This document shows positions 1 to 64,000 of a DNA stretch of 64,000 bases, piece after piece (positions within the stretch are counted from its first letter, which is position 1; each line of letters begins with the position of its first letter). Below the pieces are notes generated by a model that did not search any database, was not told where the DNA came from, and saw only the letters and a list, made by a program, of their open reading frames with translations. Both the position numbers and the translations under genes were made by a program. This stretch comes from an uncultured Verrucomicrobiae bacterium (GTDB lineage: Bacteria; Acidobacteriota; Terriglobia; Terriglobales; Acidobacteriaceae): NCBI GenBank assembly GCA_963717535.1, contig OY970344.1, forward strand, positions 35,306-99,305, given 5' to 3'.

Positions 1-117
1 GGACATCATCACGACGATCAACGAGAGCGCCGAGTTGATGGGATGGTGCTGCAGCAGCAGGTTCACCGCGAACACTACAGCGAGCAGACCGAAGAGGATG
101 AAGAGAAAAAGTTCCAT
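1..117 (-). CDS. nuoJ: NADH-quinone oxidoreductase subunit J, N-terminal part (runs off window start)
   Basis: Manual translation from ATG at 117: MELFLFILFGLLAVVFAVNLLLQHHPINSALSLIVVMMS, a typical NuoJ start (hydrophobic helix then P..SAL.L). Lies directly downstream of nuoH. Confidence 0.85.
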   Translation of the reverse strand, partial: MELFLFILFGLLAVVFAVNLLLQHHPINSALSLIVVMMS

Positions 118-204
118 CGTGTGCGTTGGTACTCAGGCCTCGTCTGATGCTCGGACGGGGTGAACTTGTGGGTGCGTGTTCATTGTAAAGCGTTTGCCCG
201 CAGC

Positions 205-1266
205 TTAGCTGCGATAGGCGAGGATGAGGGCTGTGCCGAGGATGTTGAGCATGGCCACAGGCAGCAGGAACTTCCAACCGAAGCCCATGAGCTGGTCGTA
301 GCGAAAGCGGGGGAGCGTGGCCCGGACCCAGATGTAGAGCAGAAGGAACGCAAAGACCTTGAACACGAACCAGAAGACAGAGAGTAGAACCGAGATCACA
401 GGGCCGTTGAGGATGTGTGCCGTAAGCGGGCCGAAGGGCGAGCTGGCGCCGCCGAAGAAGAGCAGCGTGGCGACGCAGGCGACAGTGATCATGTTGGCGT
501 ATTCGGCCATAAAAAACATGGCGAACTTCATAGAGCTGTATTCGGTGTGGTAGCCGGCGACAAGCTCGGATTCGGCCTCGGGGAGGTCGAAGGGGGAGCG
601 GTTTGTCTCTGCGTAGGCGGCCATGAGGTAGATGAAGAAGGCGATGATCTGGAGGCCGCCGAAGATGTTCCAGCCGAGGAGTCCGTGGTGGGACTGGGAG
701 GCAACGATGTCGTGGAGGCGGAGCGAACCCGCGCGGAGAACGACGCCGACCAGCGAGAGGCCGAGGGCTAGTTCGTAGCTGATGACCTGCGCGGTCGCGC
801 GGAGCGAGCCGAAGAGCGAGAACTTGTTGTTGGAGGCCCAACCTGAGAGGGCGATGCCGTAGACGCCGATGGAGGTGACGCCGAGGATGACAAGCAGGCC
901 GACGTTCAGGTCGGCAATCTGCGTCAGGTTGACGCCCCGGTAGTACGCTGGCGCACCGAAGGGCACGACGGAGATAGAAACGAGTGCGCAGCCGAGGGCG
1001 ATCACCGGGGCAAGGACGAACAGGGGGCGCTCGACGGCGAGGGGCATCATGTCTTCCTTGAGGAAGAGCTTGATGCCGTCGGCGAGGGGCTGGAGCAGGC
1101 CGAAGGGGCCGGTGCGCGAGGGACCCCAGCGGTTCTGCATGCGGCCAAGGACCTTGCGCTCCAGCAGCACCGTGTAGGCGACGGCGGTGAGCGTGATGAC
1201 GAGCACCACGGCGATCTTGACGAGGCTGAGGAGAAGGAAAACCTGGAAGTCGGAGAGATGGCTCAT
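205..1266 (-). CDS. nuoH: NADH-quinone oxidoreductase subunit H
   Basis: ERKVLGRMQNRWGP, LLQPLADGIKLFLKE, ETNRSPFDLPEAESELVAGYHTEYS and RFRYDQLM motifs. Start trimmed to MSHLSDF at 1266. Confidence 0.97.
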   Translation of the reverse strand: MSHLSDFQVFLLLSLVKIAVVLVITLTAVAYTVLLERKVLGRMQNRWGPSRTGPFGLLQPLADGIKLFLKEDMMPLAVERPLFVLAPVIALGCALVSISVVPFGAPAYYRGVNLTQIADLNVGLLVILGVTSIGVYGIALSGWASNNKFSLFGSLRATAQVISYELALGLSLVGVVLRAGSLRLHDIVASQSHHGLLGWNIFGGLQIIAFFIYLMAAYAETNRSPFDLPEAESELVAGYHTEYSSMKFAMFFMAEYANMITVACVATLLFFGGASSPFGPLTAHILNGPVISVLLSVFWFVFKVFAFLLLYIWVRATLPRFRYDQLMGFGWKFLLPVAMLNILGTALILAYRS

Positions 1267-1462
1267 CGGTTGGGTCGGTGCAGGTCTATCGTACAGCGGG
1301 TGGAGCGTATGTGCGTGGTTCTGCCGTGTGAGGGGAGCGAGGTTGTTCGGTTTGCGGACGAGGCGGGTGGGGCCCCTCCCTTCCTCTGCCCCCTTCTGGA
1401 GGTACTTGGTAGCAGAGTCCTTGTTCCTTGATCTTTGACAAAGCTGAACGTACAACGGCCCG

Positions 1463-2545
1463 TCAGCGGTTGCCGAGGTGCTTCTCGAAGAAGTTCACGA
1501 TCTCCCCGTAGGCCTCTCTGGTCTCAGGCAGACGGTCGTCACGACCGAACTGTGCGTGTGACTGGCCCTCGTACACCTCCAACTCCGCGTCTACACCGGC
1601 TTCGCGGAGCTTGCGGTGGACTCGCACCGTGTTGCTGAGCAGTAGGTCCCGCGTGCCGGTGGTCAGAATCGCTGGCGGAAAACCTTTCATATCGCCGTAG
1701 ACCGGAGAGAGCAGCGGGTCCGCCAGGTCGTGCCCATGAGCGTAGACCTCCGTAGCCGCATCGCAGAATCCATCGCGCGAGACGAGCACATTGTCCACCA
1801 TCTCGTTGGTGTAGAAGCTGTCGCCCACCTTCGTCACATCGGACATGGGTGTGCTGGGCGCGATCGCGCCGGGCATTGCAAGGCCCAGTTGCCTGGCCCG
1901 CAGCATCATCTCCAGCACCAGGGCTCCGCCGGCCGAGGTGCCCAGGACGCCAATATTCTTCGCTTTCGTCGTCTTCAGCACATCCCGGTACACGGCAACC
2001 GAATCGTCCAATGCGGCCGGAAAGTAGGCCTCCGGCGGCATCCGGTAATCGACTGCGATCACCTTGTAGTGGCCGAAGCCTGCCATCATCACCGCCTCCT
2101 GCGTTCCCGACGCGCCGGGAAACAGGACGTAGCACCCGCCATGCACCTGCACAAGGACTTTGTCGCGATGCTCCGGCGGAATCTCATCGGGTGTAAGGAT
2201 GTTGACCCTTACCCCGTCCATGACGGCGGAGGTCATCGACACATGCAGCCGCTCTCTCAGCGCGGGAAGCTGCTTCAACGTTGCCTCTGCTTGCCGGTCC
2301 GCCGCCGCTCGCCACTCTTCTCCGGTACTCCAAAGCACGTTCCAGTCCGGATTGAGCGGGGCGGCGATGATCTTCTGCATCCCCGGACTGACATCCGATG
2401 GCACGGGCAGACTCCTCGCCGGAACAGACCTCGGCGGAAGCTGGCCCGGGCTGTTCTGCGCATGGGCAGCGCGGTATTCCGGGCTCAACATCAAGATCAG
2501 AGCGAACAACGACGTTCTACTTACGGCAGTCCGTTTCTTCAGCAA
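1463..2545 (-). CDS. Exported alpha/beta hydrolase, HSL (family IV) esterase
   Basis: HGGCY oxyanion motif, VDYRMPPE, GTSAGG nucleophile elbow, GTRDLLL Asp, QSHAQF His. Signal-peptide-like N-terminus, TTG start. Confidence 0.9.
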   Translation of the reverse strand: MLKKRTAVSRTSLFALILMLSPEYRAAHAQNSPGQLPPRSVPARSLPVPSDVSPGMQKIIAAPLNPDWNVLWSTGEEWRAAADRQAEATLKQLPALRERLHVSMTSAVMDGVRVNILTPDEIPPEHRDKVLVQVHGGCYVLFPGASGTQEAVMMAGFGHYKVIAVDYRMPPEAYFPAALDDSVAVYRDVLKTTKAKNIGVLGTSAGGALVLEMMLRARQLGLAMPGAIAPSTPMSDVTKVGDSFYTNEMVDNVLVSRDGFCDAATEVYAHGHDLADPLLSPVYGDMKGFPPAILTTGTRDLLLSNTVRVHRKLREAGVDAELEVYEGQSHAQFGRDDRLPETREAYGEIVNFFEKHLGNR

Positions 2546-2873
2546 AGGTTTCTCCGTGGTTTGAACTTTCTAATCTACGACAGGGCTCGCGTTGGTGGGT
2601 ACCCGACGGCTGGATTGGCGGCCACCCGTACTGTCGCGCCACAATTTCCGGCAAGCGCCGCTTGATCGCTCGGCAGAGCGCAGGGCTGGGCCACGGCGAG
2701 CCCTGAGGCAAGCGAACGAGTCTGATCCATGTCGTATCGTTCTGAGCCGAAAGAAGTGAACCCCAAGGCGGCATGCAGAGCAAGTGAACCCGGCTGCGGG
2801 GCAACGTCTTCCCGGACCGTCCAAGGTCCAGAGTTAGGTATCATCTGCTAACTCGTTCTCTTAAGGTGGTGAG

Positions 2874-3830
2874 ATGTCGCAGAGCACGTTGCAGGTCGGC
2901 CAACTCGTCGCGGCGCAAAGCGAGAGGCGCTACGGTGTCATTGAACTTTCAGTCGGGGGCCAACCTTACAGAGTTCCCCTCTGGTTGATCAACGGAGACG
3001 AGACGGGTCCGACCCTGGTTGTGACGGGCGGGGTACACGGCGCGGAATACGCGAGCATTGCGGCAGCGCTTGACCTTGGTCGCTCGCTGGATCCCAAGGG
3101 CCTGCGCGGAAGGGTGATCGTGGTGCCGGTGGTCAACCTGCCCGGCTTTGCGGCTCGGTCGATTTACGTCTGTCCTCTTGATGGGAAGAATCCGAATCGA
3201 GTGTTTCCTGGCGATGCAGGCGGGAGCGGCTCGGAGCAGATCGCGGACTGGGTCTTTCGCAACGTGATTTCTCAAGCGGATTACTACGTGGACTTGCACG
3301 GCGGCGATCTGATTGAGGCACTCGTCCCCTTCACCATCTTCTTCCGCTCCGGCAACGAGCAGGTAGACGCGGTCTCGCTCGAGATGGCAAAGGCCTTTGG
3401 GATCCACTACCTGGTGCGCAGTGAAACTCCGGGGTCCACCATCTCCGCCGCATCCCGCGCTGGGATCCCCTCCATCCTTACGGAGTCAGGTGGGCAGGGG
3501 GTATGGACGGCAGAACAGGTCGCCGACCATACCAACGGACTTCAACGCTTGATGAGCTATCTCAAGATGGTCCCGGATCCTGCCCCGGAGCCAACTGCGT
3601 TCACGCTCTTGGAGCAGTTTCTTTGGGGACGCAGTGAGCATGAGGGCTTGTGGTATCCGCAGGTGTCCGTGGGTGAGAGGGTTCGTTCCGGTCAGGAACT
3701 CGGATGCATCAAGGACTGGGAAGGCAATGTGCTACAGAGAAGCCTCAGTCCTGAAAACGGCACTGTGCTCTTCCTGGTGTCGTCGTTGGCGATCCATGCG
3801 GGCGAGCCTCTCTTCGCCGTGGGCGCATGA
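2874..3830 (+). CDS. Succinylglutamate desuccinylase/aspartoacylase-family (M14-like) Zn hydrolase
   Basis: GGVHGAEY, NPNRVFPG, DLHGG and ESGG motifs. C-terminal lipoyl-like hairpin (VSVGERVRSGQELG). Confidence 0.9.
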   Translation: MSQSTLQVGQLVAAQSERRYGVIELSVGGQPYRVPLWLINGDETGPTLVVTGGVHGAEYASIAAALDLGRSLDPKGLRGRVIVVPVVNLPGFAARSIYVCPLDGKNPNRVFPGDAGGSGSEQIADWVFRNVISQADYYVDLHGGDLIEALVPFTIFFRSGNEQVDAVSLEMAKAFGIHYLVRSETPGSTISAASRAGIPSILTESGGQGVWTAEQVADHTNGLQRLMSYLKMVPDPAPEPTAFTLLEQFLWGRSEHEGLWYPQVSVGERVRSGQELGCIKDWEGNVLQRSLSPENGTVLFLVSSLAIHAGEPLFAVGA

Positions 3831-3924
3831 CGACGCTAGAGCTGTTTCTCACCTGGCACTTGGCGTGTCGCGGGACGATTACGGATGGGGCTTGGATCCG
3901 GCAATTCGGGGCACACTATAGAGC

Positions 3925-5100
3925 ATGCGGAAACCGCTTCTGGCGTTGACAGCTGCTGCGTTCGGGATTGGGACGTCGGAGTTCATTATCGTCGGCCTGC
4001 TGCCTACGCTTGCTCATGACTTTTCGGTGAGCATACCGAAAGCGGGCATTCTGGTGACGGCGTATGCGCTTTCGGTGACGATTGGCTCGCCGGTGGTGGC
4101 GCTGGCGTTGGGGCGGGTGGACCGGAAGACATCGTTGCTGCTGCTGATGGGGATGTTTGCCTTAGGGAACACCCTGTGCGCGCTGGCGCCGAGCTACGGC
4201 CTGCTGATCGGCGCACGGATTCTGACGGCGCTTTGCCATGGAGCGTTTTTTGGGATTGGCAGTGTGGTGGCGGCCAATCTTGTGCCGCGGCAGGAACGGG
4301 CGCAGGCCATTGCGCTGATGTTTACCGGGCTGACACTTGCCAACATCCTGGGCGTGCCGGCGGGGACGGCGCTGGGGTTGCGGCTGGGGTGGAGGGCGGC
4401 ATTCTGGGCTTTGGTGCCGATTGGTCTGGTCGCGATCGGTCTGCTCTGGCGGCTGATTCCGCATCAGCCTGCGCAGCCGACGCCGCTGCGCGGGGAACTG
4501 CACCAGGTGCTGAAGGCGCCGGTTCTGTTGGTGCTTGGGATTAGCACGCTGTCTTCGGTTTCGTTGTTTTGCGTGTTCACGTATGTCTCGCCGATGCTGG
4601 CGGGGATCACTCATCTTTCGCCGGACGCTGTGACCTGGGCGCTGGTGGCGTTTGGGACGGGGATTACTGTGGGGAACCTGCTGGGCGGGCGGCTGGGGGA
4701 CTGGCGGCAGATGGGCACAGTGATCGGCGCGTTTACGACGCTGACCGTGGTTCTGGTGTTGCTGCCGTTGCTGTTGATTCGTCCGGCCTGGGCGATGGTT
4801 GGGGTGTTTGTTTGGGGGCTGGTTCACTTCTCCGGAGGCATACCCTTGCAGACCCGGGTGGTGGAGAAGGCTAAGGGCGCGAACCTGGCGTCCACGTTGA
4901 ATCAGAGTGCGTTCAACCTGGGGAATGCGTTGGGTGCGAGCCTGGGTGGGATCCTGCTTACCCGCGGGCTTGGCTACGGCGTGCTCCCGTATGCGTCGGC
5001 TGCGGTGGCCGTGGTGGCTACTTTGCTGAGCCTGGTCGCGCTGTGGGTGGAGCGCAAGTACCCCCACGAGAGCAGCACGGACTTTTTCCAGGCGATCTGA
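3925..5100 (+). CDS. MFS transporter (DHA1, YdhP/NepI-like)
   Basis: About 12 hydrophobic helices. GTSEFIIVGLLP start motif, GRVDRK loop, HGAFFGIG, ANILGVPAG, NQSAFNLGNALG. Confidence 0.92.
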   Translation: MRKPLLALTAAAFGIGTSEFIIVGLLPTLAHDFSVSIPKAGILVTAYALSVTIGSPVVALALGRVDRKTSLLLLMGMFALGNTLCALAPSYGLLIGARILTALCHGAFFGIGSVVAANLVPRQERAQAIALMFTGLTLANILGVPAGTALGLRLGWRAAFWALVPIGLVAIGLLWRLIPHQPAQPTPLRGELHQVLKAPVLLVLGISTLSSVSLFCVFTYVSPMLAGITHLSPDAVTWALVAFGTGITVGNLLGGRLGDWRQMGTVIGAFTTLTVVLVLLPLLLIRPAWAMVGVFVWGLVHFSGGIPLQTRVVEKAKGANLASTLNQSAFNLGNALGASLGGILLTRGLGYGVLPYASAAVAVVATLLSLVALWVERKYPHESSTDFFQAI

Positions 5101-5114
5101 GTTGGAGGAAACGG

Positions 5115-5150
5115 CAATCGCCAGACTCGGTTGTGCGAGCCTGGCGATTG
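5115..5150. terminator. Hairpin between convergent MFS and nuoG genes, likely a bidirectional terminator
   Basis: CAATCGCCAG-A-CTCG / CGAG-C-CTGGCGATTG inverted repeat around a GTTGTG loop, placed between two stop codons. Confidence 0.6.
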
Positions 5151-5176
5151 GGTCGATCAACGGTACTTTCGGGCAC

Positions 5177-7579
5177 CTAGTCCCCGAGGGTGGCTAGCTC
5201 ATCGGCGACTTCGCGCTCCTGGTGGCGGTTGATCCCCTGCAGGATGGGCGAGTGCTGGGTGAGGCTGCCGGAGGTGAAGAGGGTGTCCCGGCTGGGGAGG
5301 ATGAGGTCCTTGCGGCTGTCGTCTATTTGCACGAGGCCGCTGGCTGCGGGGGTGATGTGCTGATCGTTGCCGCTGAGGAGTTGAAGGCGCCGGAGATTGT
5401 TGTAGCCGGGGACGAGGCGTTGGATCTCGTCGAGGATGGCGAAGGGGTCAAAGGGCGAGACTTTGGGCTCGAGGTTGTTGGCCGTGAGCCAGACGGCGTG
5501 GCGATCGGCCTCGCCGGCCTGGGCGCCTCGGGACTGGCCGAGGTCGGAGCGTACGCCGGTCGTCGTGCCTCGGCCAAAGGGGACGAGGGATTTGGCGGGG
5601 TGGCCCATCTTGTCGGCTAGGCGGACGATGAGCTCGAAGTCGGTGCGGGTGCCGGGTTTGTCGGCGGCCTTTTGGATGAGCTGTAGGTCGCCATAGGAGT
5701 TGGTGACGGAGCCGGATTTCTCGTAAAGGCTGGCCGCGGGGAGGACTACGTCGGCGAGTTGGGCGGTCTCTGTGAGGAAGAGATCCTGGACGATGGTGAA
5801 GGTATTGTTGAGGGCTGCGGGGTCGATGCTGAAGCGGGCAATGGGGTTCGCGCCGACGACGTAAAGGGCCGCAAGTGAGCCGGATTGGGCGGCGTCGAAC
5901 ATGGCGAGCAGGTCGAGGCCGGGCTGTTGCGGTGTGTTGAACTCGGCGGCTACCGAGGAGCCGGTAAGGGGCTGATAGCCGGGGAGCATGTCGGGGAGGA
6001 GGCCCATGTCGCTGGCGCCGCGGGAGTTGACGTAGTCGGCGTTGAGGGCGAACTTGGCGTTGGGGAGGGTCTGGAGGAGACGTGTGAGTTCGCCGTCACG
6101 GACTTCGTTGCCGATGAGGACGACGAGGTTAGGCTCGTTGAGGACGGCTTCACGGAAGGTGGAGAGCTGGTCGGCCTGGGCGATGACTGAGGCTGCAGAG
6201 GCTTCCGCGTCGTTGCCGGCGAGGTAGCTGATGAAGCTGCCGTAGCCGAACGGCGCGACCTGGACAAAGGCTTTGGCCTGACGCCGGAGCTTGATCTCGT
6301 CGGTGTTGGCGATGTAGACCTTGGCGCGGGTGAGGCGGACGTTGGTGCGGATGTTCCAGCCCGTGAGCGGGGCTTGTTGCGTCGGGTCGCCGCCGATGAG
6401 GAGCAGGGCGGGGGCCGAGGCGACGTCTCGTTGGGAGGCGTAGCGGCCTGCGGTGCCCTGGAGTGTCGTGGCGAGGGTAACGTAATCGGCGGTGCGGTGG
6501 TGATCGATGTTGTTCGTGCCGAGGACCGTGCGGGCGAACTTCTGGAGGAGGTAGCTTTCCTCGTTGGTGGTGCGGTTGGAGCCGATAACGCCGATGCTGT
6601 TAGCGCCTCGCGTGTCGCGGATCTCGCGGAGGCGGTCGCCGGCGAAGGTGAGGGCTTCTTCCCACGAGACGGCGGTCAGGGGAGAGCTCTTGCCCCCCTT
6701 GCGAATCATAGGCTTGGTGAGGCGGTCGGGCTCGTTGTTGAAGTCGAAGGCGTAGCGGCCCTTGTTGCAGAGGAAGTCGCCGTTGATGCCCGATTTATCG
6801 CGGTTGTCGCCGCGCATGATGACGGAGCCTTCGGCGGTGGTCCGGACGCCGAGAGTGGTTTTGCAGCCGTCACCGCAGTGCGTGCAGATCGTGGAGGTGT
6901 GGTTCATCTCCCAGGGGCGAGTCTTGTAGCGATACGGGCCCGGGAGGAGCGCGCCTACGGGGCAGGCGTCGATGCACATGCCGCACTGCTCGCAGTCAAT
7001 GCGTGGAAGGTCGTCGGGGGAGAGGGACGCGGGGACGTTGGGGGCGATGACCGACGCGGAGCCGCGGTTCTGGATGCCGAGCGCGAAGACGTCCATGCCT
7101 TCGCCGCACATGCGGACGCAGCGGTAGCAGAGGATGCAGCGGGGGCGGTCGAAGAAGACGACCGGCGACCATTGCTGCTCTTCGCGGTGATTCTTGGCCT
7201 CAGCGTAGAGGCTTTCACCGGCGCCGTACTTGAAGGTCATGTCCTGCAGTTCGCATTGGCCGCCAGCATCGCACACGGGGCAGTCGAGTGGATGATTGCC
7301 GAGCAGGAGCTGGAGCGTGGACTTGCGGGCCTGGGCGATCTCGGGCGTCTCGGTCTGGACGATCATGCCCTCGGCGACCGGGGTGGTGCAGGCGGTCTGC
7401 AGCTTGGGCATCTTCTCGATGCGGACGACGCACATGCGGCAGGCAGCTTGCAGCGAGAGGCCGGGGTAGTAGCAGAAGGCGGGGATCTCGATGCCGGCGG
7501 CCTTGCAGGCGTCGATGAGCAGGGTGCCCGCAGGGGCGGTGAGCTTTTTGCCGTCTACGGTGAAGGTTACGTCGGGCAT
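5177..7579 (-). CDS. nuoG: NADH-quinone oxidoreductase subunit G
   Basis: FCY..ACRMC (N1b), HPLDCPVCDAGGQCELQD (N5), CILCYRCVRMC and CEQCGMCIDACPVGAL (N4), CTHCGDGC...LCNKGR (N7-type). Molybdopterin-oxidoreductase-like C-terminal region. Confidence 0.96.
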   Translation of the reverse strand: MPDVTFTVDGKKLTAPAGTLLIDACKAAGIEIPAFCYYPGLSLQAACRMCVVRIEKMPKLQTACTTPVAEGMIVQTETPEIAQARKSTLQLLLGNHPLDCPVCDAGGQCELQDMTFKYGAGESLYAEAKNHREEQQWSPVVFFDRPRCILCYRCVRMCGEGMDVFALGIQNRGSASVIAPNVPASLSPDDLPRIDCEQCGMCIDACPVGALLPGPYRYKTRPWEMNHTSTICTHCGDGCKTTLGVRTTAEGSVIMRGDNRDKSGINGDFLCNKGRYAFDFNNEPDRLTKPMIRKGGKSSPLTAVSWEEALTFAGDRLREIRDTRGANSIGVIGSNRTTNEESYLLQKFARTVLGTNNIDHHRTADYVTLATTLQGTAGRYASQRDVASAPALLLIGGDPTQQAPLTGWNIRTNVRLTRAKVYIANTDEIKLRRQAKAFVQVAPFGYGSFISYLAGNDAEASAASVIAQADQLSTFREAVLNEPNLVVLIGNEVRDGELTRLLQTLPNAKFALNADYVNSRGASDMGLLPDMLPGYQPLTGSSVAAEFNTPQQPGLDLLAMFDAAQSGSLAALYVVGANPIARFSIDPAALNNTFTIVQDLFLTETAQLADVVLPAASLYEKSGSVTNSYGDLQLIQKAADKPGTRTDFELIVRLADKMGHPAKSLVPFGRGTTTGVRSDLGQSRGAQAGEADRHAVWLTANNLEPKVSPFDPFAILDEIQRLVPGYNNLRRLQLLSGNDQHITPAASGLVQIDDSRKDLILPSRDTLFTSGSLTQHSPILQGINRHQEREVADELATLGD

Positions 7580-7588
7580 ACAGTAATC

Positions 7589-8083
7589 CTACTTCGAGAA
7601 GCCCTGCGGGACGCCGGGCTGGATGGAACAGAATGCGTCCGGGGGAGCGATTCCGTTGGTGCTCTGAACAACGGCCATCTGCGGCACGGTACCCGCGGCG
7701 GCCTGGCCGCGCGTCAGGACCGGAGACTGCGAATGGGCGAGCTTGGTGATGTCCGGGTCGGGGCCGGTCTGGAGAGGTTTGCCGAGGAGGTCGTCGAGGT
7801 CTGCCTGGGTCTGGGCGGCGTAGACGGGGAAGGCGATGCGGAAGCGGTCCAGGATGGCCAAGTTATGGCGTAGATCGTCGGCGGTGTAGCCCTCTTTAGC
7901 GAGTTCGGGCCAGCAGGATTGGGTGGCGGTGAGCCAGCTTTGATCGAGCAGACGGCCCGATGACGTCACGACGGGAGCACCGGTGTGTTTGGACGAACAG
8001 CCAGAGGCGAAGCAGAGCGCGACGAACACGCCAAACGCGGCCAATGGTTGGGAATTGTTTCCGCGCAGTGCCTTCAGGCGCAT
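7589..8083 (-). CDS. Hypothetical lipoprotein
   Basis: Basic N-terminus, hydrophobic stretch and FASG-C lipobox. Same strand as nuoG, 9 nt upstream of it. Confidence 0.6.
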   Translation of the reverse strand: MRLKALRGNNSQPLAAFGVFVALCFASGCSSKHTGAPVVTSSGRLLDQSWLTATQSCWPELAKEGYTADDLRHNLAILDRFRIAFPVYAAQTQADLDDLLGKPLQTGPDPDITKLAHSQSPVLTRGQAAAGTVPQMAVVQSTNGIAPPDAFCSIQPGVPQGFSK

Positions 8084-8170
8084 GGGTGTGTCGTCCCTCT
8101 TGGTGGCTGTCTTGTTGTGCCGGGCACAGTCGCGCTGTCCAGCTGCTGAAACTCGCGATACCGCGAACTC

Positions 8171-8875
8171 TTACCGTGCGTGCGTTTTGCCGGGTGACCG
8201 CGCTGGGGTGGTCCCGGCGACGGCGGCCTGCACTACGGGAGCGAGGTCTTCCGCCTTGCCGTCGATACCATTGGAGCCGGTGACTACCTGCTGCTTCGTG
8301 TTGCTGATGACGAGGATGGTGGGGGTCCAGCCGACGTTAAGCCTGTGGCTTACGTCGAGATCGGCATTGACCTGTTTTGCGAGGGAGCCGTCCGGGTCGA
8401 TGGCTGGGGGCATGGGCTTACCGTGCTGTTGCAGCCAGTTCTGAGTGAAATGTTGGAGGTCGTCAAGGCTGGAGATGGACATCTGCGCCTTGAAGAGGTC
8501 ACCGCGGAAGGTTTCGGATACTTGTGGGCCGTACTTTTGTTGGATGTAGCGTGCGTCAACTGCGCCCTGGAAGGTCCAGACGTGGCTGCGGATAGGTGAG
8601 TCGTAACGGACGATCGGGACGTGGTATTTCTTGGCGACTTCGAGTTCAATAGGGTGGGCCGCGGCGCAGTGTGGGCAGCCGAGATCTTCGAAGACGACGA
8701 TAGCGACCTTGGAGCCTGCGGGTGGCCTCAGTGTGGCGAGATCGCGAAGTTGGCCGTTGGAGGCCTGTGCTGTCGTGAACTGGGCATGGGCGAGCGTAGG
8801 TGTACTGCTCAGAGCGGCGGCGAGTAGAAGCGCAAGCAGAATGGGGCGCGCTCGGTGGTTCTTTTTCTGACTCAA
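8171..8875 (-). CDS. DsbA/thioredoxin-fold periplasmic oxidoreductase
   Basis: Signal peptide, FEDLGCPHC (CxxC) and WTPTI cis-Pro motif. Confidence 0.85.
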   Translation of the reverse strand: MSQKKNHRARPILLALLLAAALSSTPTLAHAQFTTAQASNGQLRDLATLRPPAGSKVAIVVFEDLGCPHCAAAHPIELEVAKKYHVPIVRYDSPIRSHVWTFQGAVDARYIQQKYGPQVSETFRGDLFKAQMSISSLDDLQHFTQNWLQQHGKPMPPAIDPDGSLAKQVNADLDVSHRLNVGWTPTILVISNTKQQVVTGSNGIDGKAEDLAPVVQAAVAGTTPARSPGKTHAR

Positions 8876-8935
8876 CGATTCCTCTTGGTTTGCGGCTTGT
8901 CTGTCTGCAACTCTGGACGCGAGCGCCGTATCGAG

Positions 8936-9184
8936 TTATTGAGCGCTAGATTCGGGGAAGAGTTTCAAGCGCGCTTCCTCGACGAGAGCACGGTAGTTTG
9001 GCATGAATGGCTCGACAAGGTTCTTCTCCCGTACTCCATGCAGCCTGGTAAATGCTAACCGTTCCCCGCGGCCTGGAATTTCAAGGGCAGGCTGCGCGCT
9101 GAAGTCGGCAAGCATCTCGGAGAGGAGCAGGGCTTCAGCTCGCCCAATCGACAGGGTAACGAGTTCCTCACCTTCGCCCATCAA
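8936..9184 (-). CDS. Small hypothetical protein (82 aa)
   Basis: Fills the gap after nuoF on the same strand with protein-like composition. No motif recognised. Confidence 0.55.
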   Translation of the reverse strand: MMGEGEELVTLSIGRAEALLLSEMLADFSAQPALEIPGRGERLAFTRLHGVREKNLVEPFMPNYRALVEEARLKLFPESSAQ

Positions 9185-9216
9185 TACCTCAAAGATTGTT
9201 CATCGATGACCACGAG

Positions 9217-10554
9217 TTAGTGCGCTCCGACCAACTCGTTGACTTCACCGAAGGGCTGGATCTGGATGAGCGGATTGTCGACGCGGGCGCCGGCGAGGTA
9301 TTCCTCAAACTCGGAACGAAACTTCTTGATGAAGCCGAGCGTAGGCATGGCTGCAGCGTCGCCGAGCGGGCAGAAAGTACGGCCCATCATGTTCTCAGCG
9401 AGGTACTGGATGTTGTCGATGTCCTTCTTCGTGCCCCCGCCCGCGTGAAAGCGGGTGAGGGTCTTCTTGAGCCAGTCTGTACCTTCACGGCAGGGGATGC
9501 ACCAGCCACAGCTTTCGTGCTGGTAGAACTTGATGGTTCTGAGGGCGAACTCGACGATGGAGACGGACTCGTCGAGGACCACCACGCCGGCGGAGCCGAG
9601 CATGGTGCCGGCCTTGGCCATCTGGTCGAAGTCCATACCCACGTCGATTTCATCAGCCTTGAGGACGGGGCATGAGCTGCCGCCGGGCACGACGGCTTTG
9701 AGCTTTTTGCCGTCCTTGATGCCGCCTGCGACTTCGTAGATGGCTTTGCGGAGGGAGTAGCCCATGGGAAGCTCGTAGACGCCCGGGCGCTCGACGTGGC
9801 CGCTGATACCGAAGAGGCGAGTGCCGCCGTTGCGTTCGGAGCCTAGCTTGGCGTATTCGGCGCCGCCCATGAGGAGAATGTGGGGCGCGTTGGCGATCGT
9901 CTCAGCGTTGTTGATGACCGTGGGGCCGCCGTACAGACCGACGACCGCGGGGAACGGGGGCTTGATGCGGGGGATGCCGCGCTTACCTTCGAGGGACTCC
10001 ATCAGGGCGGACTCTTCGCCGACCTCGTAGGCCCCTGCGCCGGTCTGGGTGACGATGTCGAAGTCGACGCCTTCGCGGCCGAAGATGTTCTTGCCGAGGA
10101 AGCCCTTTGCGTAGGCGTCGGCGACGGCCTTCTCCATGATCTTGAGGAGGTAACGGTACTCGCCGCGTAGGTAGATGAAGCCCATCTTTGCGCCAATGGC
10201 GAGACCCGCGATGACCGTGCCTTCAATGATCGAGTGCGGATCATGCAGGAAGATGACATGGTCTTTGCAGGTGCCGGGCTCGGATTCGTCGCCGTTAACG
10301 AGGACGTATTTTGGCTTTTCGGACTGCTTCGGGACGAAACTCCATTTCATCCCGGTGGGAAAGCCGGCGCCGCCGCGGCCGCGGAGGCCGGAGGCTTTCA
10401 TCTCGCTGATGATGCCCTCGGGGCCGAGGTCCAGGGCTTTCTGGACGGCTTTGTAGCCGTCGAGCTCGAGGTACTTCTCAATGTTAGCGGCGCCCTGGCC
10501 CCACCGGCGCTTCAGGACAATGACTTCGTCTGGGTGTGAAACCTGATTCGGCAT
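9217..10554 (-). CDS. nuoF: NADH-quinone oxidoreductase subunit F
   Basis: GLRGRGGAGFPTGMKW, NGDESEPGTCKD, GAGAYEVGEESALMESLEG, CGWCIPCREG and FCPLGD (N3). Start trimmed to MPNQVSH. Confidence 0.97.
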   Translation of the reverse strand: MPNQVSHPDEVIVLKRRWGQGAANIEKYLELDGYKAVQKALDLGPEGIISEMKASGLRGRGGAGFPTGMKWSFVPKQSEKPKYVLVNGDESEPGTCKDHVIFLHDPHSIIEGTVIAGLAIGAKMGFIYLRGEYRYLLKIMEKAVADAYAKGFLGKNIFGREGVDFDIVTQTGAGAYEVGEESALMESLEGKRGIPRIKPPFPAVVGLYGGPTVINNAETIANAPHILLMGGAEYAKLGSERNGGTRLFGISGHVERPGVYELPMGYSLRKAIYEVAGGIKDGKKLKAVVPGGSSCPVLKADEIDVGMDFDQMAKAGTMLGSAGVVVLDESVSIVEFALRTIKFYQHESCGWCIPCREGTDWLKKTLTRFHAGGGTKKDIDNIQYLAENMMGRTFCPLGDAAAMPTLGFIKKFRSEFEEYLAGARVDNPLIQIQPFGEVNELVGAH

Positions 10555-10677
10555 AAGAGGTGCGGTACCTGTCAGGTCTGAGTATACAAAGCGCGCTCGC
10601 GCGAGTACCGTTCTCGAGCCGGGCTGCACAACTTCGGGCGGAACTTTGCAGTCAGGACGAGTTTCCCGCCGGATTGC

Positions 10678-11184
10678 CTACTGGTCAGGAGACATTTTGG
10701 CCTGCATGGCCTTGATCTCTGCCTGATGGTCGCGCACAAACGCGAGGTTGGCCGGGTTCATCTGTACTTTGGCGGCGTACCGGGCATCTGGTTCATCGGC
10801 CGGCTTCATGGAAAATGCCATTGCGGCCTGTATGAGCGTCACCTCTACCAGAACGAACTCGCGCGGCGGCAGGCCGTCCTTGTTGAGAATGCTGACGAGT
10901 CCGGGCACGGAGGAGATCCGGCGCGTAATCGCATCGAGATCTTCGTGCTTCTCCGCGTCGGTCTCGATCGCCGCTTTGCTCTCGGGATGAGCTTTGACGT
11001 ACGCGCCCAAATCACTCATCACCTGGCCAAAGCGGTTGAGTTTGTCCATGGTGAGGGTGTAGCGCTCCATCTCGGCGATGTCCTTGTCGACGGCCAGAGC
11101 GGGAAGTGCGGTTAGTAAAGTGGCGGCAACCAGGAGGGAGAGGGCACGGGGGATGAGGCGAAGAAGCTTCGCGGAAGGCAGCAT
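10678..11184 (-). CDS. Hypothetical exported helical protein
   Basis: Signal peptide ending LPALA. Strong GC3 bias. Lies between nuoE and nuoF. Confidence 0.65.
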   Translation of the reverse strand: MLPSAKLLRLIPRALSLLVAATLLTALPALAVDKDIAEMERYTLTMDKLNRFGQVMSDLGAYVKAHPESKAAIETDAEKHEDLDAITRRISSVPGLVSILNKDGLPPREFVLVEVTLIQAAMAFSMKPADEPDARYAAKVQMNPANLAFVRDHQAEIKAMQAKMSPDQ

Positions 11185-11275
11185 GAAGAACCTCAAACAG
11201 ATTTCGGTGACGGCGCCATCCTACATGCAGCCGGGGTTCATGTTCGAGGTTGTTGCCAAGCGTGTCGGCTATGGA

Positions 11276-11785
11276 CTACTTCACGTCGGAACCACGGCCC
11301 TCGGCGTAGTCCGCGATGATCTGGTCCACCTTGGCCGGGGTCAGGAACTCGTGGAAGTCGTAGTTCACCTGGGCGGCAGGGGCCCAGCAGCAGGCGCCGA
11401 TGCACTCGACTTCTTCGAGCGAGAAAAGGCCATCCTTGGTGACACCCTTGTGCTCGATCCCGAGCCGGTGCTTGCAGTGGTCGAGGATCTCGTAGCCGCC
11501 CCGCAGCATGCAGGAGATGTTCGTGCAGACCTGGATGTTGTATTTGCCCGCGGGGGTGGTGCGCAGCATGGAGTAGTAGCTGAGCACGTTGCGGACGTCG
11601 AGCTCGAGGAGGTCGAGGCGCTGGGCGATCTCGGCGACGACCTCGTCGGAGACGTAGCCGACCTCGTCCTGCGCGTAGAGCAGCATGGGGATGAGGGCGG
11701 AGCGCTTGAGGGGGTAGAGCGTGACCAGGCGGTCAAAGCGCGCAGCGAGCTCGGGGGAGAAAAGGGTGTTGGCGATCGCAGCCAT
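11276..11785 (-). CDS. nuoE: NADH-quinone oxidoreductase subunit E
   Basis: SALIPML..AQ, SYYSML, VCTNISC and VECIGACCWAP (N1a ligands). Start trimmed to MAAIANT. Confidence 0.96.
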   Translation of the reverse strand: MAAIANTLFSPELAARFDRLVTLYPLKRSALIPMLLYAQDEVGYVSDEVVAEIAQRLDLLELDVRNVLSYYSMLRTTPAGKYNIQVCTNISCMLRGGYEILDHCKHRLGIEHKGVTKDGLFSLEEVECIGACCWAPAAQVNYDFHEFLTPAKVDQIIADYAEGRGSDVK

Positions 11786-11848
11786 ATCTGTGTTTGATGA
11801 TACGGCTTTTGTCGTGAGTGGCGAGGAGGCCAAGCCAGAGAGGCGTTC

Positions 11849-12178
11849 CTATTTTGGCGACAGGGAACGCACAAATGCGATGGCGGCAAAAAGCAGACGG
11901 TCCCGAAGTGCTTCATCGTCGAGGGTGCGGCCTGCAACGTTGATCCAGCCCCGCATACTTCGACCACGCATGACCATGGGCGTGATCCCTGGCAGCTCCA
12001 GAGCCCAGGCGTCGTTCCCGGCGCCCAGGCGGACCAGAATGCCCTTCTTGCGAACGGCGCAGAGGAGGTTGCCGTGAAGCAGCCAGGCCCAGCCACCAAA
12101 CATGGGTTTACCGGCCAGACCGGGAAGGTCCCCGAGCTGGTCGGCGACGAGAGCCTCAAGGCCTGGGTCGCGTGCCAT
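11849..12178 (-). CDS. TfoX/Sxy N-terminal-domain family protein
   Basis: MARDPGL...KPMFGGWAWLLHGNLLCAV...LVRLG...MRGRSMRGWI is typical of the small TfoX_N family. Confidence 0.8.
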   Translation of the reverse strand: MARDPGLEALVADQLGDLPGLAGKPMFGGWAWLLHGNLLCAVRKKGILVRLGAGNDAWALELPGITPMVMRGRSMRGWINVAGRTLDDEALRDRLLFAAIAFVRSLSPK

Positions 12179-12206
12179 GCAGCCCGTTGTACCGTACCGA
12201 ACGACG

Positions 12207-12518
12207 CTACGCCAGGGTGAAAATCTCACGGGCGAAGCGCTCAGCGGCGATGTCCATCTCCTCTTCGGGGCGGTCGGCGAGGGTGACGGTGCCGTTTTCA
12301 TTCAGGCAGAAGGCCTGAGCAGGCTGCCCGGAGCCGTCGACGGAAGTGGGGGTGAAGTGCAGCCAGTGTGGGCCGACGCGGAGGGTGATCTTGGTTGCGG
12401 AGACCTCGACCACTGCGTGCCGGGGCGCATTCAGGCCGTGCGCCGCGGCGTAGGAGCGGAGCACGGAGGCCCAGGATGTCCAGAGTTCGGTATGCAATCG
12501 GCTGGTCGGGTCGAGCAC
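12207..12518 (-). CDS. Hypothetical protein (103 aa)
   Basis: Same-strand ORF filling the gap, GC3-biased (ELWTSWASVLRSYAAAHGL). No function recognised. Confidence 0.6.
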   Translation of the reverse strand: MLDPTSRLHTELWTSWASVLRSYAAAHGLNAPRHAVVEVSATKITLRVGPHWLHFTPTSVDGSGQPAQAFCLNENGTVTLADRPEEEMDIAAERFAREIFTLA

Positions 12519-12669
12519 TTTGCTAGTTTGCCTGATCCGGCGTTGTGCACGGCGAAAAGCATGCCCTACTTCATGCCAGGGCGAATGAAAGTCCGGGGGA
12601 TAGGCTCCTTGGGCAGAGTGTAGAAGGCGAGGCCGCGGGCGCGGCCTGCTTCTGCCTGGAGCGTATTGA

Positions 12670-13254
12670 TCAGGCCGCCTTCGTTATCGCCATGCCGTGG
12701 GTTCGGAAAAGTTCCACCATGTGCTTGTTGAAGGCCGGGAGGTCCTTGGGGCTCCGGCTGGTGACGAGCCCGTCGTCTTCAACTACTTCCTTGTCAACCC
12801 AGGTCGCGCCGGCATTGCGGAGGTCGGTTTTGAGGGAAGGCCAGGAGGTCAAGGTCCGGCCATTGACGACGCCGGCTTCAATCAGTGTCCAGGCGGCGTG
12901 GCAGATCGCGGACACGGGGCGTCCGGAGGTGAAGAAGGACTTCACGAATTCCACCGCTTCGGTGTTCTGGCGAAGGAAGTCCGGGTTCATCACGCCGCCG
13001 GGAAGGTGCAGGGCGTCGTAGTCGAGGCTGCGAGCGGCGGAGAGTTTCTTGTCGGCCTTGAAGGAGTCGCCCCATTTCACCATGTTCCATGCCTTGATCT
13101 TGCCGCCGTTGGGTGTGATGAGATCAACGGTGGCGCCGGCCTGGCGCAGGGCCTTCAAAGGGCTGGTGAGCTCAATCTGCTCGACGCCCTCGGTGCAGAG
13201 GATTGCGATGTGTTTGCCTTTGAGCTTGCCTTTGTAGCGGTTAAACAATGCCAT
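12670..13254 (-). CDS. PfpI/DJ-1 family (type 1 glutamine amidotransferase-like) protein
   Basis: EGVEQIEL, YDALHLPGG.MNPD, AICHA (Cys-His) and TSRSPKDLPAF. Confidence 0.93.
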   Translation of the reverse strand: MALFNRYKGKLKGKHIAILCTEGVEQIELTSPLKALRQAGATVDLITPNGGKIKAWNMVKWGDSFKADKKLSAARSLDYDALHLPGGVMNPDFLRQNTEAVEFVKSFFTSGRPVSAICHAAWTLIEAGVVNGRTLTSWPSLKTDLRNAGATWVDKEVVEDDGLVTSRSPKDLPAFNKHMVELFRTHGMAITKAA

Positions 13255-13404
13255 TCGATTCTCCAGACGATCTTGGGGATGAGTGCGACTCCCCTGGGGG
13301 CTTAGAAACCGTCTGTTGTGTGGGCGTTGTCCCGGGGCGGCGTCGCGGGCCGTCTTCCCGGCCCCTTTCAGGGTTGCGGTGGGCCAGTCTCTCGTCAGCC
13401 TGAG

Positions 13405-13851
13405 TCAGAGACCGCAGACCTGACGCATCAGGGTTTCGACGATCTGGTCCTCCGTGGATTCCCGGTTGGTCGCCATGCCGTTATGCCCAATATGGAGATA
13501 GGTGTAGCCCGTTGCGCCATGTTGCACGGTCGAGAAGAGCGGAGAGTGACTGGGGAGCACGGTGATCTGCAGCCTGCTGTCTTCAATGGAGAACTCCAGC
13601 TGCTTGACGCCATTCAGGACGTGGGGGCCCAGCTCGTCCGCCCGCGTCAGGCTCAGGGGAGGGAGCTGGCCCGCATTTTGGTTGAAGGACTCCACCTCTT
13701 CACGGAGCCGGCCAACCAAGGATTCGAGGGCAGCTCCGTCCGATGCTTTCTGGCTGGCGATCTTTCTGGTTTCGGCCTCTTCAAGCTTTAAGCGGGCGTC
13801 CGTGCGTCCCTTGAATTCTTCTGCGAGCTTCTTGCCGATGCCGTCCTGCAT
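13405..13851 (-). CDS. Hypothetical protein (148 aa) with coiled-coil-like N-terminus
   Basis: ATG preceded by AGGAACGAGG. Same strand, downstream of nuoD. Confidence 0.65.
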   Translation of the reverse strand: MQDGIGKKLAEEFKGRTDARLKLEEAETRKIASQKASDGAALESLVGRLREEVESFNQNAGQLPPLSLTRADELGPHVLNGVKQLEFSIEDSRLQITVLPSHSPLFSTVQHGATGYTYLHIGHNGMATNRESTEDQIVETLMRQVCGL

Positions 13852-13953
13852 GTGGTGGTGCCTCGTTCCTGAACGCGTCTGTTGTGACCTTACGCTTCGG
13901 GGGCGGAGGGTAAATGTTTACGGCTCGGCTTGCCCAAGGGCGTGATGAGGTGT

Positions 13954-15321
13954 TTAGCGGTCGATCTGGCCGAGGACGATGTCAATGCTGCCGATGACGG
14001 CGACAACGTCAGCGATTTGGCGCCCTTTGCACATGGTCTCCAGAGCCTGCAGGGTGGCAAAGTCGGGGTTCCGCATGTGGACGCGATAGGGTTTGGCGGT
14101 GCCGTCGGAGACGACGTAGTAGTTCATCATGCCGTGGGGATTTTCGATCGAGCTGGTGACCTCGCCGGCGGGAACCTGGAAGCCTTCCGTCACGATCTTG
14201 AAGTGGTGGATGAGGGATTCCATCTCCGTCTTCATCTTTTCGCGATTGGGCAGGATGATCTTGGGTGCGTCAGCGACGATGGCCCCTTCGGGGAGGCCGT
14301 CCAGGGCCTGGGTGGCGATCTTGGTGGACTCGCGGAACTCCTGCATCCGGACGACGTAGCGAGCCCAGGTGTCACCGTCAGTCGAGGTGGGGACGTTGAA
14401 CTGGAATTTCTCGTAGCTGGAGTACGGCATGTCGCGGCGGACGTCGAAGTCGATGCCGGAGGCGCGCATGGGCGGGCCGGTAACGCCGAGAGCGACCGCG
14501 TTTTCGGGGGAGAGGTAGCCTACGCCCTTGAGGCGGCCCTTCCAGATGGGGTTGCCGGTGAGCAGGCCTTCGTACTCGTCAATTCGGGCGGGGAAGTCCA
14601 GGAGGAATTGGCGGATGGACTTGTAGAGGTCCAGCGGGGGCTCCATCGACAGGCCGCCCACGCGGATATAGGAGGTCATCATGCGCTGGCCGCTGAGCGC
14701 TTCGAAGATGCGGAGAAGCTGTTCGCGTTCGCGGAAGCAGTAGAGGAAGACAGTCATCGCGCCGATGTCGAGGGCGTGGGTGCCCAGCCAGACGAGGTGG
14801 GAGTTGATCCGCATGAGCTCCATGAAGAGGACGCGGAGCCACTGGGCACGGGCCGGAATCTCGAGCTGGAGCAGCTTTTCGACCGCGAGCGCGTAAGCGA
14901 GGTTGTTCGACATCGGGGAGAGGTAGTCGATGCGGTCGGTGAGGGGGACGACCTGCTGGTAGAACTTGGCCTCGCAGGTCTTCTCGATGCCCGTGTGGAG
15001 GTAGCCGATGTCTGGGGCGAGGGAGACTACGGTCTCACCGTCGATCTCGAGCACCAGGCGGAGCACGCCGTGGGTGGACGGGTGCTGCGGGCCCATATTG
15101 AGGACCATCGTCTGGTCGGAGATAGGATCTCCGCCGTGCTTGTGGTGCTCGTAGTCGGCAACTACGTCTTCTACGCCCGGGACCAGGGTGGCCGCGTTGC
15201 TCGCCCCGGGGGTGAGGAAGTCCGCGGCGGAGCGCATCGGCGCGAGGGTGGCGCCGGTGGTGAGGGTTTGTGGCTTGATCTTGGCGTCGGCGGGGCTTGT
15301 TTCCAGGTCGGCGGTCGGCAT
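13954..15321 (-). CDS. nuoD: NADH-quinone oxidoreductase subunit D
   Basis: NMGPQHPSTHGVLRL, GYLHTGIEK, DRIDYL and DVVAVIGSIDIVLGQIDR. Confidence 0.97.
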   Translation of the reverse strand: MPTADLETSPADAKIKPQTLTTGATLAPMRSAADFLTPGASNAATLVPGVEDVVADYEHHKHGGDPISDQTMVLNMGPQHPSTHGVLRLVLEIDGETVVSLAPDIGYLHTGIEKTCEAKFYQQVVPLTDRIDYLSPMSNNLAYALAVEKLLQLEIPARAQWLRVLFMELMRINSHLVWLGTHALDIGAMTVFLYCFREREQLLRIFEALSGQRMMTSYIRVGGLSMEPPLDLYKSIRQFLLDFPARIDEYEGLLTGNPIWKGRLKGVGYLSPENAVALGVTGPPMRASGIDFDVRRDMPYSSYEKFQFNVPTSTDGDTWARYVVRMQEFRESTKIATQALDGLPEGAIVADAPKIILPNREKMKTEMESLIHHFKIVTEGFQVPAGEVTSSIENPHGMMNYYVVSDGTAKPYRVHMRNPDFATLQALETMCKGRQIADVVAVIGSIDIVLGQIDR

Positions 15322-15322
15322 G

Positions 15323-15853
15323 TTAGCGGTAGCCCTCCACGGGGTAGTCCTTGCGGAGCGGGTGACCGTTCCAGTTGTCGGGCATCATGATGCGAGTGAG
15401 GCGGGGATGGCCGGCGAAGGTGATGCCGAAGAGGTCGAAGACCTCGCGTTCGTAGAAGTTGGCCGAGGGCCAGACGCCCGTGATGGAGTCGATGGTGGGG
15501 TTGTCGCCGGGGGGGCGCGCGATGATGCGGATGCGCTGCTTGAGGCGGTGCGACAGGAGGGAGTAACTGACCTGAAACCGCGGTTGGGAAGGCGTCCAGT
15601 CGACGGCCGTGAGGTCCTCGAAGAAGTTATAGCCGGCCTCTTTGGCGGCGCTCACGGCGGCGACGATGGTCTCGGGCGCGACGGTGAGGGTGAGTTCCCC
15701 GCGATCCCATTTGGCGTCGGTGGTGAAGGGGGCGAGCGCGGTGAGGGTGTCGGCGAAGACGGGGTGGCTGGCAAGGGCTTCGCGGACGGCGTCGGGGCCG
15801 AAGGCGGCTTGTTGGGTGGCGGCGGTGACGCTGGTGTCGTTGGATTCAGGCAT
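15323..15853 (-). CDS. nuoC: NADH-quinone oxidoreductase subunit C
   Basis: EREVFDLFGITFAGHPRLTRIMMPDNWNGHPLRKDYP signature. Confidence 0.96.
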   Translation of the reverse strand: MPESNDTSVTAATQQAAFGPDAVREALASHPVFADTLTALAPFTTDAKWDRGELTLTVAPETIVAAVSAAKEAGYNFFEDLTAVDWTPSQPRFQVSYSLLSHRLKQRIRIIARPPGDNPTIDSITGVWPSANFYEREVFDLFGITFAGHPRLTRIMMPDNWNGHPLRKDYPVEGYR

Positions 15854-15886
15854 GTGGTGGCCCCTTAAGGTGTGTCGCTGCGACGC

Positions 15887-15924
15887 AAAAAGCAGATCCC
15901 CTGCGGGAATGACAGACAGGAAAG
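15887..15924. repeat. Short REP-like palindromic element at the nuoA-nuoC junction
   Basis: Minus strand reads GTCATTCCC-GCA-GGGGATCTGC followed by a T-run. It resembles an intergenic repeat I recall from Acidobacteriaceae genomes. Only one copy in this window. Confidence 0.4.
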
Positions 15925-15937
15925 TAACGCGAGGACT

Positions 15938-16345
15938 TTACAGATCGGCTTTGTCGTTCACGAAGTTGAGGATGCCCTTCTTCCAGACGTAGAAGAGGCC
16001 GACGGCGACGAAGCCCAGATAGACGAGCATCTCCCAGAAGCCGAAGAGGCGGGAGCCGGTGATGGCGGGCAGGCGGCGGTAGATGACGGCCCACGGCAGC
16101 ATGAAGACGGCTTCGACGTCGAACAGGATGAAGAGCATGGCGACCATGTAGAAGCGCACGGAGAAGCGGCCGCGGGCGTCACCAATGGGCTCCATGCCGC
16201 ACTCGTACGCGCCTAGTTTGTTGCGATTGCGCCGGTGCTTGCCGATAAAGAAGGAGCCGGCGACCATGCCGCCTGCCATCCCCACGGCGATCAGGATCTG
16301 AAAGGCCAGAGGAATGTATTGCCAGAGATAGGGGTGGTTTTGCAT
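15938..16345 (-). CDS. nuoA: NADH-quinone oxidoreductase subunit A
   Basis: KLGAYECGMEP, RFSVRFYMVAMLFILFDVEAVF and YVWKKG. Confidence 0.97.
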   Translation of the reverse strand: MQNHPYLWQYIPLAFQILIAVGMAGGMVAGSFFIGKHRRNRNKLGAYECGMEPIGDARGRFSVRFYMVAMLFILFDVEAVFMLPWAVIYRRLPAITGSRLFGFWEMLVYLGFVAVGLFYVWKKGILNFVNDKADL

Positions 16346-16509
16346 GCGCCCTCAACGTTCAGGGTAGGAGGGGGTGGGTGGAGTGTCAAGGTGACAGGTG
16401 GGGGATTGTGAGTGCGGTGAAGATTGCAGATTTGCTGCTGCTCAGAAAGAAGCAAGGTCTGACGCAAAGGTCGCGGAGGTTGCACCAGGGTACGCGACGG
16501 GCGCTGTGG

Positions 16510-17445
16510 CTAGAGGAGGCCCTTGTACCAGGTGAGGAGGGCCTCACCAAGGAGAGCCGTGAGCAGGCCGCCGGCGGCGAGGAAGGTGCCGAGAGGCAGC
16601 TTCGTTGCGGCGGTCGCGCGGCCCCGGGCGAGGAGGTAGACCGCGTAGGCGGCGCAGGCGATCATGCCGAGGAAGAAGGCGAGCATGGCGTCCCAGAAGC
16701 CGAGAAAGGCGGCAATCATGCCCAGGAGCTTGGCGTCGCCAAGGCCCATGCCTTCGCGGCCGCGAAGCGCTTTGTAGAGGGCGCGGATGAGGAGCAGGAG
16801 GCCGGCGGCGGCGAGAATGGCGAGCAGGCGGCCGAGGATAAGAGCCTCAGGGCCGGTGAGGAAGACGTCGCCGCGCGCCGCGAAGGAGCCCGGGCTTTGC
16901 ATGCGCATATTGGTGTGCGGGGTGAGGTGAATGTCGGCTTCGCCCGTGGGCAGGAAGACGGCCTGCACACAGACCAGGAAGAAGCCGAGGGCGGTACCGG
17001 TGAGGGTGAGGGCGTCGGGAAGGGTGTGGGTTTGCCAGTCGATGACGGCGAGCCCGATGAGGAGGAAGCCGAGGAGGCTGGCTCCGATGCCGTCCAGAAG
17101 CAGGCGAGTGGTGTGGTCGGCCCCTGCAGCCGCGAAGTCGGCGAGGATCGCGCGGTGGGTTGCGAGAAAGGTGAGGAGAAACCAGGCGGCCGTGGCGAGT
17201 TCAACGGCGGGGTAGCGCCAGGAGATGGGCGCGTGGCAGTGCCGGCAGCGGCCGCGCAGAATCAGCCAGCTCAGGACGGGGATGTTGTCGTACCAGCGGA
17301 TGGTCGCGTTGCAATGCGGGCAGTGCGAGCGGGGGGTGGCGAGGCTTTCCCGGCGTGGAATGCGGTAAATGGCGACATTCAGAAAGCTGCCGAGGAGCAG
17401 GCCGATCAAGACGGCTGACAGCTCAAAGGGCCAGGCGTACGACAT
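16510..17445 (-). CDS. Prepilin peptidase (A24 family, PilD-like)
   Basis: GSFLNVAIYRIP, two CxxC Zn motifs (CPHC, CRHC), catalytic Asp motifs IDWQTHTLPD and GMGLGDAKL, and LPLGTFLA. Confidence 0.92.
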   Translation of the reverse strand: MSYAWPFELSAVLIGLLLGSFLNVAIYRIPRRESLATPRSHCPHCNATIRWYDNIPVLSWLILRGRCRHCHAPISWRYPAVELATAAWFLLTFLATHRAILADFAAAGADHTTRLLLDGIGASLLGFLLIGLAVIDWQTHTLPDALTLTGTALGFFLVCVQAVFLPTGEADIHLTPHTNMRMQSPGSFAARGDVFLTGPEALILGRLLAILAAAGLLLLIRALYKALRGREGMGLGDAKLLGMIAAFLGFWDAMLAFFLGMIACAAYAVYLLARGRATAATKLPLGTFLAAGGLLTALLGEALLTWYKGLL

Positions 17446-17478
17446 GATGGTGAGTGTAAATGGCGTGTTTTGATGGGC

Positions 17479-18126
17479 TCAGAAGGGCAGTAAGACCAGC
17501 GGAATCACCATGCCCGCAAGCAGCAGACCAGTGATCAGGAGCTTGTTGCGGTTGTACCGATAGGCCATGTAGACCCCGGTAAACGTGCTGGTGAACAGCC
17601 CCAAGCTTACGAGCAGGAAGAAGATCTTTAACGGGAGGTGCTGCTTCTGTTTGCTTGCGAGGGTGACTGGCGGTTTCGCCGCGGAGGCAGTCCCTGCCGT
17701 CGCAGTCGGTGGTGCGGCGCTGAACTTTGGGCTGTTCGCATCCGACCCGCGCTGCGCTGCGGCTCTCTCCCCGGGAGCGCCGTCAGGTTGGGCCAGACTG
17801 GCGGGTCGGACGGGGCTACCGCTTGCCTGGGCGGCGGCGGACTTTTCTCGATGATCCTGGGGCGCCGGGGAACGTCCGGGAGGCAGCATCCATGTCTGGT
17901 TCTTGTGAATCTGGGCCCAGACCGCGAGCACGGCCGGCGGTTTGTACGCGCTTCCAGCCGCCTCATGGAGACTCAGGGTCTGCATGGCTCCCGTGAACGC
18001 AAAGAACCACAACGCGGGTGTGATGAACAGGCCGAAGTACAGGTGGACTTGACGAAGCAGTCTGAGCGTCTCAGCGCTGGAAGCAGATCGAGCCTTGGCC
18101 GCCGTGGAGTTCGTGATGGTCGTCAT
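17479..18126 (-). CDS. PepSY-associated TM-helix membrane protein
   Basis: LRQVHLYFGLF..P...FAFTG His-containing helix, a QIHK second His, an Ala/Pro-rich linker and two C-terminal helices. Confidence 0.65.
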   Translation of the reverse strand: MTTITNSTAAKARSASSAETLRLLRQVHLYFGLFITPALWFFAFTGAMQTLSLHEAAGSAYKPPAVLAVWAQIHKNQTWMLPPGRSPAPQDHREKSAAAQASGSPVRPASLAQPDGAPGERAAAQRGSDANSPKFSAAPPTATAGTASAAKPPVTLASKQKQHLPLKIFFLLVSLGLFTSTFTGVYMAYRYNRNKLLITGLLLAGMVIPLVLLPF

Positions 18127-18234
18127 GGGAGGTTGTACGCAGATGGTACATGCCCGGGATCAGCGACAGTGAAATTGCGAGCCACATTTGAGCGGCGCAG
18201 GACGAAGACTCGGGACCCGGGGGCGGGTGCGATT

Positions 18235-19677
18235 TTAGAAGTCGATGTGGGTTCGAACGCTGAGAACGGCGACGGGACCGCGGTCAAGGTTGTAACCGGG
18301 GTGGGCGATCAGTTGCGCATCCAGGGCGGTGAACAGACCGCGCCAGTTGTGGGCGTTGTAGTAGGTCTCCAGGATGTCTTCGCGTGCGTAGTGGAGGCGG
18401 CCATCCCCGAGCAGGAAGCCCTTGCCGCCGAGGGCGAGGTAGGTCTGGTGATCGCGCTTGATGGCGTTCGTCACGCCGACAACGCCGAACTTGTCATTGG
18501 GGCGGTTCCAGCGGTGGCCGGCCATGTCGGCCCCCGCTTCGAAGGTCTGGTCGACCTCCGTATAGGCGTAGCTCTCGTGCTGGCCCTCGTTCCAGCCGAA
18601 GCGGCCGAAGGCGCGCACGTCGGAGGTAAGGTCTTGCTCGAAGTTGAGGCCGAGCCCGTACTTCACTGTGCTGGCGGCAGCATGGGCGGTGATGACTGGG
18701 ACGGCGCTCCGGTCGGCGCTGACGCGCTCGGCAAGCGCTGCGTTAATGACGTTGCGATAGACGCCCATGTTGGCGTGATTGACGAAGCCGAGAAGACGAA
18801 CAGCACCTTCCAGATCCTTCCCGCCCTTGCGTCGCATCAGGCGGGCGAAGGGGGTTCGGCGATATTCAAGTTCGTAGTTTTCGCCCCGGGCCCGGCGCAG
18901 ATTCCAATCGAGGTCGATCCCGTTAGCGACGGTGGGCATCAGGGCGAGGCCGTAGCGGGCGGACCAGTTCTTGTCGTCGTACTCGGCGATCGCGGCGTAA
19001 GTGTAGCCGCGAGTGTCGGCCGCGTAGTCGTAGGCCCCGTTGTTGTCTACGGTCCAGTTCATGAACTGCAGGTGGGAATCGGAGCCAGGGCCGTTGAGGT
19101 CGAAGACGTCAGGTAGGCCCATGCGGCCGACGCGCAGATCGAGGCGCCGTACGGGAAGCTTGGTCGGCAGTGAGAGCGTTGTGCGAGGGCTGTCTCGTTC
19201 CTCCCCGGTAAAGCCGATCACCTGGTGGAGTTCGACGCGGGCGACATAAGGCTTGGGGCCGAGGTTGGGGTTGCGCACCACGTCGAGGTTGGTGAAGCCT
19301 GCGAGGCCGAGGGCCTCTGAAATACCGCGTCCCCCGGAGGACTCCACGTCAAAGATGAAGTCGGTGGCGTAGCGTGGATTCGGATTGAGCTGGAAACCGG
19401 TGAAAAGCGTGCCAAGGAGTGACGTCTTGTATTCACCACGGGCAAGCAGGGAGTTGGTGTCCGCATACGGTGAGTGGAAGCCAGGGTGGGACTGAAAGAT
19501 GATGTTGGCCTGGCCGGAGATGAGGTAACGGGTGGACTCCGGGTGGGCAAAGACGGTGGTCTCCTGCTGCAGGGGCACCTGAGTCTGGCTCTCCCCCGCA
19601 TGCTGGGCGAGACCGGTCGCGAGAGACAGGGGAGCCAGGAGTAGCGGCGCTAACTGGCGGAGGCGGGGTAAACGCAT
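18235..19677 (-). CDS. Outer-membrane porin, OprB/carbohydrate-porin clan (MnoP-like)
   Basis: Signal peptide, GFTNLDVVR, FMNWTVDNNGAYDYAADTRGYT, GFLLGDGRLHY..E...E.YY and a terminal RTHIDF beta-signal. Confidence 0.8.
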   Translation of the reverse strand: MRLPRLRQLAPLLLAPLSLATGLAQHAGESQTQVPLQQETTVFAHPESTRYLISGQANIIFQSHPGFHSPYADTNSLLARGEYKTSLLGTLFTGFQLNPNPRYATDFIFDVESSGGRGISEALGLAGFTNLDVVRNPNLGPKPYVARVELHQVIGFTGEERDSPRTTLSLPTKLPVRRLDLRVGRMGLPDVFDLNGPGSDSHLQFMNWTVDNNGAYDYAADTRGYTYAAIAEYDDKNWSARYGLALMPTVANGIDLDWNLRRARGENYELEYRRTPFARLMRRKGGKDLEGAVRLLGFVNHANMGVYRNVINAALAERVSADRSAVPVITAHAAASTVKYGLGLNFEQDLTSDVRAFGRFGWNEGQHESYAYTEVDQTFEAGADMAGHRWNRPNDKFGVVGVTNAIKRDHQTYLALGGKGFLLGDGRLHYAREDILETYYNAHNWRGLFTALDAQLIAHPGYNLDRGPVAVLSVRTHIDF

Positions 19678-19723
19678 GCGTGACGTAATCCGGGTGAGTT
19701 TGATCAGGCGTTGTTTCGGTACG

Positions 19724-19740
19724 ATACCCCCCTATGGTAT
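19724..19740. promoter_or_regulatory. CsoR/RcnR/FrmR-type operator
   Basis: ATACCCCCCTATGGTAT: ATAC(C)/(G)GTAT inverted arms flanking a six-C tract, in the short divergent gap between the porin and repressor genes. Confidence 0.75.
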
Positions 19741-19767
19741 ACAAAGGTGCATTAAAGGGTAGTGAAG

Positions 19768-20043
19768 ATGCCGGAGCTGGACAGGGAACGCGTCAAGTTG
19801 ATCAACCGGGCAAAGCGAATCCTTGGGCAGATGGGGAGGGTAGAGCGGAGCCTGTCGGAGAAGGACGAGTGTACGGAGGTGTTGATGCTGCTGGCCGCTG
19901 TTCGCGGTGGCATCGACGCGTTGATGGCGGAGGTGCTGGAGGATCATATCCGGCTGCATCTGCTCGATCGCGGCAAGGCCAAAGCGCTGACGCCGGAACT
20001 GGGCGAAGAGCTGATCGATTTGGTGCGGGCGTACATGAAGTAG
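19768..20043 (+). CDS. CsoR/RcnR/FrmR-family metal/formaldehyde-sensing repressor
   Basis: RAKRILGQ, ECTEVL...AAVRGG..ALMAEVLEDH. Counting from ATG 19768 gives Pro2, Cys35, His60 and His64. Confidence 0.92.
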   Translation: MPELDRERVKLINRAKRILGQMGRVERSLSEKDECTEVLMLLAAVRGGIDALMAEVLEDHIRLHLLDRGKAKALTPELGEELIDLVRAYMK

Positions 20044-20149
20044 CGGGACTTGACCCCAAGCGGGCCTTCGAAATAAGATCCAAGTACACGGGAAAGGAGG
20101 ATGGTCCAGCCTATGAAATTTGATTGTTCTAGTTGTTGCTTTACTGCAC

Positions 20150-20263
20150 GTGAGGTGACTGAGGCTTAGAGCTCCGCGCTCTAGACCTGACGGTCTGTTT
20201 TGTAAGAACAGTGAAGTCCCCGTCGAGGCCCATCCGAGTCGGATGCCCTCAAGTCAATCCCAC
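20150..20263 (+). ncRNA. Candidate structured non-coding RNA (unassigned)
   Basis: By-eye fold: closing stem 20150-20164/20247-20263 enclosing hairpin TAGAGC/GCTCTA, stem CCTGACGG/CCGTCGAGG with inner CTGTTT/GAACAG, and hairpin CATCCGA/TCGGATG. AT-rich promoter-like DNA upstream and a terminator downstream. Confidence 0.45.
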
Positions 20264-20276
20264 CAGATCACCGCAT

Positions 20277-20315
20277 AACGGCTCGTCTGCTTCGGCAGGC
20301 GGGCCGTTTGTGTTT
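20277..20315 (+). terminator. Intrinsic terminator-like hairpin
   Basis: AACGGCTCGTCTGC-TTCG-GCAGGCGGGCCGTT (14 bp with two G-U pairs, UUCG loop) followed by TGTGTTT. Confidence 0.65.
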
Positions 20316-20390
20316 GTGCTTGCAGGTTGATTGCTGGGGACGGGCTCGAGACGCGATGTCCGCCCGGAATGCACGGCGTAGGATTTAAGA

Positions 20391-21213
20391 ATGAGCAATG
20401 CGGTGATGGAGCGGGCTGAAGCGGTGAGCATGACTTCGGGTGCGGATGACCTGGTGATTGCAGGACGGCGCTTCCGGTCGCGTCTGATTGTTGGGACTGG
20501 AAAGTATAAGGATGGGCCGGAGACGAAGGCTGCGATTGAGGCTTCCGGGGCCGAGATGGTCACGGTAGCGGTGCGGCGCGTGAATCTCGACCGCTCGCAG
20601 GAAAGTCTGCTGGACTTACATCGATCCGGTGCGGTACTTCCTGCTGCCCAATACAGCTGGATGCTACACGGCCGAGGAGGCAATCCGGGCCGCCAGACTG
20701 GCGCGCGAGGTCGGGCTGTCCGACTGGGTAAAGATCGAGGTCATCGGCGATCAGGCGACCCTTTACCCCGACGTGCAGGCTACCGTTGAGGCGACAAGAG
20801 TTCTTGTGAAAGAGGGATTTACTGTTCTGCCGTATACCACGGATGACATCGTGTTTGCGAAGCGGCTGATCGACGTCGGTGCGGCAGCGGTGATGCCGCT
20901 TGGCGCGCCGATCGGGACGGGGTTAGGGATTGCGAACTCATACACGCTCCGGATGATGCGGGAGCTGATCACGGAGGTCCCGCTGGTCGTCGATGCAGGG
21001 CTGGGTACCGCGAGCGATGCGGCCCTTGCGATGGAGATGGGCTTCGATGCGGTGCTGTTGAATACCGCAATGGCAGGCGCAAAGAACCCTGTGCTGATGA
21101 GTTCAGCGATGCGCAAGGGGACGGAGGCTGGGCGGGAGGCGTTCCTGGCCGGCCGGATGCCGAAGAAGCTGTATGCGACTGCGAGTTCGCCGTTGGAGGG
21201 GATCTCGCGGTAG
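20391..21213 (+). CDS. thiG: Thiazole synthase, split by a +1 frameshift at about 20616 (probable sequence error)
   Basis: Frame 1: [10 protein letters not shown]...EMVTVAVRR. Frame 2: [39 protein letters not shown]. Removing one T from GACTTAC restores [16 protein letters not shown]. Confidence 0.93.
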
Positions 21214-21222
21214 GGCTGCGCG

Positions 21223-21741
21223 CTAATCCAGGGAGGCGAAGGTCTCTGTCAGGTCGACGTGTATTGGGGTGTTCGGCACAGTGAGTTGGGTTGGATCGGC
21301 TTCATGGAGGCCCGTGGCGTTGTAGGTGAAGGCGGCTCGGTAGATGGGATCGATGAGCCAGATGTTCTCGACACCCATAGCGAGGTAATCGGCGAGAACG
21401 AGCTTGGTGCGGCTGAAGCGGTCATCCGGAGAGAGCACCTCGACACAGATGAGTGGAGGAGTGGTGGTGACGGCCTCGCGGGGTGCGTCCGCACGGAGGA
21501 TGGCTACGTCACAGACGCGGACCTGGTTGGGGCGAACGCGGATGCGTTGTTCTACGACGGGGTCGGTGGCCCACTGCTTCGCATTCAGGGTGAAGATGTG
21601 GAAGAGCCAGCCTTGGATCTTGCCGTGTTCGTAGGTGCCCACGTTTCGCGCCTCGAGTCCCCCGTCCACGAAGTCGAGATCCGGCTTGTAACTGGTGTGA
21701 AGGTACTGGTCAATGGAAAGCGGGAGGGGAGCGGTCGCCAT
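21223..21741 (-). CDS. Uma2/DUF820 family restriction-endonuclease-like protein
   Basis: YKPDLDFVDG.LE, DVAIL...PLICVEVLSPDD and YLAMGVENIWLIDP. Confidence 0.88.
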   Translation of the reverse strand: MATAPLPLSIDQYLHTSYKPDLDFVDGGLEARNVGTYEHGKIQGWLFHIFTLNAKQWATDPVVEQRIRVRPNQVRVCDVAILRADAPREAVTTTPPLICVEVLSPDDRFSRTKLVLADYLAMGVENIWLIDPIYRAAFTYNATGLHEADPTQLTVPNTPIHVDLTETFASLD

Positions 21742-21783
21742 GGGTGCACCTCAGGGCCAGTGTAGACGGAGCGCGCTGTAGAA

Positions 21784-23265
21784 CTAAGCCACAACACCCG
21801 CGAGACTCGATCGGAGTGGGGCGAGGCGCGTCTGTTCGAGGTCGTCGCGGTAGAAGAGGTTGTAGGTGTCGAAGGGGATGAGGCGCTGGGCGTCGGGGTG
21901 GGCGATGTGGATGCAGGTCTTGCGGATGGAGCGCAGGTCGAAGCTGTCGGCGTCGATGAACTGAACGATGAGGATGCGGAAGAGGTTTTGGTACGAGAGG
22001 TTTTTGGGACTCAGGACCTGTGGCAGGCAGCATAGGAGATCGCGAAGGGTGCTGGCCTGGGACTGCGGCGAGTGATTGGTGGAAAAGAGCTTGAAGAGCC
22101 CTTCTTTCACCGGGTTTGCGGCGGCTTTGGCGAGCAACTCCGGGTTCCGGGCGAGGTGCGCGCGGATGCCGCTGTCCTGTTCATAGATGATGGTGTTGGC
22201 CGCGCCGTTGATGAGTACCTCGGGCGGAATGAGGCTGGTGAGTGGGGTGACGTTGCCTGCGAGTTTCAGGGCGTAGCCCATGGCGAGCGAGTCGGGGTGG
22301 CACGGAACGGGGATGATGTCTTCGGGCTTGAAGACGGAGGTCTGCTCGAGGATGCGACGCCGGACTTCGGTGAGGGTGAGTCGGTGCTGGGCGGGGTCGT
22401 AGCCGCCGAGGCGCCCGGCCTGTTGAACCGGCTGAAAGGTGACGCCCCGGATGCAGGGCTGTGTGAGAGCGAAGTCGACTATGGCGCCGAGTTCGGTGTC
22501 GTTGACGCCGCGCTCGACGGTGACGACGAGGGTCGTGGAGATGCCGAGTTCGTTGAGGCGGGCGAGGGCACGTTCGCGGATGCTCCGCAGGTCGGCGCCG
22601 CGGAGCTGCATCAGCGGATCGCGTTTGAGAGAGTCGAACTGGAGGTAGAGTTCGAAGCGGGGCATGTACGTGGCGAGGCGCTGGGCAAAGGCCGCGTCGG
22701 TGGCGATACGGATGCCGTTGGTGTTGACCATCAGGTGCTTGATGGGGCGCTGTTTGGCGGCGTCGAGGACCTCGAAGAACTGCGGATGGATGGTGGGTTC
22801 GCCGCCGGAGATCTGGACGATGTCAGGCTCCATCTCGTTGCGGACGATGGTGTCGAGCATGCGTTCGATCTGCTCGAGTGAACGATGCGTGGTGCGATGG
22901 GTGCCGCTTGAGGCGTAGCAGATGGGGCAGTCGAGGTTGCAGACGTCGGTGATCTCCAGCAGCGTGAGGCAGGAGTGCTGCTCGTGGTCGGGGCAGAGGC
23001 CGCAGTCGTAGGGGCAGCCGTATTTCACGGGTGTGTTGAAGTGCTGCGGCATCTCGGGTGGCTTGAGGAAGACTTCGCGGCAGCGGCGGTAGTAGTCGAC
23101 GTCGTCGGCCATGAGGATGCGCTGGAAGCCGTGGGTGGGGCAGCGCTTGAGCATGTAGACGTGATTGTCTTCGAAGACGATCTTGGCATCGACGCGGCGG
23201 AAGCAGGTCGCGCAAAGGGAGACCGCGGTGTCGTAGAAGAGGTAGGGGCGGGTGGGTGCGGTCAT
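21784..23265 (-). CDS. Radical SAM enzyme of the tetraether synthase (Tes/GDGT-MAS, MJ0619)-like family
   Basis: From ATG 23265: rubredoxin-like C18xxC21...C42PTH45, auxiliary GC84PYDC88GLC91PDH, radical SAM C109NLDC113PIC116, SGGEPT, NTNG, YLQFD, and C-terminal KTCIHIAHPD..LIPFDTYN. Confidence 0.85.
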   Translation of the reverse strand: MTAPTRPYLFYDTAVSLCATCFRRVDAKIVFEDNHVYMLKRCPTHGFQRILMADDVDYYRRCREVFLKPPEMPQHFNTPVKYGCPYDCGLCPDHEQHSCLTLLEITDVCNLDCPICYASSGTHRTTHRSLEQIERMLDTIVRNEMEPDIVQISGGEPTIHPQFFEVLDAAKQRPIKHLMVNTNGIRIATDAAFAQRLATYMPRFELYLQFDSLKRDPLMQLRGADLRSIRERALARLNELGISTTLVVTVERGVNDTELGAIVDFALTQPCIRGVTFQPVQQAGRLGGYDPAQHRLTLTEVRRRILEQTSVFKPEDIIPVPCHPDSLAMGYALKLAGNVTPLTSLIPPEVLINGAANTIIYEQDSGIRAHLARNPELLAKAAANPVKEGLFKLFSTNHSPQSQASTLRDLLCCLPQVLSPKNLSYQNLFRILIVQFIDADSFDLRSIRKTCIHIAHPDAQRLIPFDTYNLFYRDDLEQTRLAPLRSSLAGVVA

Positions 23266-23501
23266 TTGCGTAATCGGCCCAAGATGAGTCGGGCAATAGA
23301 GAGCAGGCCGATGATGAGCATGCCGAGAAGGCTGCTCCAGAAGAGGAAGGCACCAGTTTCGATGACGATTGGGGATACGCGCTCGTTGCCGATCAGGACA
23401 CCGATGCCACATGTGCCCACGCCAATACCCGCACCAATGCTGCAAAGCACAAGCGCTTTGGTGAAGTCGACGGCATCACTCTTCGCGAACTGCTCGAACA
23501 T
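23262..23501 (-). CDS. Small two-helix membrane protein with G-T-C-G-I box (79 aa)
   Basis: Its TGA overlaps the radical SAM ATG (ATGA at 23262-23265). Two hydrophobic segments. Aligns with the 23564-23860 protein. Confidence 0.75.
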   Translation of the reverse strand: MFEQFAKSDAVDFTKALVLCSIGAGIGVGTCGIGVLIGNERVSPIVIETGAFLFWSSLLGMLIIGLLSIARLILGRLRK

Positions 23502-23563
23502 GGGTCAGCGTGGGCCTGGGGAGTTTGGTTGAGTATACGGACAGGAGGCGCCTAGGGTGTGAG

Positions 23564-23860
23564 TCATGGCTTGCCGGACTTGAATCTGTCGAGCAGGACT
23601 GCGGTCAGCAGGCCCAACAGCGAGAAGCAAAGGCCCAACGCACCGACAAGCATTCCAAGAAGCTCGAGCGCACCCAGTGCGACCAGCACCACGCCTGCCG
23701 TGTTCCTGGCGGGGCTCGAGGAGGTGCCTCCGCGGGCGAGCCCGAACAAGTTGAAGCTGACGTAGTTGATGCCGCAAAGGCCAGCGGAGATCAGGAGAGC
23801 GACACCGAACAGAGTCGTGGCGCGGAACCAGACGTCGCGGTCGGTCCTGGAGCTAGACAT
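23564..23860 (-). CDS. Small two-helix membrane protein with G-L-C-G-I box (98 aa)
   Basis: Its ATG overlaps the Lgt-like stop (ATGTCTAG). Two hydrophobic segments. Paralogous to the 23262-23501 protein. Confidence 0.78.
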   Translation of the reverse strand: MSSSRTDRDVWFRATTLFGVALLISAGLCGINYVSFNLFGLARGGTSSSPARNTAGVVLVALGALELLGMLVGALGLCFSLLGLLTAVLLDRFKSGKP

Positions 23861-24608
23861 GCTCCAGTCCTTGCTCGGCGACCGCAGCGCCCTCAGGGCG
23901 ACGATCCGAGACCGCGTTGAACGCGACGAAGAAGAGGCCGAGCAGGCAGCCCCATTGAATCAGGTTCATGCCAAGGACCGTGGGTTGAGGCTTCAGAAAA
24001 TCGATCAGCAGGCGCCAGGTAAGGTAGGCGGCCATGAAGAGGCGAAACGTCGAGCCGTTGGTGTGGGAACGGCGGCTCTGCCAGTGGAGAAGGCCAGCGA
24101 GTGTCGTGAGGAAGACAATCTCATAAAGCTGGGTGGGGTGTCGGGGGATGCCGTCACCGAAGTCGACAGCCCACGGGAGCGTGGTGGGTTTGCCGAACGT
24201 ATCGTCCGCCAAGCCGGCGAGAAAGCAGCCGATGCGGCCGACGGCCACGCCGATGCAGAGAGGGAGGGCGAAGAGGTCGCCCGTGCGGGTGCGGATGTTC
24301 TGGATCTTTTTGGTGAACTCGACGACCAGCCAGCCGCCAAGCAGGCCACCGACGATGGTCTTGCCACCGCCGGGCAGCAGGGCTTGCGTCCAGGTGATGT
24401 GAATGCGGGGTGCCTGCTCCAGTAGACCGAGCAGACGGCTGCCGAGGAGTGCGCCTACTGTTGCTGCGGCGATGATGCTCCAGCGCTGCTGCTGGCTGAG
24501 CACGTCGCCGGCGCTACGGCGTCGACGTTTGTAGGTCGCGAAGCCAAGTACGTAGCCCAGCGTCTCAAAAAGAGGGTGAAGCGCGGGAAGGGGGTGCAGG
24601 TGAAGCAC
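23853..24608 (-). CDS. Prolipoprotein diacylglyceryl transferase-like protein (divergent Lgt paralog)
   Basis: GRIGCF, FGKPTTLPWAVDF, RHPTQLYE and Y..WR..IDF. The SFHGG motif is replaced by KTIVGG. Confidence 0.88.
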   Translation of the reverse strand: MLHLHPLPALHPLFETLGYVLGFATYKRRRRSAGDVLSQQQRWSIIAAATVGALLGSRLLGLLEQAPRIHITWTQALLPGGGKTIVGGLLGGWLVVEFTKKIQNIRTRTGDLFALPLCIGVAVGRIGCFLAGLADDTFGKPTTLPWAVDFGDGIPRHPTQLYEIVFLTTLAGLLHWQSRRSHTNGSTFRLFMAAYLTWRLLIDFLKPQPTVLGMNLIQWGCLLGLFFVAFNAVSDRRPEGAAVAEQGLEHV

Positions 24609-24645
24609 ACTGAGGAGTTTAGCGCGCCGTGTCGACGCCGGTGGC

Positions 24646-26127
24646 TTACTCCAGCGCGTACATGGCGAGGCCGCTCAGGAGCTTGGGGTAGAAGTCGGTG
24701 GACTTCTGGGGCATGACTTCGAGGTTGAGGGAAATATCCCTCATCTGGTCGAGGGTCACTGGCTTGATTAAGAACGCAACATCGGCATTGCCGGAGCCAA
24801 CTTGTTGGAGAGCGTCGTGCGCTTCCCGGACGTAGCGGACATGGTTGCCGCCGCGAACAGTGTCCTCGTTGAGATGAAGGAGCTGTTCGAGGGCGAGTTT
24901 GTGTAGCTGGACGACGTTGAGCTGCTGCTGACGGGGGCTCAGGCCGGCGGTGAACTGGGCGACCGCGTCGGGCTTCGGCGTGAGCAGGAAGTCGCCGTCG
25001 CGGGTGGCCGCGATGAAAGCTACGCCGGCAGCCGCGTTCAGACGGTTGAGCAAGGTGCTTTCCCCGGGGAAGTGACCGTCGGGGGTCGAGGGGATCTCTT
25101 CGACTGTGAAAAGGCGCTCGGCTTGCTCCGCGAAGTGCCGCCCATTGAAGTGGGGCAGGCCGAAGACGACGCGGTGGGTGGGGAGGATGGTGATGCCGGG
25201 CGCGTCCATATTGACGAAGGTCATCATCATGGCTGCTTCAGGAAAGGGCGGTTGGGGCAGGCTTGTGCCTTCCTTGCCGGGGATCCCGGATTCACCACGC
25301 GGGCTCCGGGACGCAGTTCCCACCTCGTTGTTTAGCTCCGGTCGAGAGGACACATCCGAAAACGTGTCCGACAGCGGGGCGTCCTTGGGAGCAGGTGCGG
25401 GCTCGAAGCCTAGCTGTTGGGCTCGTTCGTGCATGTAGGAGACGGAGGTCTCATAGCGGTGGTGGCCGTCAGCAATGATGAGCGATTTGTCGCTCATGGT
25501 TTCAAGGATTTTGCCGATAAGGTCTGAGTCCGTCAATTTCCAGACGCGATGAACGACGTTATATTCGTCGATGATCTCGAGGTCGGCGGGCCGGGGCTGG
25601 CCTGTGGGGGAATCGAAGATGAGGTGTTCCGCAGTGAAGGAGGGGTCGGAGTAGAGCATGTAGATCTGTTCCGGATAGGCACGAATCGCTTTGAAGAGAG
25701 CGAGGCGGTCGGATTTGTGCTTGGGGAAGGTCTGCTCGTGGCGATAGACGACGTGTTCGGCGTAGTCATAGAGATGGCCCAAAGCGATGAAGCCGCGACG
25801 TTCGCGCACCTCGTCGGTGCCGGGCACGGTGTAGGTCTGCGAGTAACCGTAGAGCGCAGGCTCTGACTCTTCGCGAAGGATGCCTTCACTGCGCCAGGCG
25901 GCGAAGGTTGCCGCCGCGCGGGTGTAGACGTTTTTCTGATCATTGTCGGCGGGCTCACGCTTGCCCAGGACGACGCGGATGAGGTTGTAAGGGCTCTTCG
26001 CGTAGTAGTTCGCCTGCATTTCCGGCGAGATCTTGTCGTAGGGCTGAGTGACCACATCAGCCATGTTGACGCGGGCGGTGTCATAACGGAGGGCGCGGAA
26101 GGGATACAGGCGAGCCATTGATGTCAT
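24646..26127 (-). CDS. DUF1015 family protein
   Basis: PFRALRY, PYD.IS, RHEQT, IADGHHRYET, ILPTHR and MPQKSTDFYPKLLSGL. Confidence 0.88.
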   Translation of the reverse strand: MTSMARLYPFRALRYDTARVNMADVVTQPYDKISPEMQANYYAKSPYNLIRVVLGKREPADNDQKNVYTRAAATFAAWRSEGILREESEPALYGYSQTYTVPGTDEVRERRGFIALGHLYDYAEHVVYRHEQTFPKHKSDRLALFKAIRAYPEQIYMLYSDPSFTAEHLIFDSPTGQPRPADLEIIDEYNVVHRVWKLTDSDLIGKILETMSDKSLIIADGHHRYETSVSYMHERAQQLGFEPAPAPKDAPLSDTFSDVSSRPELNNEVGTASRSPRGESGIPGKEGTSLPQPPFPEAAMMMTFVNMDAPGITILPTHRVVFGLPHFNGRHFAEQAERLFTVEEIPSTPDGHFPGESTLLNRLNAAAGVAFIAATRDGDFLLTPKPDAVAQFTAGLSPRQQQLNVVQLHKLALEQLLHLNEDTVRGGNHVRYVREAHDALQQVGSGNADVAFLIKPVTLDQMRDISLNLEVMPQKSTDFYPKLLSGLAMYALE

Positions 26128-26409
26128 TGTACGGACGAGATCCCTGGACGGAGTTCCAGAAGACAGTTGGCTGTTGATGTTGAGGAAGGATCACCGCTTC
26201 TCCCGAACCCTTGGGGCGTCGGCTGGGACGAATGCCCGCATGTCACGATGTCGGCGAAGTGTCAGCGCGATCCCTCGAAGAAAGGCGGAGAGTCATTGCG
26301 GGTAGTGAACAGAGCGATCTCTGGGGAATAGACGGCGAAGACGTTTCGGATTAGTCTAGGCGCACGCAAGTTGAAGGCGACCGCCACGTCAGGGGTGAGT
26401 GGAGGCAGG

Positions 26410-27447
26410 ATGCGGGTTCGGGCTAGGTTTGAGGGAGCATGGCGCAGCATCCTGTTCTGCGGGGTGTTCGCGTTTTGCTGTTCGGGATTGCAAGCGCAGG
26501 AGAACCCACTGGACTCGGTCCATACGGCTGCTCCGGCGCCCGTTCCCCCGAAAGACGCCCCGCCCGTACTGAAGGGCGATGATGTTGCGGCGAAAGCAAC
26601 GTCTACCAAGGGGAGGGCCATTCAGGTGAATGCGGACCTGGTGCTGGTCCCGGTCACGGTAACCGATCCGCAGAATCGGCTGGTGACAGGCCTGGAACGG
26701 AGCAATTTTCAGTTGTTCGACAGCAACACGGCGCAGACGATCAAAAGTTTCGCTACGGAAGATGCCCCGCTTTCTATTGGGATTGTCTTTGACCTGAGCG
26801 GGAGTATGCAGTCCAAGTTTGTGCGGTCGCGCAAGGCTCTCAGCGAATTCCTGCATACGTGCAATCCTCAGGATGAATTTTTCGTCATTGGTTTTAACGA
26901 TCGGCCTGCGGTGCTAGTGGATTACACCTCCGACGTGGAAGACGTAGAAGCGCGCATGGTGATGTTGCGGCCAGAGAACCGAACGGCTTTGATCGACGCA
27001 CTGTACCTGGGGGTCAACAAGCTTCGCGATGCCAAGTATGCGCGGAAGGCGCTGCTCGTGGTCTCGGACGGTGGAGACAACCGGAGCCGGTACACGCAGG
27101 GCGAACTGATGCGTGCCGTGCGTGAGAGCGAGGTGCAGATTTACTCCGTTGGCATCTTCGACGCGTACGCGCCGACTGTGGAGGAACAGAACGGGCCGCA
27201 GCTGTTGCACGAGATGTCGGAGGCAACTGGTGGACGGCTGTTCGTGGTGCGGGATGTTCAGGATCTGAGCGATATTGCGCAACGGATCAGCGAGGAACTG
27301 CGCAACGAGTACGTGATTGGGTACACGCCCACGGATCGCCGCCGCAACGGCAGTTGGCGTAAATTGAACGTGCGATTGGTGCCGCCTCCCGGGCTTCCGG
27401 AGCTGACGGTGCATAATCGCGAGGGGTACTATGCGCCGTCGCAGTAA
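26410..27447 (+). CDS. Acidobacterial VWA-domain protein
   Basis: GGAGG SD and signal peptide. DLVLVPVTVTD, MIDAS DLSGSM, TALIDA, SDGGDNRS, ELRNEYVIGY and REGYYA. Confidence 0.9.
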   Translation: MRVRARFEGAWRSILFCGVFAFCCSGLQAQENPLDSVHTAAPAPVPPKDAPPVLKGDDVAAKATSTKGRAIQVNADLVLVPVTVTDPQNRLVTGLERSNFQLFDSNTAQTIKSFATEDAPLSIGIVFDLSGSMQSKFVRSRKALSEFLHTCNPQDEFFVIGFNDRPAVLVDYTSDVEDVEARMVMLRPENRTALIDALYLGVNKLRDAKYARKALLVVSDGGDNRSRYTQGELMRAVRESEVQIYSVGIFDAYAPTVEEQNGPQLLHEMSEATGGRLFVVRDVQDLSDIAQRISEELRNEYVIGYTPTDRRRNGSWRKLNVRLVPPPGLPELTVHNREGYYAPSQ

Positions 27448-28607
27448 AGGATTTTGGGCCAGAGTCACGGCGGCATTTGTTTGTTGTCTTCTATTCGTGC
27501 AGAGCGAGGTACGTGCGACCGGGCAAAGCAGCGCGGTCCCGTCGCAACAATCGCCGGGGACGGTGCCCGGCGGAAATCCGCAGGTCCCGCCTCCTTTGGA
27601 CAGCGATCCCGTGCCCTCACCTGACCCTGCCACGCCGCTGCCAAAACCTGGAGCGCCCGCAGGCGAGGCCCAAGCCGGGCAAACCGGAGCGGCAGCCGCC
27701 GGCGTCGTGCAGCAGGAGGGCGGCCGTTACACCCTAAGGGCCGAAGCTTATGAAGTGCGGCTGAATGCTTCGGTGATCGACGGTTCCGGGCGTGAGGTGG
27801 AGGATCTGCCGAAGGATGCCTTCCATGTGTATGAAGACGGCGTACCGCAGACGATTCTGGGCTTCCGGCATGAAGATCTGCCCGTTTCACTGGGCATACT
27901 GATCGACAGTTCGGGGTCAATGTACGACAAGCGGGCGGCCGTGGATGCGGCGTCGCTGGACCTGGTGCGCTTGTCCAACCGGCAGGATGAAGCGTTCCTG
28001 GTGGACTTCAGTTCAGAAGCCTACATCGACCAGGACTTTACTGCCGACATCAATAAGCTGCAGCAGGGTCTGAGCTATATCAAGTCGAGTGGCGGGACAG
28101 CGCTGTATGACGCCGTCATCGCGTCGGCGGATTACCTTGCCAAGAACGCGAAGCGTCCGAAGCAGGTGCTGCTCGTGGTCACCGACGGCGACGACAATGC
28201 GTCGAGCGCAACGCTGGAGCAGACGATCCGTCGGGTGCAGGAGTTGGACGGGCCGGTGATCTACTGCATCGGTTTGCTGTTCGGGGAAGATACGAGCCGG
28301 AGCGAGTCGCGGCACTCCAGGCAGGTGCTCTCCGAGCTTTCCGAGCAGACGGGCGGCCAGGCGTACTTCCCGCACTCGCTCAAGGACGTGGACGGAATCA
28401 CACGTGAGGTCGCCGCAGGACATTCGGCAGCAGTACACGATCGAATACCGCAGCACGAAGCCGCCGTCGCAGGGAGGATATCGGCAGGTGCACGTGGAGG
28501 CGAAGGGGAAAGGCTTTGGAAAGCTGCAGGTGAGGACGCGGGCGGGGTATTATCCGCGAACTACCGCGGCCGGAAGTGCAGGGAAAGCCGGGTCGCCGGG
28601 GCGGTAG
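27431..28607 (+). CDS. Second acidobacterial VWA-domain protein, +1 frameshift at about 28413 (probable sequence error)
   Basis: MIDAS DSSGSM, TALYDA, TDGDDNAS. The conserved tail DIRQQYTIEY...RTRAGYYP is in the next frame (28404-28607). Removing one C from GTCGCCGCAG restores VAQDIRQQ. Confidence 0.88.
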
Positions 28608-28724
28608 GGTCGGGCTAACCTGCTATATCGCTTGAAGAAGCATGGGCCTACGGCGAAGATTTGCATCCAAAACCGTGAGCACGCAAGGGCCTGCGCAGCA
28701 GGACGAACTTGAGTTAGGAGCACG

Positions 28725-30503
28725 ATGCTGGAGCTTTCAACGCTGAATGATGTGTTTGCGCGCGTGGCGGCGCGAGGCGACGAGACCGTCGCCCAGTACA
28801 AAGACGGGGGCGAATGGAAGCCCATCACCTCCAAACAGATGTACGGCCGCGTCCGTGCCGTGGCGGAGCAATTGCAGAGCTGGGGCATTCAGCGCGGTGA
28901 TCGCGTGGCCCTGGTGGGCGAAAATCGCTGGGAGTGGCCGGTGGTGGACTTTGCCGTCCTGGCCATCGGAGCAGCGGATGTGCCCCTGTACCAGACCCTG
29001 ACTCCGGATCAGATGGCCTTCATCCTGAATGATTCAGGGGCAAAGGTGATCTTCATGTCGAACAAGGATCAGTTCGACAAGCTGATGAAAGTTGCGGACA
29101 AGGTCAAGACGATTGAACACGTCGTGGTGTGGGATGAGGGTGAGTACACGGGCGCCGAGAGCTTCAAAACTATCTTGAAGAACGCGCCCGAGTTGGAGAC
29201 GCAGGACCAGGGCTTCGATGCGCTGCTGCGTTCTGCGAAGCCGGAAGAACTGGCGTCGATCATCTATACGTCGGGCACCACGGGCGATCCGAAGGGCGTC
29301 GCGCTGACACACAACAATATGGCGTCCAACCTGCAGCATTCCACGGATGACTTGAACATCGGGAAAGGCGATACCTCGATCTCCTTTTTGCCGTTGAGTC
29401 ATGCGCTGGCGAGGCATCTTGACTATGCGATCTATGCGCATGAGGGAACGATCGCCTACCTGCCGAAGTTCGACGACCTGCCAAACGCGATGAAGGCAGT
29501 GCGGCCGACGATCTTCCTCGCGGTGCCGCGGGTGTACGAGAAGATACGGCAGGCTGTGCAAGGGCGGGCAAAGGGCTTCCAGAAGAAGGTCCTCCACTGG
29601 GCTTTGGGACAGGGCGGAAAGCACAAGGAGCACGTCGCGGCAGGGCGAACTCCAGGTTCTCCCGCGTGGAAAATTGCAAACTACCTGGTCTTTGGCAAAG
29701 TGAAGGAGGCGTTTGGCGGCAACGTCAAGCTTTACGTTTCCGGCGGCGCCCCGTTGGGCAAGGAAACGACTGACTGGTTCCTGAGCGCGGGCATTCGAAT
29801 TGTGGAAGGTTATGGAATGACAGAGGTCTCGCCAGTCATCGCGCGCAGTACCTTTGCGGCGTTCCGTCCCAATTCGGTAGGGAAGGTGATTCCGAACCTG
29901 GAAGCCCGGTTAGCGGCAGACGGCGAGTTGGAAGTACGGGGATCTTCGGTCTTTCAGGGCTACTGGAACAACGAAGAAGCGACCAGGAAGGAATACACAG
30001 AGGACGGCTGGTTCAAGACGGGCGACATCGGGAAGTTTGAGGATGGATTCCTGATGATCACCGATCGCAAGAAGGAGCTGATGAAGACCTCTGGCGGCAA
30101 ATACATTGCGCCGCAGCCGGTGGAAAGCAAGTTGAAGAGTGATGGGCTGGTGGAGCACGCTGCCCTCATCGGGGACAATCGCAAGTTTGTCAGTGTGCTG
30201 ATTTCTCCGAACTTCAAGGCACTGGAGAGCTGGGCCAAGCAGAACGGGGTAGCGGTCAGTGGCCGGCCGGAGCTGGTGAAGGATCCCAGGGTGCAGAAGC
30301 TATACCAGGGCATCGCTGAGAAGGTGAACGGCGGGCTCGCGCACTTCGAGACCATCAAGAAGGTGACCGTCGTGCCGGACGAGTGGAGCGTGGAAGAAGG
30401 AGAACTAACGCCGAGCCTCAAGCTGAAGCGCCGTGTACTCACCGAGAAGTACAAGGACCAGATTGAGGCAATGTACGGGGGCGGAGAGGGCAAAGAAGGG
30501 TGA
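28725..30503 (+). CDS. Long-chain fatty acid-CoA ligase (AMP-dependent synthetase)
   Basis: YTSGTTGDPKG, SFLPLSH, EGYGMTE, WFKTGDIG, DRKKELMKTSGGKYIAP and LTPSLKLKR. Confidence 0.93.
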   Translation: MLELSTLNDVFARVAARGDETVAQYKDGGEWKPITSKQMYGRVRAVAEQLQSWGIQRGDRVALVGENRWEWPVVDFAVLAIGAADVPLYQTLTPDQMAFILNDSGAKVIFMSNKDQFDKLMKVADKVKTIEHVVVWDEGEYTGAESFKTILKNAPELETQDQGFDALLRSAKPEELASIIYTSGTTGDPKGVALTHNNMASNLQHSTDDLNIGKGDTSISFLPLSHALARHLDYAIYAHEGTIAYLPKFDDLPNAMKAVRPTIFLAVPRVYEKIRQAVQGRAKGFQKKVLHWALGQGGKHKEHVAAGRTPGSPAWKIANYLVFGKVKEAFGGNVKLYVSGGAPLGKETTDWFLSAGIRIVEGYGMTEVSPVIARSTFAAFRPNSVGKVIPNLEARLAADGELEVRGSSVFQGYWNNEEATRKEYTEDGWFKTGDIGKFEDGFLMITDRKKELMKTSGGKYIAPQPVESKLKSDGLVEHAALIGDNRKFVSVLISPNFKALESWAKQNGVAVSGRPELVKDPRVQKLYQGIAEKVNGGLAHFETIKKVTVVPDEWSVEEGELTPSLKLKRRVLTEKYKDQIEAMYGGGEGKEG

Positions 30504-31342
30504 AGCTGCATCTCGTTGCATGTGTGTGTTGGATGGTGGGGGTCCTGGCGTTTGCCCAGGCCCCCACGGTGCCAAAAGACCACTATGGACCGCCGGTTTG
30601 TCCTGGCATGCATGCGACCCCGCACCGCGCGACCGCTGACGCGGCGAGGGCTGAACAGGAGCAGGGTGCGCAGCTTGACCATGCGCTGCTGGCCGCAGAG
30701 CCGATGGAGAACTTTGAGCTCGAGCGTTACCGGCTTAGGGACTATGCCGACTGCGTAGGCGCCGGCGGGTGCTACTGGGCCGATCTGGATGCGCAGTACC
30801 GGCGCGCCGAGCTGGCGCTGGCCGCGGAGCTGGCGCAGAGCAAGGGCGGCGACAGGCTGGCAGTGGTCATGGACATCGACGAGACCACACTTTCAAGCTA
30901 CTGCGAGATGCAGCGGGAAGATTTCGGGTACATTGGGCCGCTTTTCAATGCGTGGGTCGTGAGCCCGGATGCGGCGGTCGCGATTCCCGGCGCTGTTCGT
31001 TTGTTTAACAAGGCGAAGGCTTCAGGCGTTGCTGTGTTTTTCATCACGGGGCGGCCCGGTGTGCCGGATGCTTCTTCGACCTCACATGGCTCCGATCAAA
31101 CCGGGGCCACCGCTCGCAACCTGCAGGCCGCGGGCTTTCACGGCTGGACGGGTTTACAGTTGCGCAATGGGCCGGAGAATGGGATCGAGACGATCCCGTA
31201 CAAGTCCGGTGAGCGGCAGCGGATCGTAGATCGCGGGTACAAAATTCTGCTGAGTGTGGGAGACCAGTGGAGCGATCTGCTGGGAGCGCCCCAAGCTGAA
31301 GTGAATGTGAAGCTGCCGAATCCGTTCTATTTCCTGCCCTAA
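30500..31342 (+). CDS. Exported HAD class B acid phosphatase
   Basis: Signal peptide, DIDET, FFITGR, VGDQWSDL and KLPNPFY. 4-nt overlap with the ligase stop. Confidence 0.88.
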   Translation: MKLHLVACVCWMVGVLAFAQAPTVPKDHYGPPVCPGMHATPHRATADAARAEQEQGAQLDHALLAAEPMENFELERYRLRDYADCVGAGGCYWADLDAQYRRAELALAAELAQSKGGDRLAVVMDIDETTLSSYCEMQREDFGYIGPLFNAWVVSPDAAVAIPGAVRLFNKAKASGVAVFFITGRPGVPDASSTSHGSDQTGATARNLQAAGFHGWTGLQLRNGPENGIETIPYKSGERQRIVDRGYKILLSVGDQWSDLLGAPQAEVNVKLPNPFYFLP

Positions 31343-31390
31343 GCAGTGGCGGCCAAAGGCAACCCGCCACCGCTCCCAGGCTGGCATGAG

Positions 31391-31810
31391 CTACGAGGTG
31401 ATGACGGCCGCACCGGCTTCTGCGACGGCGTGATCCTGTTCGCCGCTGCCGCCGGAGACGCCGATTGCGCCAATGACCTTGTCTCCCTTCTTGATGGGCA
31501 GACCGCCTGCGAAGATCATCACCTTACCGTCGTTCGAGGTGTTGATGCCGAAGAACTGATCCCCGGACTGGGAGTTCTTTCCAAGGTCCTGCGTGGTGAT
31601 GTTGAAGGCGCGCGAAGTCCAGGCCTTTTTCTGGGCGATGTCGACCGAGCCGAGCCAGGCGTTGGCCATGCGCTCGAAGGCAAGCAGGTAGCCGCCTGCA
31701 CAGACAACGGCAATGTTCATTGGCTGGCCGAGGGCGACGGCTTTCTGGGTGGCGGCGGCGATGATGCGGCGGGCGTCTTCGAGGTCGAGAGATTCGTGCG
31801 TGGTGCTCAT
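31391..31810 (-). CDS. GlcG/HbpS family heme-binding protein
   Basis: MNIAVV..GGYLLAFERM, DIAQKKAWTS, FAGGLPI, IGAIGVSGGS.EQDH. AAGGAG SD before ATG 31810. Confidence 0.9.
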   Translation of the reverse strand: MSTTHESLDLEDARRIIAAATQKAVALGQPMNIAVVCAGGYLLAFERMANAWLGSVDIAQKKAWTSRAFNITTQDLGKNSQSGDQFFGINTSNDGKVMIFAGGLPIKKGDKVIGAIGVSGGSGEQDHAVAEAGAAVITS

Positions 31811-31862
31811 GGTGCTCCTTTGTGGCTGTGCCGAGGTGTTGGATGCGCGTTCGGCGTGTGGG

Positions 31863-33674
31863 TCAGGTGATCTGCAGATAGGTGGAGTACGGCGCGTCGC
31901 CAACCGCGAAGAACGGGTGGAAAGATAGGTGGCCGTCGCGTGTGCGCCACTCCGTATCGCTGACCCGGTGGAGTTGGGAGAGGGAGTCGCGGCGGATAGT
32001 GCTGAAGCGTTCCGGCATCAGCACCAGCGGACCCCAGCAAACGGCGACCAGTGACGACTCTGCGGACCCGTCCCCGGGAAAGGGTTCCAGGCGAAGCTGG
32101 GCGGGCAGATGCAGCTCGACGCGGTCACCGTTCTTCCAGATGCGAGATGTTGTGGCGAAGCCCGCGTTCGAGCGCACCGGGTGGGGCTGTCCGTTGATGC
32201 GCAATCCAGGTCGCGCGCACCACGTTGGAATGCGGAGGTGCAGGGAAAATGCCGTGGTGCGGTCGGTCTCGAGGACTAGCGTGACCTGCTCACCAAGCGG
32301 ATAGCTGCCCTGCTGGCTGAGGTGGCACTTCGTGTTCGCGGCCTCCCACGTGATGGTGGATGGCAGATACAGGTTGACCCAGAGGCCGGGGGAGGGCTCC
32401 GGGTCTAGCAGGTACGTGTTGATGCCGTAGTCGGCGGCGACCTGCGGGTAGGTGCCTGCGCAACAGGGCCAGCGGTGGGCGGAGTAGACGCGTCTGGCGT
32501 TCTGATTGAGGTCGGCGTAGTAGAAGGTACGGCCATCTGGCTGGAGCGGCAGCGCGCCGAACATGCTGTTGAAGAGGATGCGCTCCATCCCGTCGCCGTA
32601 GCGCCCGTCCCGCGTCAATTGGAGCAGGTAGCGGGACAGTTTGAGGAAGGCGTAGGTGCCGCAGGGCGTCTCGAAGCTGTTGTGGGTAGAGGTCAGGCTC
32701 GCGAGGAACTTGCCGGAGCCAGGTTTCTCGAACATCTCGTCGGGGGCCCAGCCGCCCGTGGCGTAACTTTGTGCCGCGATCATGCGATAGCCGTTGACGG
32801 CGGCCTGGAGATAGAGGCGGTTGCCTCCGGCGAGAAAGGCCTGGATTGCGGAGCAGAGCGCGTTGACGTGGCTGTAGCCGTGCAGGCCGCCGAGAACGTT
32901 CTGATCCCGCGCGAGGGGCTCGAACAGCGAATCAAGCGTGTAGGCGCGGGCCATGGCCGCATAGGAGCTGCCGGCGCCGGCTTCGTAAAGCAGATACAAG
33001 TTTTCGGGAAGCGTATAGCTCTCGTCCCAGCCCCAGGATGCGTCGCGATCTTTACGCCACGAGGAGTGGTTCTCGCGATCCTGCGCCGAGGGCGGGAGGC
33101 TGGGCAAGGCACATTGCCGTACCTTGTTGGCGATCGCAAGGGCATCGGGGGAGCTGAGTAGCGTGTGCGCGTCGAGAAGACCGCAGTTCAGTTTGTCGAG
33201 CGTGTAGGCGGGGAAGCGGGTTTTGTCGAAGAACTGCGGTGTGATGGCGGCCGCCAGCAAATCGTTCAGATGGAGAATGCGATTTCGGGCCTGCGCGTCC
33301 CCTTGTCCCGCGGCGAAGCGGGCCATGGCGGAGGTCCACTGGCCGAAGCTGTGACCCGGCGCAAACCCCGCATCGCCGGTGCGCCAGTTGTACTCCGGCA
33401 GGTACCCGTACCAGCCGCCGAGGTCGCGGCCGGGAGCGTCGACGCCGGCCATGGCTCGGAAAGGCTTGAGCAGTGCATCGTCGTCGAAGGTGCCGAGAAT
33501 CGCCTGGGAGTTCCCCTGCTGTTCTTTGGCGATGCCAGATGTGATCGCAACCTGGTCGTAGCGCGGCATTCGCAGCAGGCCACCCGGCGCTTGCCGCACG
33601 GATTGCGCAGGCAAGTGTGAGGCCACGGCGGCGGCCGCAGACATTTCGAGGAAGCGGCGGCGATCGAGCGACAT
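31863..33674 (-). CDS. Tat-exported GH127/GH146-like beta-L-arabinofuranosidase-domain protein
   Basis: SLDRRRFL Tat motif, GHSFGQWTSAMAR, HGYSHVN, ETPCGTY..LKLSR, YGDGMERILFN and WPCCAGT. Confidence 0.85.
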   Translation of the reverse strand: MSLDRRRFLEMSAAAAVASHLPAQSVRQAPGGLLRMPRYDQVAITSGIAKEQQGNSQAILGTFDDDALLKPFRAMAGVDAPGRDLGGWYGYLPEYNWRTGDAGFAPGHSFGQWTSAMARFAAGQGDAQARNRILHLNDLLAAAITPQFFDKTRFPAYTLDKLNCGLLDAHTLLSSPDALAIANKVRQCALPSLPPSAQDRENHSSWRKDRDASWGWDESYTLPENLYLLYEAGAGSSYAAMARAYTLDSLFEPLARDQNVLGGLHGYSHVNALCSAIQAFLAGGNRLYLQAAVNGYRMIAAQSYATGGWAPDEMFEKPGSGKFLASLTSTHNSFETPCGTYAFLKLSRYLLQLTRDGRYGDGMERILFNSMFGALPLQPDGRTFYYADLNQNARRVYSAHRWPCCAGTYPQVAADYGINTYLLDPEPSPGLWVNLYLPSTITWEAANTKCHLSQQGSYPLGEQVTLVLETDRTTAFSLHLRIPTWCARPGLRINGQPHPVRSNAGFATTSRIWKNGDRVELHLPAQLRLEPFPGDGSAESSLVAVCWGPLVLMPERFSTIRRDSLSQLHRVSDTEWRTRDGHLSFHPFFAVGDAPYSTYLQIT

Positions 33675-33841
33675 GCTTCGCAAGCCTACCGCTGACCGCC
33701 TGGACTGTCCATGCACGTCTGGAATGAATAAACCTTGCTCAGCGTCACGGGAGGAAGCGCATCCAAAGATGTGGGCCAAGTGGCACAAACTTGCCGTTGA
33801 TCCTCCACGGCGAGGATGATCGTCCTGCTGGGGTTCCCTGG

Positions 33842-35147
33842 ATGCATGTCTTGCTCTTCGTGGTGTCGCTACCCACAGGCCTGGTGGTTGTTGGCTGCGC
33901 TGGCGGTGCTGTTTGTGACTGCGATCTTCCTGGCGGGGATCTTTGGCCCGGTTCCGCGGTACGCCATCCGGTCCGGGGAAGGGCTGGCGGGGAACGATTC
34001 AGAGGAGTTTCTTAACGTCCTTGAAGCTCTCACCGATGCCAAGGTCAACCGGAGGGGCACGGTGTCCGTGCTCACCAATGGCCCAAGTTTCTACCCGGCG
34101 GCTTTGGAAGCTCTCCGTTTGGCGAAGCGAAGCATCTGCCTCGAAGCCTACATTTTTCAGCGAAGCGAAATCGGCGGCCTGTACCTGGACGCCCTGACGG
34201 AGCGAGCGCGAGCAGGCGTGCGCGTCACGGTGGTGCTGGATGCATTCGGTAGCTTCCGGGCAGGCGACGACTACTTCAAGCCGCTGGTGAACGCCGGCGG
34301 CAAGGTGGCGAGGTATAACCGCCCACGTTGGTACAGTCTGTCCCGCATCGACAACCGTACACACCGCGAGCTGCTTGTCGTGGATGGGCGCGTGGGTTTC
34401 ATCGGTGGAGCGGGGGTGGCAGATCAGTGGTTCAAGGGCGTCGGCAAGAGCCCGCGATGGCGCGACACGGTGGTGCGCGTAGAGGGGGAGGCCGTGCCGA
34501 ACCTGCAGGCCACGTTCGCCGAGAACTGGCTGGCTTCGTGTGGCGAGCTATTGGTGGGCGAGGAATATTTTCCGTCGGTCCGCTGCGAACAGAGCGTCAT
34601 CGCGATGGTGGTGAACAGTACGCCCACCCCGGGCGGATCAACGCGCGCCCGGGTGTTGTTCCAGATGCTGCTCGCTTCAGCGCAGCGCAGCATCTCTATC
34701 ACCACGCCGTACTTCTTACCGGATAAGGGGCTGGTGGGTGAGCTTTGCCACGCCGTAAAGCGCGGTGTGCGAGTGCGCATCCTGGTGCCGGGGCGGAAGG
34801 CGGACCATGTGCTCACGCGAAGCACCAGCCGCGGAGGCTATGGGCCGCTGCTGAAGGCCGGCGCTGAGGTGTTCGAGTATCAGCCCGCGATGATCCATGC
34901 CAAGGTGCTGGTTGTCGATGGGCTATGGTCGGTGGTGGGGTCCACGAACTTCGACAACCGGTCGTTCGGGATCAATGATGAGGTGAACCTGGCAGTGCGG
35001 GACGAAGCCGTGGCCAGGCGGCTGGAGAACGACATGATCCACGACCTCGCGGAGAGCCGGCCGGTGTCTTTGAAGGAATGGGAGCACCGGCCCATCACTG
35101 AGCGCGCTCCGGAGATGTTGGGGTGGATCTTTGAGCGGCAGCAGTGA
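33842..35147 (+). CDS. Phospholipase D family cardiolipin-synthase-like protein (ClsB-like), N-terminus probably frameshifted at about 33888
   Basis: THRELLVVDG (HxE variant) and IHAKVLVVD, TPYF, GSTNFDNRSF. The hydrophobic start MHVLLFVVSLPTGLVV joins the main frame if one T is removed. Alternative in-frame start at 33816. Confidence 0.88.
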
Positions 35148-35163
35148 GATGGAGTGACACGTT

Positions 35164-35901
35164 GTGGGTGAGTCGGAACGGTTGAGGGTCGCGACCTACA
35201 ACATCCATAAGTGCCAGGGATTCGACCGGCGAACCGTGCCGGAACGGGTGATCGCCGTGCTGCGAGAGCTGGATGCGGACGTGCTCTGCCTGCAGGAGGT
35301 GGTGAACGCGCCGGGCGGGTCGCGGCTCTTCGACCAGGCGGGCGAGATCGCGCGGGCCCTGGGAGAGTACGAATGGTATTTTGGGGCGAATCGACCGCTT
35401 CGGGGTGGGACATACGGCAACATGACACTGTGCCGCCTGCCTGTGCTGAATTGGAAAAACATAGACATCACGCAGAAGCGGGAGCCGCGGGGTGTGTTGC
35501 AGACGGACATCCGGCTCGGCGAGTCCCGCTTGCTCCACCTGTTCAACGTGCATCTGGGCACGGGGTTTATGGAACGGCGCTCTCAGGCGTCGCGGCTGAT
35601 GAGTGATGACGTCCTGGCACAGCCCGGGTTGAAGGGGCATCGCTTGGTGATTGGAGATTTCAACGAGTGGACGCGAGGGCTGACCACGCGGCTGATGCGC
35701 GACAGCTTCCAAACGTTCCAGCCAAAACATGCCCTGCGCTTCCCGAAGACGTTCCCGGGAATGTTGCCCTTGATGACGCTGGACCATTGTTACTACGAGG
35801 CGCCTTTGGAGTTGGTGCGCACGGAAGTCTGGCGAAGCCGGACCGCGCTGGTCGCTTCGGATCATCTGCCGTTAGTGGCAGAGTTCCGGACTGGGGTGTG
35901 A
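35164..35901 (+). CDS. Endonuclease/exonuclease/phosphatase family protein (YbhP-like)
   Basis: ATYNIHK, DVLCLQEV, YGNMTL, NVHLG, GDFNEW, LDHCY and ASDHLP. Confidence 0.9.
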   Translation: MGESERLRVATYNIHKCQGFDRRTVPERVIAVLRELDADVLCLQEVVNAPGGSRLFDQAGEIARALGEYEWYFGANRPLRGGTYGNMTLCRLPVLNWKNIDITQKREPRGVLQTDIRLGESRLLHLFNVHLGTGFMERRSQASRLMSDDVLAQPGLKGHRLVIGDFNEWTRGLTTRLMRDSFQTFQPKHALRFPKTFPGMLPLMTLDHCYYEAPLELVRTEVWRSRTALVASDHLPLVAEFRTGV

Positions 35902-36026
35902 CAACCAGAAGTCAGTTGACTTCCCGCGGAGAGTGGCACAGAGTGGTGGCATTCCGCAATCAAGAGCGGGACGGGCCCTCAAGTCGACCAGAACATCCTG
36001 AGGTACCGAGAACCCGGAGAAACTAC

Positions 36027-36161
36027 ATGCCAAATTCCAAGACCCAGAAAGCCTCGCCCTCATCCCAGAAGCCCTCCACCGGGAACAGCAAGGCAGGTGG
36101 CTCTAAGCCCGGCCCGAAGCCGATGGGCGCTGTTCAGAACTTGGACCAACCGGTCAAGTAG
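36027..36161 (+). CDS. Small basic low-complexity protein (44 aa)
   Basis: GGAGA SD 6 nt before the ATG. MPNSKTQKASPSSQKPSTGNSKAGGSKPGPKPMGAVQNLDQPVK. TTGACT-17-CAGAGT promoter-like sequence upstream. Confidence 0.5.
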   Translation: MPNSKTQKASPSSQKPSTGNSKAGGSKPGPKPMGAVQNLDQPVK

Positions 36162-36227
36162 CCGGTTCGCGCACCACGGCTGCGGCGAAGATCGAATCAC
36201 TCCTGTCCAGGCTGCCAGGTGCTTAGC

Positions 36228-37058
36228 CTAGCGCCTGAAGAAGTCCTTAACCTGCTGCACGAAAACATCGCGGCCGATGTCGCTGATGGCCTCGGTGAGT
36301 GGAAGCTGTTTGGGGCAGGCCTGGACGCAGTTCTGCGCAAAGCTGCACTCCTGGACCCCGCCATCGCCCGCGAGGGCGCGGAGGCGTTCGTCCTTCAGCA
36401 CGGAGCCCGCAGGGTCCATGTTGAACAGCTTGGCTTGCGCGATGGTCGCGGCACCGACGAAGTTGGTGACGTCGTTGAACTGCGGGCAGACCTCCATGCA
36501 GATGGTGCAGGAGATGCAATTGGACAGCGGGTAGCGCTGCTCCTGAATCTGCGGCGCCTGCCGGGGACCGGGGCCGAGGTCGTAGCTGCCGTCGATCGGC
36601 ACCCAGGCTTTGACCCTCTTCAGGTTCTCGAACAGGACGGACCGGTCAACGGCAAGGTCACGAACGACGGGAAACTTGCTTAACGGGGCAAGGGTGATGG
36701 TGTTGTCTGCGCCGAGGAGCTTGTCCACCAGCGCTGAGCAGGCCATCATCGCTTTGCCGTTGATGCGCATGGCACAGGAGCCACAGATCTCTTCGAGGCA
36801 GTTTGCGTCGTAGGCGATGGCGGTGGATTGCTGGCCATCGGCGGTGACGGGGTTGAGCGCGATCTCGCCCAGCACCGAGGTGATGTTCATGTTCGGGCGG
36901 TAGGGAATCGCAAACGCTTCTGTGCGCGCCGGGGCGTCGGGTGTGGCCTGCCGCGTCACCTTCACGGTGAAGGTGCGGGAGGAAGCTGGATGGCCAGGGG
37001 AGGTGACCTCTGCCTTGGGGGTGGTGTTCGGGCCGACTTCAACCGCGCTTGCTGCCAT
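36228..37058 (-). CDS. sdhB: Succinate dehydrogenase iron-sulfur subunit
   Basis: NCLEEICGSC...MACSAL, CISCTICMEVCP and CSFAQNCVQACPK. Start trimmed to MAASAVE. Confidence 0.95.
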   Translation of the reverse strand: MAASAVEVGPNTTPKAEVTSPGHPASSRTFTVKVTRQATPDAPARTEAFAIPYRPNMNITSVLGEIALNPVTADGQQSTAIAYDANCLEEICGSCAMRINGKAMMACSALVDKLLGADNTITLAPLSKFPVVRDLAVDRSVLFENLKRVKAWVPIDGSYDLGPGPRQAPQIQEQRYPLSNCISCTICMEVCPQFNDVTNFVGAATIAQAKLFNMDPAGSVLKDERLRALAGDGGVQECSFAQNCVQACPKQLPLTEAISDIGRDVFVQQVKDFFRR

Positions 37059-37215
37059 CTTGCTCTTCCTCCTGCTCGGGTAGGCTTCCACGGCCGTTAT
37101 CAGGCCGCATGCTCCATCTGCCGTACAGCAGAATGGCGCCGTAGAACAAAGCACCCGACACGGTCAGGAGGATGGTAAGCGCGGTGAGACTGAGGTGCGG
37201 GCCGGCCATAAATCC

Positions 37216-37425
37216 TTATCGGTGGTGCTGCTGTTTGTCATGCTTCATGGCTTCCTGTGCTTCCAGGATTCCGGCTTCTTTGCTGGCTGCGGCGTGACCG
37301 CCTTCGATCTGGTGTTCGCGAGTCTTGGAGCGCCTGTTGTACAGGACCATGTAGCTGATGATCCCGATGAAGATGAGTGCGAGGAGCGCGAGATAGAGAG
37401 GCGAGTGTGGATGTCCTTCGAGCAT
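37216..37425 (-). CDS. Small single-helix membrane protein (69 aa) between sdhA and sdhB
   Basis: One TM segment (LYLALLALIFIGIISYMVL) and a charged, His-rich tail. Same strand as the operon. Confidence 0.55.
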   Translation of the reverse strand: MLEGHPHSPLYLALLALIFIGIISYMVLYNRRSKTREHQIEGGHAAASKEAGILEAQEAMKHDKQQHHR

Positions 37426-37464
37426 GCTTTGTCAGATGCCCCCTTTCGCGCCGAAGTGTACTCC

Positions 37465-39237
37465 TCAGGCTGCGGCGTCGTATCTCCTTGGCCGTGGCGT
37501 GATGAATTGGGTGTCGACCTCTTCGTACTCGATCTTGGGTGCGCCGTCGACGAAGGTCGCCTTCGTGGTCTTGAGGAACTGGTCGTCGTTGCGATCGGGG
37601 AAGTCGGGCTTGTAGTGCGCGCCGCGGCTCTCATCGCGCATAGCGGCACCCTGCACGACGACGCGGCTGAGGTGGAGCATGTTCCAGAGCTGGCGGGCGA
37701 AGGCGAAGCTGGTGTTGGCCCACTGGCTCTTGTCGGAGAGGTTGATGTTGCGGAAGCGGTCCTGCAGTTCGACAATTTTGGCGTCGGCTTCAGCGAGGCC
37801 GCTGTTGTAGCGAATGATGGTGGCGTGGCGGGTCATGGTGTCGCCGAGCTCGCGCCAGATGCGGAACGGGTTTTCCGTCCCCTGGTTGTTGAGAAGGCCG
37901 TCGTTCAACTCCCGTTGGCGCTGAATCTCCGCAGCGTGGCCACCGTCACCGGCTTGCGGCGCGAGGGACTTGGCGTATTCGAGGGCGCAGGGGCCTGCGA
38001 CGAAGCCGCCGTAGATGCAGCTCAGGAGCGAGTTCGCGCCGAGGCGATTGGCGCCGTGAATGCTGTAGTCGGCTTCGCCGGCGGCGAAGATGCCGGGGAC
38101 GTTGGTCATCTGGTTGAAGTCCACCCAGACGCCGCCCATGGTGTAGTGCATGCCGGGGAAGATCTTCATGGGGACCTTGCGGGGGTCGTCGCCTACGAAC
38201 TTCTCGTAGATCTCGAGGATGCCTTCGAGCTTGTGCTGGCGCGCCGCCGGCAGGTGCGAGACGTCGAGATAGACCATGGGCTGGCCGTCGATGCCGAGGT
38301 TTTCCTGGTAGACGATGCGGTGGATCGCGCGGGTCGCGATGTCCCGCGGGACAAGGTTGCCGTACTTGGGGTACCACTCCTCGAGGAAGTAGAAACGCTC
38401 GGGCTCGGGGATGGACTGCGCGGCGCGCTTGTCGTGGGGGTCGCGGGGGACCCACACGCGGCCGCCTTCGCCGCGGGCTGATTCCGACATCAGGCGGAGC
38501 TTGTCTTCGCCCGGGATGGCAGTGGGGTGGACCTGGATGAACTCGCCGTTGGCGTACGCCACGCCCTGCTGGTAGACGGCGCTCTGGGCGGAGCCGGTGC
38601 ACACGACAGAGTTGGTGGACTTGCCAAAGATCGCACCGATGCCGCCAGTGCAGAGGATGATCGCGTCAGCGGGGAAGGTGCGGACCTCCATCGAGCGCAG
38701 ATCCATAGCGCAGATGCCGCGGGCGGCGCCGTTGTCGTCGAGCACGGAGCTGAGGAACTCCCAGCCCTCGTACTTGGTGACCTTGCCTTCAGATTCGTAG
38801 CGGCGGACCTGCTCGTCCAGCGCGTAGAGAAGCTGCTGGCCGGTGGTGGCGCCCGCAAATGCCGTACGGTGATACAACGTGCCGCCGAAGCGGCGGAAGT
38901 CGAGCAGGCCTTCAGGGGTACGGTTGAAGGGAACGCCCATGCGGTCGAGCAGGTCGATGATGGCGGGACCCTGCGCGGTCATCCCCTTGACGGGGGTCTG
39001 ATTGGCGAGGAAGTCGCCGCCATAGATGGTGTCGTCGAAGTGCTTGAGGACGTCGTCGCCCTCGCCCTTGAGGTTCTTGGCGGCGTTAATGCCGCCCTGG
39101 GCGCAGACGGAGTGCGAGCGCTTGACCGGGACGATGGAGAAGAGGTCGACGGTGCCGCCGGCTTCGGCGATCTTGATGACGGCGGAGAGACCGGCGAGGC
39201 CTCCGCCGACGACGATGATGCGTGGTGTTGCTGCCAT
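37465..39237 (-). CDS. sdhA: Succinate dehydrogenase flavoprotein subunit
   Basis: VGGGLAG, RSHSVCAQGGIN (FAD His), FIQVHPT, SESARGEGG, HYTMGG, HGANRLGANSL and ESRGAHY. Confidence 0.97.
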   Translation of the reverse strand: MAATPRIIVVGGGLAGLSAVIKIAEAGGTVDLFSIVPVKRSHSVCAQGGINAAKNLKGEGDDVLKHFDDTIYGGDFLANQTPVKGMTAQGPAIIDLLDRMGVPFNRTPEGLLDFRRFGGTLYHRTAFAGATTGQQLLYALDEQVRRYESEGKVTKYEGWEFLSSVLDDNGAARGICAMDLRSMEVRTFPADAIILCTGGIGAIFGKSTNSVVCTGSAQSAVYQQGVAYANGEFIQVHPTAIPGEDKLRLMSESARGEGGRVWVPRDPHDKRAAQSIPEPERFYFLEEWYPKYGNLVPRDIATRAIHRIVYQENLGIDGQPMVYLDVSHLPAARQHKLEGILEIYEKFVGDDPRKVPMKIFPGMHYTMGGVWVDFNQMTNVPGIFAAGEADYSIHGANRLGANSLLSCIYGGFVAGPCALEYAKSLAPQAGDGGHAAEIQRQRELNDGLLNNQGTENPFRIWRELGDTMTRHATIIRYNSGLAEADAKIVELQDRFRNINLSDKSQWANTSFAFARQLWNMLHLSRVVVQGAAMRDESRGAHYKPDFPDRNDDQFLKTTKATFVDGAPKIEYEEVDTQFITPRPRRYDAAA

Positions 39238-39248
39238 TGGCTTACAAA

Positions 39249-39307
39249 CCTCAGGGGCTGAAGCCCTGTCGTGATCTTGCTGCTATCGGCACGCTGAAGC
39301 CGTGCCC
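39249..39307. repeat. REP/REPIN-like hairpin doublet
   Basis: CCTCAGGGGC-TGAA-GCCCT and CGGCACGC-TGAA-GCCGTGCCC: two short palindromes sharing a GCTGAAGC core, about 20 nt apart, intergenic. Confidence 0.55.
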
Positions 39308-39334
39308 ATCCAACATCGCTACACTTACCAGCGG

Positions 39335-39664
39335 CTAACGCTTCAGACGAACGATCAAAATGCAGATCGTAACGACCCATGCCACGGTGCTGATCAAACC
39401 AGTTGTTGCGCTCACGCCTGCGAGCTGATTGATTCTGTAAAGCTTCGAGTCAGGCTCTGCCTTGCGATAGGAGCTGAGCACCTTTTCAGCCTGCACGCCG
39501 CTGATCCAGAAACGAGAGTATGCACTCGCTTTCCTCGCCCTTGGAACGCCCACTCTCCACGACATCTTGAGGAAGGTCCATCTCGTCATCGCGGTACCTG
39601 CTGCAATCAAGGCCAAACTTCCGTATCCCCAGAACGCGAGTACATGCGTCCAGGTGTTGCTCAT
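39335..39664 (-). CDS. Small membrane protein (109 aa) between sdhC and sdhA
   Basis: ATG immediately follows the sdhC TAA. Two hydrophobic segments. Codon usage is visibly less GC-biased than the sdh genes. Confidence 0.65.
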   Translation of the reverse strand: MSNTWTHVLAFWGYGSLALIAAGTAMTRWTFLKMSWRVGVPRARKASAYSRFWISGVQAEKVLSSYRKAEPDSKLYRINQLAGVSATTGLISTVAWVVTICILIVRLKR

Positions 39665-40477
39665 TTACCGGACCACACCGGGCTGCGTTGGATTGGTTGC
39701 ATTCGGCGGCGCAGTAGCCGGGGCGGGCAGGATGACTCCGGCCGGCTGTTCGGGCATAACGTCTGCCGGGGCGTTGGGGTACTTCCAGACAGCGGCGTAC
39801 ATGCTGATGAAGCCCATGACGCAGAGCGCGGCGCCAAGGCCTCCCCAGGCGTAGCCGGATTTGCGGCGGGCCTTGACGCCGGGGGTGATGCCCCACTTGG
39901 CGCAGAAGAGCCAGCCGCCGTAGCTGAAGTGCCAGCAGGTGGCGATCATCGCGATGGCGTAGATGGCGAACATCCAGGGGTTGGAGAGCTCGTGCTGCAC
40001 CTTGGCGAAGGCCGCGCCGGGGTGCTCGGGGAGCGAGACGCCCGAGAAGCGTTGCCGCCACACGTGCTGGATGATGTAGGCGAGGGCGATGAGGCCGGTG
40101 ATGCGCTGGGCGTAGTAGGCCCAGTTGCCGGCCCAGGGATAGACGTTGACGTTGGTGCGTCCGCGCAGCCAGATGAAGACGCCATAGCCGGCGTGGTAGG
40201 CGAGCGGGATGAAGATGAACGCCCACTCCAGGATGCGGACGAGGGGGAGGCCGTTGAGGAACTTGACCTGCTGCGCGTAGGCGAGGGGGCCGTTCCACAT
40301 CTCGAAGTTGGAGATGATGTGCTCGATGAGAAAGGCGCCGATGGGGATGATGCCGGTGAGCGAGTGGAGCTTGCGCCAGAAGAAGCTGTGGCCTTCGCCG
40401 GCGCGGAGCGGCTGGACGCCTCGGCGCTTGCCTTGCTGGGCGTTATCGGGCGGCGCCATTGGGGCAGCTGCGGCCAT
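39665..40477 (-). CDS. sdhC: Succinate dehydrogenase diheme cytochrome b subunit (type B)
   Basis: RKLHSLTGIIPIG.FL..H, with four candidate His ligands (LHS, YHA, QHV, WHF), as in Bacillus SdhC. Confidence 0.92.
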   Translation of the reverse strand: MAAAAPMAPPDNAQQGKRRGVQPLRAGEGHSFFWRKLHSLTGIIPIGAFLIEHIISNFEMWNGPLAYAQQVKFLNGLPLVRILEWAFIFIPLAYHAGYGVFIWLRGRTNVNVYPWAGNWAYYAQRITGLIALAYIIQHVWRQRFSGVSLPEHPGAAFAKVQHELSNPWMFAIYAIAMIATCWHFSYGGWLFCAKWGITPGVKARRKSGYAWGGLGAALCVMGFISMYAAVWKYPNAPADVMPEQPAGVILPAPATAPPNATNPTQPGVVR

Positions 40478-40781
40478 CGGTGGGAGCTCCTTGGAATGCC
40501 TGGGCGCCTGGCTCAGCGGACGAGCCTTATTGCCGGGCAGCTTGATTCTTCCACCGTCAAAAAACAGCCGTCAAGGAAACCCAAGTGGGATTGGCCGATA
40601 TTCGGGGTCTTTGTGCGATTCCTGCGTCTCGTCCAAAGTTGTGGGGTAGAGGCAAGCTCGTGCCGTGTGCCCCGCGTCCAGTCCGGCCCGTTCAATGTTG
40701 GCTGCCCTCCTCTGCGTAGACTGAGTTGGGAAGCACACGTCGGAGCAGGGGAGAGGTTCTCAGAACCGATCAGGATGTAAT

Positions 40782-41453
40782 TCAACTGCGCACCGTGACG
40801 CTTTTAGAAGGGCCAGCCGATGCAAGGCTCCGGAGTTGCCCAAGCAGGTCGCGGAACGCGTTACCCCGGTGGCTGATGGCCCACTTCTGCGCGGGGGGCA
40901 ACTCAGCAAAGGTGAGGCCTCGGCCGGGAAGGCTGAACAGGGGATCGTAGCCGAAGCCGTTGCTGCCCCGCGGAGTGTCGAGGAGTTCGCCTTCGACCTT
41001 ACCGTACGAGCGCAGCAGGACGTGGCCATCGCGCGCCAGCGAAAGGGCGCAGACAAAGCGAGCGGAGCGACTGCCTTTTCCCGCGCCCGCGCGTTCCTGG
41101 TCGTGAACCAGGGAGAGCAGGCACCGATTATTCCGTTCATCTTTGGGGCGGCCAGCGCCGGGCTCGAAGTTCAAGCTGTCCGCGAAGCGGGCCGAGAGCA
41201 CCCCGGGCCGACCTCCGAGGGCGTCGACCTCCAGGCCGGAGTCGTCGGCGAGTATGAGCAGCCCGGGCGAGGCCCTGGAGTAGAAGACCGCCTTGAGATC
41301 GGCGTTCCCTGCGAACGTGTGCGCATCTTCGCCCGGTTCCGGAAGGTGCTGCAGTCCCGGAAGAGCAAAAACCTCTACATTCTCTGAGGCCGCCGCCTGA
41401 GCGAACTCGCGGAGCTTTCCATGATTGGTGGTTGCAGCGAACAGGGTGATCAC
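40782..41453 (-). CDS. rdgB: Non-canonical purine NTP pyrophosphatase (RdgB/HAM1)
   Basis: ATTNHGKLREF, ADDSGLEVDALGGRPGVLSARF, GFGYDPLF and SHRGNA. GTG start assumed. Confidence 0.92.
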   Translation of the reverse strand: MITLFAATTNHGKLREFAQAAASENVEVFALPGLQHLPEPGEDAHTFAGNADLKAVFYSRASPGLLILADDSGLEVDALGGRPGVLSARFADSLNFEPGAGRPKDERNNRCLLSLVHDQERAGAGKGSRSARFVCALSLARDGHVLLRSYGKVEGELLDTPRGSNGFGYDPLFSLPGRGLTFAELPPAQKWAISHRGNAFRDLLGQLRSLASAGPSKSVTVRS

Positions 41454-41581
41454 AAGTCGTTGGATGAGTTGTCGGTCGCCTTCGATGGGCGAAGATGACG
41501 CGCCGGTCACCACAAAATGAACCAAAGAGGATGGACTGAACGTCTGACTGGAACAAGGATTTAGAAGCGGAAGGCGGTTTC

Positions 41582-42457
41582 TTGGGCAATCGGATTGGGA
41601 TTTTCCGACGTTTGGGCGTGAGTGCGTTCATCGTGGCGGGCTTTGGGCTGGCAGTTGGGTCGGCAAATGGGGCGTGGGCACAAGACACGGCAAGAACAGA
41701 CCTGCTAGATGCTCCGTCTACGCAGGCGAGCGCCCTTGCACCGGTGTCTCGGCCTGTAGGGCAGACCGCCGACGCCAAGCCCCGACAGCCCGAGGAGCCA
41801 GCTGTCTCCCAGGAGATCCCATCCACCCCAGAACCGCGGCAGATACGGCAGCAACAGGGCCGGATTTTCGGCGTTGTACCGAACTTTGCGACGGTCTCCG
41901 GCGGAACTGCTGCCAAGCCTGCAGGGTGGAAGACGGATTGGGGTACAGCCAACCGGCAGGCGCTCGATTACTCCTCCTTCGCCTACCTGTTCCTGAGCTC
42001 GGGCACCGCCTGGGCCGAGGACTCGCATCCGTCGTTGGACACCTACCATGGCGGAAATGCGCCCTTCTGGGGATACCTGTGGCGCGGCTTTCTGGACAAA
42101 ACGGACGGGACCTACCAGGGTGCCTTCCTCTTCCCGGCCTTGCTGCACGAGGACACCCGCTACTACGCGATGGGCGAGGGGCGGATCTGGAAGCGGACCC
42201 TGCACGCGACGGGGTCGGTGGTGATTGCGCGCACGTACTCAGGACGGTCGATCCCGAACGTGGCAGGCATCGCGGGCAAGGTTGGCACGCAGGCGGTTTC
42301 GACGGTGTACTATCCCCCGGGGTCAGAGGGCTTTGCCGAATTGGCCGAGAAGTTCACCTACTCGTGTCTGCGGCAAGCGGGAATCTCGGTCTTGCGAGAG
42401 TTCTCGCCTGACCTGAACGCTCTGGTGCACCACCACCGGCACAGTGCGGGGACTTAA
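41582..42457 (+). CDS. Exported hypothetical protein (acidobacterial type)
   Basis: Signal peptide and Pro-rich linker, RIFGVVPNF, LFPALLHEDTRYY...WKR..HA and YYP motifs. Confidence 0.7.
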   Translation: MGNRIGIFRRLGVSAFIVAGFGLAVGSANGAWAQDTARTDLLDAPSTQASALAPVSRPVGQTADAKPRQPEEPAVSQEIPSTPEPRQIRQQQGRIFGVVPNFATVSGGTAAKPAGWKTDWGTANRQALDYSSFAYLFLSSGTAWAEDSHPSLDTYHGGNAPFWGYLWRGFLDKTDGTYQGAFLFPALLHEDTRYYAMGEGRIWKRTLHATGSVVIARTYSGRSIPNVAGIAGKVGTQAVSTVYYPPGSEGFAELAEKFTYSCLRQAGISVLREFSPDLNALVHHHRHSAGT

Positions 42458-42459
42458 AT

Positions 42460-43179
42460 CTACTTGCTGATGTTGTGGCCGAAGTGGAAGGCCGGGCCCA
42501 CGGAGTAGCGGTACGTGAAGCTGCCGTGGTCAAGGATGTTGTTGAACGGGTGATTCCACCCGGCGTCGAACTGCACACGGGCCCCAAGATGCCGCATAAG
42601 GGGGAACTCCACCCCGCCACCGGCGCCGTACGCCCCGTACCAGTCAGTGAGGTAGCCCTGCGGTGCGAGTTGGGCGGCCACCAGGGTATTGACTGGATCA
42701 TTCGGGCGCGGGGTGCCGCGGATGTGGAAGGCAGCCAGGACGGGACGAACGAAGATTGTCGCCGCGCGGTAGTGACGAATCACGAGCTGGCCGCCCGCCG
42801 TAAAGGTCTGGATGGTGACATCGACGGGAAGATTCAGAGCGTAGCCAGGCGGGAGTTCGGCGCCGAGTTGCTGACGCAGGGCCGTGGTGGCAATGGCGGG
42901 GGTGAGATGCGTAGCGCCGTTCTGAATGCTGTAATCGAAGCCATAGGAAGACCAGCGGTTTGCGTTGAAACCGGTCTGCAGGTGGAAGCCGACCTGATTA
43001 ATGTTGTTCAGCCCTGGGGTGTTCAGGTCGCTGAATCCGGTGTAGATGTCCCAACGTCCGACATAGGCCTGTTGGGCGCGGCCTGGCAAGCTACCCAGCG
43101 TGACGGCGAGCAGGAGGCAGACTCGGAAGATTGTGATGGCAAAGCGCAAGGTGATGCTCCGTTGTGGCCGTTGAACCAA
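42460..43179 (-). CDS. Small outer-membrane beta-barrel-like protein
   Basis: Signal peptide ending RAQ, alternating aromatic strands and a C-terminal YRYSVGPAFHFG. Confidence 0.65.
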   Translation of the reverse strand: MVQRPQRSITLRFAITIFRVCLLLAVTLGSLPGRAQQAYVGRWDIYTGFSDLNTPGLNNINQVGFHLQTGFNANRWSSYGFDYSIQNGATHLTPAIATTALRQQLGAELPPGYALNLPVDVTIQTFTAGGQLVIRHYRAATIFVRPVLAAFHIRGTPRPNDPVNTLVAAQLAPQGYLTDWYGAYGAGGGVEFPLMRHLGARVQFDAGWNHPFNNILDHGSFTYRYSVGPAFHFGHNISK

Positions 43180-43283
43180 TTGCGACAGGGACAGATCGAC
43201 TGGGATGCTGTCAGGGATCGCTGATCATTGAACGCCGTACCAGGCTGCCGGGCAAGCTCTTTCTTTGCATGGTCGTTCATTGA

Positions 43284-44417
43284 CTACGGCGCGACGCTTT
43301 GCACGATCCCTTTCGCGCGGAGGCCGGCTTCGATCTCGGCGAAGTAGTCTTTGACCGTGCCCTGGGTGCGGATCCATTGAACGTAGCGGCCAATGCCTTC
43401 CTCGATGCTGACCGAAGGCTCATACCCGACCGTGCGGATGCGGCTGATATCGGAGATCAGGGAGCGAATCTCGCCGGGCCGGAACTCGCCGCGGGCAAGT
43501 GGCGCCAGGTCGATGCCTAGCTGGCTGGCGATGATGCTGGCAAGGTCTCGCACGCTGGTCGCACGGCCGGAGCCGACGTTGACGGGCAGACCGTCAAGCT
43601 TGTCGGACTCCATGACGAGGAGGTTGGCACGCGCGATGTCCTCGACGAAGCAGAGATCGCGCGTCTGCCCGCCGTCTTCGTACATCACGGGTTGTTGGTG
43701 ATTCAGGAGCCGGGTGCAGAAGATGGCGATGACGCCAGTGTAGGGGTTGAAAAGCGATTGACGAGGGCCGTAGGTACAGCTGTAGCGCAACGAGACGGTG
43801 GGAATGCCAGTCTGCTTGCCCCAGAGGAGCACGAGGCGTTCCTGGTCGACCTTGGTCAGGGCGTAGACCGTCTCGCCGCCGCCGGGGGTGGACTCGGGCG
43901 TGGGGATCGAGGTCGTCGGCTTGCCGCATAAGGGGCAGTGAACGGCGAAGTCGCCGGCGCGGAGTTGGTCGACTGGGCGAATTGCTGGGACGACATGGCC
44001 GTGCTCGGGGCAGAGCGCCGCGCCTTCGCTGTAAACGGCTTGTGAGCTGGCCACGACGAACTTGCGGATGGGCAGCTTATCGTCCCGGATGATCTCCAGC
44101 ATCTGGGCCGTGCCGAAGCTGTTGACGAGGACGTACTTGGCGATCTCGGGCATATAACCGCCGTAGGCTGCCTCGTGGAAGACGACGTCGATGTCCTGGA
44201 GCGCGGCGCGGATCGTCGCCGCGTCCTGCACTTCGCCCTGCACGAACTCGGCTCCCGGGTTCACCCACGCGGGCTTGCCCTGCTTGTGGGTGTTGGGCTC
44301 GAGATTGTCAAGAATGCGGACGGTGTAGCCGTTCGCGAGGAGGAGGTCGGTGATGTGAGAGCCGATGAGGCCCGCGCCTCCGGTAACGAGGGCGCGCTTC
44401 TGGTGTGTAGGCATCAC
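43284..44417 (-). CDS. NAD-dependent epimerase/dehydratase (extended SDR)
   Basis: TGGAGLIG, ASSQAVY, YALTK (YxxxK), LRYSCTYGP and RDLCFVED. Confidence 0.93.
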   Translation of the reverse strand: MMPTHQKRALVTGGAGLIGSHITDLLLANGYTVRILDNLEPNTHKQGKPAWVNPGAEFVQGEVQDAATIRAALQDIDVVFHEAAYGGYMPEIAKYVLVNSFGTAQMLEIIRDDKLPIRKFVVASSQAVYSEGAALCPEHGHVVPAIRPVDQLRAGDFAVHCPLCGKPTTSIPTPESTPGGGETVYALTKVDQERLVLLWGKQTGIPTVSLRYSCTYGPRQSLFNPYTGVIAIFCTRLLNHQQPVMYEDGGQTRDLCFVEDIARANLLVMESDKLDGLPVNVGSGRATSVRDLASIIASQLGIDLAPLARGEFRPGEIRSLISDISRIRTVGYEPSVSIEEGIGRYVQWIRTQGTVKDYFAEIEAGLRAKGIVQSVAP

Positions 44418-44559
44418 GGGTGATGGTACTGGATACGGTGAGGTGACTCATCCTGGGGCAGAAATGACCTGTCGCCCGGGAAGATGGTGACGGACAGGGA
44501 GTATCGCCCGACCAAGGTGGCATGGAGATTGGTGGTGGGGGTTCCTAGAATCAGACCCG

Positions 44560-45729
44560 ATGCGACTTTTTGTTTTATTTGCACTACTTTGCGCAGCCCC
44601 TTTCGCTGCGCCGGCCCAATGGGAGGTCCAGCGATCCGGAACGGACGCGGACCTTCATGCCGTTTCTGCAGTTTCGGATATGTCGGCATGGGCCAGTGGA
44701 GCGAAAGGCACGGTGTTGCGAACGACGGACGGCGGCGCCACCTGGCTGCAGTGCGCTGCGCCACCGGACGCACAGAGCCTGGACCTGCGGGCGGTCCAGG
44801 GCTTTGACTCGACAACCGCCGTCGTCATGTCGAGCGGCAAAGGGGAGTTGTCGCGCGTCTTCAAAACCACCGACGGCTGCAAGACGTGGGAATTGGTGTT
44901 GCAGAACCCCGATCCGGAAGGCATGTGGGACAGCCTGCAGTTTCAATTTCGCCCGGGCAAAGGGACGGAGAAGGGCTACTTCGCGTTTGGGGTTCTGATC
45001 GGGCACCCGGTGGGTGGGGAATTTGTAATCTTCACCTCCAAGGATTACGGCAGCACTTGGAAGACGCTCCGGGAAGATGAGTCCTTTGCGCCAGGACCCT
45101 CGGCGATGGCGAAGCCGGGCGAGTTTCCGTTTGCATACAGCAACTCCGCACTCAGCCCCGTGGCGGACGGTAACAGCTTTGCCTTTGTCACCGGGGGCGA
45201 GGGCGGGGGACGGCTGCTGTTTCCCTCAGGCGACACCTATGACTTCAGCTACACAGCCATGAGGTACACGTTTTCACAGGTGCAACTGCCGCTCGCGACG
45301 GGGATGACCGCGGGTGCGTTCTCCGTGGCGGCGCGGCGTGCTTCCTCTGACCGCGTAGACCTGATGGTTGTGGGTGGGGATGCGAGCAAGCCGGATGTGG
45401 GCAGCGCCGTGTTCGTCCGGCATGGCGGACCGGCCCTGAAAAAACTACTGGCGCCAAGGGCAGTCGCGGCAGCACAGCCTCCCAGCGGGTTTCGGAGCGC
45501 GGTGGCCTACAACACGGCCTCGGACAGTTGGATCACGGTTGGTCCTAACGGGACCGACGTGTCGCACGATGATGGGAGAACATGGAATCGACTCAGTCCC
45601 TCGGCAGATGAGCGGGCGGACGCAGACAGGAATTGGCAGGCGCTGGCTTTGCCCTTCGTTGTCGGGCCTGACGGACGCATCGGGAAGCTGCATGAGAGAG
45701 CAAGCGCGCCGATGGTCGCGGGCAGGTAG
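44560..45729 (+). CDS. Exported BNR/YCF48-like beta-propeller protein
   Basis: Signal peptide and Asp-box repeats RTTDGGATW, KTTDGCKTW, TSKDYGSTW and VSHDDGRTW. Confidence 0.82.
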   Translation: MRLFVLFALLCAAPFAAPAQWEVQRSGTDADLHAVSAVSDMSAWASGAKGTVLRTTDGGATWLQCAAPPDAQSLDLRAVQGFDSTTAVVMSSGKGELSRVFKTTDGCKTWELVLQNPDPEGMWDSLQFQFRPGKGTEKGYFAFGVLIGHPVGGEFVIFTSKDYGSTWKTLREDESFAPGPSAMAKPGEFPFAYSNSALSPVADGNSFAFVTGGEGGGRLLFPSGDTYDFSYTAMRYTFSQVQLPLATGMTAGAFSVAARRASSDRVDLMVVGGDASKPDVGSAVFVRHGGPALKKLLAPRAVAAAQPPSGFRSAVAYNTASDSWITVGPNGTDVSHDDGRTWNRLSPSADERADADRNWQALALPFVVGPDGRIGKLHERASAPMVAGR

Positions 45730-45861
45730 CACCACGGTGGCGGCGCTATAAGTACCACGAGACCGTGGAAGACAAGGCAAACCTTGCGCCGGGAGCCCCG
45801 ACTGCTGTTTAGTTCTATCCGGGGGTGCGATAGCATCTCAGGAGAAGAACGAGGAGACACG

Positions 45862-46092
45862 ATGTTGTTTCATGATTCAAAGGATGAGTCGGCCTGGGGA
45901 CTGGCCCTGGTTGGGTTTCTAGCAGTGGTGATGGCGGCCTTCCTTGGCCACGTAACGGGTGAGGTGCAGCCCAAGGCTCCGGTGCAGATCTCTCATCCGG
46001 ATACCTCATCACCCGACCTGCGTGAGCATGTGGATGCGCCGAATCCGCATGGAAGCTCGTCCTCCCCGTACCCGCAACCTCCAGTGAAGTAG
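45862..46092 (+). CDS. Small single-TM protein with Pro-rich tail
   Basis: GAGGAG SD. MLFHDSKDESAWGLALVGFLAVVMAAFLG. Confidence 0.55.
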   Translation: MLFHDSKDESAWGLALVGFLAVVMAAFLGHVTGEVQPKAPVQISHPDTSSPDLREHVDAPNPHGSSSSPYPQPPVK

Positions 46093-46100
46093 GCCGTCAG

Positions 46101-46271
46101 TCAGCGATGTGCCGAAGCGAGGTTGCGTCCCGCGGCTGATTTCTTCGGTCTGTCGTAAAACCGTGGGTACGCCCGTATGCCGCGTGCCGTGAAGTAGGCC
46201 AGCACGGAAAGATTCAGCAGCGCGCCCGCACTGATCAGAGATACGATACCGGCGACTGCAAGGACGCGCAT
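46101..46271 (-). CDS. Possible small membrane protein (56 aa)
   Basis: MRVLAVAGIVSLISAGALLNLSVLAYF hydrophobic helix and a basic tail. No strong SD. Confidence 0.35.
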   Translation of the reverse strand: MRVLAVAGIVSLISAGALLNLSVLAYFTARGIRAYPRFYDRPKKSAAGRNLASAHR

Positions 46272-46363
46272 TGATGCATCCTGACAGCGTGTGCGCACAG
46301 GGTGCAATCCCACTCTCGGCATGCCCTCGTGTGACGAACGTGGATTACTGACGGTGGACGACT

Positions 46364-48202
46364 CTAAACAGCCTGGAGGATCTCTTCTTCCAGGCTTTGC
46401 TTCGTGACCAGGTCCGCATAGTACCCACCGCGCTCCACAAGTTCGTCGTGGGTACCCAGTTCCGCGATGCGGCCATCGATGAGCACCGCGATGCGATCAG
46501 CGTTGCGCGCCGTGCTCGCGCGGTGAGCGATCAGAAGCGTCGTGCGGTCCTGCATCGCGGTGCGCAGACCGCTCAGGATCTGCTCCTCCGTGTAGGTGTC
46601 CACAGAGGCGAGAGCGTCGTCCAGGATCAGGATGCGCGGCTCGCGGATGAGGGCGCGGGCGATGGCGCTGCGCTGCTTCTGTCCGCCTGAAAGCGTGACG
46701 CCCCGTTCCCCCACGATGGTCCTGAAGCCATGCGGGAATTCCAGTATTTCTTTGCCGATATGCGCGGTTTGCGCGGCTTCCAGGACCTCGTCGTACGTGG
46801 CGTCAGGGCGGCCGAACGCGATGTTGTCCTGAACGGTGGTGGAGAAGAGGAAGGTCTCCTGCGGCACAAAACCAATGTTTTGTCGCAGCTTCGCCAAGGT
46901 GTACTCGCGAATGGGCTGGCCATCAATGAAGACCTGCCCGGGCTCCGCGTCGAAGAGGCGGGGAATCAGGGAGACGAGGGTGGATTTACCGCTGCCTGTC
47001 GGGCCGACAACAGCCAGTGAGGTGCCAGCAGGGATTCGGAGCGAGACGTTGTGGAGGATCTCGGGGCCGGTGTCGTAGCGGAAGGTGAGGTGGCGGAACT
47101 CGATCTCACCCCTGAGGTCGGTCTGGGAGGAGGTTCCGTTCAGTGGTGCATCCAGATGCTGGAAATGCTGAGTGCCTGCGGAGTCGCTGTTGAAATGTCG
47201 GATCTGAGACTTTGAGGTTTCAACGACAGCCTCGCGGTCATCGATGGCCGGCTTTTCCGTAAGCAGCGCGTCGATCCGGGTGACACTCGCGGCGCCGCGC
47301 TGAACAAGGTTCACCACCCAGCCAATCGCGATCATAGGCCAGGTGAGCTGGACCATGTAGACGTTATAGCTGGTGAACTGGCCGACTGTGAGGCGGTGCT
47401 GAACCACCTCGCGGCCGCCGACCAGGAGCGTCAACATGAGGCTGACGCCAAGCACCAGCTCCAGGGTGGGCCATAGCATCGCCATCAGCCGGGCGAGCAG
47501 CAGACTGCGGCGGATGTACTCGCGGTTGGAGTCCTCGAATGCGGCAATCTGGGCTTCTTCCTGGGCGAACGCTCGGATCAGCCGTGCGCCAGAGAAGTTC
47601 TCCTCTGCCTGCGCCGATATGTCCGAAAACATGGCCTGAATGCGCTCAAAGCGCGTGTGGATCCGGGCTCCGAAGTACTGCACAAGGACTGACGCGAAAG
47701 GCAGCGGCAGGAAGGCGATGATAGTAAGCCGGGGGCTCATGCGAATCATGAACGGCAGCGCCGCCGCGGTGAAGACCACCGTGTTGGCGGAGTACATAAT
47801 CGCCGGGCCGAGCAGCTGGCGAACGGCGCTCAGATCGTTCGTAGAGCGCGCCATGATGTCGCCGGTCCGGTTGCGATGAAAAAAGGAGGGCGGCTGCCGT
47901 TCGAGGTGGGCGAAGAGGTCGTTGCGGAGATCAAATTCGATCTCACGGGACGCGCCAATGATGATCTGCCGCGTGAGATAGAGGCAGATGGCCGAAACAA
48001 CGGCCACGCCGAGGAGCTCAAGCGCGTGCTGCCAGACAGCCGCGGCGTGGATATTCCGGCGCATATCGTCCACAGCGGTGCCGACCAGGAGTGGAATCGT
48101 AGCCTTGGCGCAGTTATAGACGACCAGCGCCAAACCGCCCAGCGCGAACTGCCGCCAGTACCGGCGCAAATAGGGGAAGAGCGGGCTTAGGCGATTGAAC
48201 AT
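46364..48202 (-). CDS. ABC exporter, fused permease/ATPase (MdlA/YheI-like)
   Basis: Six-TM domain, GPTGSGKS, LSGGQKQR, ILILDDA and IAHR. Start trimmed to MFNRLSP. Confidence 0.93.
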   Translation of the reverse strand: MFNRLSPLFPYLRRYWRQFALGGLALVVYNCAKATIPLLVGTAVDDMRRNIHAAAVWQHALELLGVAVVSAICLYLTRQIIIGASREIEFDLRNDLFAHLERQPPSFFHRNRTGDIMARSTNDLSAVRQLLGPAIMYSANTVVFTAAALPFMIRMSPRLTIIAFLPLPFASVLVQYFGARIHTRFERIQAMFSDISAQAEENFSGARLIRAFAQEEAQIAAFEDSNREYIRRSLLLARLMAMLWPTLELVLGVSLMLTLLVGGREVVQHRLTVGQFTSYNVYMVQLTWPMIAIGWVVNLVQRGAASVTRIDALLTEKPAIDDREAVVETSKSQIRHFNSDSAGTQHFQHLDAPLNGTSSQTDLRGEIEFRHLTFRYDTGPEILHNVSLRIPAGTSLAVVGPTGSGKSTLVSLIPRLFDAEPGQVFIDGQPIREYTLAKLRQNIGFVPQETFLFSTTVQDNIAFGRPDATYDEVLEAAQTAHIGKEILEFPHGFRTIVGERGVTLSGGQKQRSAIARALIREPRILILDDALASVDTYTEEQILSGLRTAMQDRTTLLIAHRASTARNADRIAVLIDGRIAELGTHDELVERGGYYADLVTKQSLEEEILQAV

Positions 48203-48325
48203 CGGTCTGTGGTTTGATTCTCCGGAGACGACCGGTGCTTCAGGATTTATCCGTCCTCCGAGAGGGCTGGTGCCCCGTTCCCCCAAAGAAGAGCAGAGGA
48301 AGAACGGAGCACCGGACGGGACGGC

Positions 48326-49156
48326 CTACTGGGGTGGCTTTGCCGGTGCACCCGGGGTGGAGGGCGCCGTCTGGGGCTGGGTCGCAGCTGGAGGCGAAGG
48401 TGCGGCCCCAGGGCTAGGAGGCGGCGCGCCCGCGCCCGGCTCGGCGGGTTGGCCCGGAGCACCTGCTGGGGGCGCCGGGGGAGTAGGCGGCGTCGGTGCC
48501 TTGTCGCTTTGGCCTACGAGCTCCATGTCAAAGACGAGCATGGACTTGGCCGGGATCTTCGGGGGCTGACCGGCGGCGCCGTACGCGAACTGGTACGGGA
48601 TGTAGAGCCGGCGCTTGCCACCGATGTGCATGCCTTCAAAGCCGAGATCCCAGCCGGCGATCACGCGGTGCGCGCCGTAGGGGAAGGTCAGACCGCCCTT
48701 GGTTTCCTCGTGGTCTTCGGAACTGTCGAACTTGTTGCCGTCCGTGGTCCAGCCCGTGTACTTCACCGTGTAGTACTGCTGCGGTTTGGCGAGTTCGCCC
48801 GTACCGGGTGCGATGTCGGCGTAGTCCAGCGAGATGACGACGGGAAGTTCGTTGAAAAGAGTTGTGCGGAAACGCTGGGCGATGGGCGCCAGGTAATCCA
48901 GACGATCCGACACAGTGAACAGCGGCTTCGGGCATCCCGCGCTGGCCGGAAGCGCGGGGATCTTGTCGGAGATGGGGGGAAGGGTCGCGCAGACCGGCGT
49001 GGCTGAGGTCTTGGCTGCACTCGTGGCTGCAGCGGTGTGATGGGCGGTTGAAGAAGCCGTGTGGTGTGTCGTGGTCGCCGGGTGGCTGGCGGTCTGTGCG
49101 AGGGCTAGGGGGCCGGTGAGGGCCAGGCTTGCTAGGAGCAGGGGCGAACGGTGCAT
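48326..49156 (-). CDS. Exported FKBP-type peptidyl-prolyl isomerase
   Basis: YTVKYTGWTTDGNKFDSS, VIAGWD.G..GM.IGGKRRLYIP..AYG and IPAKSMLVFDMEL. Pro/Ala-rich tail. Confidence 0.93.
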   Translation of the reverse strand: MHRSPLLLASLALTGPLALAQTASHPATTTHHTASSTAHHTAAATSAAKTSATPVCATLPPISDKIPALPASAGCPKPLFTVSDRLDYLAPIAQRFRTTLFNELPVVISLDYADIAPGTGELAKPQQYYTVKYTGWTTDGNKFDSSEDHEETKGGLTFPYGAHRVIAGWDLGFEGMHIGGKRRLYIPYQFAYGAAGQPPKIPAKSMLVFDMELVGQSDKAPTPPTPPAPPAGAPGQPAEPGAGAPPPSPGAAPSPPAATQPQTAPSTPGAPAKPPQ

Positions 49157-49290
49157 GTCGTGTCTAGTGTAAGCGAGCGCCCGCGATGCGGAGATTGCGA
49201 AAGGGCAAGCACGTCCCCGGAGATCCAAGCGTTACCGGCAAAAGCCAGGCTCCGGAATACTGCCGGAGCCTGGCTCGCGAGACCTGGACC

Positions 49291-50991
49291 TTACTGGACG
49301 GCGGAGCAGAAGGTGCTGTCGTTCACCTGGGTCAGGACAAGGTTGTTGGCCGCCAAATTGCGGAAGTAGCAGCCAAAGTTAGCGTCTTTGCCGCCGAAGG
49401 TGGAATGGGCAGCGTTGTTGTCGTGATAAACCAGGGCTCCGGCGGCGTTGTAGTGCAGAGTGTCGCTGGCTTCCACGGTCTCGTGCGTCACGGTTGGGTT
49501 GGGGCTGCTGCCCCCCTGGGGCGATTGGAACTCCTCTACCTTTTGCTGATGGACATAGGTGGTCTGGTAGGCTCCGCCGTCGTTATTGTCGTTGGGGGCA
49601 TAAGTGTAGTCGAGTTCGAGCGGATAGCTGATGGTGTGCACCGTCTCCGTTGTACCTGACGGCGAAGTTGAGGTAGTCACCTCCTGCTGATCGGCCTGCT
49701 GGCTTACATTTTGCTGGAAGCGCGTGTTCGAGACATCGTTGGATTGCAGGTTGTGGAAGCTGTTCGTGGCGGTGATGGTGATGTCCGTGCGGCCCGCGGC
49801 TGTGACTACGTAGCCAGAGATCTGCCACGCGCGGAAGCTTTGCACGTTTACGGGACCCGAGACAGTGCCATCCGCGGCGGTGCCAATGTAGGTCTCGATA
49901 GAGGGCGAGGGCTCCGGGGCGAGTGTGTCCTGCGTGAGGCCGCCCGTGACAACGAGGCTGTTCGGGTCAGTGTAGAGCAGCAAATTTGCTGCCTCGGAGA
50001 AGCCCTGCGAGGCGTTGTAGACGGAGACGGCTACCGTGTGCGGCTTACCGTCCGAGAGGACGCCGGCGAACGGGGTGAGGTCGACGCGATAGGGCTTCAG
50101 GTTGAGGGTTTCGATGCCGGTGACCGGCTCCCAGAGATACGGATCGATGCCGCCGGTGTAGATCCAGGGGTACACGGGCGCGACCCCGGCTGGCGTGCCA
50201 TCGATGGTCACCTCGGTCTCGCGAAAGCCCGTGTTGCCGCAGTTCTGAAGCGCCGTTGCAACCGAGTTGGGGACGCAGGTGTACCAGAACTCATCGCTGC
50301 TCTGGGACTGTGAGATGACGTCGAGGTATGCACGGGTGACGTTGCGTGGCAGCGTGAAGGTCGCACTTTGCCGGTCCGTTGTGGAGTTCAAGAAGGTGGT
50401 CTGGTTATAGGCGAGAGGAAGGACCACGGAGGGCACCACCGGGGCTTTGTTCTCCGGATCGGCGGGGTAGAAGAGCAGCTTCGCGCTGGCGTAGATGATG
50501 CCGGTATAGGTGGAGTTCACGGTGTTGCCGATGTTGGCGATTCCGAACTCAGAGTGGGTGAGCAGGGTGCTGTAGTCGGTGAGGTCGCGCTCCACGTGCC
50601 AGGAGGGCGAGAGCGCGCTACGCGGCTCCGCAGTTGTGCCAAAGAAGATGTTTGCGCCCCCGAGAAAGAACGTTGCCGTGCGATCGTATTGGCGGCCAGC
50701 AGAGACAGTGAAGTCGGCAGTGAGCACGACGCGGGCCCATGGACCCGGGCAGGCCGGCGGTGGGGCGTACTGGAAGACCTTACCGCTATAGTCCGCGAAG
50801 GCGAGGTTGCTGAAGAGCGTAACGGCGCACGGCGTGGTGCTTGGTCGCGGCACGTTGGGCTCGGGCGATACCGGGTTAGAAGACCCCACCTGCGGTACGA
50901 GCGGCGCGGGAACAACTTGTCCGGGCAGAGTTAGTGGAAGAGCAAGAACGGCGGCGGCGGCGCTCAAAAAGCATGGCTTCCGGAGGGGCAT
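49291..50991 (-). CDS. Peptide-N-glycosidase A / acidobacterial PNGase H+-like amidase
   Basis: GRQYDRT...FFGTTAEP, WHVERDLTDY, SQSSDEFWY, GFRETEVTIDG..AG..PVYPWIYTGGIDPYLW.P and YRVDLTPFAG. Confidence 0.88.
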   Translation of the reverse strand: MPLRKPCFLSAAAAVLALPLTLPGQVVPAPLVPQVGSSNPVSPEPNVPRPSTTPCAVTLFSNLAFADYSGKVFQYAPPPACPGPWARVVLTADFTVSAGRQYDRTATFFLGGANIFFGTTAEPRSALSPSWHVERDLTDYSTLLTHSEFGIANIGNTVNSTYTGIIYASAKLLFYPADPENKAPVVPSVVLPLAYNQTTFLNSTTDRQSATFTLPRNVTRAYLDVISQSQSSDEFWYTCVPNSVATALQNCGNTGFRETEVTIDGTPAGVAPVYPWIYTGGIDPYLWEPVTGIETLNLKPYRVDLTPFAGVLSDGKPHTVAVSVYNASQGFSEAANLLLYTDPNSLVVTGGLTQDTLAPEPSPSIETYIGTAADGTVSGPVNVQSFRAWQISGYVVTAAGRTDITITATNSFHNLQSNDVSNTRFQQNVSQQADQQEVTTSTSPSGTTETVHTISYPLELDYTYAPNDNNDGGAYQTTYVHQQKVEEFQSPQGGSSPNPTVTHETVEASDTLHYNAAGALVYHDNNAAHSTFGGKDANFGCYFRNLAANNLVLTQVNDSTFCSAVQ

Positions 50992-51434
50992 TGGGGCTCC
51001 TGGCTTGTTGCGGAGGATGTGTCCCTTGAGCATAGCGGAACCGACCGCGCCGATAGCGGGCCGTGCACAGCCATTGCGTGCCCAATGTGAAAGGCGCGTT
51101 CAGAGCCATGTCCACGGCGTGTACTTCGTTCTCTGACGACAAATGACACGGATCCCTTGAGTCCTCTGTTTGGCTGGCGTAGGTTGGGACTCGCACCTTC
51201 TGCGAAGCCTGCAGTCCACCGTTGGGTGGCGGGCCTCAAGGGCCGGAGGCCGGCGTAGAGGTACTGCTTTCACCGCACCCGTTTTCCTCGTGCACCGCTT
51301 GCGTGATAGTTCAGGCATGCCCCACGAGGAGCTTGAGTCGGGGCAAGGCTTCATCTGGCTGACGTGGGTTGGGCGACTTCTTCAGCCATTAGGTTCCTGT
51401 CTGCCGGGCCTCAATTCAGCTCAGGAGAAATCAC

Positions 51435-52196
51435 ATGATCAGCAAGACAAGTTTTCGCCTCGCTCTCGCGGGAGTTTTCTTTTTTGCGTCGCCCTTTGTC
51501 CGTCCGGCTAGTGCAGGTCCCATCACGATGTCGGTCGACTACTACACGGTTGTGAACGGCGATCCAGACGTCGAAAAGACCATCGATGGGCCCTTCAACA
51601 ATGAGGTCCAGGGAAGCCTCGGACCGAATGGTCTTCCCGTGCTGAACACGAGCTACGGGGGCAACACCATCAACGACGTGAACGGCAGCGGCGAACTTAC
51701 GTACTGGAGCCCAGGCTTCAATCCAAACGTCACTCACACAGGGTCCGGTACGGTGTCAGTTCCCATCAGTGACACCAACCTGTTCCCGCCGAATGGAACA
51801 GGAACTCTTGACGGAGGAAACGGATTCCAATCCGCATGGTTCCATACGGGCATCAATGTGCCGGTGTCGGAGACGCTCAACTTTACCATTGGCGCAGACG
51901 ATGACGCCTTCGTTTACCTGGACGGTTCTGTGGTTTGCGATATCGGCGGCGTCCACCCGAATGTGCAGGGCAGCTGCACTACACCTACGGTCACCGCAGG
52001 CAATCACACACTCGGAATCTACTATGCGGATCTGCACACAGTCGCTGCGTCGCTGGACTTCTCCGTGAACACGGCCAATATCACCAACGCGGTACCTACT
52101 CCCGAGCCATCGTCCTTGCTGCTGCTGTCCACGGGCCTGCTCGGCGCGGGAGCTCTCTTGAAAAGAAAGATCCCATCAGGCAAGTTCTTGGGTTGA
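51435..52196 (+). CDS. PEP-CTERM protein with fibro-slime/PA14-like domain
   Basis: AGGAG SD and signal peptide. ADDDAFVYLDG...DIGGVH. C-terminal PTPEPSSLLLLSTGLLGAGALLKRK sorting signal. Confidence 0.88.
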   Translation: MISKTSFRLALAGVFFFASPFVRPASAGPITMSVDYYTVVNGDPDVEKTIDGPFNNEVQGSLGPNGLPVLNTSYGGNTINDVNGSGELTYWSPGFNPNVTHTGSGTVSVPISDTNLFPPNGTGTLDGGNGFQSAWFHTGINVPVSETLNFTIGADDDAFVYLDGSVVCDIGGVHPNVQGSCTTPTVTAGNHTLGIYYADLHTVAASLDFSVNTANITNAVPTPEPSSLLLLSTGLLGAGALLKRKIPSGKFLG

Positions 52197-52220
52197 TGCC
52201 TGCGGTTGATGTCGCTCACA

Positions 52221-52255
52221 CTGTGCGCTGCTCCCCGGCGCACAGCTTTTGTTTT
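52221..52255 (+). terminator. Intrinsic terminator after the PEP-CTERM gene
   Basis: CTGTGCGCTG-CTCCC-CGGCGCACAG followed by CTTTTGTTTT. Confidence 0.7.
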
Positions 52256-52286
52256 GGCCTGAAGTGCGTGTCCGTCTCCGCATTGC

Positions 52287-54668
52287 TTATGTAGGCGTGC
52301 GCAGCAGCAGGTAGCTGCCGAGCATGGCAAATAACAGGTCCGGCGACCACGCCGCCAGCAAGGCCGGCAGCGACGCAACGTCGCCCAGGTTCTCAAAGAT
52401 ATTCGCCACAACGTAGTACGCAATGGCGACACCGATCGCGGTGCCAAGACCCGCGATGTTACCGCGTTTGCCCGTGCTGAGCGCGAAGGGAACCGCGACG
52501 ATGGCCATCACCAGCGTCACCAGCGGGTAGGCAAGCTTGCGGTTGAGCTGGACACGCAGGCGAGTAGTGTCGAAGCCGGATTGTTGCAGGTCGTTAATAT
52601 AGCGCGTGAGCTCGTCGTAGCTCATCTCCTGCGACGGGCGCTCTTCCTTCTTGAAGTAGGCAGGCTGCTCGCGGATCTCGGGAAAGGTGGCGACGCTAAA
52701 GGTGGAGAAGGCGGACACCGTGTCGGCCTGGAAGGTGCGCTCCCAGCCGTCTGCGAGCACCCAGCGGGAGGTCTGCGGATCCCAGTGCGCTGAGGAGGCA
52801 AACAGCCGCCGTGTCAGCCCAAAGGTGCCGGGTTGAAACTCAAAGACGGTAAGGTTCGCGAAGACGTCCTTGTCGGGGTCGAAGAACTGGTAGTAAAAGA
52901 TGCGGGTGGGGTCGTTGGAGCCGGCGGTCTGGCCGGAGATCCACTTGCGGTCAGGACGCAAAAAGGTCTGCGCGGGCTTGCCCTTGATCTCGGAGAGAAG
53001 CGCTTCCTGACGCCGATTCGCCTGCGGCAAATACAGCTCGTCAAAGGCGAAGAGAGAGATGGCAAGCACGGCGGCGATCACCAGGATCGGCGCAACGACG
53101 CGGTACAAACTAACACCCGTGGCCTTCATCGCGGTGAGCTCGGATGTGCGACTTAGCGCGCCAAAGGTGATCAGCACGGCAACCAGTGAGCAGAGCGGCG
53201 TCATGTTGTACAGCACGAATGGAATCAGGTTGATCAGGTAGTCGCCGACCGTGACCAGCGGTGTGCGGTAGCGGACAATGTCGCCAATCAGCTCGAAGAA
53301 CGTGAAGATCAGAAACAGGACGGTAATGCAGAGGAGGACCAGGGCGAAGTTGCGCAGAAAGCTGCCCATAACGTACTCGTCCAGAATCAGCGGGAACCGC
53401 GCGTGCAGCGCCCGGCGCAGGCGTTGCATCGGGCCCGTGGAGCGGCCATACCCATCAGCGTTCACCACGCCCGCTGCCGGGGAGAGCTCCTGCGACCGAG
53501 TGGGCCGGCGGATGGCTGCGCCGAGAGAGGCGATGCCTGCGAGCGCTGCGCTTCCCGTAGACATCTGCCGAACGAGCAGCATACCGGCCAGGCTAAAGAG
53601 AACGTTGGCGGCCCACACACCGGCCAGGGCAGGCACTTTGCCGTCGCGCGCAAGCGCGATCCCCATCGACGATGCGAAGTAATACAGGAACACAAGAAGC
53701 AGCGTGAGGACGAATGCCGCACCCTTGCCGCCGCGCTTCGAGCTGAGACCCAGCGGAACGCCCACCAGCATGAGCACAAGGCAGGCCGTCGGCGTCGCCA
53801 GGCGGCGCTGCAGCTCGATCTTGTACGTCTGGGCACGCGTAGGATTCGGGTCGTGTGCGCGACGGCGAACCTCGGACGTCGTCATCGCCTGCAGCGGCGT
53901 GTCGCGGCGCGTGAGGTGCTGCGCCTCCTCCTGCTGCCCGGTCTGGACAGGGAGGTCGGTAGACGCGAAGGTGGACAGGTCGTACTGGTCCGGGTGCGCG
54001 GCCGAAGTATCGTGGCGTCCCCCGTCCGAAAGCTCGAGATGCAGCGTCTGGCCACTGCCTAGAACTACGGCATCCTTGGCCGTGATGATGTGGGGGCTTG
54101 CTGGCGTGGAAAGGTCCGCGAGAAAGACATTCTTCCAAAGCGCCGTCCCGTTTGTGCCGGGCATAACGTCCTGCACGTAGAGAACATAGTTCTTGAGGTC
54201 TTCGTAGAAGACGCGGGGCTGGATCTCAATGCTGGCCTGGGTTGTCTTGGCCTGCTCCTCGTACCGAAGCAACGCCTGTGTCGCGCGGGGGGCGATCACC
54301 AAGGCGTTGTAGAGGCCTAGCACCCAGCAGGCCGTCGCAAGGAGGCTCACGATGCGAAGAAAACTCATCACCCCCATGCCCGAGGCGCGCATCGCCGTGA
54401 TTTCACTGTCTGCCGCCAAACGGCTCAGGCCCAGCAGAATGCCAATCAGCACGGCCATGGGCAGCGTCAACGTAAGAAAATTGGGCAACAGATAGCTGAA
54501 CAGCCGAAGCAGATCGAGCGGAGAGGCGATGCCGCGAACAAAGAGCTCAAGCAGCGGCAGCAGATAACGCAGCAGAAGAATGAAGGTGAAGAGCAGCCCG
54601 CCAAGCAGTGCGTAGCCGATGATCTCGCGCAGGATGTAGCGGGTCAGGATGCGAGGGCGGATCTGCAT
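52287..54668 (-). CDS. Fused LptF-LptG LPS export permease
   Basis: Two tandem YjgP/YjgQ modules. First: ILTRYILRE...SEITAMRASG. Second: ILDEYV...SELTAMKATG...AAWSPDLLF. Confidence 0.88.
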   Translation of the reverse strand: MQIRPRILTRYILREIIGYALLGGLLFTFILLLRYLLPLLELFVRGIASPLDLLRLFSYLLPNFLTLTLPMAVLIGILLGLSRLAADSEITAMRASGMGVMSFLRIVSLLATACWVLGLYNALVIAPRATQALLRYEEQAKTTQASIEIQPRVFYEDLKNYVLYVQDVMPGTNGTALWKNVFLADLSTPASPHIITAKDAVVLGSGQTLHLELSDGGRHDTSAAHPDQYDLSTFASTDLPVQTGQQEEAQHLTRRDTPLQAMTTSEVRRRAHDPNPTRAQTYKIELQRRLATPTACLVLMLVGVPLGLSSKRGGKGAAFVLTLLLVFLYYFASSMGIALARDGKVPALAGVWAANVLFSLAGMLLVRQMSTGSAALAGIASLGAAIRRPTRSQELSPAAGVVNADGYGRSTGPMQRLRRALHARFPLILDEYVMGSFLRNFALVLLCITVLFLIFTFFELIGDIVRYRTPLVTVGDYLINLIPFVLYNMTPLCSLVAVLITFGALSRTSELTAMKATGVSLYRVVAPILVIAAVLAISLFAFDELYLPQANRRQEALLSEIKGKPAQTFLRPDRKWISGQTAGSNDPTRIFYYQFFDPDKDVFANLTVFEFQPGTFGLTRRLFASSAHWDPQTSRWVLADGWERTFQADTVSAFSTFSVATFPEIREQPAYFKKEERPSQEMSYDELTRYINDLQQSGFDTTRLRVQLNRKLAYPLVTLVMAIVAVPFALSTGKRGNIAGLGTAIGVAIAYYVVANIFENLGDVASLPALLAAWSPDLLFAMLGSYLLLRTPT

Positions 54669-54818
54669 GCGCGGCGGCTACCGAGAGTTTACCGTGCCGG
54701 GGCCGTGATCTGTGTTTCGGCTTCGCTGCGGCATCTCCTGCGCGCTCGGTCCGCTTCAAGCAAGGTGAGCGCGAGAGAACCAGGGACGCCGCCGGGGGGA
54801 CGGCATCCCTGATGCCTG

Positions 54819-55979
54819 CTAATTGTCGTTTCCGAACACATTCTCCACGGCAGTGATGGTGCCGAACAGCCCATTGGCCTCGTCATCGATCCCCGCCGTG
54901 AAGTACAGGCTGGTTGCCGGACCTGCCGCGGCATCATTGCCAAAAGCCAACGCCCACAGCCCGGAGATGACGATCGGCTGGTTGGACGCGCTCATGAGCA
55001 TGCCCTTGAAGTGGCCGGTGACTGGATCGAACGACGCGACCTGCCCACTGCCGAACTGACCGACGAGGATGTCATGGCTGTACACGCCAAAGTCAGTGGG
55101 CGCTAGGGCGAGTCCCCAGGGGGCGTTAAACCAGGCCCCATGCTCGAGCCGGAGGAGGAGCGTGCCCGTTGGCGAGAACACATCCACATAGCCCAGCCCG
55201 GCTCCGTGGACCTCATCTGCGCCGCCGCCCTGTTTCGCGAACGCCACGTAGAGGTTGCCGCCGATATTTTGCACGTTGAACGGAGCGTAGCCTCCCGGCA
55301 AGCGCTCATCGGTGAAGGGGCGGTGTCCCTCCTCGTCGTCGCCGCGACCCTCGCGTTCGGACCCGCGGGGGAGGCTGACGCTCTTGAAGCTGGAATCAAA
55401 GACATCGACCCGGCCACGTTTGAAGTCGGCCGCGTAGAGCAGCGTCTGCGATACCCCGTATAGCTGGGCCGTCGCGGAAGTGAGCCCCTTGAAGACGGAC
55501 TTGCCTTTCTGGTTGACGGCAATGACGGCTGCGCTGCTCACCCCGGGGTTCCAGCCGGAGATGGTTCCATCTTCCGTGGCGAACAAAAAGATGGCGGCCT
55601 TTCCCGGCGCGATCTGGAACGCGGTAGGGTCGCCGTTGAAGATGGTGCCGGTGGGATTTCCAGTTGTGCTGCTGGTATCTGCGGGCGGCACCGTGACCAC
55701 GAGGGATTGCGTCTTCCCCGTGCCGTCGTAGAGGGTGGACAGGCCGGTCCCGTTGTCAGCGATCCACCATGGGCCCTTTGAGCTTCTGGACACGCCCCAC
55801 GGATTGACCAGGTTTGCATCGCGGGTGGGCGCGGCCGAGGCCAGGTTAGAAGTCAGGGGTGTCACGGTGTAGTGCTGCGCGGTTTGTGCCTGGACGCCGG
55901 CTGCCATACTGCCGAGCAGAACGGTGAGGCAGAGGCGGGGGAAACGGTGCGTGTTGTCGGTAGGGTTCCAAAAGCGCAT
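54819..55979 (-). CDS. TIGR03118-family exported protein
   Basis: LVNPWG, WIADNGTG, PTGTIFN, FATEDGTISGW, YAPFNVQ, NAPWG, GLWALAFGN and YFTAGI..EANGLFG. Confidence 0.85.
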   Translation of the reverse strand: MRFWNPTDNTHRFPRLCLTVLLGSMAAGVQAQTAQHYTVTPLTSNLASAAPTRDANLVNPWGVSRSSKGPWWIADNGTGLSTLYDGTGKTQSLVVTVPPADTSSTTGNPTGTIFNGDPTAFQIAPGKAAIFLFATEDGTISGWNPGVSSAAVIAVNQKGKSVFKGLTSATAQLYGVSQTLLYAADFKRGRVDVFDSSFKSVSLPRGSEREGRGDDEEGHRPFTDERLPGGYAPFNVQNIGGNLYVAFAKQGGGADEVHGAGLGYVDVFSPTGTLLLRLEHGAWFNAPWGLALAPTDFGVYSHDILVGQFGSGQVASFDPVTGHFKGMLMSASNQPIVISGLWALAFGNDAAAGPATSLYFTAGIDDEANGLFGTITAVENVFGNDN

Positions 55980-56056
55980 AAGCCTTCTCCTTGGTTGAGA
56001 GAAGACGGGAACTCTTCCTCTCTCCGGGATGGAGGCTAGGCCTGAGGGCGAGCCCG

Positions 56057-56086
56057 ATTGTCACGAAATCGTCAGCGCAGTGTCAA
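56057..56086 (-). promoter_or_regulatory. Sigma70-like promoter overlapped by three 11-bp-period direct repeats
   Basis: Minus strand TTGACA-ctgcg-CTGACG-atttc-GTGACAAT: a perfect -35, an 18-nt spacer and a GACAAT -10, upstream of the TIGR03118 gene. Confidence 0.5.
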
Positions 56087-56847
56087 GATGTCGGCTCTAC
56101 CGCAGGATCGACGAAACGGTAGCCCACGCCGCGTACGGTGAGAAGGTAGAGGGGGTTGGTAGGGTCCGGTTCGAGGTACCGGCGCAGGCGAACGATGAAG
56201 TTGTCGATGGGCCTGGTGTCGGTGTCACTTTGTACGTGCCACACCTCGCCCAGGATCTCCTTGCGGGAGACGACTCGTCCGGGGTGGGTGAGCAGGTAGC
56301 GCAGGAGGTCGGCTTCCATGACCGTGAGGTGGACAAGGAAGCCATCCCCGCGGATCTCCAGCCTGTCGAAGTCGACGGTGCGCTTGCCCACCGTGATCTG
56401 GCCTTGAGGTGGCGTGATTGTGGCTGTCCCAGGCGACACTTCGGCGACGGCGGGCTGCGGCGATCGTGGCCATGAGGTGCGCCGGAGCAGAGCCTGCAAC
56501 CGAGCGAGAAGCACGTTTAGGTCGAAGGGTTTGGGAAGGTAGTCGTCCGCGCCCGCCGCGAAGCCTTCAAGGATGTCTTCACTGCGGCCCCGCGCGGTCA
56601 GGAGCAGGATCGGGGTGTACCGCTCGGCCTGGCGCAGTGTACGGGTGATAGTGAAGCCGTCCGGGCCGGGCAGCATGACGTCGAGGATAACGGCAGCAGG
56701 GCTATTGGCCGGGTCGAGGAGGTAGGCGAGGGCGGAGTCGCCGTCGAGTTCGTGGTGGGTCCGGTAGCCCTCGGCTTCCAGGTTGAAGAGGAGGCCCTGG
56801 GCGAGGTGTTCTTCGTCCTCGATGATGGCAATGAGCGGTTGAGACAT
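56083..56847 (-). CDS. OmpR/PhoB family response regulator
   Basis: IEDE, ILDVMLPG.DG, LTAR, ADDYLPKPF and winged helix IDNFIVRLRRYLE.DP..P..LLTVRGVGYRF. Confidence 0.95.
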   Translation of the reverse strand: MSQPLIAIIEDEEHLAQGLLFNLEAEGYRTHHELDGDSALAYLLDPANSPAAVILDVMLPGPDGFTITRTLRQAERYTPILLLTARGRSEDILEGFAAGADDYLPKPFDLNVLLARLQALLRRTSWPRSPQPAVAEVSPGTATITPPQGQITVGKRTVDFDRLEIRGDGFLVHLTVMEADLLRYLLTHPGRVVSRKEILGEVWHVQSDTDTRPIDNFIVRLRRYLEPDPTNPLYLLTVRGVGYRFVDPAVEPTS

Positions 56848-56890
56848 GGAGGTTCTTGCCCTGGGTCCCTTCTACGACGTCGACAGAGAG

Positions 56891-58827
56891 CTAGGGGACG
56901 ACCGGGAGTTCGATGAAGCTTGCTCTGGCGGGGTTGTGGAAGATGGTTTGCGTGGCTTTCTGGTAGTCGACGGGGTGGGCGAAGAAGATGTTGGGGACGA
57001 AGGTTTGAGGGTTGCGGTCGTACAGCGGGAACCAGCTTGACTGGACCTGCACCATGACCTTGTGGCCGGGCAGAAAGACGTGGTTGGCGTTGGGCAGGGC
57101 AATCTTGTAGGCGAGAGGCTTGCCTGCGGCGAGCGCCTTTGGGTCGCTCAGGCTTTCGCGGTAGCGGCCGCGGAAGATGTCCATCGAGACCGGTAGCTGA
57201 TAGCCGCCCATCTCGGGTTGTCCCGGGTATTCGTCCGGGTAGACGTCGATGAGTTTGACGACCCAGTCGCTGTCTGTGCCTGTCGTCGAGGCGATGAGGT
57301 TCGCGATCGGCTCTCCGCTTACCGTCAGTGGGGCGGTGAGGACGTCGGTGGTGAAGGTGAGCACGTCCGGGCGGCCGGAGAACTCGCGCTGATCGTCCAC
57401 GAGCCAGCGGACCCACGACAGGTTTTCGGTATAGCCGACTGGCTGACTCGGCCGAGCGCGGAAGGGAACCGGCTTGGCGGGGTCGGAGACGTAGGCGTCT
57501 GAGCCTTCATTGGCCGTGGGCTCCGTGAAGCTGAGCTTGCCATTCGCGTGAAGATAGAGCGGCTTGGCGCTGGGCGTATCTGTTGACCTGTGGCCGAGGG
57601 CCAGGTCTGCAGCTGCTCCCACTTGTTGACGCCGGTTTCGAAGGCGTTCACCGGGGCGACGTTCATGGCGGGTGCGCTGTCCTGCAGGTAGTGCGCGAGG
57701 AACGGCGCGAGGATCTCTTCGCGGAAGTAGAGACCCGTGTCGCTGCGGAACTTGATCGGACCGAGCGAATCAGCGTTTTCGATCTCCTGCCCATGGTGCC
57801 AGGGGCCCATGACGAGGAAGAGGTTCTCTTTCGCTTCGGGCTTGTCTTTGAGCGCCTTGTAGACGGCCATGGCGCCGTAGATGTCCTCCTGGTCCCAGAG
57901 GCTGTCGACGAGCATGGTGGGCACGGTGAGGGGCTGGGCCGCTAGTAGTTTGTCCATGGCCTGACCGCTCCAGAAGCTGTCGTAGCTGGGGTGCGCGGTG
58001 ATCTTCTTCCAGAAGCCGATCTGGTCCATGTTGCGCTGCTTGCCAAGCTCCCCGGCCGAGCCTGCGTTCATGTACGTGACGTAGTCGTCAAAGTTGGAGC
58101 TCAGCCAGCGGATCTCGTTGGAGCGCGTCGCAGTCTGCTCGAAGATGTACGGCATGTTCTGCTCGCGGAAGGCGCCGTTGTGGAACCAGTCATCGCCCAT
58201 CCAGCCGTCGACCATGGGATTCATCGGCACCACGCATTTCAGCGCCGGATGTGGATGAACGAGCGGCGTGAGCGAGAGGAAGCCGTCGTAGCTGATGCCG
58301 AGAATACCGACTTTGCCGTTGGTCTCGGGGACGTGCTTGACCAGCCAGTCGATGGTGTCGTAGGTGTCAGTGGACTCGTCGACCGGTGTGGGGTTCAGCG
58401 GACCGTGGAAGGGGCGATTCATGACGTAGTCGCCTTCGCTGCCATACTTGCCGCGGATGTCCTGAACGACGCGGATGTAGCCGCCGCTGAGGATAGTCTC
58501 GACAGCGTTGTCGTAGCCCCACAGGCTCGTGCCGAGGTGCACGCTGGGTGTGTTGGTGGTGAGCAGGACGGCGTTGTAGGGCGTGCGAGTCATGAGGATG
58601 CCGGCGTGCTGCGCGCCTTTAGGCACCAGGATGACCGTGTGAAGCTTGACCTTGTCGCGCATGGGGATCATGACGTCACGGCGTTCGAAGTCCATGCCGG
58701 CTGTGGGCTGCTGGAAGGCTTGTGGAGTCTCACTGGGGTAGTTGGGGTATAACGGCGCTTGCTGCGCGAGGGCACTTGCGGCACTACACAAGGACAAACC
58801 AACCAACAGCTGCGATACGCGCGTCAC
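56891..58827 (-). CDS. CocE/NonD family hydrolase (alpha-amino acid ester hydrolase-like), frameshifted at about 57575-57605
   Basis: RTPYN, QDIRGKYGSEG, GISYDG nucleophile, DGWMGDDWFHNG and GPWHHG. The C-terminal PepX_C domain is in another frame (56891-57622). Confidence 0.9.
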
Positions 58828-58909
58828 GAGCACCTCTGACCAACAGGGATAACCGCAACGTATCACGCCGGAGCAGACGGAGGCCTGCATTCAATGGCGG
58901 TCCGGTGCC

Positions 58910-59860
58910 TTACTCCGGAACGGCAGCGTGAAAGCGCTCCGGATCAATGCCGAGGGTGCCGGTTTTGGGGTCCTGGATGTACTGGTCGGCGTACCGCGCG
59001 CCCCAGACGAACTCCTCTGCGGTATACGAAACGCGGGCGTAAATAGGCTGGGAGCTGTTCTGGTCGATGCCGCGAATTTGCAGCATGAGTTCGCCGAAGG
59101 TCTCGCGGAAGCTCCGCTCGGTCATCCCGTGGAACGGGCTTTCCGGCGTGATGAAGTGGGCGACGGTCCAACTCAGGGGCAGAAAGGTGATCCTGCTCCT
59201 CTCGATGGGCAGGACGTGAAAGCGCCGCGCTTTGTGATCGCCGGGGTCGCGGAACCAGGCGATCATGGTGGCTTCAACCTCCAGAACCTCGTTGCGCGTG
59301 AGGTTGCGGAGACGCATCAGGACAGCCGGTTTGTTGTTAAGCCGGACCACGCCGCGTTCGCTGAACTCGATGCGAACATTGGGTTTGCTGAAGCGGGCGA
59401 AGACCAGGCCGGTGACCAGCGCCGCATTCAGCAGGGCTGCCACGGCTTGCACAGCGACCAGCGTATTGGCCGCGAGGCCAACGGGCACGACGTTTCCGTA
59501 GCCGATGGTGGCGAAGGTATGCACGCTGAAGAAGAAGGCCTGCGATAGCCGGCCAACTTCCAGTGAAGGACCCGCGGTGACCAGCGCTCCCCGGCCGCAG
59601 AGCAGGTACCCGGCGCCGAAGAGCACGTTCGCCGCCGCGAAGATGGTGATCACCAGGCAGAAGAATGCTGGCCAACTGATGTTCAGCAGCGTGCCGTAGC
59701 TGAGGTGATCCAACAGCGTCTTGCGGTTGCGCTGAACGTTGAAGGAGCCATCGCGGTTGATGAGACGCTCGCCGCGCTGGCCGGCCATGACCGTGCCAAA
59801 GCCCAGGTCATCGGCCGCTTTGTCCTGAGATTGGGCTAGTTGATCGTTCGCGTCGGGCAC
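58910..59860 (-). CDS. KirBac inward-rectifier potassium channel
   Basis: GERLINRDGSFNV, FFFSVHTFATIGYG filter, GLVFARFSKP, LSWTVAHFITPESP and SY...E..WGARY. Confidence 0.92.
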   Translation of the reverse strand: MPDANDQLAQSQDKAADDLGFGTVMAGQRGERLINRDGSFNVQRNRKTLLDHLSYGTLLNISWPAFFCLVITIFAAANVLFGAGYLLCGRGALVTAGPSLEVGRLSQAFFFSVHTFATIGYGNVVPVGLAANTLVAVQAVAALLNAALVTGLVFARFSKPNVRIEFSERGVVRLNNKPAVLMRLRNLTRNEVLEVEATMIAWFRDPGDHKARRFHVLPIERSRITFLPLSWTVAHFITPESPFHGMTERSFRETFGELMLQIRGIDQNSSQPIYARVSYTAEEFVWGARYADQYIQDPKTGTLGIDPERFHAAVPE

Positions 59861-59896
59861 GCGTCCATAGTAGTTGAGCAGTTGGCCCGACCCTAT

Positions 59897-60800
59897 TTAG
59901 CTGAGAGCCAGGGGAACTTTCAGGAGCATGGTGGTGCCTTGGCCAAGCCCTGGGCTTTGGGCACGGATGTCCCCGCCGTGCTGGCGGGCTATGGTGCGGA
60001 CCAGGAACAGGCCCAGCCCTGTGCCTTTGATTTTCACGCGGTCCGTGCTGTTGGCCCGGTAAAAGCGTTTAAAGATGCGCTTCAGCTCGGTGGCAGGGAT
60101 GCCGAGGCCTTGATCGGTGATGGAAACCAGCGCATAGATGTACTTTTCGATCGAAAGACGGCATGAAATGTGAACGCCGCCGGGGGAGTATTTCACGGCG
60201 TTGTCGAGCAGGTTGAGAAGCGCGGTGCGGAGGTCTTCGGGGATGCCCCACGCGTAGAGGCGGACCTCGCCCGGCAGGTCCTCGACGGTGATTGCTTCGG
60301 GGGGAAGGTTGTGGCGATCGCGGGTCGTGGCGGTGGTTTCGAGCAGGAGTTGGTGTAAGTCCACGCGAGTGCGGTTGGCGGCGGTGCGGGTGCCCAGTTC
60401 GCCAGCTTTCAGGACCTGCTCGACCGTAGCCAAGGAGGCGGTCGGTGTCGGCCCGCATGGTGCGGTAGAACTTCTGCCGTTGCTCTTCGGGGAGCGGGCG
60501 GCGCTCGAGGGTGTCGAGATACAGCCGCAACGAGGCGATGGGCGTTTTGAGTTCGTGGGTGACGGCGTTGAGGAAGCTGTCCTGGCGCTCGTTGCGGCGG
60601 ATTTCGCGGAGCAGGAAGACGGTGTTGAGCACGACGCCCGCGATCAGGATCCCGAACAGGATCACGCCCAGCACCACCCAGGCGACGCGGCTCGTATTGT
60701 GCCGGATCCACGTGATGTTGAGGGTGATCGCGAGCCCGGTGAGGAGGATGCCGAGAGTGAGAAAGAAGGCCTTGGAGGCTCGGCGGCGGGTGAGATTCAT
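59897..60800 (-). CDS. Two-TM sensor histidine kinase, +1 frameshift at about 60432 (probable sequence error)
   Basis: VTHELKTP H-box in one frame. [22 protein letters not shown] and GTGLGL in the next. Removing one T from CTCCTTGGCT restores [10 protein letters not shown]. Confidence 0.9.
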
Positions 60801-60838
60801 GGCTTGGGTGGAAGTATAAAGCGGGTGTTGCCGAAATG

Positions 60839-60870
60839 CAGAGAAGCCGCCCGAGTGGGCGGCTTCTCTG
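60839..60870. terminator. Perfect 14-bp hairpin after the desaturase gene
   Basis: CAGAGAAGCCGCCC-GAGT-GGGCGGCTTCTCTG. The U-tract is weak, so it may be a stability or processing hairpin. Confidence 0.55.
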
Positions 60871-60892
60871 AGCGACGGTGAAGGGTGCCGAG

Positions 60893-61888
60893 CTACGCCA
60901 TGTAGGCGCCTGCGGGTTTGGGGTTCTCGACGTCGAACTTGGCGATCTGAACCTTCTTGGCGAGGCCGACCTTCTCCAGCAACCAGATGCCGTAGTAGTT
61001 GATGTCGAACTCGTACCAGGCAAGACCGTGGCGCGCGCTGACCGGGTGGGCGTGGTGGTTGTTGTGCCAGCCTTCGCCGCCGGTCAGCAGGGCAACCCAC
61101 CAGCTGTTGCGCGAGTCGTCCTTGGTTTCAAAGCGGCGCGAGCCCCAGAGGTGGGTGGCCGAGTTGACCAGCCAGGTGGCGTGCAGGCCGAGCGTGGTGC
61201 GAAGGAAGGTTCCCCAGAGCATCATGCTGACCGCGCCAATGATGTGGTGGCCGGTGGGCGCAACAGCCGCGCCGATGACGACCTGCAGGACGCCGCAGAT
61301 CGTCATCGGCAGCCAATGGTACTGGGACAGCCAGACCTGGCCGCGATCGCGGGTAAGGTCAGGGGCGTAGCGACCCAGCAGGGCGGTCTCCGAGTGCAGA
61401 GCGCGGCCGGAGAGGATCCAGCCGGCGTGCGCCCACCAGGTGCCGTCATGCGGGGTGTGCGGATCGCCTTCGTGATCAGAGTTCTGGTGATGAACGCGGT
61501 GCGTGGCCACCCAGAAGATCGGTCCGCCCTCAAGCGCCATGGTGCCGCAGGCAGTGAGGAAGTACTCCAGCCACTTGGGAACGCGGTAGCCGCGGTGCGT
61601 GAGCAGGCGGTGGTAGCACATGCCGATGCCGACGTTGATGGCGAGGAAGTACATGATCACGCCGGCGGCAAGGTTCTTCCACGAGAAGAAGAACAGCGCG
61701 GCAATGGCGCCGACATGGAAAAGGCCCATGAAGATGCTGGTGATCCAGTTGATGCGGCCTTCCTGGTGCTCGCGGCCCATGCGCAGATCCTGTTTGATCT
61801 TCAGGGCGGCGAGTTGGGCAGAGGTCATGCTGGCAGCGGTGTCGGCGTCTGCTGTCAGGGTTGGATCTGGAAGGGTGCTGGAACTCAT
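60893..61888 (-). CDS. Acyl-lipid/acyl-CoA delta-9-type fatty acid desaturase
   Basis: His boxes YHRLLTH, HRVHH and [13 protein letters not shown] and NSATHLWG. Confidence 0.93.
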
Positions 61889-61939
61889 ACTGGGTGAATC
61901 TCCTCACTTTCTAGAGTAGTGAGGAGCGCCCGCCCTGTG

Positions 61940-61956
61940 TGTAAGAGTTCTGTAAG
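61940..61956 (-). promoter_or_regulatory. Direct repeat upstream of the desaturase, candidate OmpR-family site
   Basis: Coding strand CTTACA-gaact-CTTACA (11-bp period), 52-68 nt upstream of the ATG. Confidence 0.4.
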
Positions 61957-61994
61957 CTGCCCGGAAGGTTGTAGCCAGGCCTTGGACGAGCACT

Positions 61995-63413
61995 TCAGAC
62001 GAGCGCGTTTTCCCGCTCGGCCACGATGGCCGGGGTGTCCGTAAGCTGTTGCCTTGGCTCGCTTTTCCGCTGCCGGCGGAGATTGGCGGTGCCGAACAGG
62101 CCGATTGCCACAAGCAGAATCACGACAGGCTCGACCGGCTGGCGGTAATCCATGGAGCTGTGCGTCAGGTAATACGGCAGCGGAAAGACCAGGAGGGCGA
62201 CCGCGTAGGGAAGCGCAGCCTGTTTGTCCGTTCGCCACCAGCGCCGGAGGCCGACAAAGGTGAAGAAGGAAAGCACGCAGCAGAACGGGACATTGGGCAG
62301 ATCGAACGGCTCGTATTTAAGGTAGGTCGGGTTCAAAGACCAATAGCCGGTCCAGAAGCGAACCACCCGGCGAGCAGTCGCAACGGCGAAAAACCCGGGG
62401 TGTTGCTTGACGAAGTTGACCGACAGGGTACGCTTTTCGGCCATGTAGCGGACTTCACCCTGCTGCTGGTACCGCTGCATTTCAACGGGGTTGCTGGCCG
62501 GGTGCGCAAAGGCAGAGTTGGACTCGTGCGTATCACCGTTGTTGCCGGCGTGGAACTCTAGCCAGAAGCCGTCGCGAATGAAGAAGTTGGCGTGCATGAC
62601 GCGGTGGTTGCGGATCTGCCACGGCGCGCAGACCGCGAGGAACGCCAGCGAGGCGAGAACCGCTCCGCGGAGCCAGTGAAGGTGGGAGCGCTGGGCCTTC
62701 CATGCCCGGTACATGGCAATCAGCAGGAGACAGGGCAGGAGCGAGGCGACGGACGGATTCGACAGCACCGTCAGGCCATACAGGGCGCCGAAACCCAGCC
62801 AGGCGAAGGGCGTACGCCGGTGTAGCGTTTGCGCAACCAGGAGGCAGCAGGTGAACAGCAGGGAGGTGAGGGCGTAATCCCACACGCGGGTGGCCGAGAA
62901 GTAGATGGCGAAGGGATAAAGAGCCCATCCCAGCGCAGCCAACGCCGCAATACGGCTGTTCACCGCTCGCCGCGCCAGAAAGAAGAGCGGAAGGCAGGTA
63001 AGCGCGGAAAAAAGGCTGTTCAGGCTGAGAACAGCGAACGCAACCTTGATGGTGTTCAGGCCGAAAAAGTGAAACCCGGCGGCAAGGAGGTACGGGTAGA
63101 GAGGCGGCACCAGCGCCGTGGGCCCGGAGAGCGGCAGGAACGGCGAACTGAAACCCTGGCCGAGGAAGAGGCTCCGGGCCGTCCAGCCCATCTCCCAGCT
63201 CTCCCAACCGAAGTCGTTGTAGTCAATGGTGTGATTCGGCGCGTGGCTGAGCAGGCCGGCGACCACTGTAATTCGCAGAAGAAACGCAAACAGAACGATG
63301 CCCGGAAGAAAGAGGCGGCTGGCGGTAATGCGGTCCCATTGGAGGAAGACCCGGTCACGGCGGGTGCGGGGCGGCGCAACATTCCAGGTAGGGCTGTGCG
63401 GGGCGATGAGAAT
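61995..63413 (-). CDS. GT-C fold (GT39/PMT/ArnT-like) membrane glycosyltransferase, true start uncertain
   Basis: GWESWEMGWTARSL..G.GFSSP, PTA.VPPLYP and many TM helices. The frame stays open upstream of the GTG at 63266 through a first TM helix to ATT 63413/ATC 63419, just behind an AAGGGAAG SD. Confidence 0.8.
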   Translation of the reverse strand: MLIAPHSPTWNVAPPRTRRDRVFLQWDRITASRLFLPGIVLFAFLLRITVVAGLLSHAPNHTIDYNDFGWESWEMGWTARSLFLGQGFSSPFLPLSGPTALVPPLYPYLLAAGFHFFGLNTIKVAFAVLSLNSLFSALTCLPLFFLARRAVNSRIAALAALGWALYPFAIYFSATRVWDYALTSLLFTCCLLVAQTLHRRTPFAWLGFGALYGLTVLSNPSVASLLPCLLLIAMYRAWKAQRSHLHWLRGAVLASLAFLAVCAPWQIRNHRVMHANFFIRDGFWLEFHAGNNGDTHESNSAFAHPASNPVEMQRYQQQGEVRYMAEKRTLSVNFVKQHPGFFAVATARRVVRFWTGYWSLNPTYLKYEPFDLPNVPFCCVLSFFTFVGLRRWWRTDKQAALPYAVALLVFPLPYYLTHSSMDYRQPVEPVVILLVAIGLFGTANLRRQRKSEPRQQLTDTPAIVAERENALV

Positions 63414-63597
63414 GGCGATAGCTTCCCTTAAAACAGTAGAACTGTTGCCCTAGTTTACGCGAAGAGGTAGGCGGAACGGGTGATCAGGGTGGTCCTGAGA
63501 TGGCTCCCCGCGAGGGATGAACCCGGTTGCCGCCGCGAACTCCGGGCCGGTGTTGGGGTAGGATCATGGGAGTGATCTGGCGCGCGGGCTGGAGTTG

Positions 63598-64000
63598 ATG
63601 CGATTCGATTCAGACGCGAAATCAACCAGGGTCGCGGCGCTTCTTTGGTCTGCAGTCCTCCTCAGCCTTGTAATCTGGGCTTCTCTCCCCTCCTTTGTCG
63701 GGGGTTGGGATGTGCGTGTTTACAGGGCGGCGATGGATTCTCTGCGGGCGGGGCGTGATCCCTACGCGGATGCCATGACGGTTCAGCAAGCCTATTACGC
63801 TCACCTCGCCCAGCATCAGGGTGACCCCTTGCCGTTCAGCTACATCTATTCGCCGATCACACTGCCCGTTTTGCGCGGGATCGCGGCGGTTCCGTATCGC
63901 ATCAGCGCGGGCATCTACTGGCCCTTGTACGGGGCCTGCGCGTGGATGATCCTGCAGTTCGGACTTTGGGCGTCCGGACCCGGCGAGCGACGCATTCTGT
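63598..64000 (+). CDS. GT87/DUF2029-like membrane glycosyltransferase, N-terminal part (runs off window end)
   Basis: Manual translation: MRFDSDAK...WDVRVYRAAMDSLRAGRDPY...PFSYIYSP. GGAG SD. Confidence 0.75.
   Translation, partial: MRFDSDAKSTRVAALLWSAVLLSLVIWASLPSFVGGWDVRVYRAAMDSLRAGRDPYADAMTVQQAYYAHLAQHQGDPLPFSYIYSPITLPVLRGIAAVPYRISAGIYWPLYGACAWMILQFGLWASGPGERRIL

Follow-up and report, generated by a model that had tools for sequence, protein, structure and literature searches.

An accessory Lgt-family paralog encoded with a Tes-like radical SAM enzyme and small cysteine-containing membrane proteins in an acidobacterial genome

We analysed a 64,000-nucleotide stretch of DNA (hereafter the window) from contig OY970344.1 (assembly GCA_963717535.1, positions 35,306 to 99,305, forward strand). 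On its minus strand the window carries an ORF with a GTG start that encodes an Lgt-family protein of 251 aa, followed by two genes for small membrane proteins (microproteins) and a gene for a radical SAM enzyme. The genes and motifs discussed below are as follows.

23853..24608 (-), Lgt-family paralog (here called LgtL), 251 aa, seven predicted TM helices
24564..24578 (-), TM1 motif H11-P-L-F-E15, standing at Tyr26 and Tyr30 of E. coli Lgt
24333..24371 (-), GGGKTIVGGLLGG, aa 80-92, the arm-2/TM3 motif (GGGKTIVGG) in place of GGMSFHGG, with K83 at M100 and V86 at H103
24222..24239 (-), GRIGCF, aa 124-129, the Lgt signature motif with R125 at R143 and C128 at N146
24120..24143 (-), RHPTQLYE, aa 156-163, before TM5 (E. 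coli H196-E202)
23988..24026 (-), YLTWRLLIDFLKP, aa 195-207, the TM6 motif Y195-x3-R199-x3-D203-x2-K206-P (E. coli Y235, R239, E243 and R246)
23564..23860 (-), microprotein of 98 aa, with G-L-C-G at aa 27-30 (nt 23771-23782) after a basic N-terminus and a hydrophobic stretch of about 15 residues
23262..23501 (-), second microprotein of 79 aa, with G-T-C-G at aa 29-32 (nt 23406-23417)
21784..23265 (-), partner radical SAM enzyme of the Tes/GDGT-MAS family, 493 aa from the ATG at 23265

The start of the 98-aa microprotein gene overlaps the stop of LgtL by 8 nt, and the stop of the 79-aa microprotein gene overlaps the radical SAM start by 4 nt (ATGA). The upstream DUF1015 gene (24646-26127) and the downstream Uma2 gene (21223-21741) were considered as further parts of the locus and rejected, since neither recurs in any of 80 related loci, retrieved with an 11-row alignment, or in the 9 loci found in the phylum sample.

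A preliminary description, made from the sequence alone, had noted a short Lgt paralog that lacks the SFHGG His motif but keeps the Arg-based motifs, with Asp in place of the usual Glu in the last of them. This observation holds, and every motif that it named is present in the translation. The protein matches the Pfam LGT profile (PF01790) at 101 bits over residues 14-230, against a cut-off of 24.9. An AF2 model (pLDDT 93.9) has seven TM helices, and its only clear structural match is E. coli Lgt (PDB 5azb), with a Foldseek E-value of 8e-8 (TM 0.63) and a VIA-align Z of 14.3 over 226 residues (rmsd 4.1 Å), compared with Z 6.0 for the next row. The model, together with positive-inside reasoning, predicts an N-out, C-in topology with the conserved polar residues on the outer-leaflet side, as in E. 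coli Lgt. However, the periplasmic head is much smaller, with about 23 residues between TM4 and TM5, and the N-terminus is short. The protein also stays below the NCBIfam equivalog cut-off for Lgt (TIGR00544), with 56.9 bits against 118.9.

Alignment with E. coli Lgt (HMMER and MAFFT) shows which parts of the active site are kept. G124, R125, G127, G139, Y195 and R199 stand at Gly142, Arg143, Gly145, Gly154, Tyr235 and Arg239, and each is kept in 95-96 of 96 representatives of the clade to which the protein belongs; Arg143, Gly145, Gly154, Tyr235 and Arg239, which are essential in E. coli (PMC4728403), are kept in 96 of 96. V86 stands at His103, a position occupied in the clade by V, L, I or A in 94 of 96 and never by H, Y, W or F. 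K83 stands at Met100 (K, R or Q in 94 of 96). Further differences were not noted in the preliminary description. H11 stands at the essential Tyr26 (His in 96 of 96), E15 at Tyr30 (Glu/Asp in 94 of 96), C128 at the essential Asn146 (Cys in 96 of 96) and K206 at Arg246. No acid stands at Glu151, the conserved acid being D135, two residues on. The overall pattern is not due to chance, as it holds in 94-96 of the 96 representatives. At the positions of the buried hydrogen-bond network, D203 is a conservative replacement of Glu243, although Asp is not fixed in the clade (D 58, E 36 of 96), and K206 at Arg246 is Lys in 93 of 96. R246K does not complement in E. coli (PMC4728403), yet the charge is kept, so these observations do not settle whether the network is preserved.

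The preliminary description inferred from the missing His a specialised transferase with changed acceptor specificity, not the housekeeping Lgt. This interpretation is partly supported: the conclusion of a specialised, non-housekeeping protein is supported, the reasoning from the lost His is weak, and the changed acceptor is plausible but not shown. His103 is confined to Proteobacteria, while Firmicutes have Tyr and Actinobacteria Trp (PMC13251419). Apart from one proteobacterial-type copy and one other, every acidobacterial Lgt-family protein that we tabulated lacks it (Tyr or Phe) and has Cys at the position of Asn146 within a GRxGC motif. We therefore rejected both the missing His and the GRIGC motif as marks of this paralog.

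A search for a second canonical lgt in the genome, together with an Lgt phylogeny, had been proposed in advance as tests of this inference, which would have been contradicted had the gene been the only lgt in the genome and rescued lgt depletion. The genome has two other PF01790 genes. Neither reaches the TIGR00544 cut-off (70 bits and no match, respectively), so there is no second canonical lgt in the strict sense. One of them (at 711396-712334 of contig C1 in our genome set) is genus-core and present in 21 of 24 congeners, whereas LgtL is present in 4 of 24 congeners and in 9 of 150 other genomes of the phylum sample. The core paralog shares with LgtL the GRIGC motif with Cys at Asn146, the absence of His at 103, Arg143 and Arg239, but it keeps Glu243 and Arg246, has Phe at positions 26 and 103 and Ser at 235, and lies next to hpt and aroA-like genes rather than next to a radical SAM gene. 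The other PF01790 gene has lost both catalytic Arg. Lsp and Lnt are each present once, and in five other carriers of LgtL a higher-scoring PF01790 gene is always present too. In the phylogeny LgtL forms a separate clade (SH-aLRT 100) with a stem of 1.1 substitutions per site, and the core paralog falls in a different one. In agreement, E-values in the phylum sample are bimodal, at 1e-44 or better and then, after a gap, at 1e-21.

The clade is tightly associated with the radical SAM gene. The two genes are adjacent in 8 of 8 assessable phylum loci, and a Tes-like radical SAM gene lies directly downstream on the same strand in 69 of 75 assessable loci. Six loci with 4 kb of downstream sequence lack it, as does one genome of the same order. 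A natural fusion also exists, in which LGT is followed by the Zn ribbon and Radical_SAM domains in a protein of 733 aa. Named records with the module include Paracidobacterium acidisoli 4G-K13 and Occallatibacter savannae AB23. The partner in the window contains Pfam Zn_ribbon_HMPTM and Radical_SAM domains, shares the N-terminal zinc ribbon and the radical SAM core with the tetraether synthase Tes/GDGT-MAS (MJ0619, PDB 7TOL/7TOM), and matches 7tol with an E-value of 2.4e-66. It is, however, below both NCBIfam cut-offs, with 307 bits against 490 for TrsS and 262 against 450 for Tes (NF045702). Orthologues of the partner (64-72% identity) occur in exactly the genomes that carry the paralog. The other Tes homologues of the phylum are only 30-38% identical to it and, with one divergent exception (38% identity), lack the Lgt paralog. 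No Lgt partner is described for archaeal Tes in the papers that we read.

The two microproteins match no Pfam or NCBIfam family, and tblastn with them found nothing in distant loci; homologues were recovered there only by position, hydrophobicity and motif, and then by phmmer. Homologues of the 98-aa protein lie in the same position in other loci, and the 79-aa protein also has homologues in other loci. G-L-C-G occurs 44 times in 13,317 aa of TM ORFs in the gap between the two enzyme genes, and 0 times in 35,994 aa of TM-like ORFs elsewhere in the same loci. In a 17-sequence alignment G, L, C and G are the only invariant columns. In this genome only the two adjacent ORFs match the microprotein profile, the 79-aa protein being the second-best match. 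Where the two enzyme genes abut, small TM proteins follow the radical SAM gene, with a Cys motif near the C-terminus (L-L-N-A-G-C-W-G type). The paralog-microprotein pair persists in five loci that lack the radical SAM gene. Complex prediction of LgtL with the 98-aa microprotein, run with two alignments, gave a score of 0.13, below the mark of 0.32, which is neither support for binding nor evidence against it; expression of the genes was not examined. Some related loci also carry a protein of about 185 aa with a canonical lipobox.

Taken together, we favour, with moderate confidence, the view that LgtL is a specialised, accessory member of the Lgt family and one part of a conserved membrane module formed by the Lgt paralog, one to four small membrane proteins with a single invariant cysteine, and a Tes/GDGT-MAS-like radical SAM enzyme. 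The analysis itself establishes the Lgt fold, the retained Arg143/Arg239/Tyr235 pocket, the separate clade, the patchy distribution beside a core paralog, the adjacency, co-occurrence and occasional fusion with the radical SAM gene, and the locus-specific microproteins; the chemistry and the acceptor are our inference. In this view, LgtL, like Lgt, would bind a glycerophospholipid at the outer-leaflet side of the membrane and transfer the diacylglyceryl group to a thiol, which would belong not to ordinary prolipoproteins but to the Cys of the co-encoded microproteins. That Cys lies about 15 hydrophobic residues after a basic N-terminus, as in a lipoprotein signal peptide, but with Leu at -1, and signal peptidase II would probably not cut there. 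The radical SAM partner, located on the cytoplasmic side (at the C-terminus of the paralog in the fused forms), would then, or beforehand, alter the lipid tails. The housekeeping lipoprotein pathway of this organism most likely runs on the genus-core paralog.

There are several reasons for caution. No activity, lipid or modified peptide has been observed, neither transfer from phosphatidylglycerol to a lipobox Cys nor complementation of lgt depletion was assayed, and the acceptor is inferred from gene neighbourhood and a motif only. The motif, with Leu at -1 and Gly at -2, is not a canonical lipobox, and the invariant Cys could instead be the target of the radical SAM enzyme. Mutants of E. coli Lgt at H103, Y26 and N146, and R246K, fail to complement (PMC4728403; PMC13251419), and since several positions of LgtL carry residues that inactivate the E. 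coli enzyme, a loss of transferase activity is not excluded. The remodelled Tyr26 and Met100 positions contact the donor phosphatidylglycerol in E. coli Lgt (PMC4728403), which points to a changed donor at least as much as to a changed acceptor. The placement of H11 and K83 in the front cleft rests on sequence alignment alone, as the model was not superposed on 5AZC residue by residue. A more far-reaching form of our reading, which is tentative, is that the module makes a kind of lipidated membrane protein not described so far, in which the paralog attaches a glycerolipid to an intramembrane Cys within an uncleaved, non-canonical G-L-C-G box of a dedicated microprotein, and the Tes-like enzyme tailors or couples the lipid tails from the cytoplasmic side, for example into a membrane-spanning anchor.

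An alternative that is possible, though less well supported, is that LgtL is the lipid-handling subunit of the radical SAM enzyme. It would bind, and perhaps cleave, a membrane glycerophospholipid and hand the lipid to the Tes-like partner, or take it from the partner, to give a modified lipid such as a tail-coupled or membrane-spanning lipid; no protein would be lipidated, and the microproteins would be accessory, scaffolding or regulatory parts. The fusions, the fixed gene order, the membership of the partner in the family of a lipid tail-to-tail coupling enzyme and the changes at the donor site (Y26 to H, M100 to K) are in line with this view. In addition, E. coli Lgt slowly hydrolyses phosphatidylglycerol to diacylglycerol in crystals (PMC4728403), and bacterial Tes homologues have been proposed as makers of membrane-spanning lipids (PMC8941075). 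However, this does not explain why one Cys in a fixed G-L-C-G context is the only invariant feature of the microproteins, nor why the paralog-microprotein pair persists without the radical SAM gene. Moreover, the Lgt active site faces the outer leaflet, while the radical SAM domain is cytoplasmic, as judged from the C-terminal fusion and the topology of the model.

It is unlikely that LgtL is a pseudoenzyme, that is, a seven-helix membrane anchor or substrate-recognition subunit that recruits the soluble radical SAM enzyme to the membrane and to the microproteins, with the radical SAM enzyme alone modifying the invariant Cys or nearby residues. The residues at H103, Y26, N146 and R246 do differ from those required in E. 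coli, the fusion and the TIGR00544 score would fit, and the gene of this genome that has lost both catalytic Arg shows that pseudoenzymes arise in the family. Nevertheless, the residues invariant across the clade are exactly those of the catalytic pocket, together with a new invariant His/Glu/Lys/Asp set, a pattern typical of an active enzyme with an altered site and not of a decaying one, and the pair occurs without the radical SAM gene in five loci. Least likely is a redundant or condition-specific isozyme of the housekeeping Lgt that acts on ordinary lipobox prolipoproteins in a coincidental neighbourhood: although the catalytic Arg pair is kept, the housekeeping role of the other paralog is itself inferred and a lipobox protein occurs in some related loci, the gene is absent from 20 of 24 congeners and about 94% of the phylum sample, its neighbourhood is conserved across phyla with fused forms, and its clade has its own invariant residues.

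More than one PF01790 gene in a genome is not new in itself. Actinobacteria have second Lgt homologues (Streptomyces Lgt1/Lgt2 and the second Mycobacterium smegmatis homologue), in which one copy has diverged at residues essential in E. coli; those paralogs are not tied to a radical SAM enzyme or to dedicated microproteins, and their relationship to the present clade was not tested. We found no published description of the module, and searches for Lgt together with brGDGT, tetraether synthase or radical SAM returned no paper, in a literature collection that leaves out most subscription journals. Lgt is treated as a single-function, essential, housekeeping enzyme and as an antibiotic target. 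LgtL represents a large clade (253 clusters at 50% identity with E ≤ 1e-30, and more than 555 loci among species-representative genomes) that keeps the catalytic pocket but has rebuilt the substrate-entry side, and its ties to a radical SAM enzyme of the tetraether-synthase family and to dedicated Cys microproteins point to a second use of the Lgt chemistry. The analysis also shows that loss of His103 is not a safe marker of non-housekeeping Lgt outside Proteobacteria. Finally, the finding bears on bacterial Tes homologues, which are discussed as makers of branched tetraether (brGDGT) and other membrane-spanning lipids used as palaeoclimate proxies. The Tes-like subfamily partnered with LgtL is distinct from the other acidobacterial Tes homologues, although we did not establish whether the Edaphobacter aggregans homologue discussed for brGDGT belongs to it. 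This subfamily may not act on bulk lipids at all, so Tes-homologue counts should not be read as brGDGT potential without separating the two.

The minus-strand ORF 23853-24608 starts with GTG and encodes 251 aa, and its translation carries every motif listed in the preliminary description, in which an Lgt paralog without the SFHGG His motif but with the Arg-based catalytic motifs had been noted. That observation is confirmed. The motifs are GGGKTIVGGLLGG (aa 80-92), GRIGCF (aa 124-129), RHPTQLYE (aa 156-163) and YLTWRLLIDFLKP (aa 195-207). The protein matches the Pfam LGT profile (PF01790) at 101 bits, but stays below the NCBIfam Lgt equivalog cut-off, with 56.9 against 118.9 bits. An AlphaFold2 model built on 96 relatives is confident (pLDDT 93.9) and shows seven long helices. 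Its only clear structural match is E. coli Lgt (PDB 5azb), with a Foldseek E-value of 8e-8 and a VIA-align Z score of 14.3 (rmsd 4.1 Å over 226 residues), while the next row has a Z score of only 6.0.

We next aligned the protein with E. coli Lgt to map the residues of known importance. In E. coli, mutants at Y26, H103, R143, R239 and R246 (including R246K) do not complement (PMC4728403), and N146A is non-functional (PMC13251419).

Table. Residues of E. coli Lgt and their counterparts in the 251-aa protein.
R143: R125
G145: G127
G154: G139
Y235: Y195
R239: R199
H103: V86
N146: C128
Y26: H11
Y30: E15
M100: K83
E243: D203
R246: K206
E151: no acid at this position; a conserved Asp lies two residues on (D135)

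The absence of the His is not what makes this gene special. His103 is stated to occur in Proteobacteria, with Tyr replacing it in Firmicutes and Trp in Actinobacteria, and is described as 'essential but poorly conserved' (PMC13251419). When Lgt-family proteins from about 35 genomes of the same phylum were tabulated, the common forms had Tyr or Phe at position 103 and Cys at position 146, in a GRxGC motif. The exceptions with His at 103 are a proteobacterial-type copy in a congener (L045) and one protein from genome G115 (L049), and L045 alone keeps Asn146. The interpretation that had been drawn from the lost His, that of a specialised transferase with changed acceptor specificity distinct from the housekeeping Lgt, is supported only in part, and on grounds other than the His.

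A search for a second canonical lgt in the same genome had been suggested as a check on this interpretation. The genome (4.03 Mb, one contig) holds three PF01790 genes, so the gene is not the only member of the family, but none of the three reaches the equivalog cut-off and, in the strict sense, there is no second canonical lgt. The two other paralogs, both outside the window, are:
G000:C1:711396-712334 (locus L001:1420-2361, + strand), the best-scoring PF01790 gene of the genome (126 bits), a genus-core gene and the likely housekeeping Lgt
G000:C1:3099151-3099828 (locus L003:1420-2265, - strand), the third PF01790 paralog (47 bits), next to an RluD-like pseudouridine synthase gene
The first of these (L001) is itself atypical, as it has Phe at Y26 and H103, Cys at N146 and Ser at Y235, although it keeps R143, R239, E243 and R246, and it scores only 70 bits on TIGR00544 (cut-off 118.9). 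The second (L003) has lost both catalytic arginines, with Glu at R143 and Ala at R239; it is conserved in a congener (L057) and is probably a pseudoenzyme. One same-genus genome (G153) carries an additional proteobacterial-type Lgt (L045, G153:C1:108769-109515) with GMSSHGG and GRxAN motifs, which scores 229 bits on PF01790, groups with E. coli Lgt in the tree described below and is possibly a horizontal acquisition; the genome studied here lacks it.

An Lgt phylogeny had also been called for. In a maximum-likelihood tree of 56 Lgt-family proteins, the protein and its orthologues form one clade of 27 rows, supported by an SH-aLRT of 100 and set on a stem of 1.1 substitutions per site. This clade stands apart from E. 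coli Lgt, the core paralog type, the widespread Cys/Cys type and the degenerate type. It also has its own constellation of invariant or nearly invariant residues. In the E. coli structure, Tyr26 and the backbone of Met100 contact the glycerol backbone of phosphatidylglycerol at the front-cleft site, whereas Arg143, Tyr235 and Arg239 form the pocket where the C3-O bond is cleaved (PMC4728403). We infer, from sequence alignment alone and without superposition of coordinates, that in this clade the cleavage pocket is kept and the substrate-entry side is rebuilt.

Table. Residues in the clade at positions of E. coli Lgt, counted over 96 representatives.
Y26: His, 96
Y30: Glu/Asp, 94
M100: Lys/Arg/Gln, 94
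H103: Val/Leu/Ile/Ala (never H, Y, W or F), 94
N146: Cys, 96
R246: Lys, 93
R143, G145, G154, Y235 and R239: kept, 96 each

The distribution of the gene is that of an accessory gene. Orthologues (63-66% identity) occur in 4 of 24 other species of the genus, in 1 of 16 genomes of a sister family and in 9 of 150 other genomes sampled across the phylum, where the E-values jump from 3e-44 to 1e-21 between orthologues and other Lgt-family genes. These tallies include one unpublished genome (G024), which has only a weak match and on which no specific claim rests. In contrast, the L001-type paralog is present in 21 of 24 congeners at 64-82% identity. Signal peptidase II (Lsp) and Lnt are each present once, although the genome has no canonical Lgt; the lipoprotein pathway therefore exists, and it most probably runs on the core paralog. 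In five other carriers, a higher-scoring PF01790 gene is always present as well. Within the clade, the branching does not follow the family labels of the genomes; for example, a same-family genome (G075) groups with a genome of another family (G050). Together with the patchy distribution, this suggests horizontal spread of the module described next.

The paralog is the first of four consecutive genes on the minus strand, given here in order with the two flanking genes:
24646-26127 (-), DUF1015 protein, upstream of the module
23853-24608 (-), the Lgt paralog
a 98-aa membrane protein (-), whose start overlaps the stop of the paralog by 8 nt
a 79-aa membrane protein (-)
a 493-aa radical SAM protein (-), with an ATGA stop/start overlap
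21223-21741 (-), Uma2-family putative endonuclease, downstream of the module
The DUF1015 and Uma2 genes do not recur beside the module in other genomes and are not conserved neighbours. The radical SAM protein has the HMPTM-type zinc ribbon and the Radical_SAM domain; it scores below both the TrsS and the Tes cut-offs, and matches the tetraether synthase GDGT-MAS (7tol) at E 2.4e-66.

The pairing of the paralog with the radical SAM gene is conserved. It was found in 8 of 8 assessable loci from the phylum sample, in 3 of 4 loci from near relatives and in 69 of 80 loci from a scan of species-representative genomes; five of the other eleven run off their contig, so that 69 of 75 are assessable, and the radical SAM gene is always downstream on the same strand. 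Orthologues of the radical SAM protein at 64-72% identity occur in exactly the sampled genomes that have the paralog, while about thirty other genomes have Tes homologues at only 30-37% identity and lack the paralog. One genome (G090) pairs the paralog with a 38%-identity homologue. A natural fusion of LGT, Zn ribbon and Radical_SAM also exists (733 aa), and a 38%-identical member of the clade is again adjacent to its radical SAM gene. By record labels, the 80 loci are mostly Acidobacteriota, with a few from Planctomycetota, Eisenbacteria, a Coleofasciculus cyanobacterium and a Vulcanimicrobiota MAG; single contigs in MAGs labelled Gammaproteobacteria or Halobacteriales may be binning errors.

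The 98-aa and 79-aa membrane proteins share a G-x-C-G-I motif, and we then tested this across loci. In the 52 loci where the two enzyme genes are at least 150 nt apart, the gap holds one to four small TM ORFs. The exact motif G-L-C-G occurs 44 times in 13,317 residues of these ORFs, in 26 loci, and a looser G-x-C-[GSAFT] occurs in 37 loci, whereas TM-like ORFs in all six frames elsewhere in the same loci have no G-L-C-G in 35,994 residues. The consensus around the Cys is [VA]-[LF]-x-[LVI]-[SAG]-[LF]-G-L-C-G-[LV], and in a 17-sequence alignment G, L, C and G are the only invariant columns. The 98-aa protein finds about 25 of these ORFs by phmmer at E < 1e-3; they are therefore a real, fast-evolving family. 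Within the genome studied here, a profile of the family finds only the two ORFs next to the paralog among 34,368 ORFs. In layout, a basic N terminus and about 15 hydrophobic residues precede the Cys, as in a lipoprotein signal peptide, but Gly stands at -2 and Leu at -1, where the canonical lipobox has [ASTVI] and [GAS] (PMC12462473).

In the 17 loci where the two enzyme genes abut, the arrangement is different. In 12-13 of the 15 with enough downstream sequence, as judged by eye, small TM proteins follow the radical SAM gene instead. This second type of microprotein (L100, L103, L105, L106, L110, L111, L114, L125, L129, L131, L133 and L136, each a separate locus) has about 95-115 aa and 2-3 TM helices, with a conserved Cys near the C terminus in an L-L-N-A-G-C-W-G-type motif, and often occurs in two tandem copies. 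Other contents are also seen. Many Terracidiphilus/Occallatibacter-type loci (L078, L081, L083, L085, L086, L090, L095, L096, L099, L101, L108, L113 and L118) carry, between the microproteins and the radical SAM gene, an extra protein of 180-220 aa with a canonical-looking lipobox (…G-I-L-A-C-G-A-C-F-L-P-P…). In some loci (L117, L121, L126, L130, L139, L140, L143 and L144) the gap between the two enzyme genes holds, instead of microproteins, proteins of 280-350 aa with 6-8 TM helices and a Cys after the first helix, for example G-L-S-S-C-V-G-F or L-L-S-L-C. Finally, in five loci (L072, L073, L080, L087 and L091) the paralog is followed by a microprotein although no radical SAM gene lies within 4 kb; in L091 the paralog is split over two overlapping frames, possibly by a frameshift, and in L080 it carries an insertion.

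While the fold match, the clade, the distribution and the gene associations are results of the analysis, the mechanism is inferred. Positive-inside reasoning on the model, together with the C-terminal fusion to a cytoplasmic radical SAM domain, gives the Lgt topology, with the N terminus out and the C terminus in, and all conserved polar residues on the outer-leaflet side. The microprotein Cys would lie in the outer half of its first helix, which is where Lgt meets the lipobox Cys. A complex prediction of the paralog with the 98-aa protein left their association undecided and is not used here. We think that the paralog most likely transfers a diacylglyceryl (or related) group from a phospholipid to this Cys. 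The product would probably not be cut by signal peptidase II, because of Leu at -1. In this view the radical SAM enzyme would act, before or after the transfer, on the lipid tails, which reach the bilayer midplane, from the cytoplasmic side.

Among the alternatives, the paralog may handle lipid for the radical SAM enzyme without any protein being lipidated, which fits the fact that the remodelled residues are donor-site residues. It may instead be a pseudoenzyme anchor, but the invariance of exactly the catalytic-pocket residues argues against this. Distribution and context argue against a redundant housekeeping isozyme.

Literature searches found no paper that connects Lgt-family proteins with Tes-like enzymes, and the papers on bacterial Tes homologues that we read do not mention an Lgt neighbour. 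By fold, Pfam profile and catalytic Arg pair, the protein belongs to the Lgt family. However, it does not reach the equivalog score, lacks the H/Y/W103, Y26 and N146 features and does not have the distribution of a core gene. We therefore regard it as a new variant within the Lgt family that forms a distinct subfamily, and not as Lgt proper.
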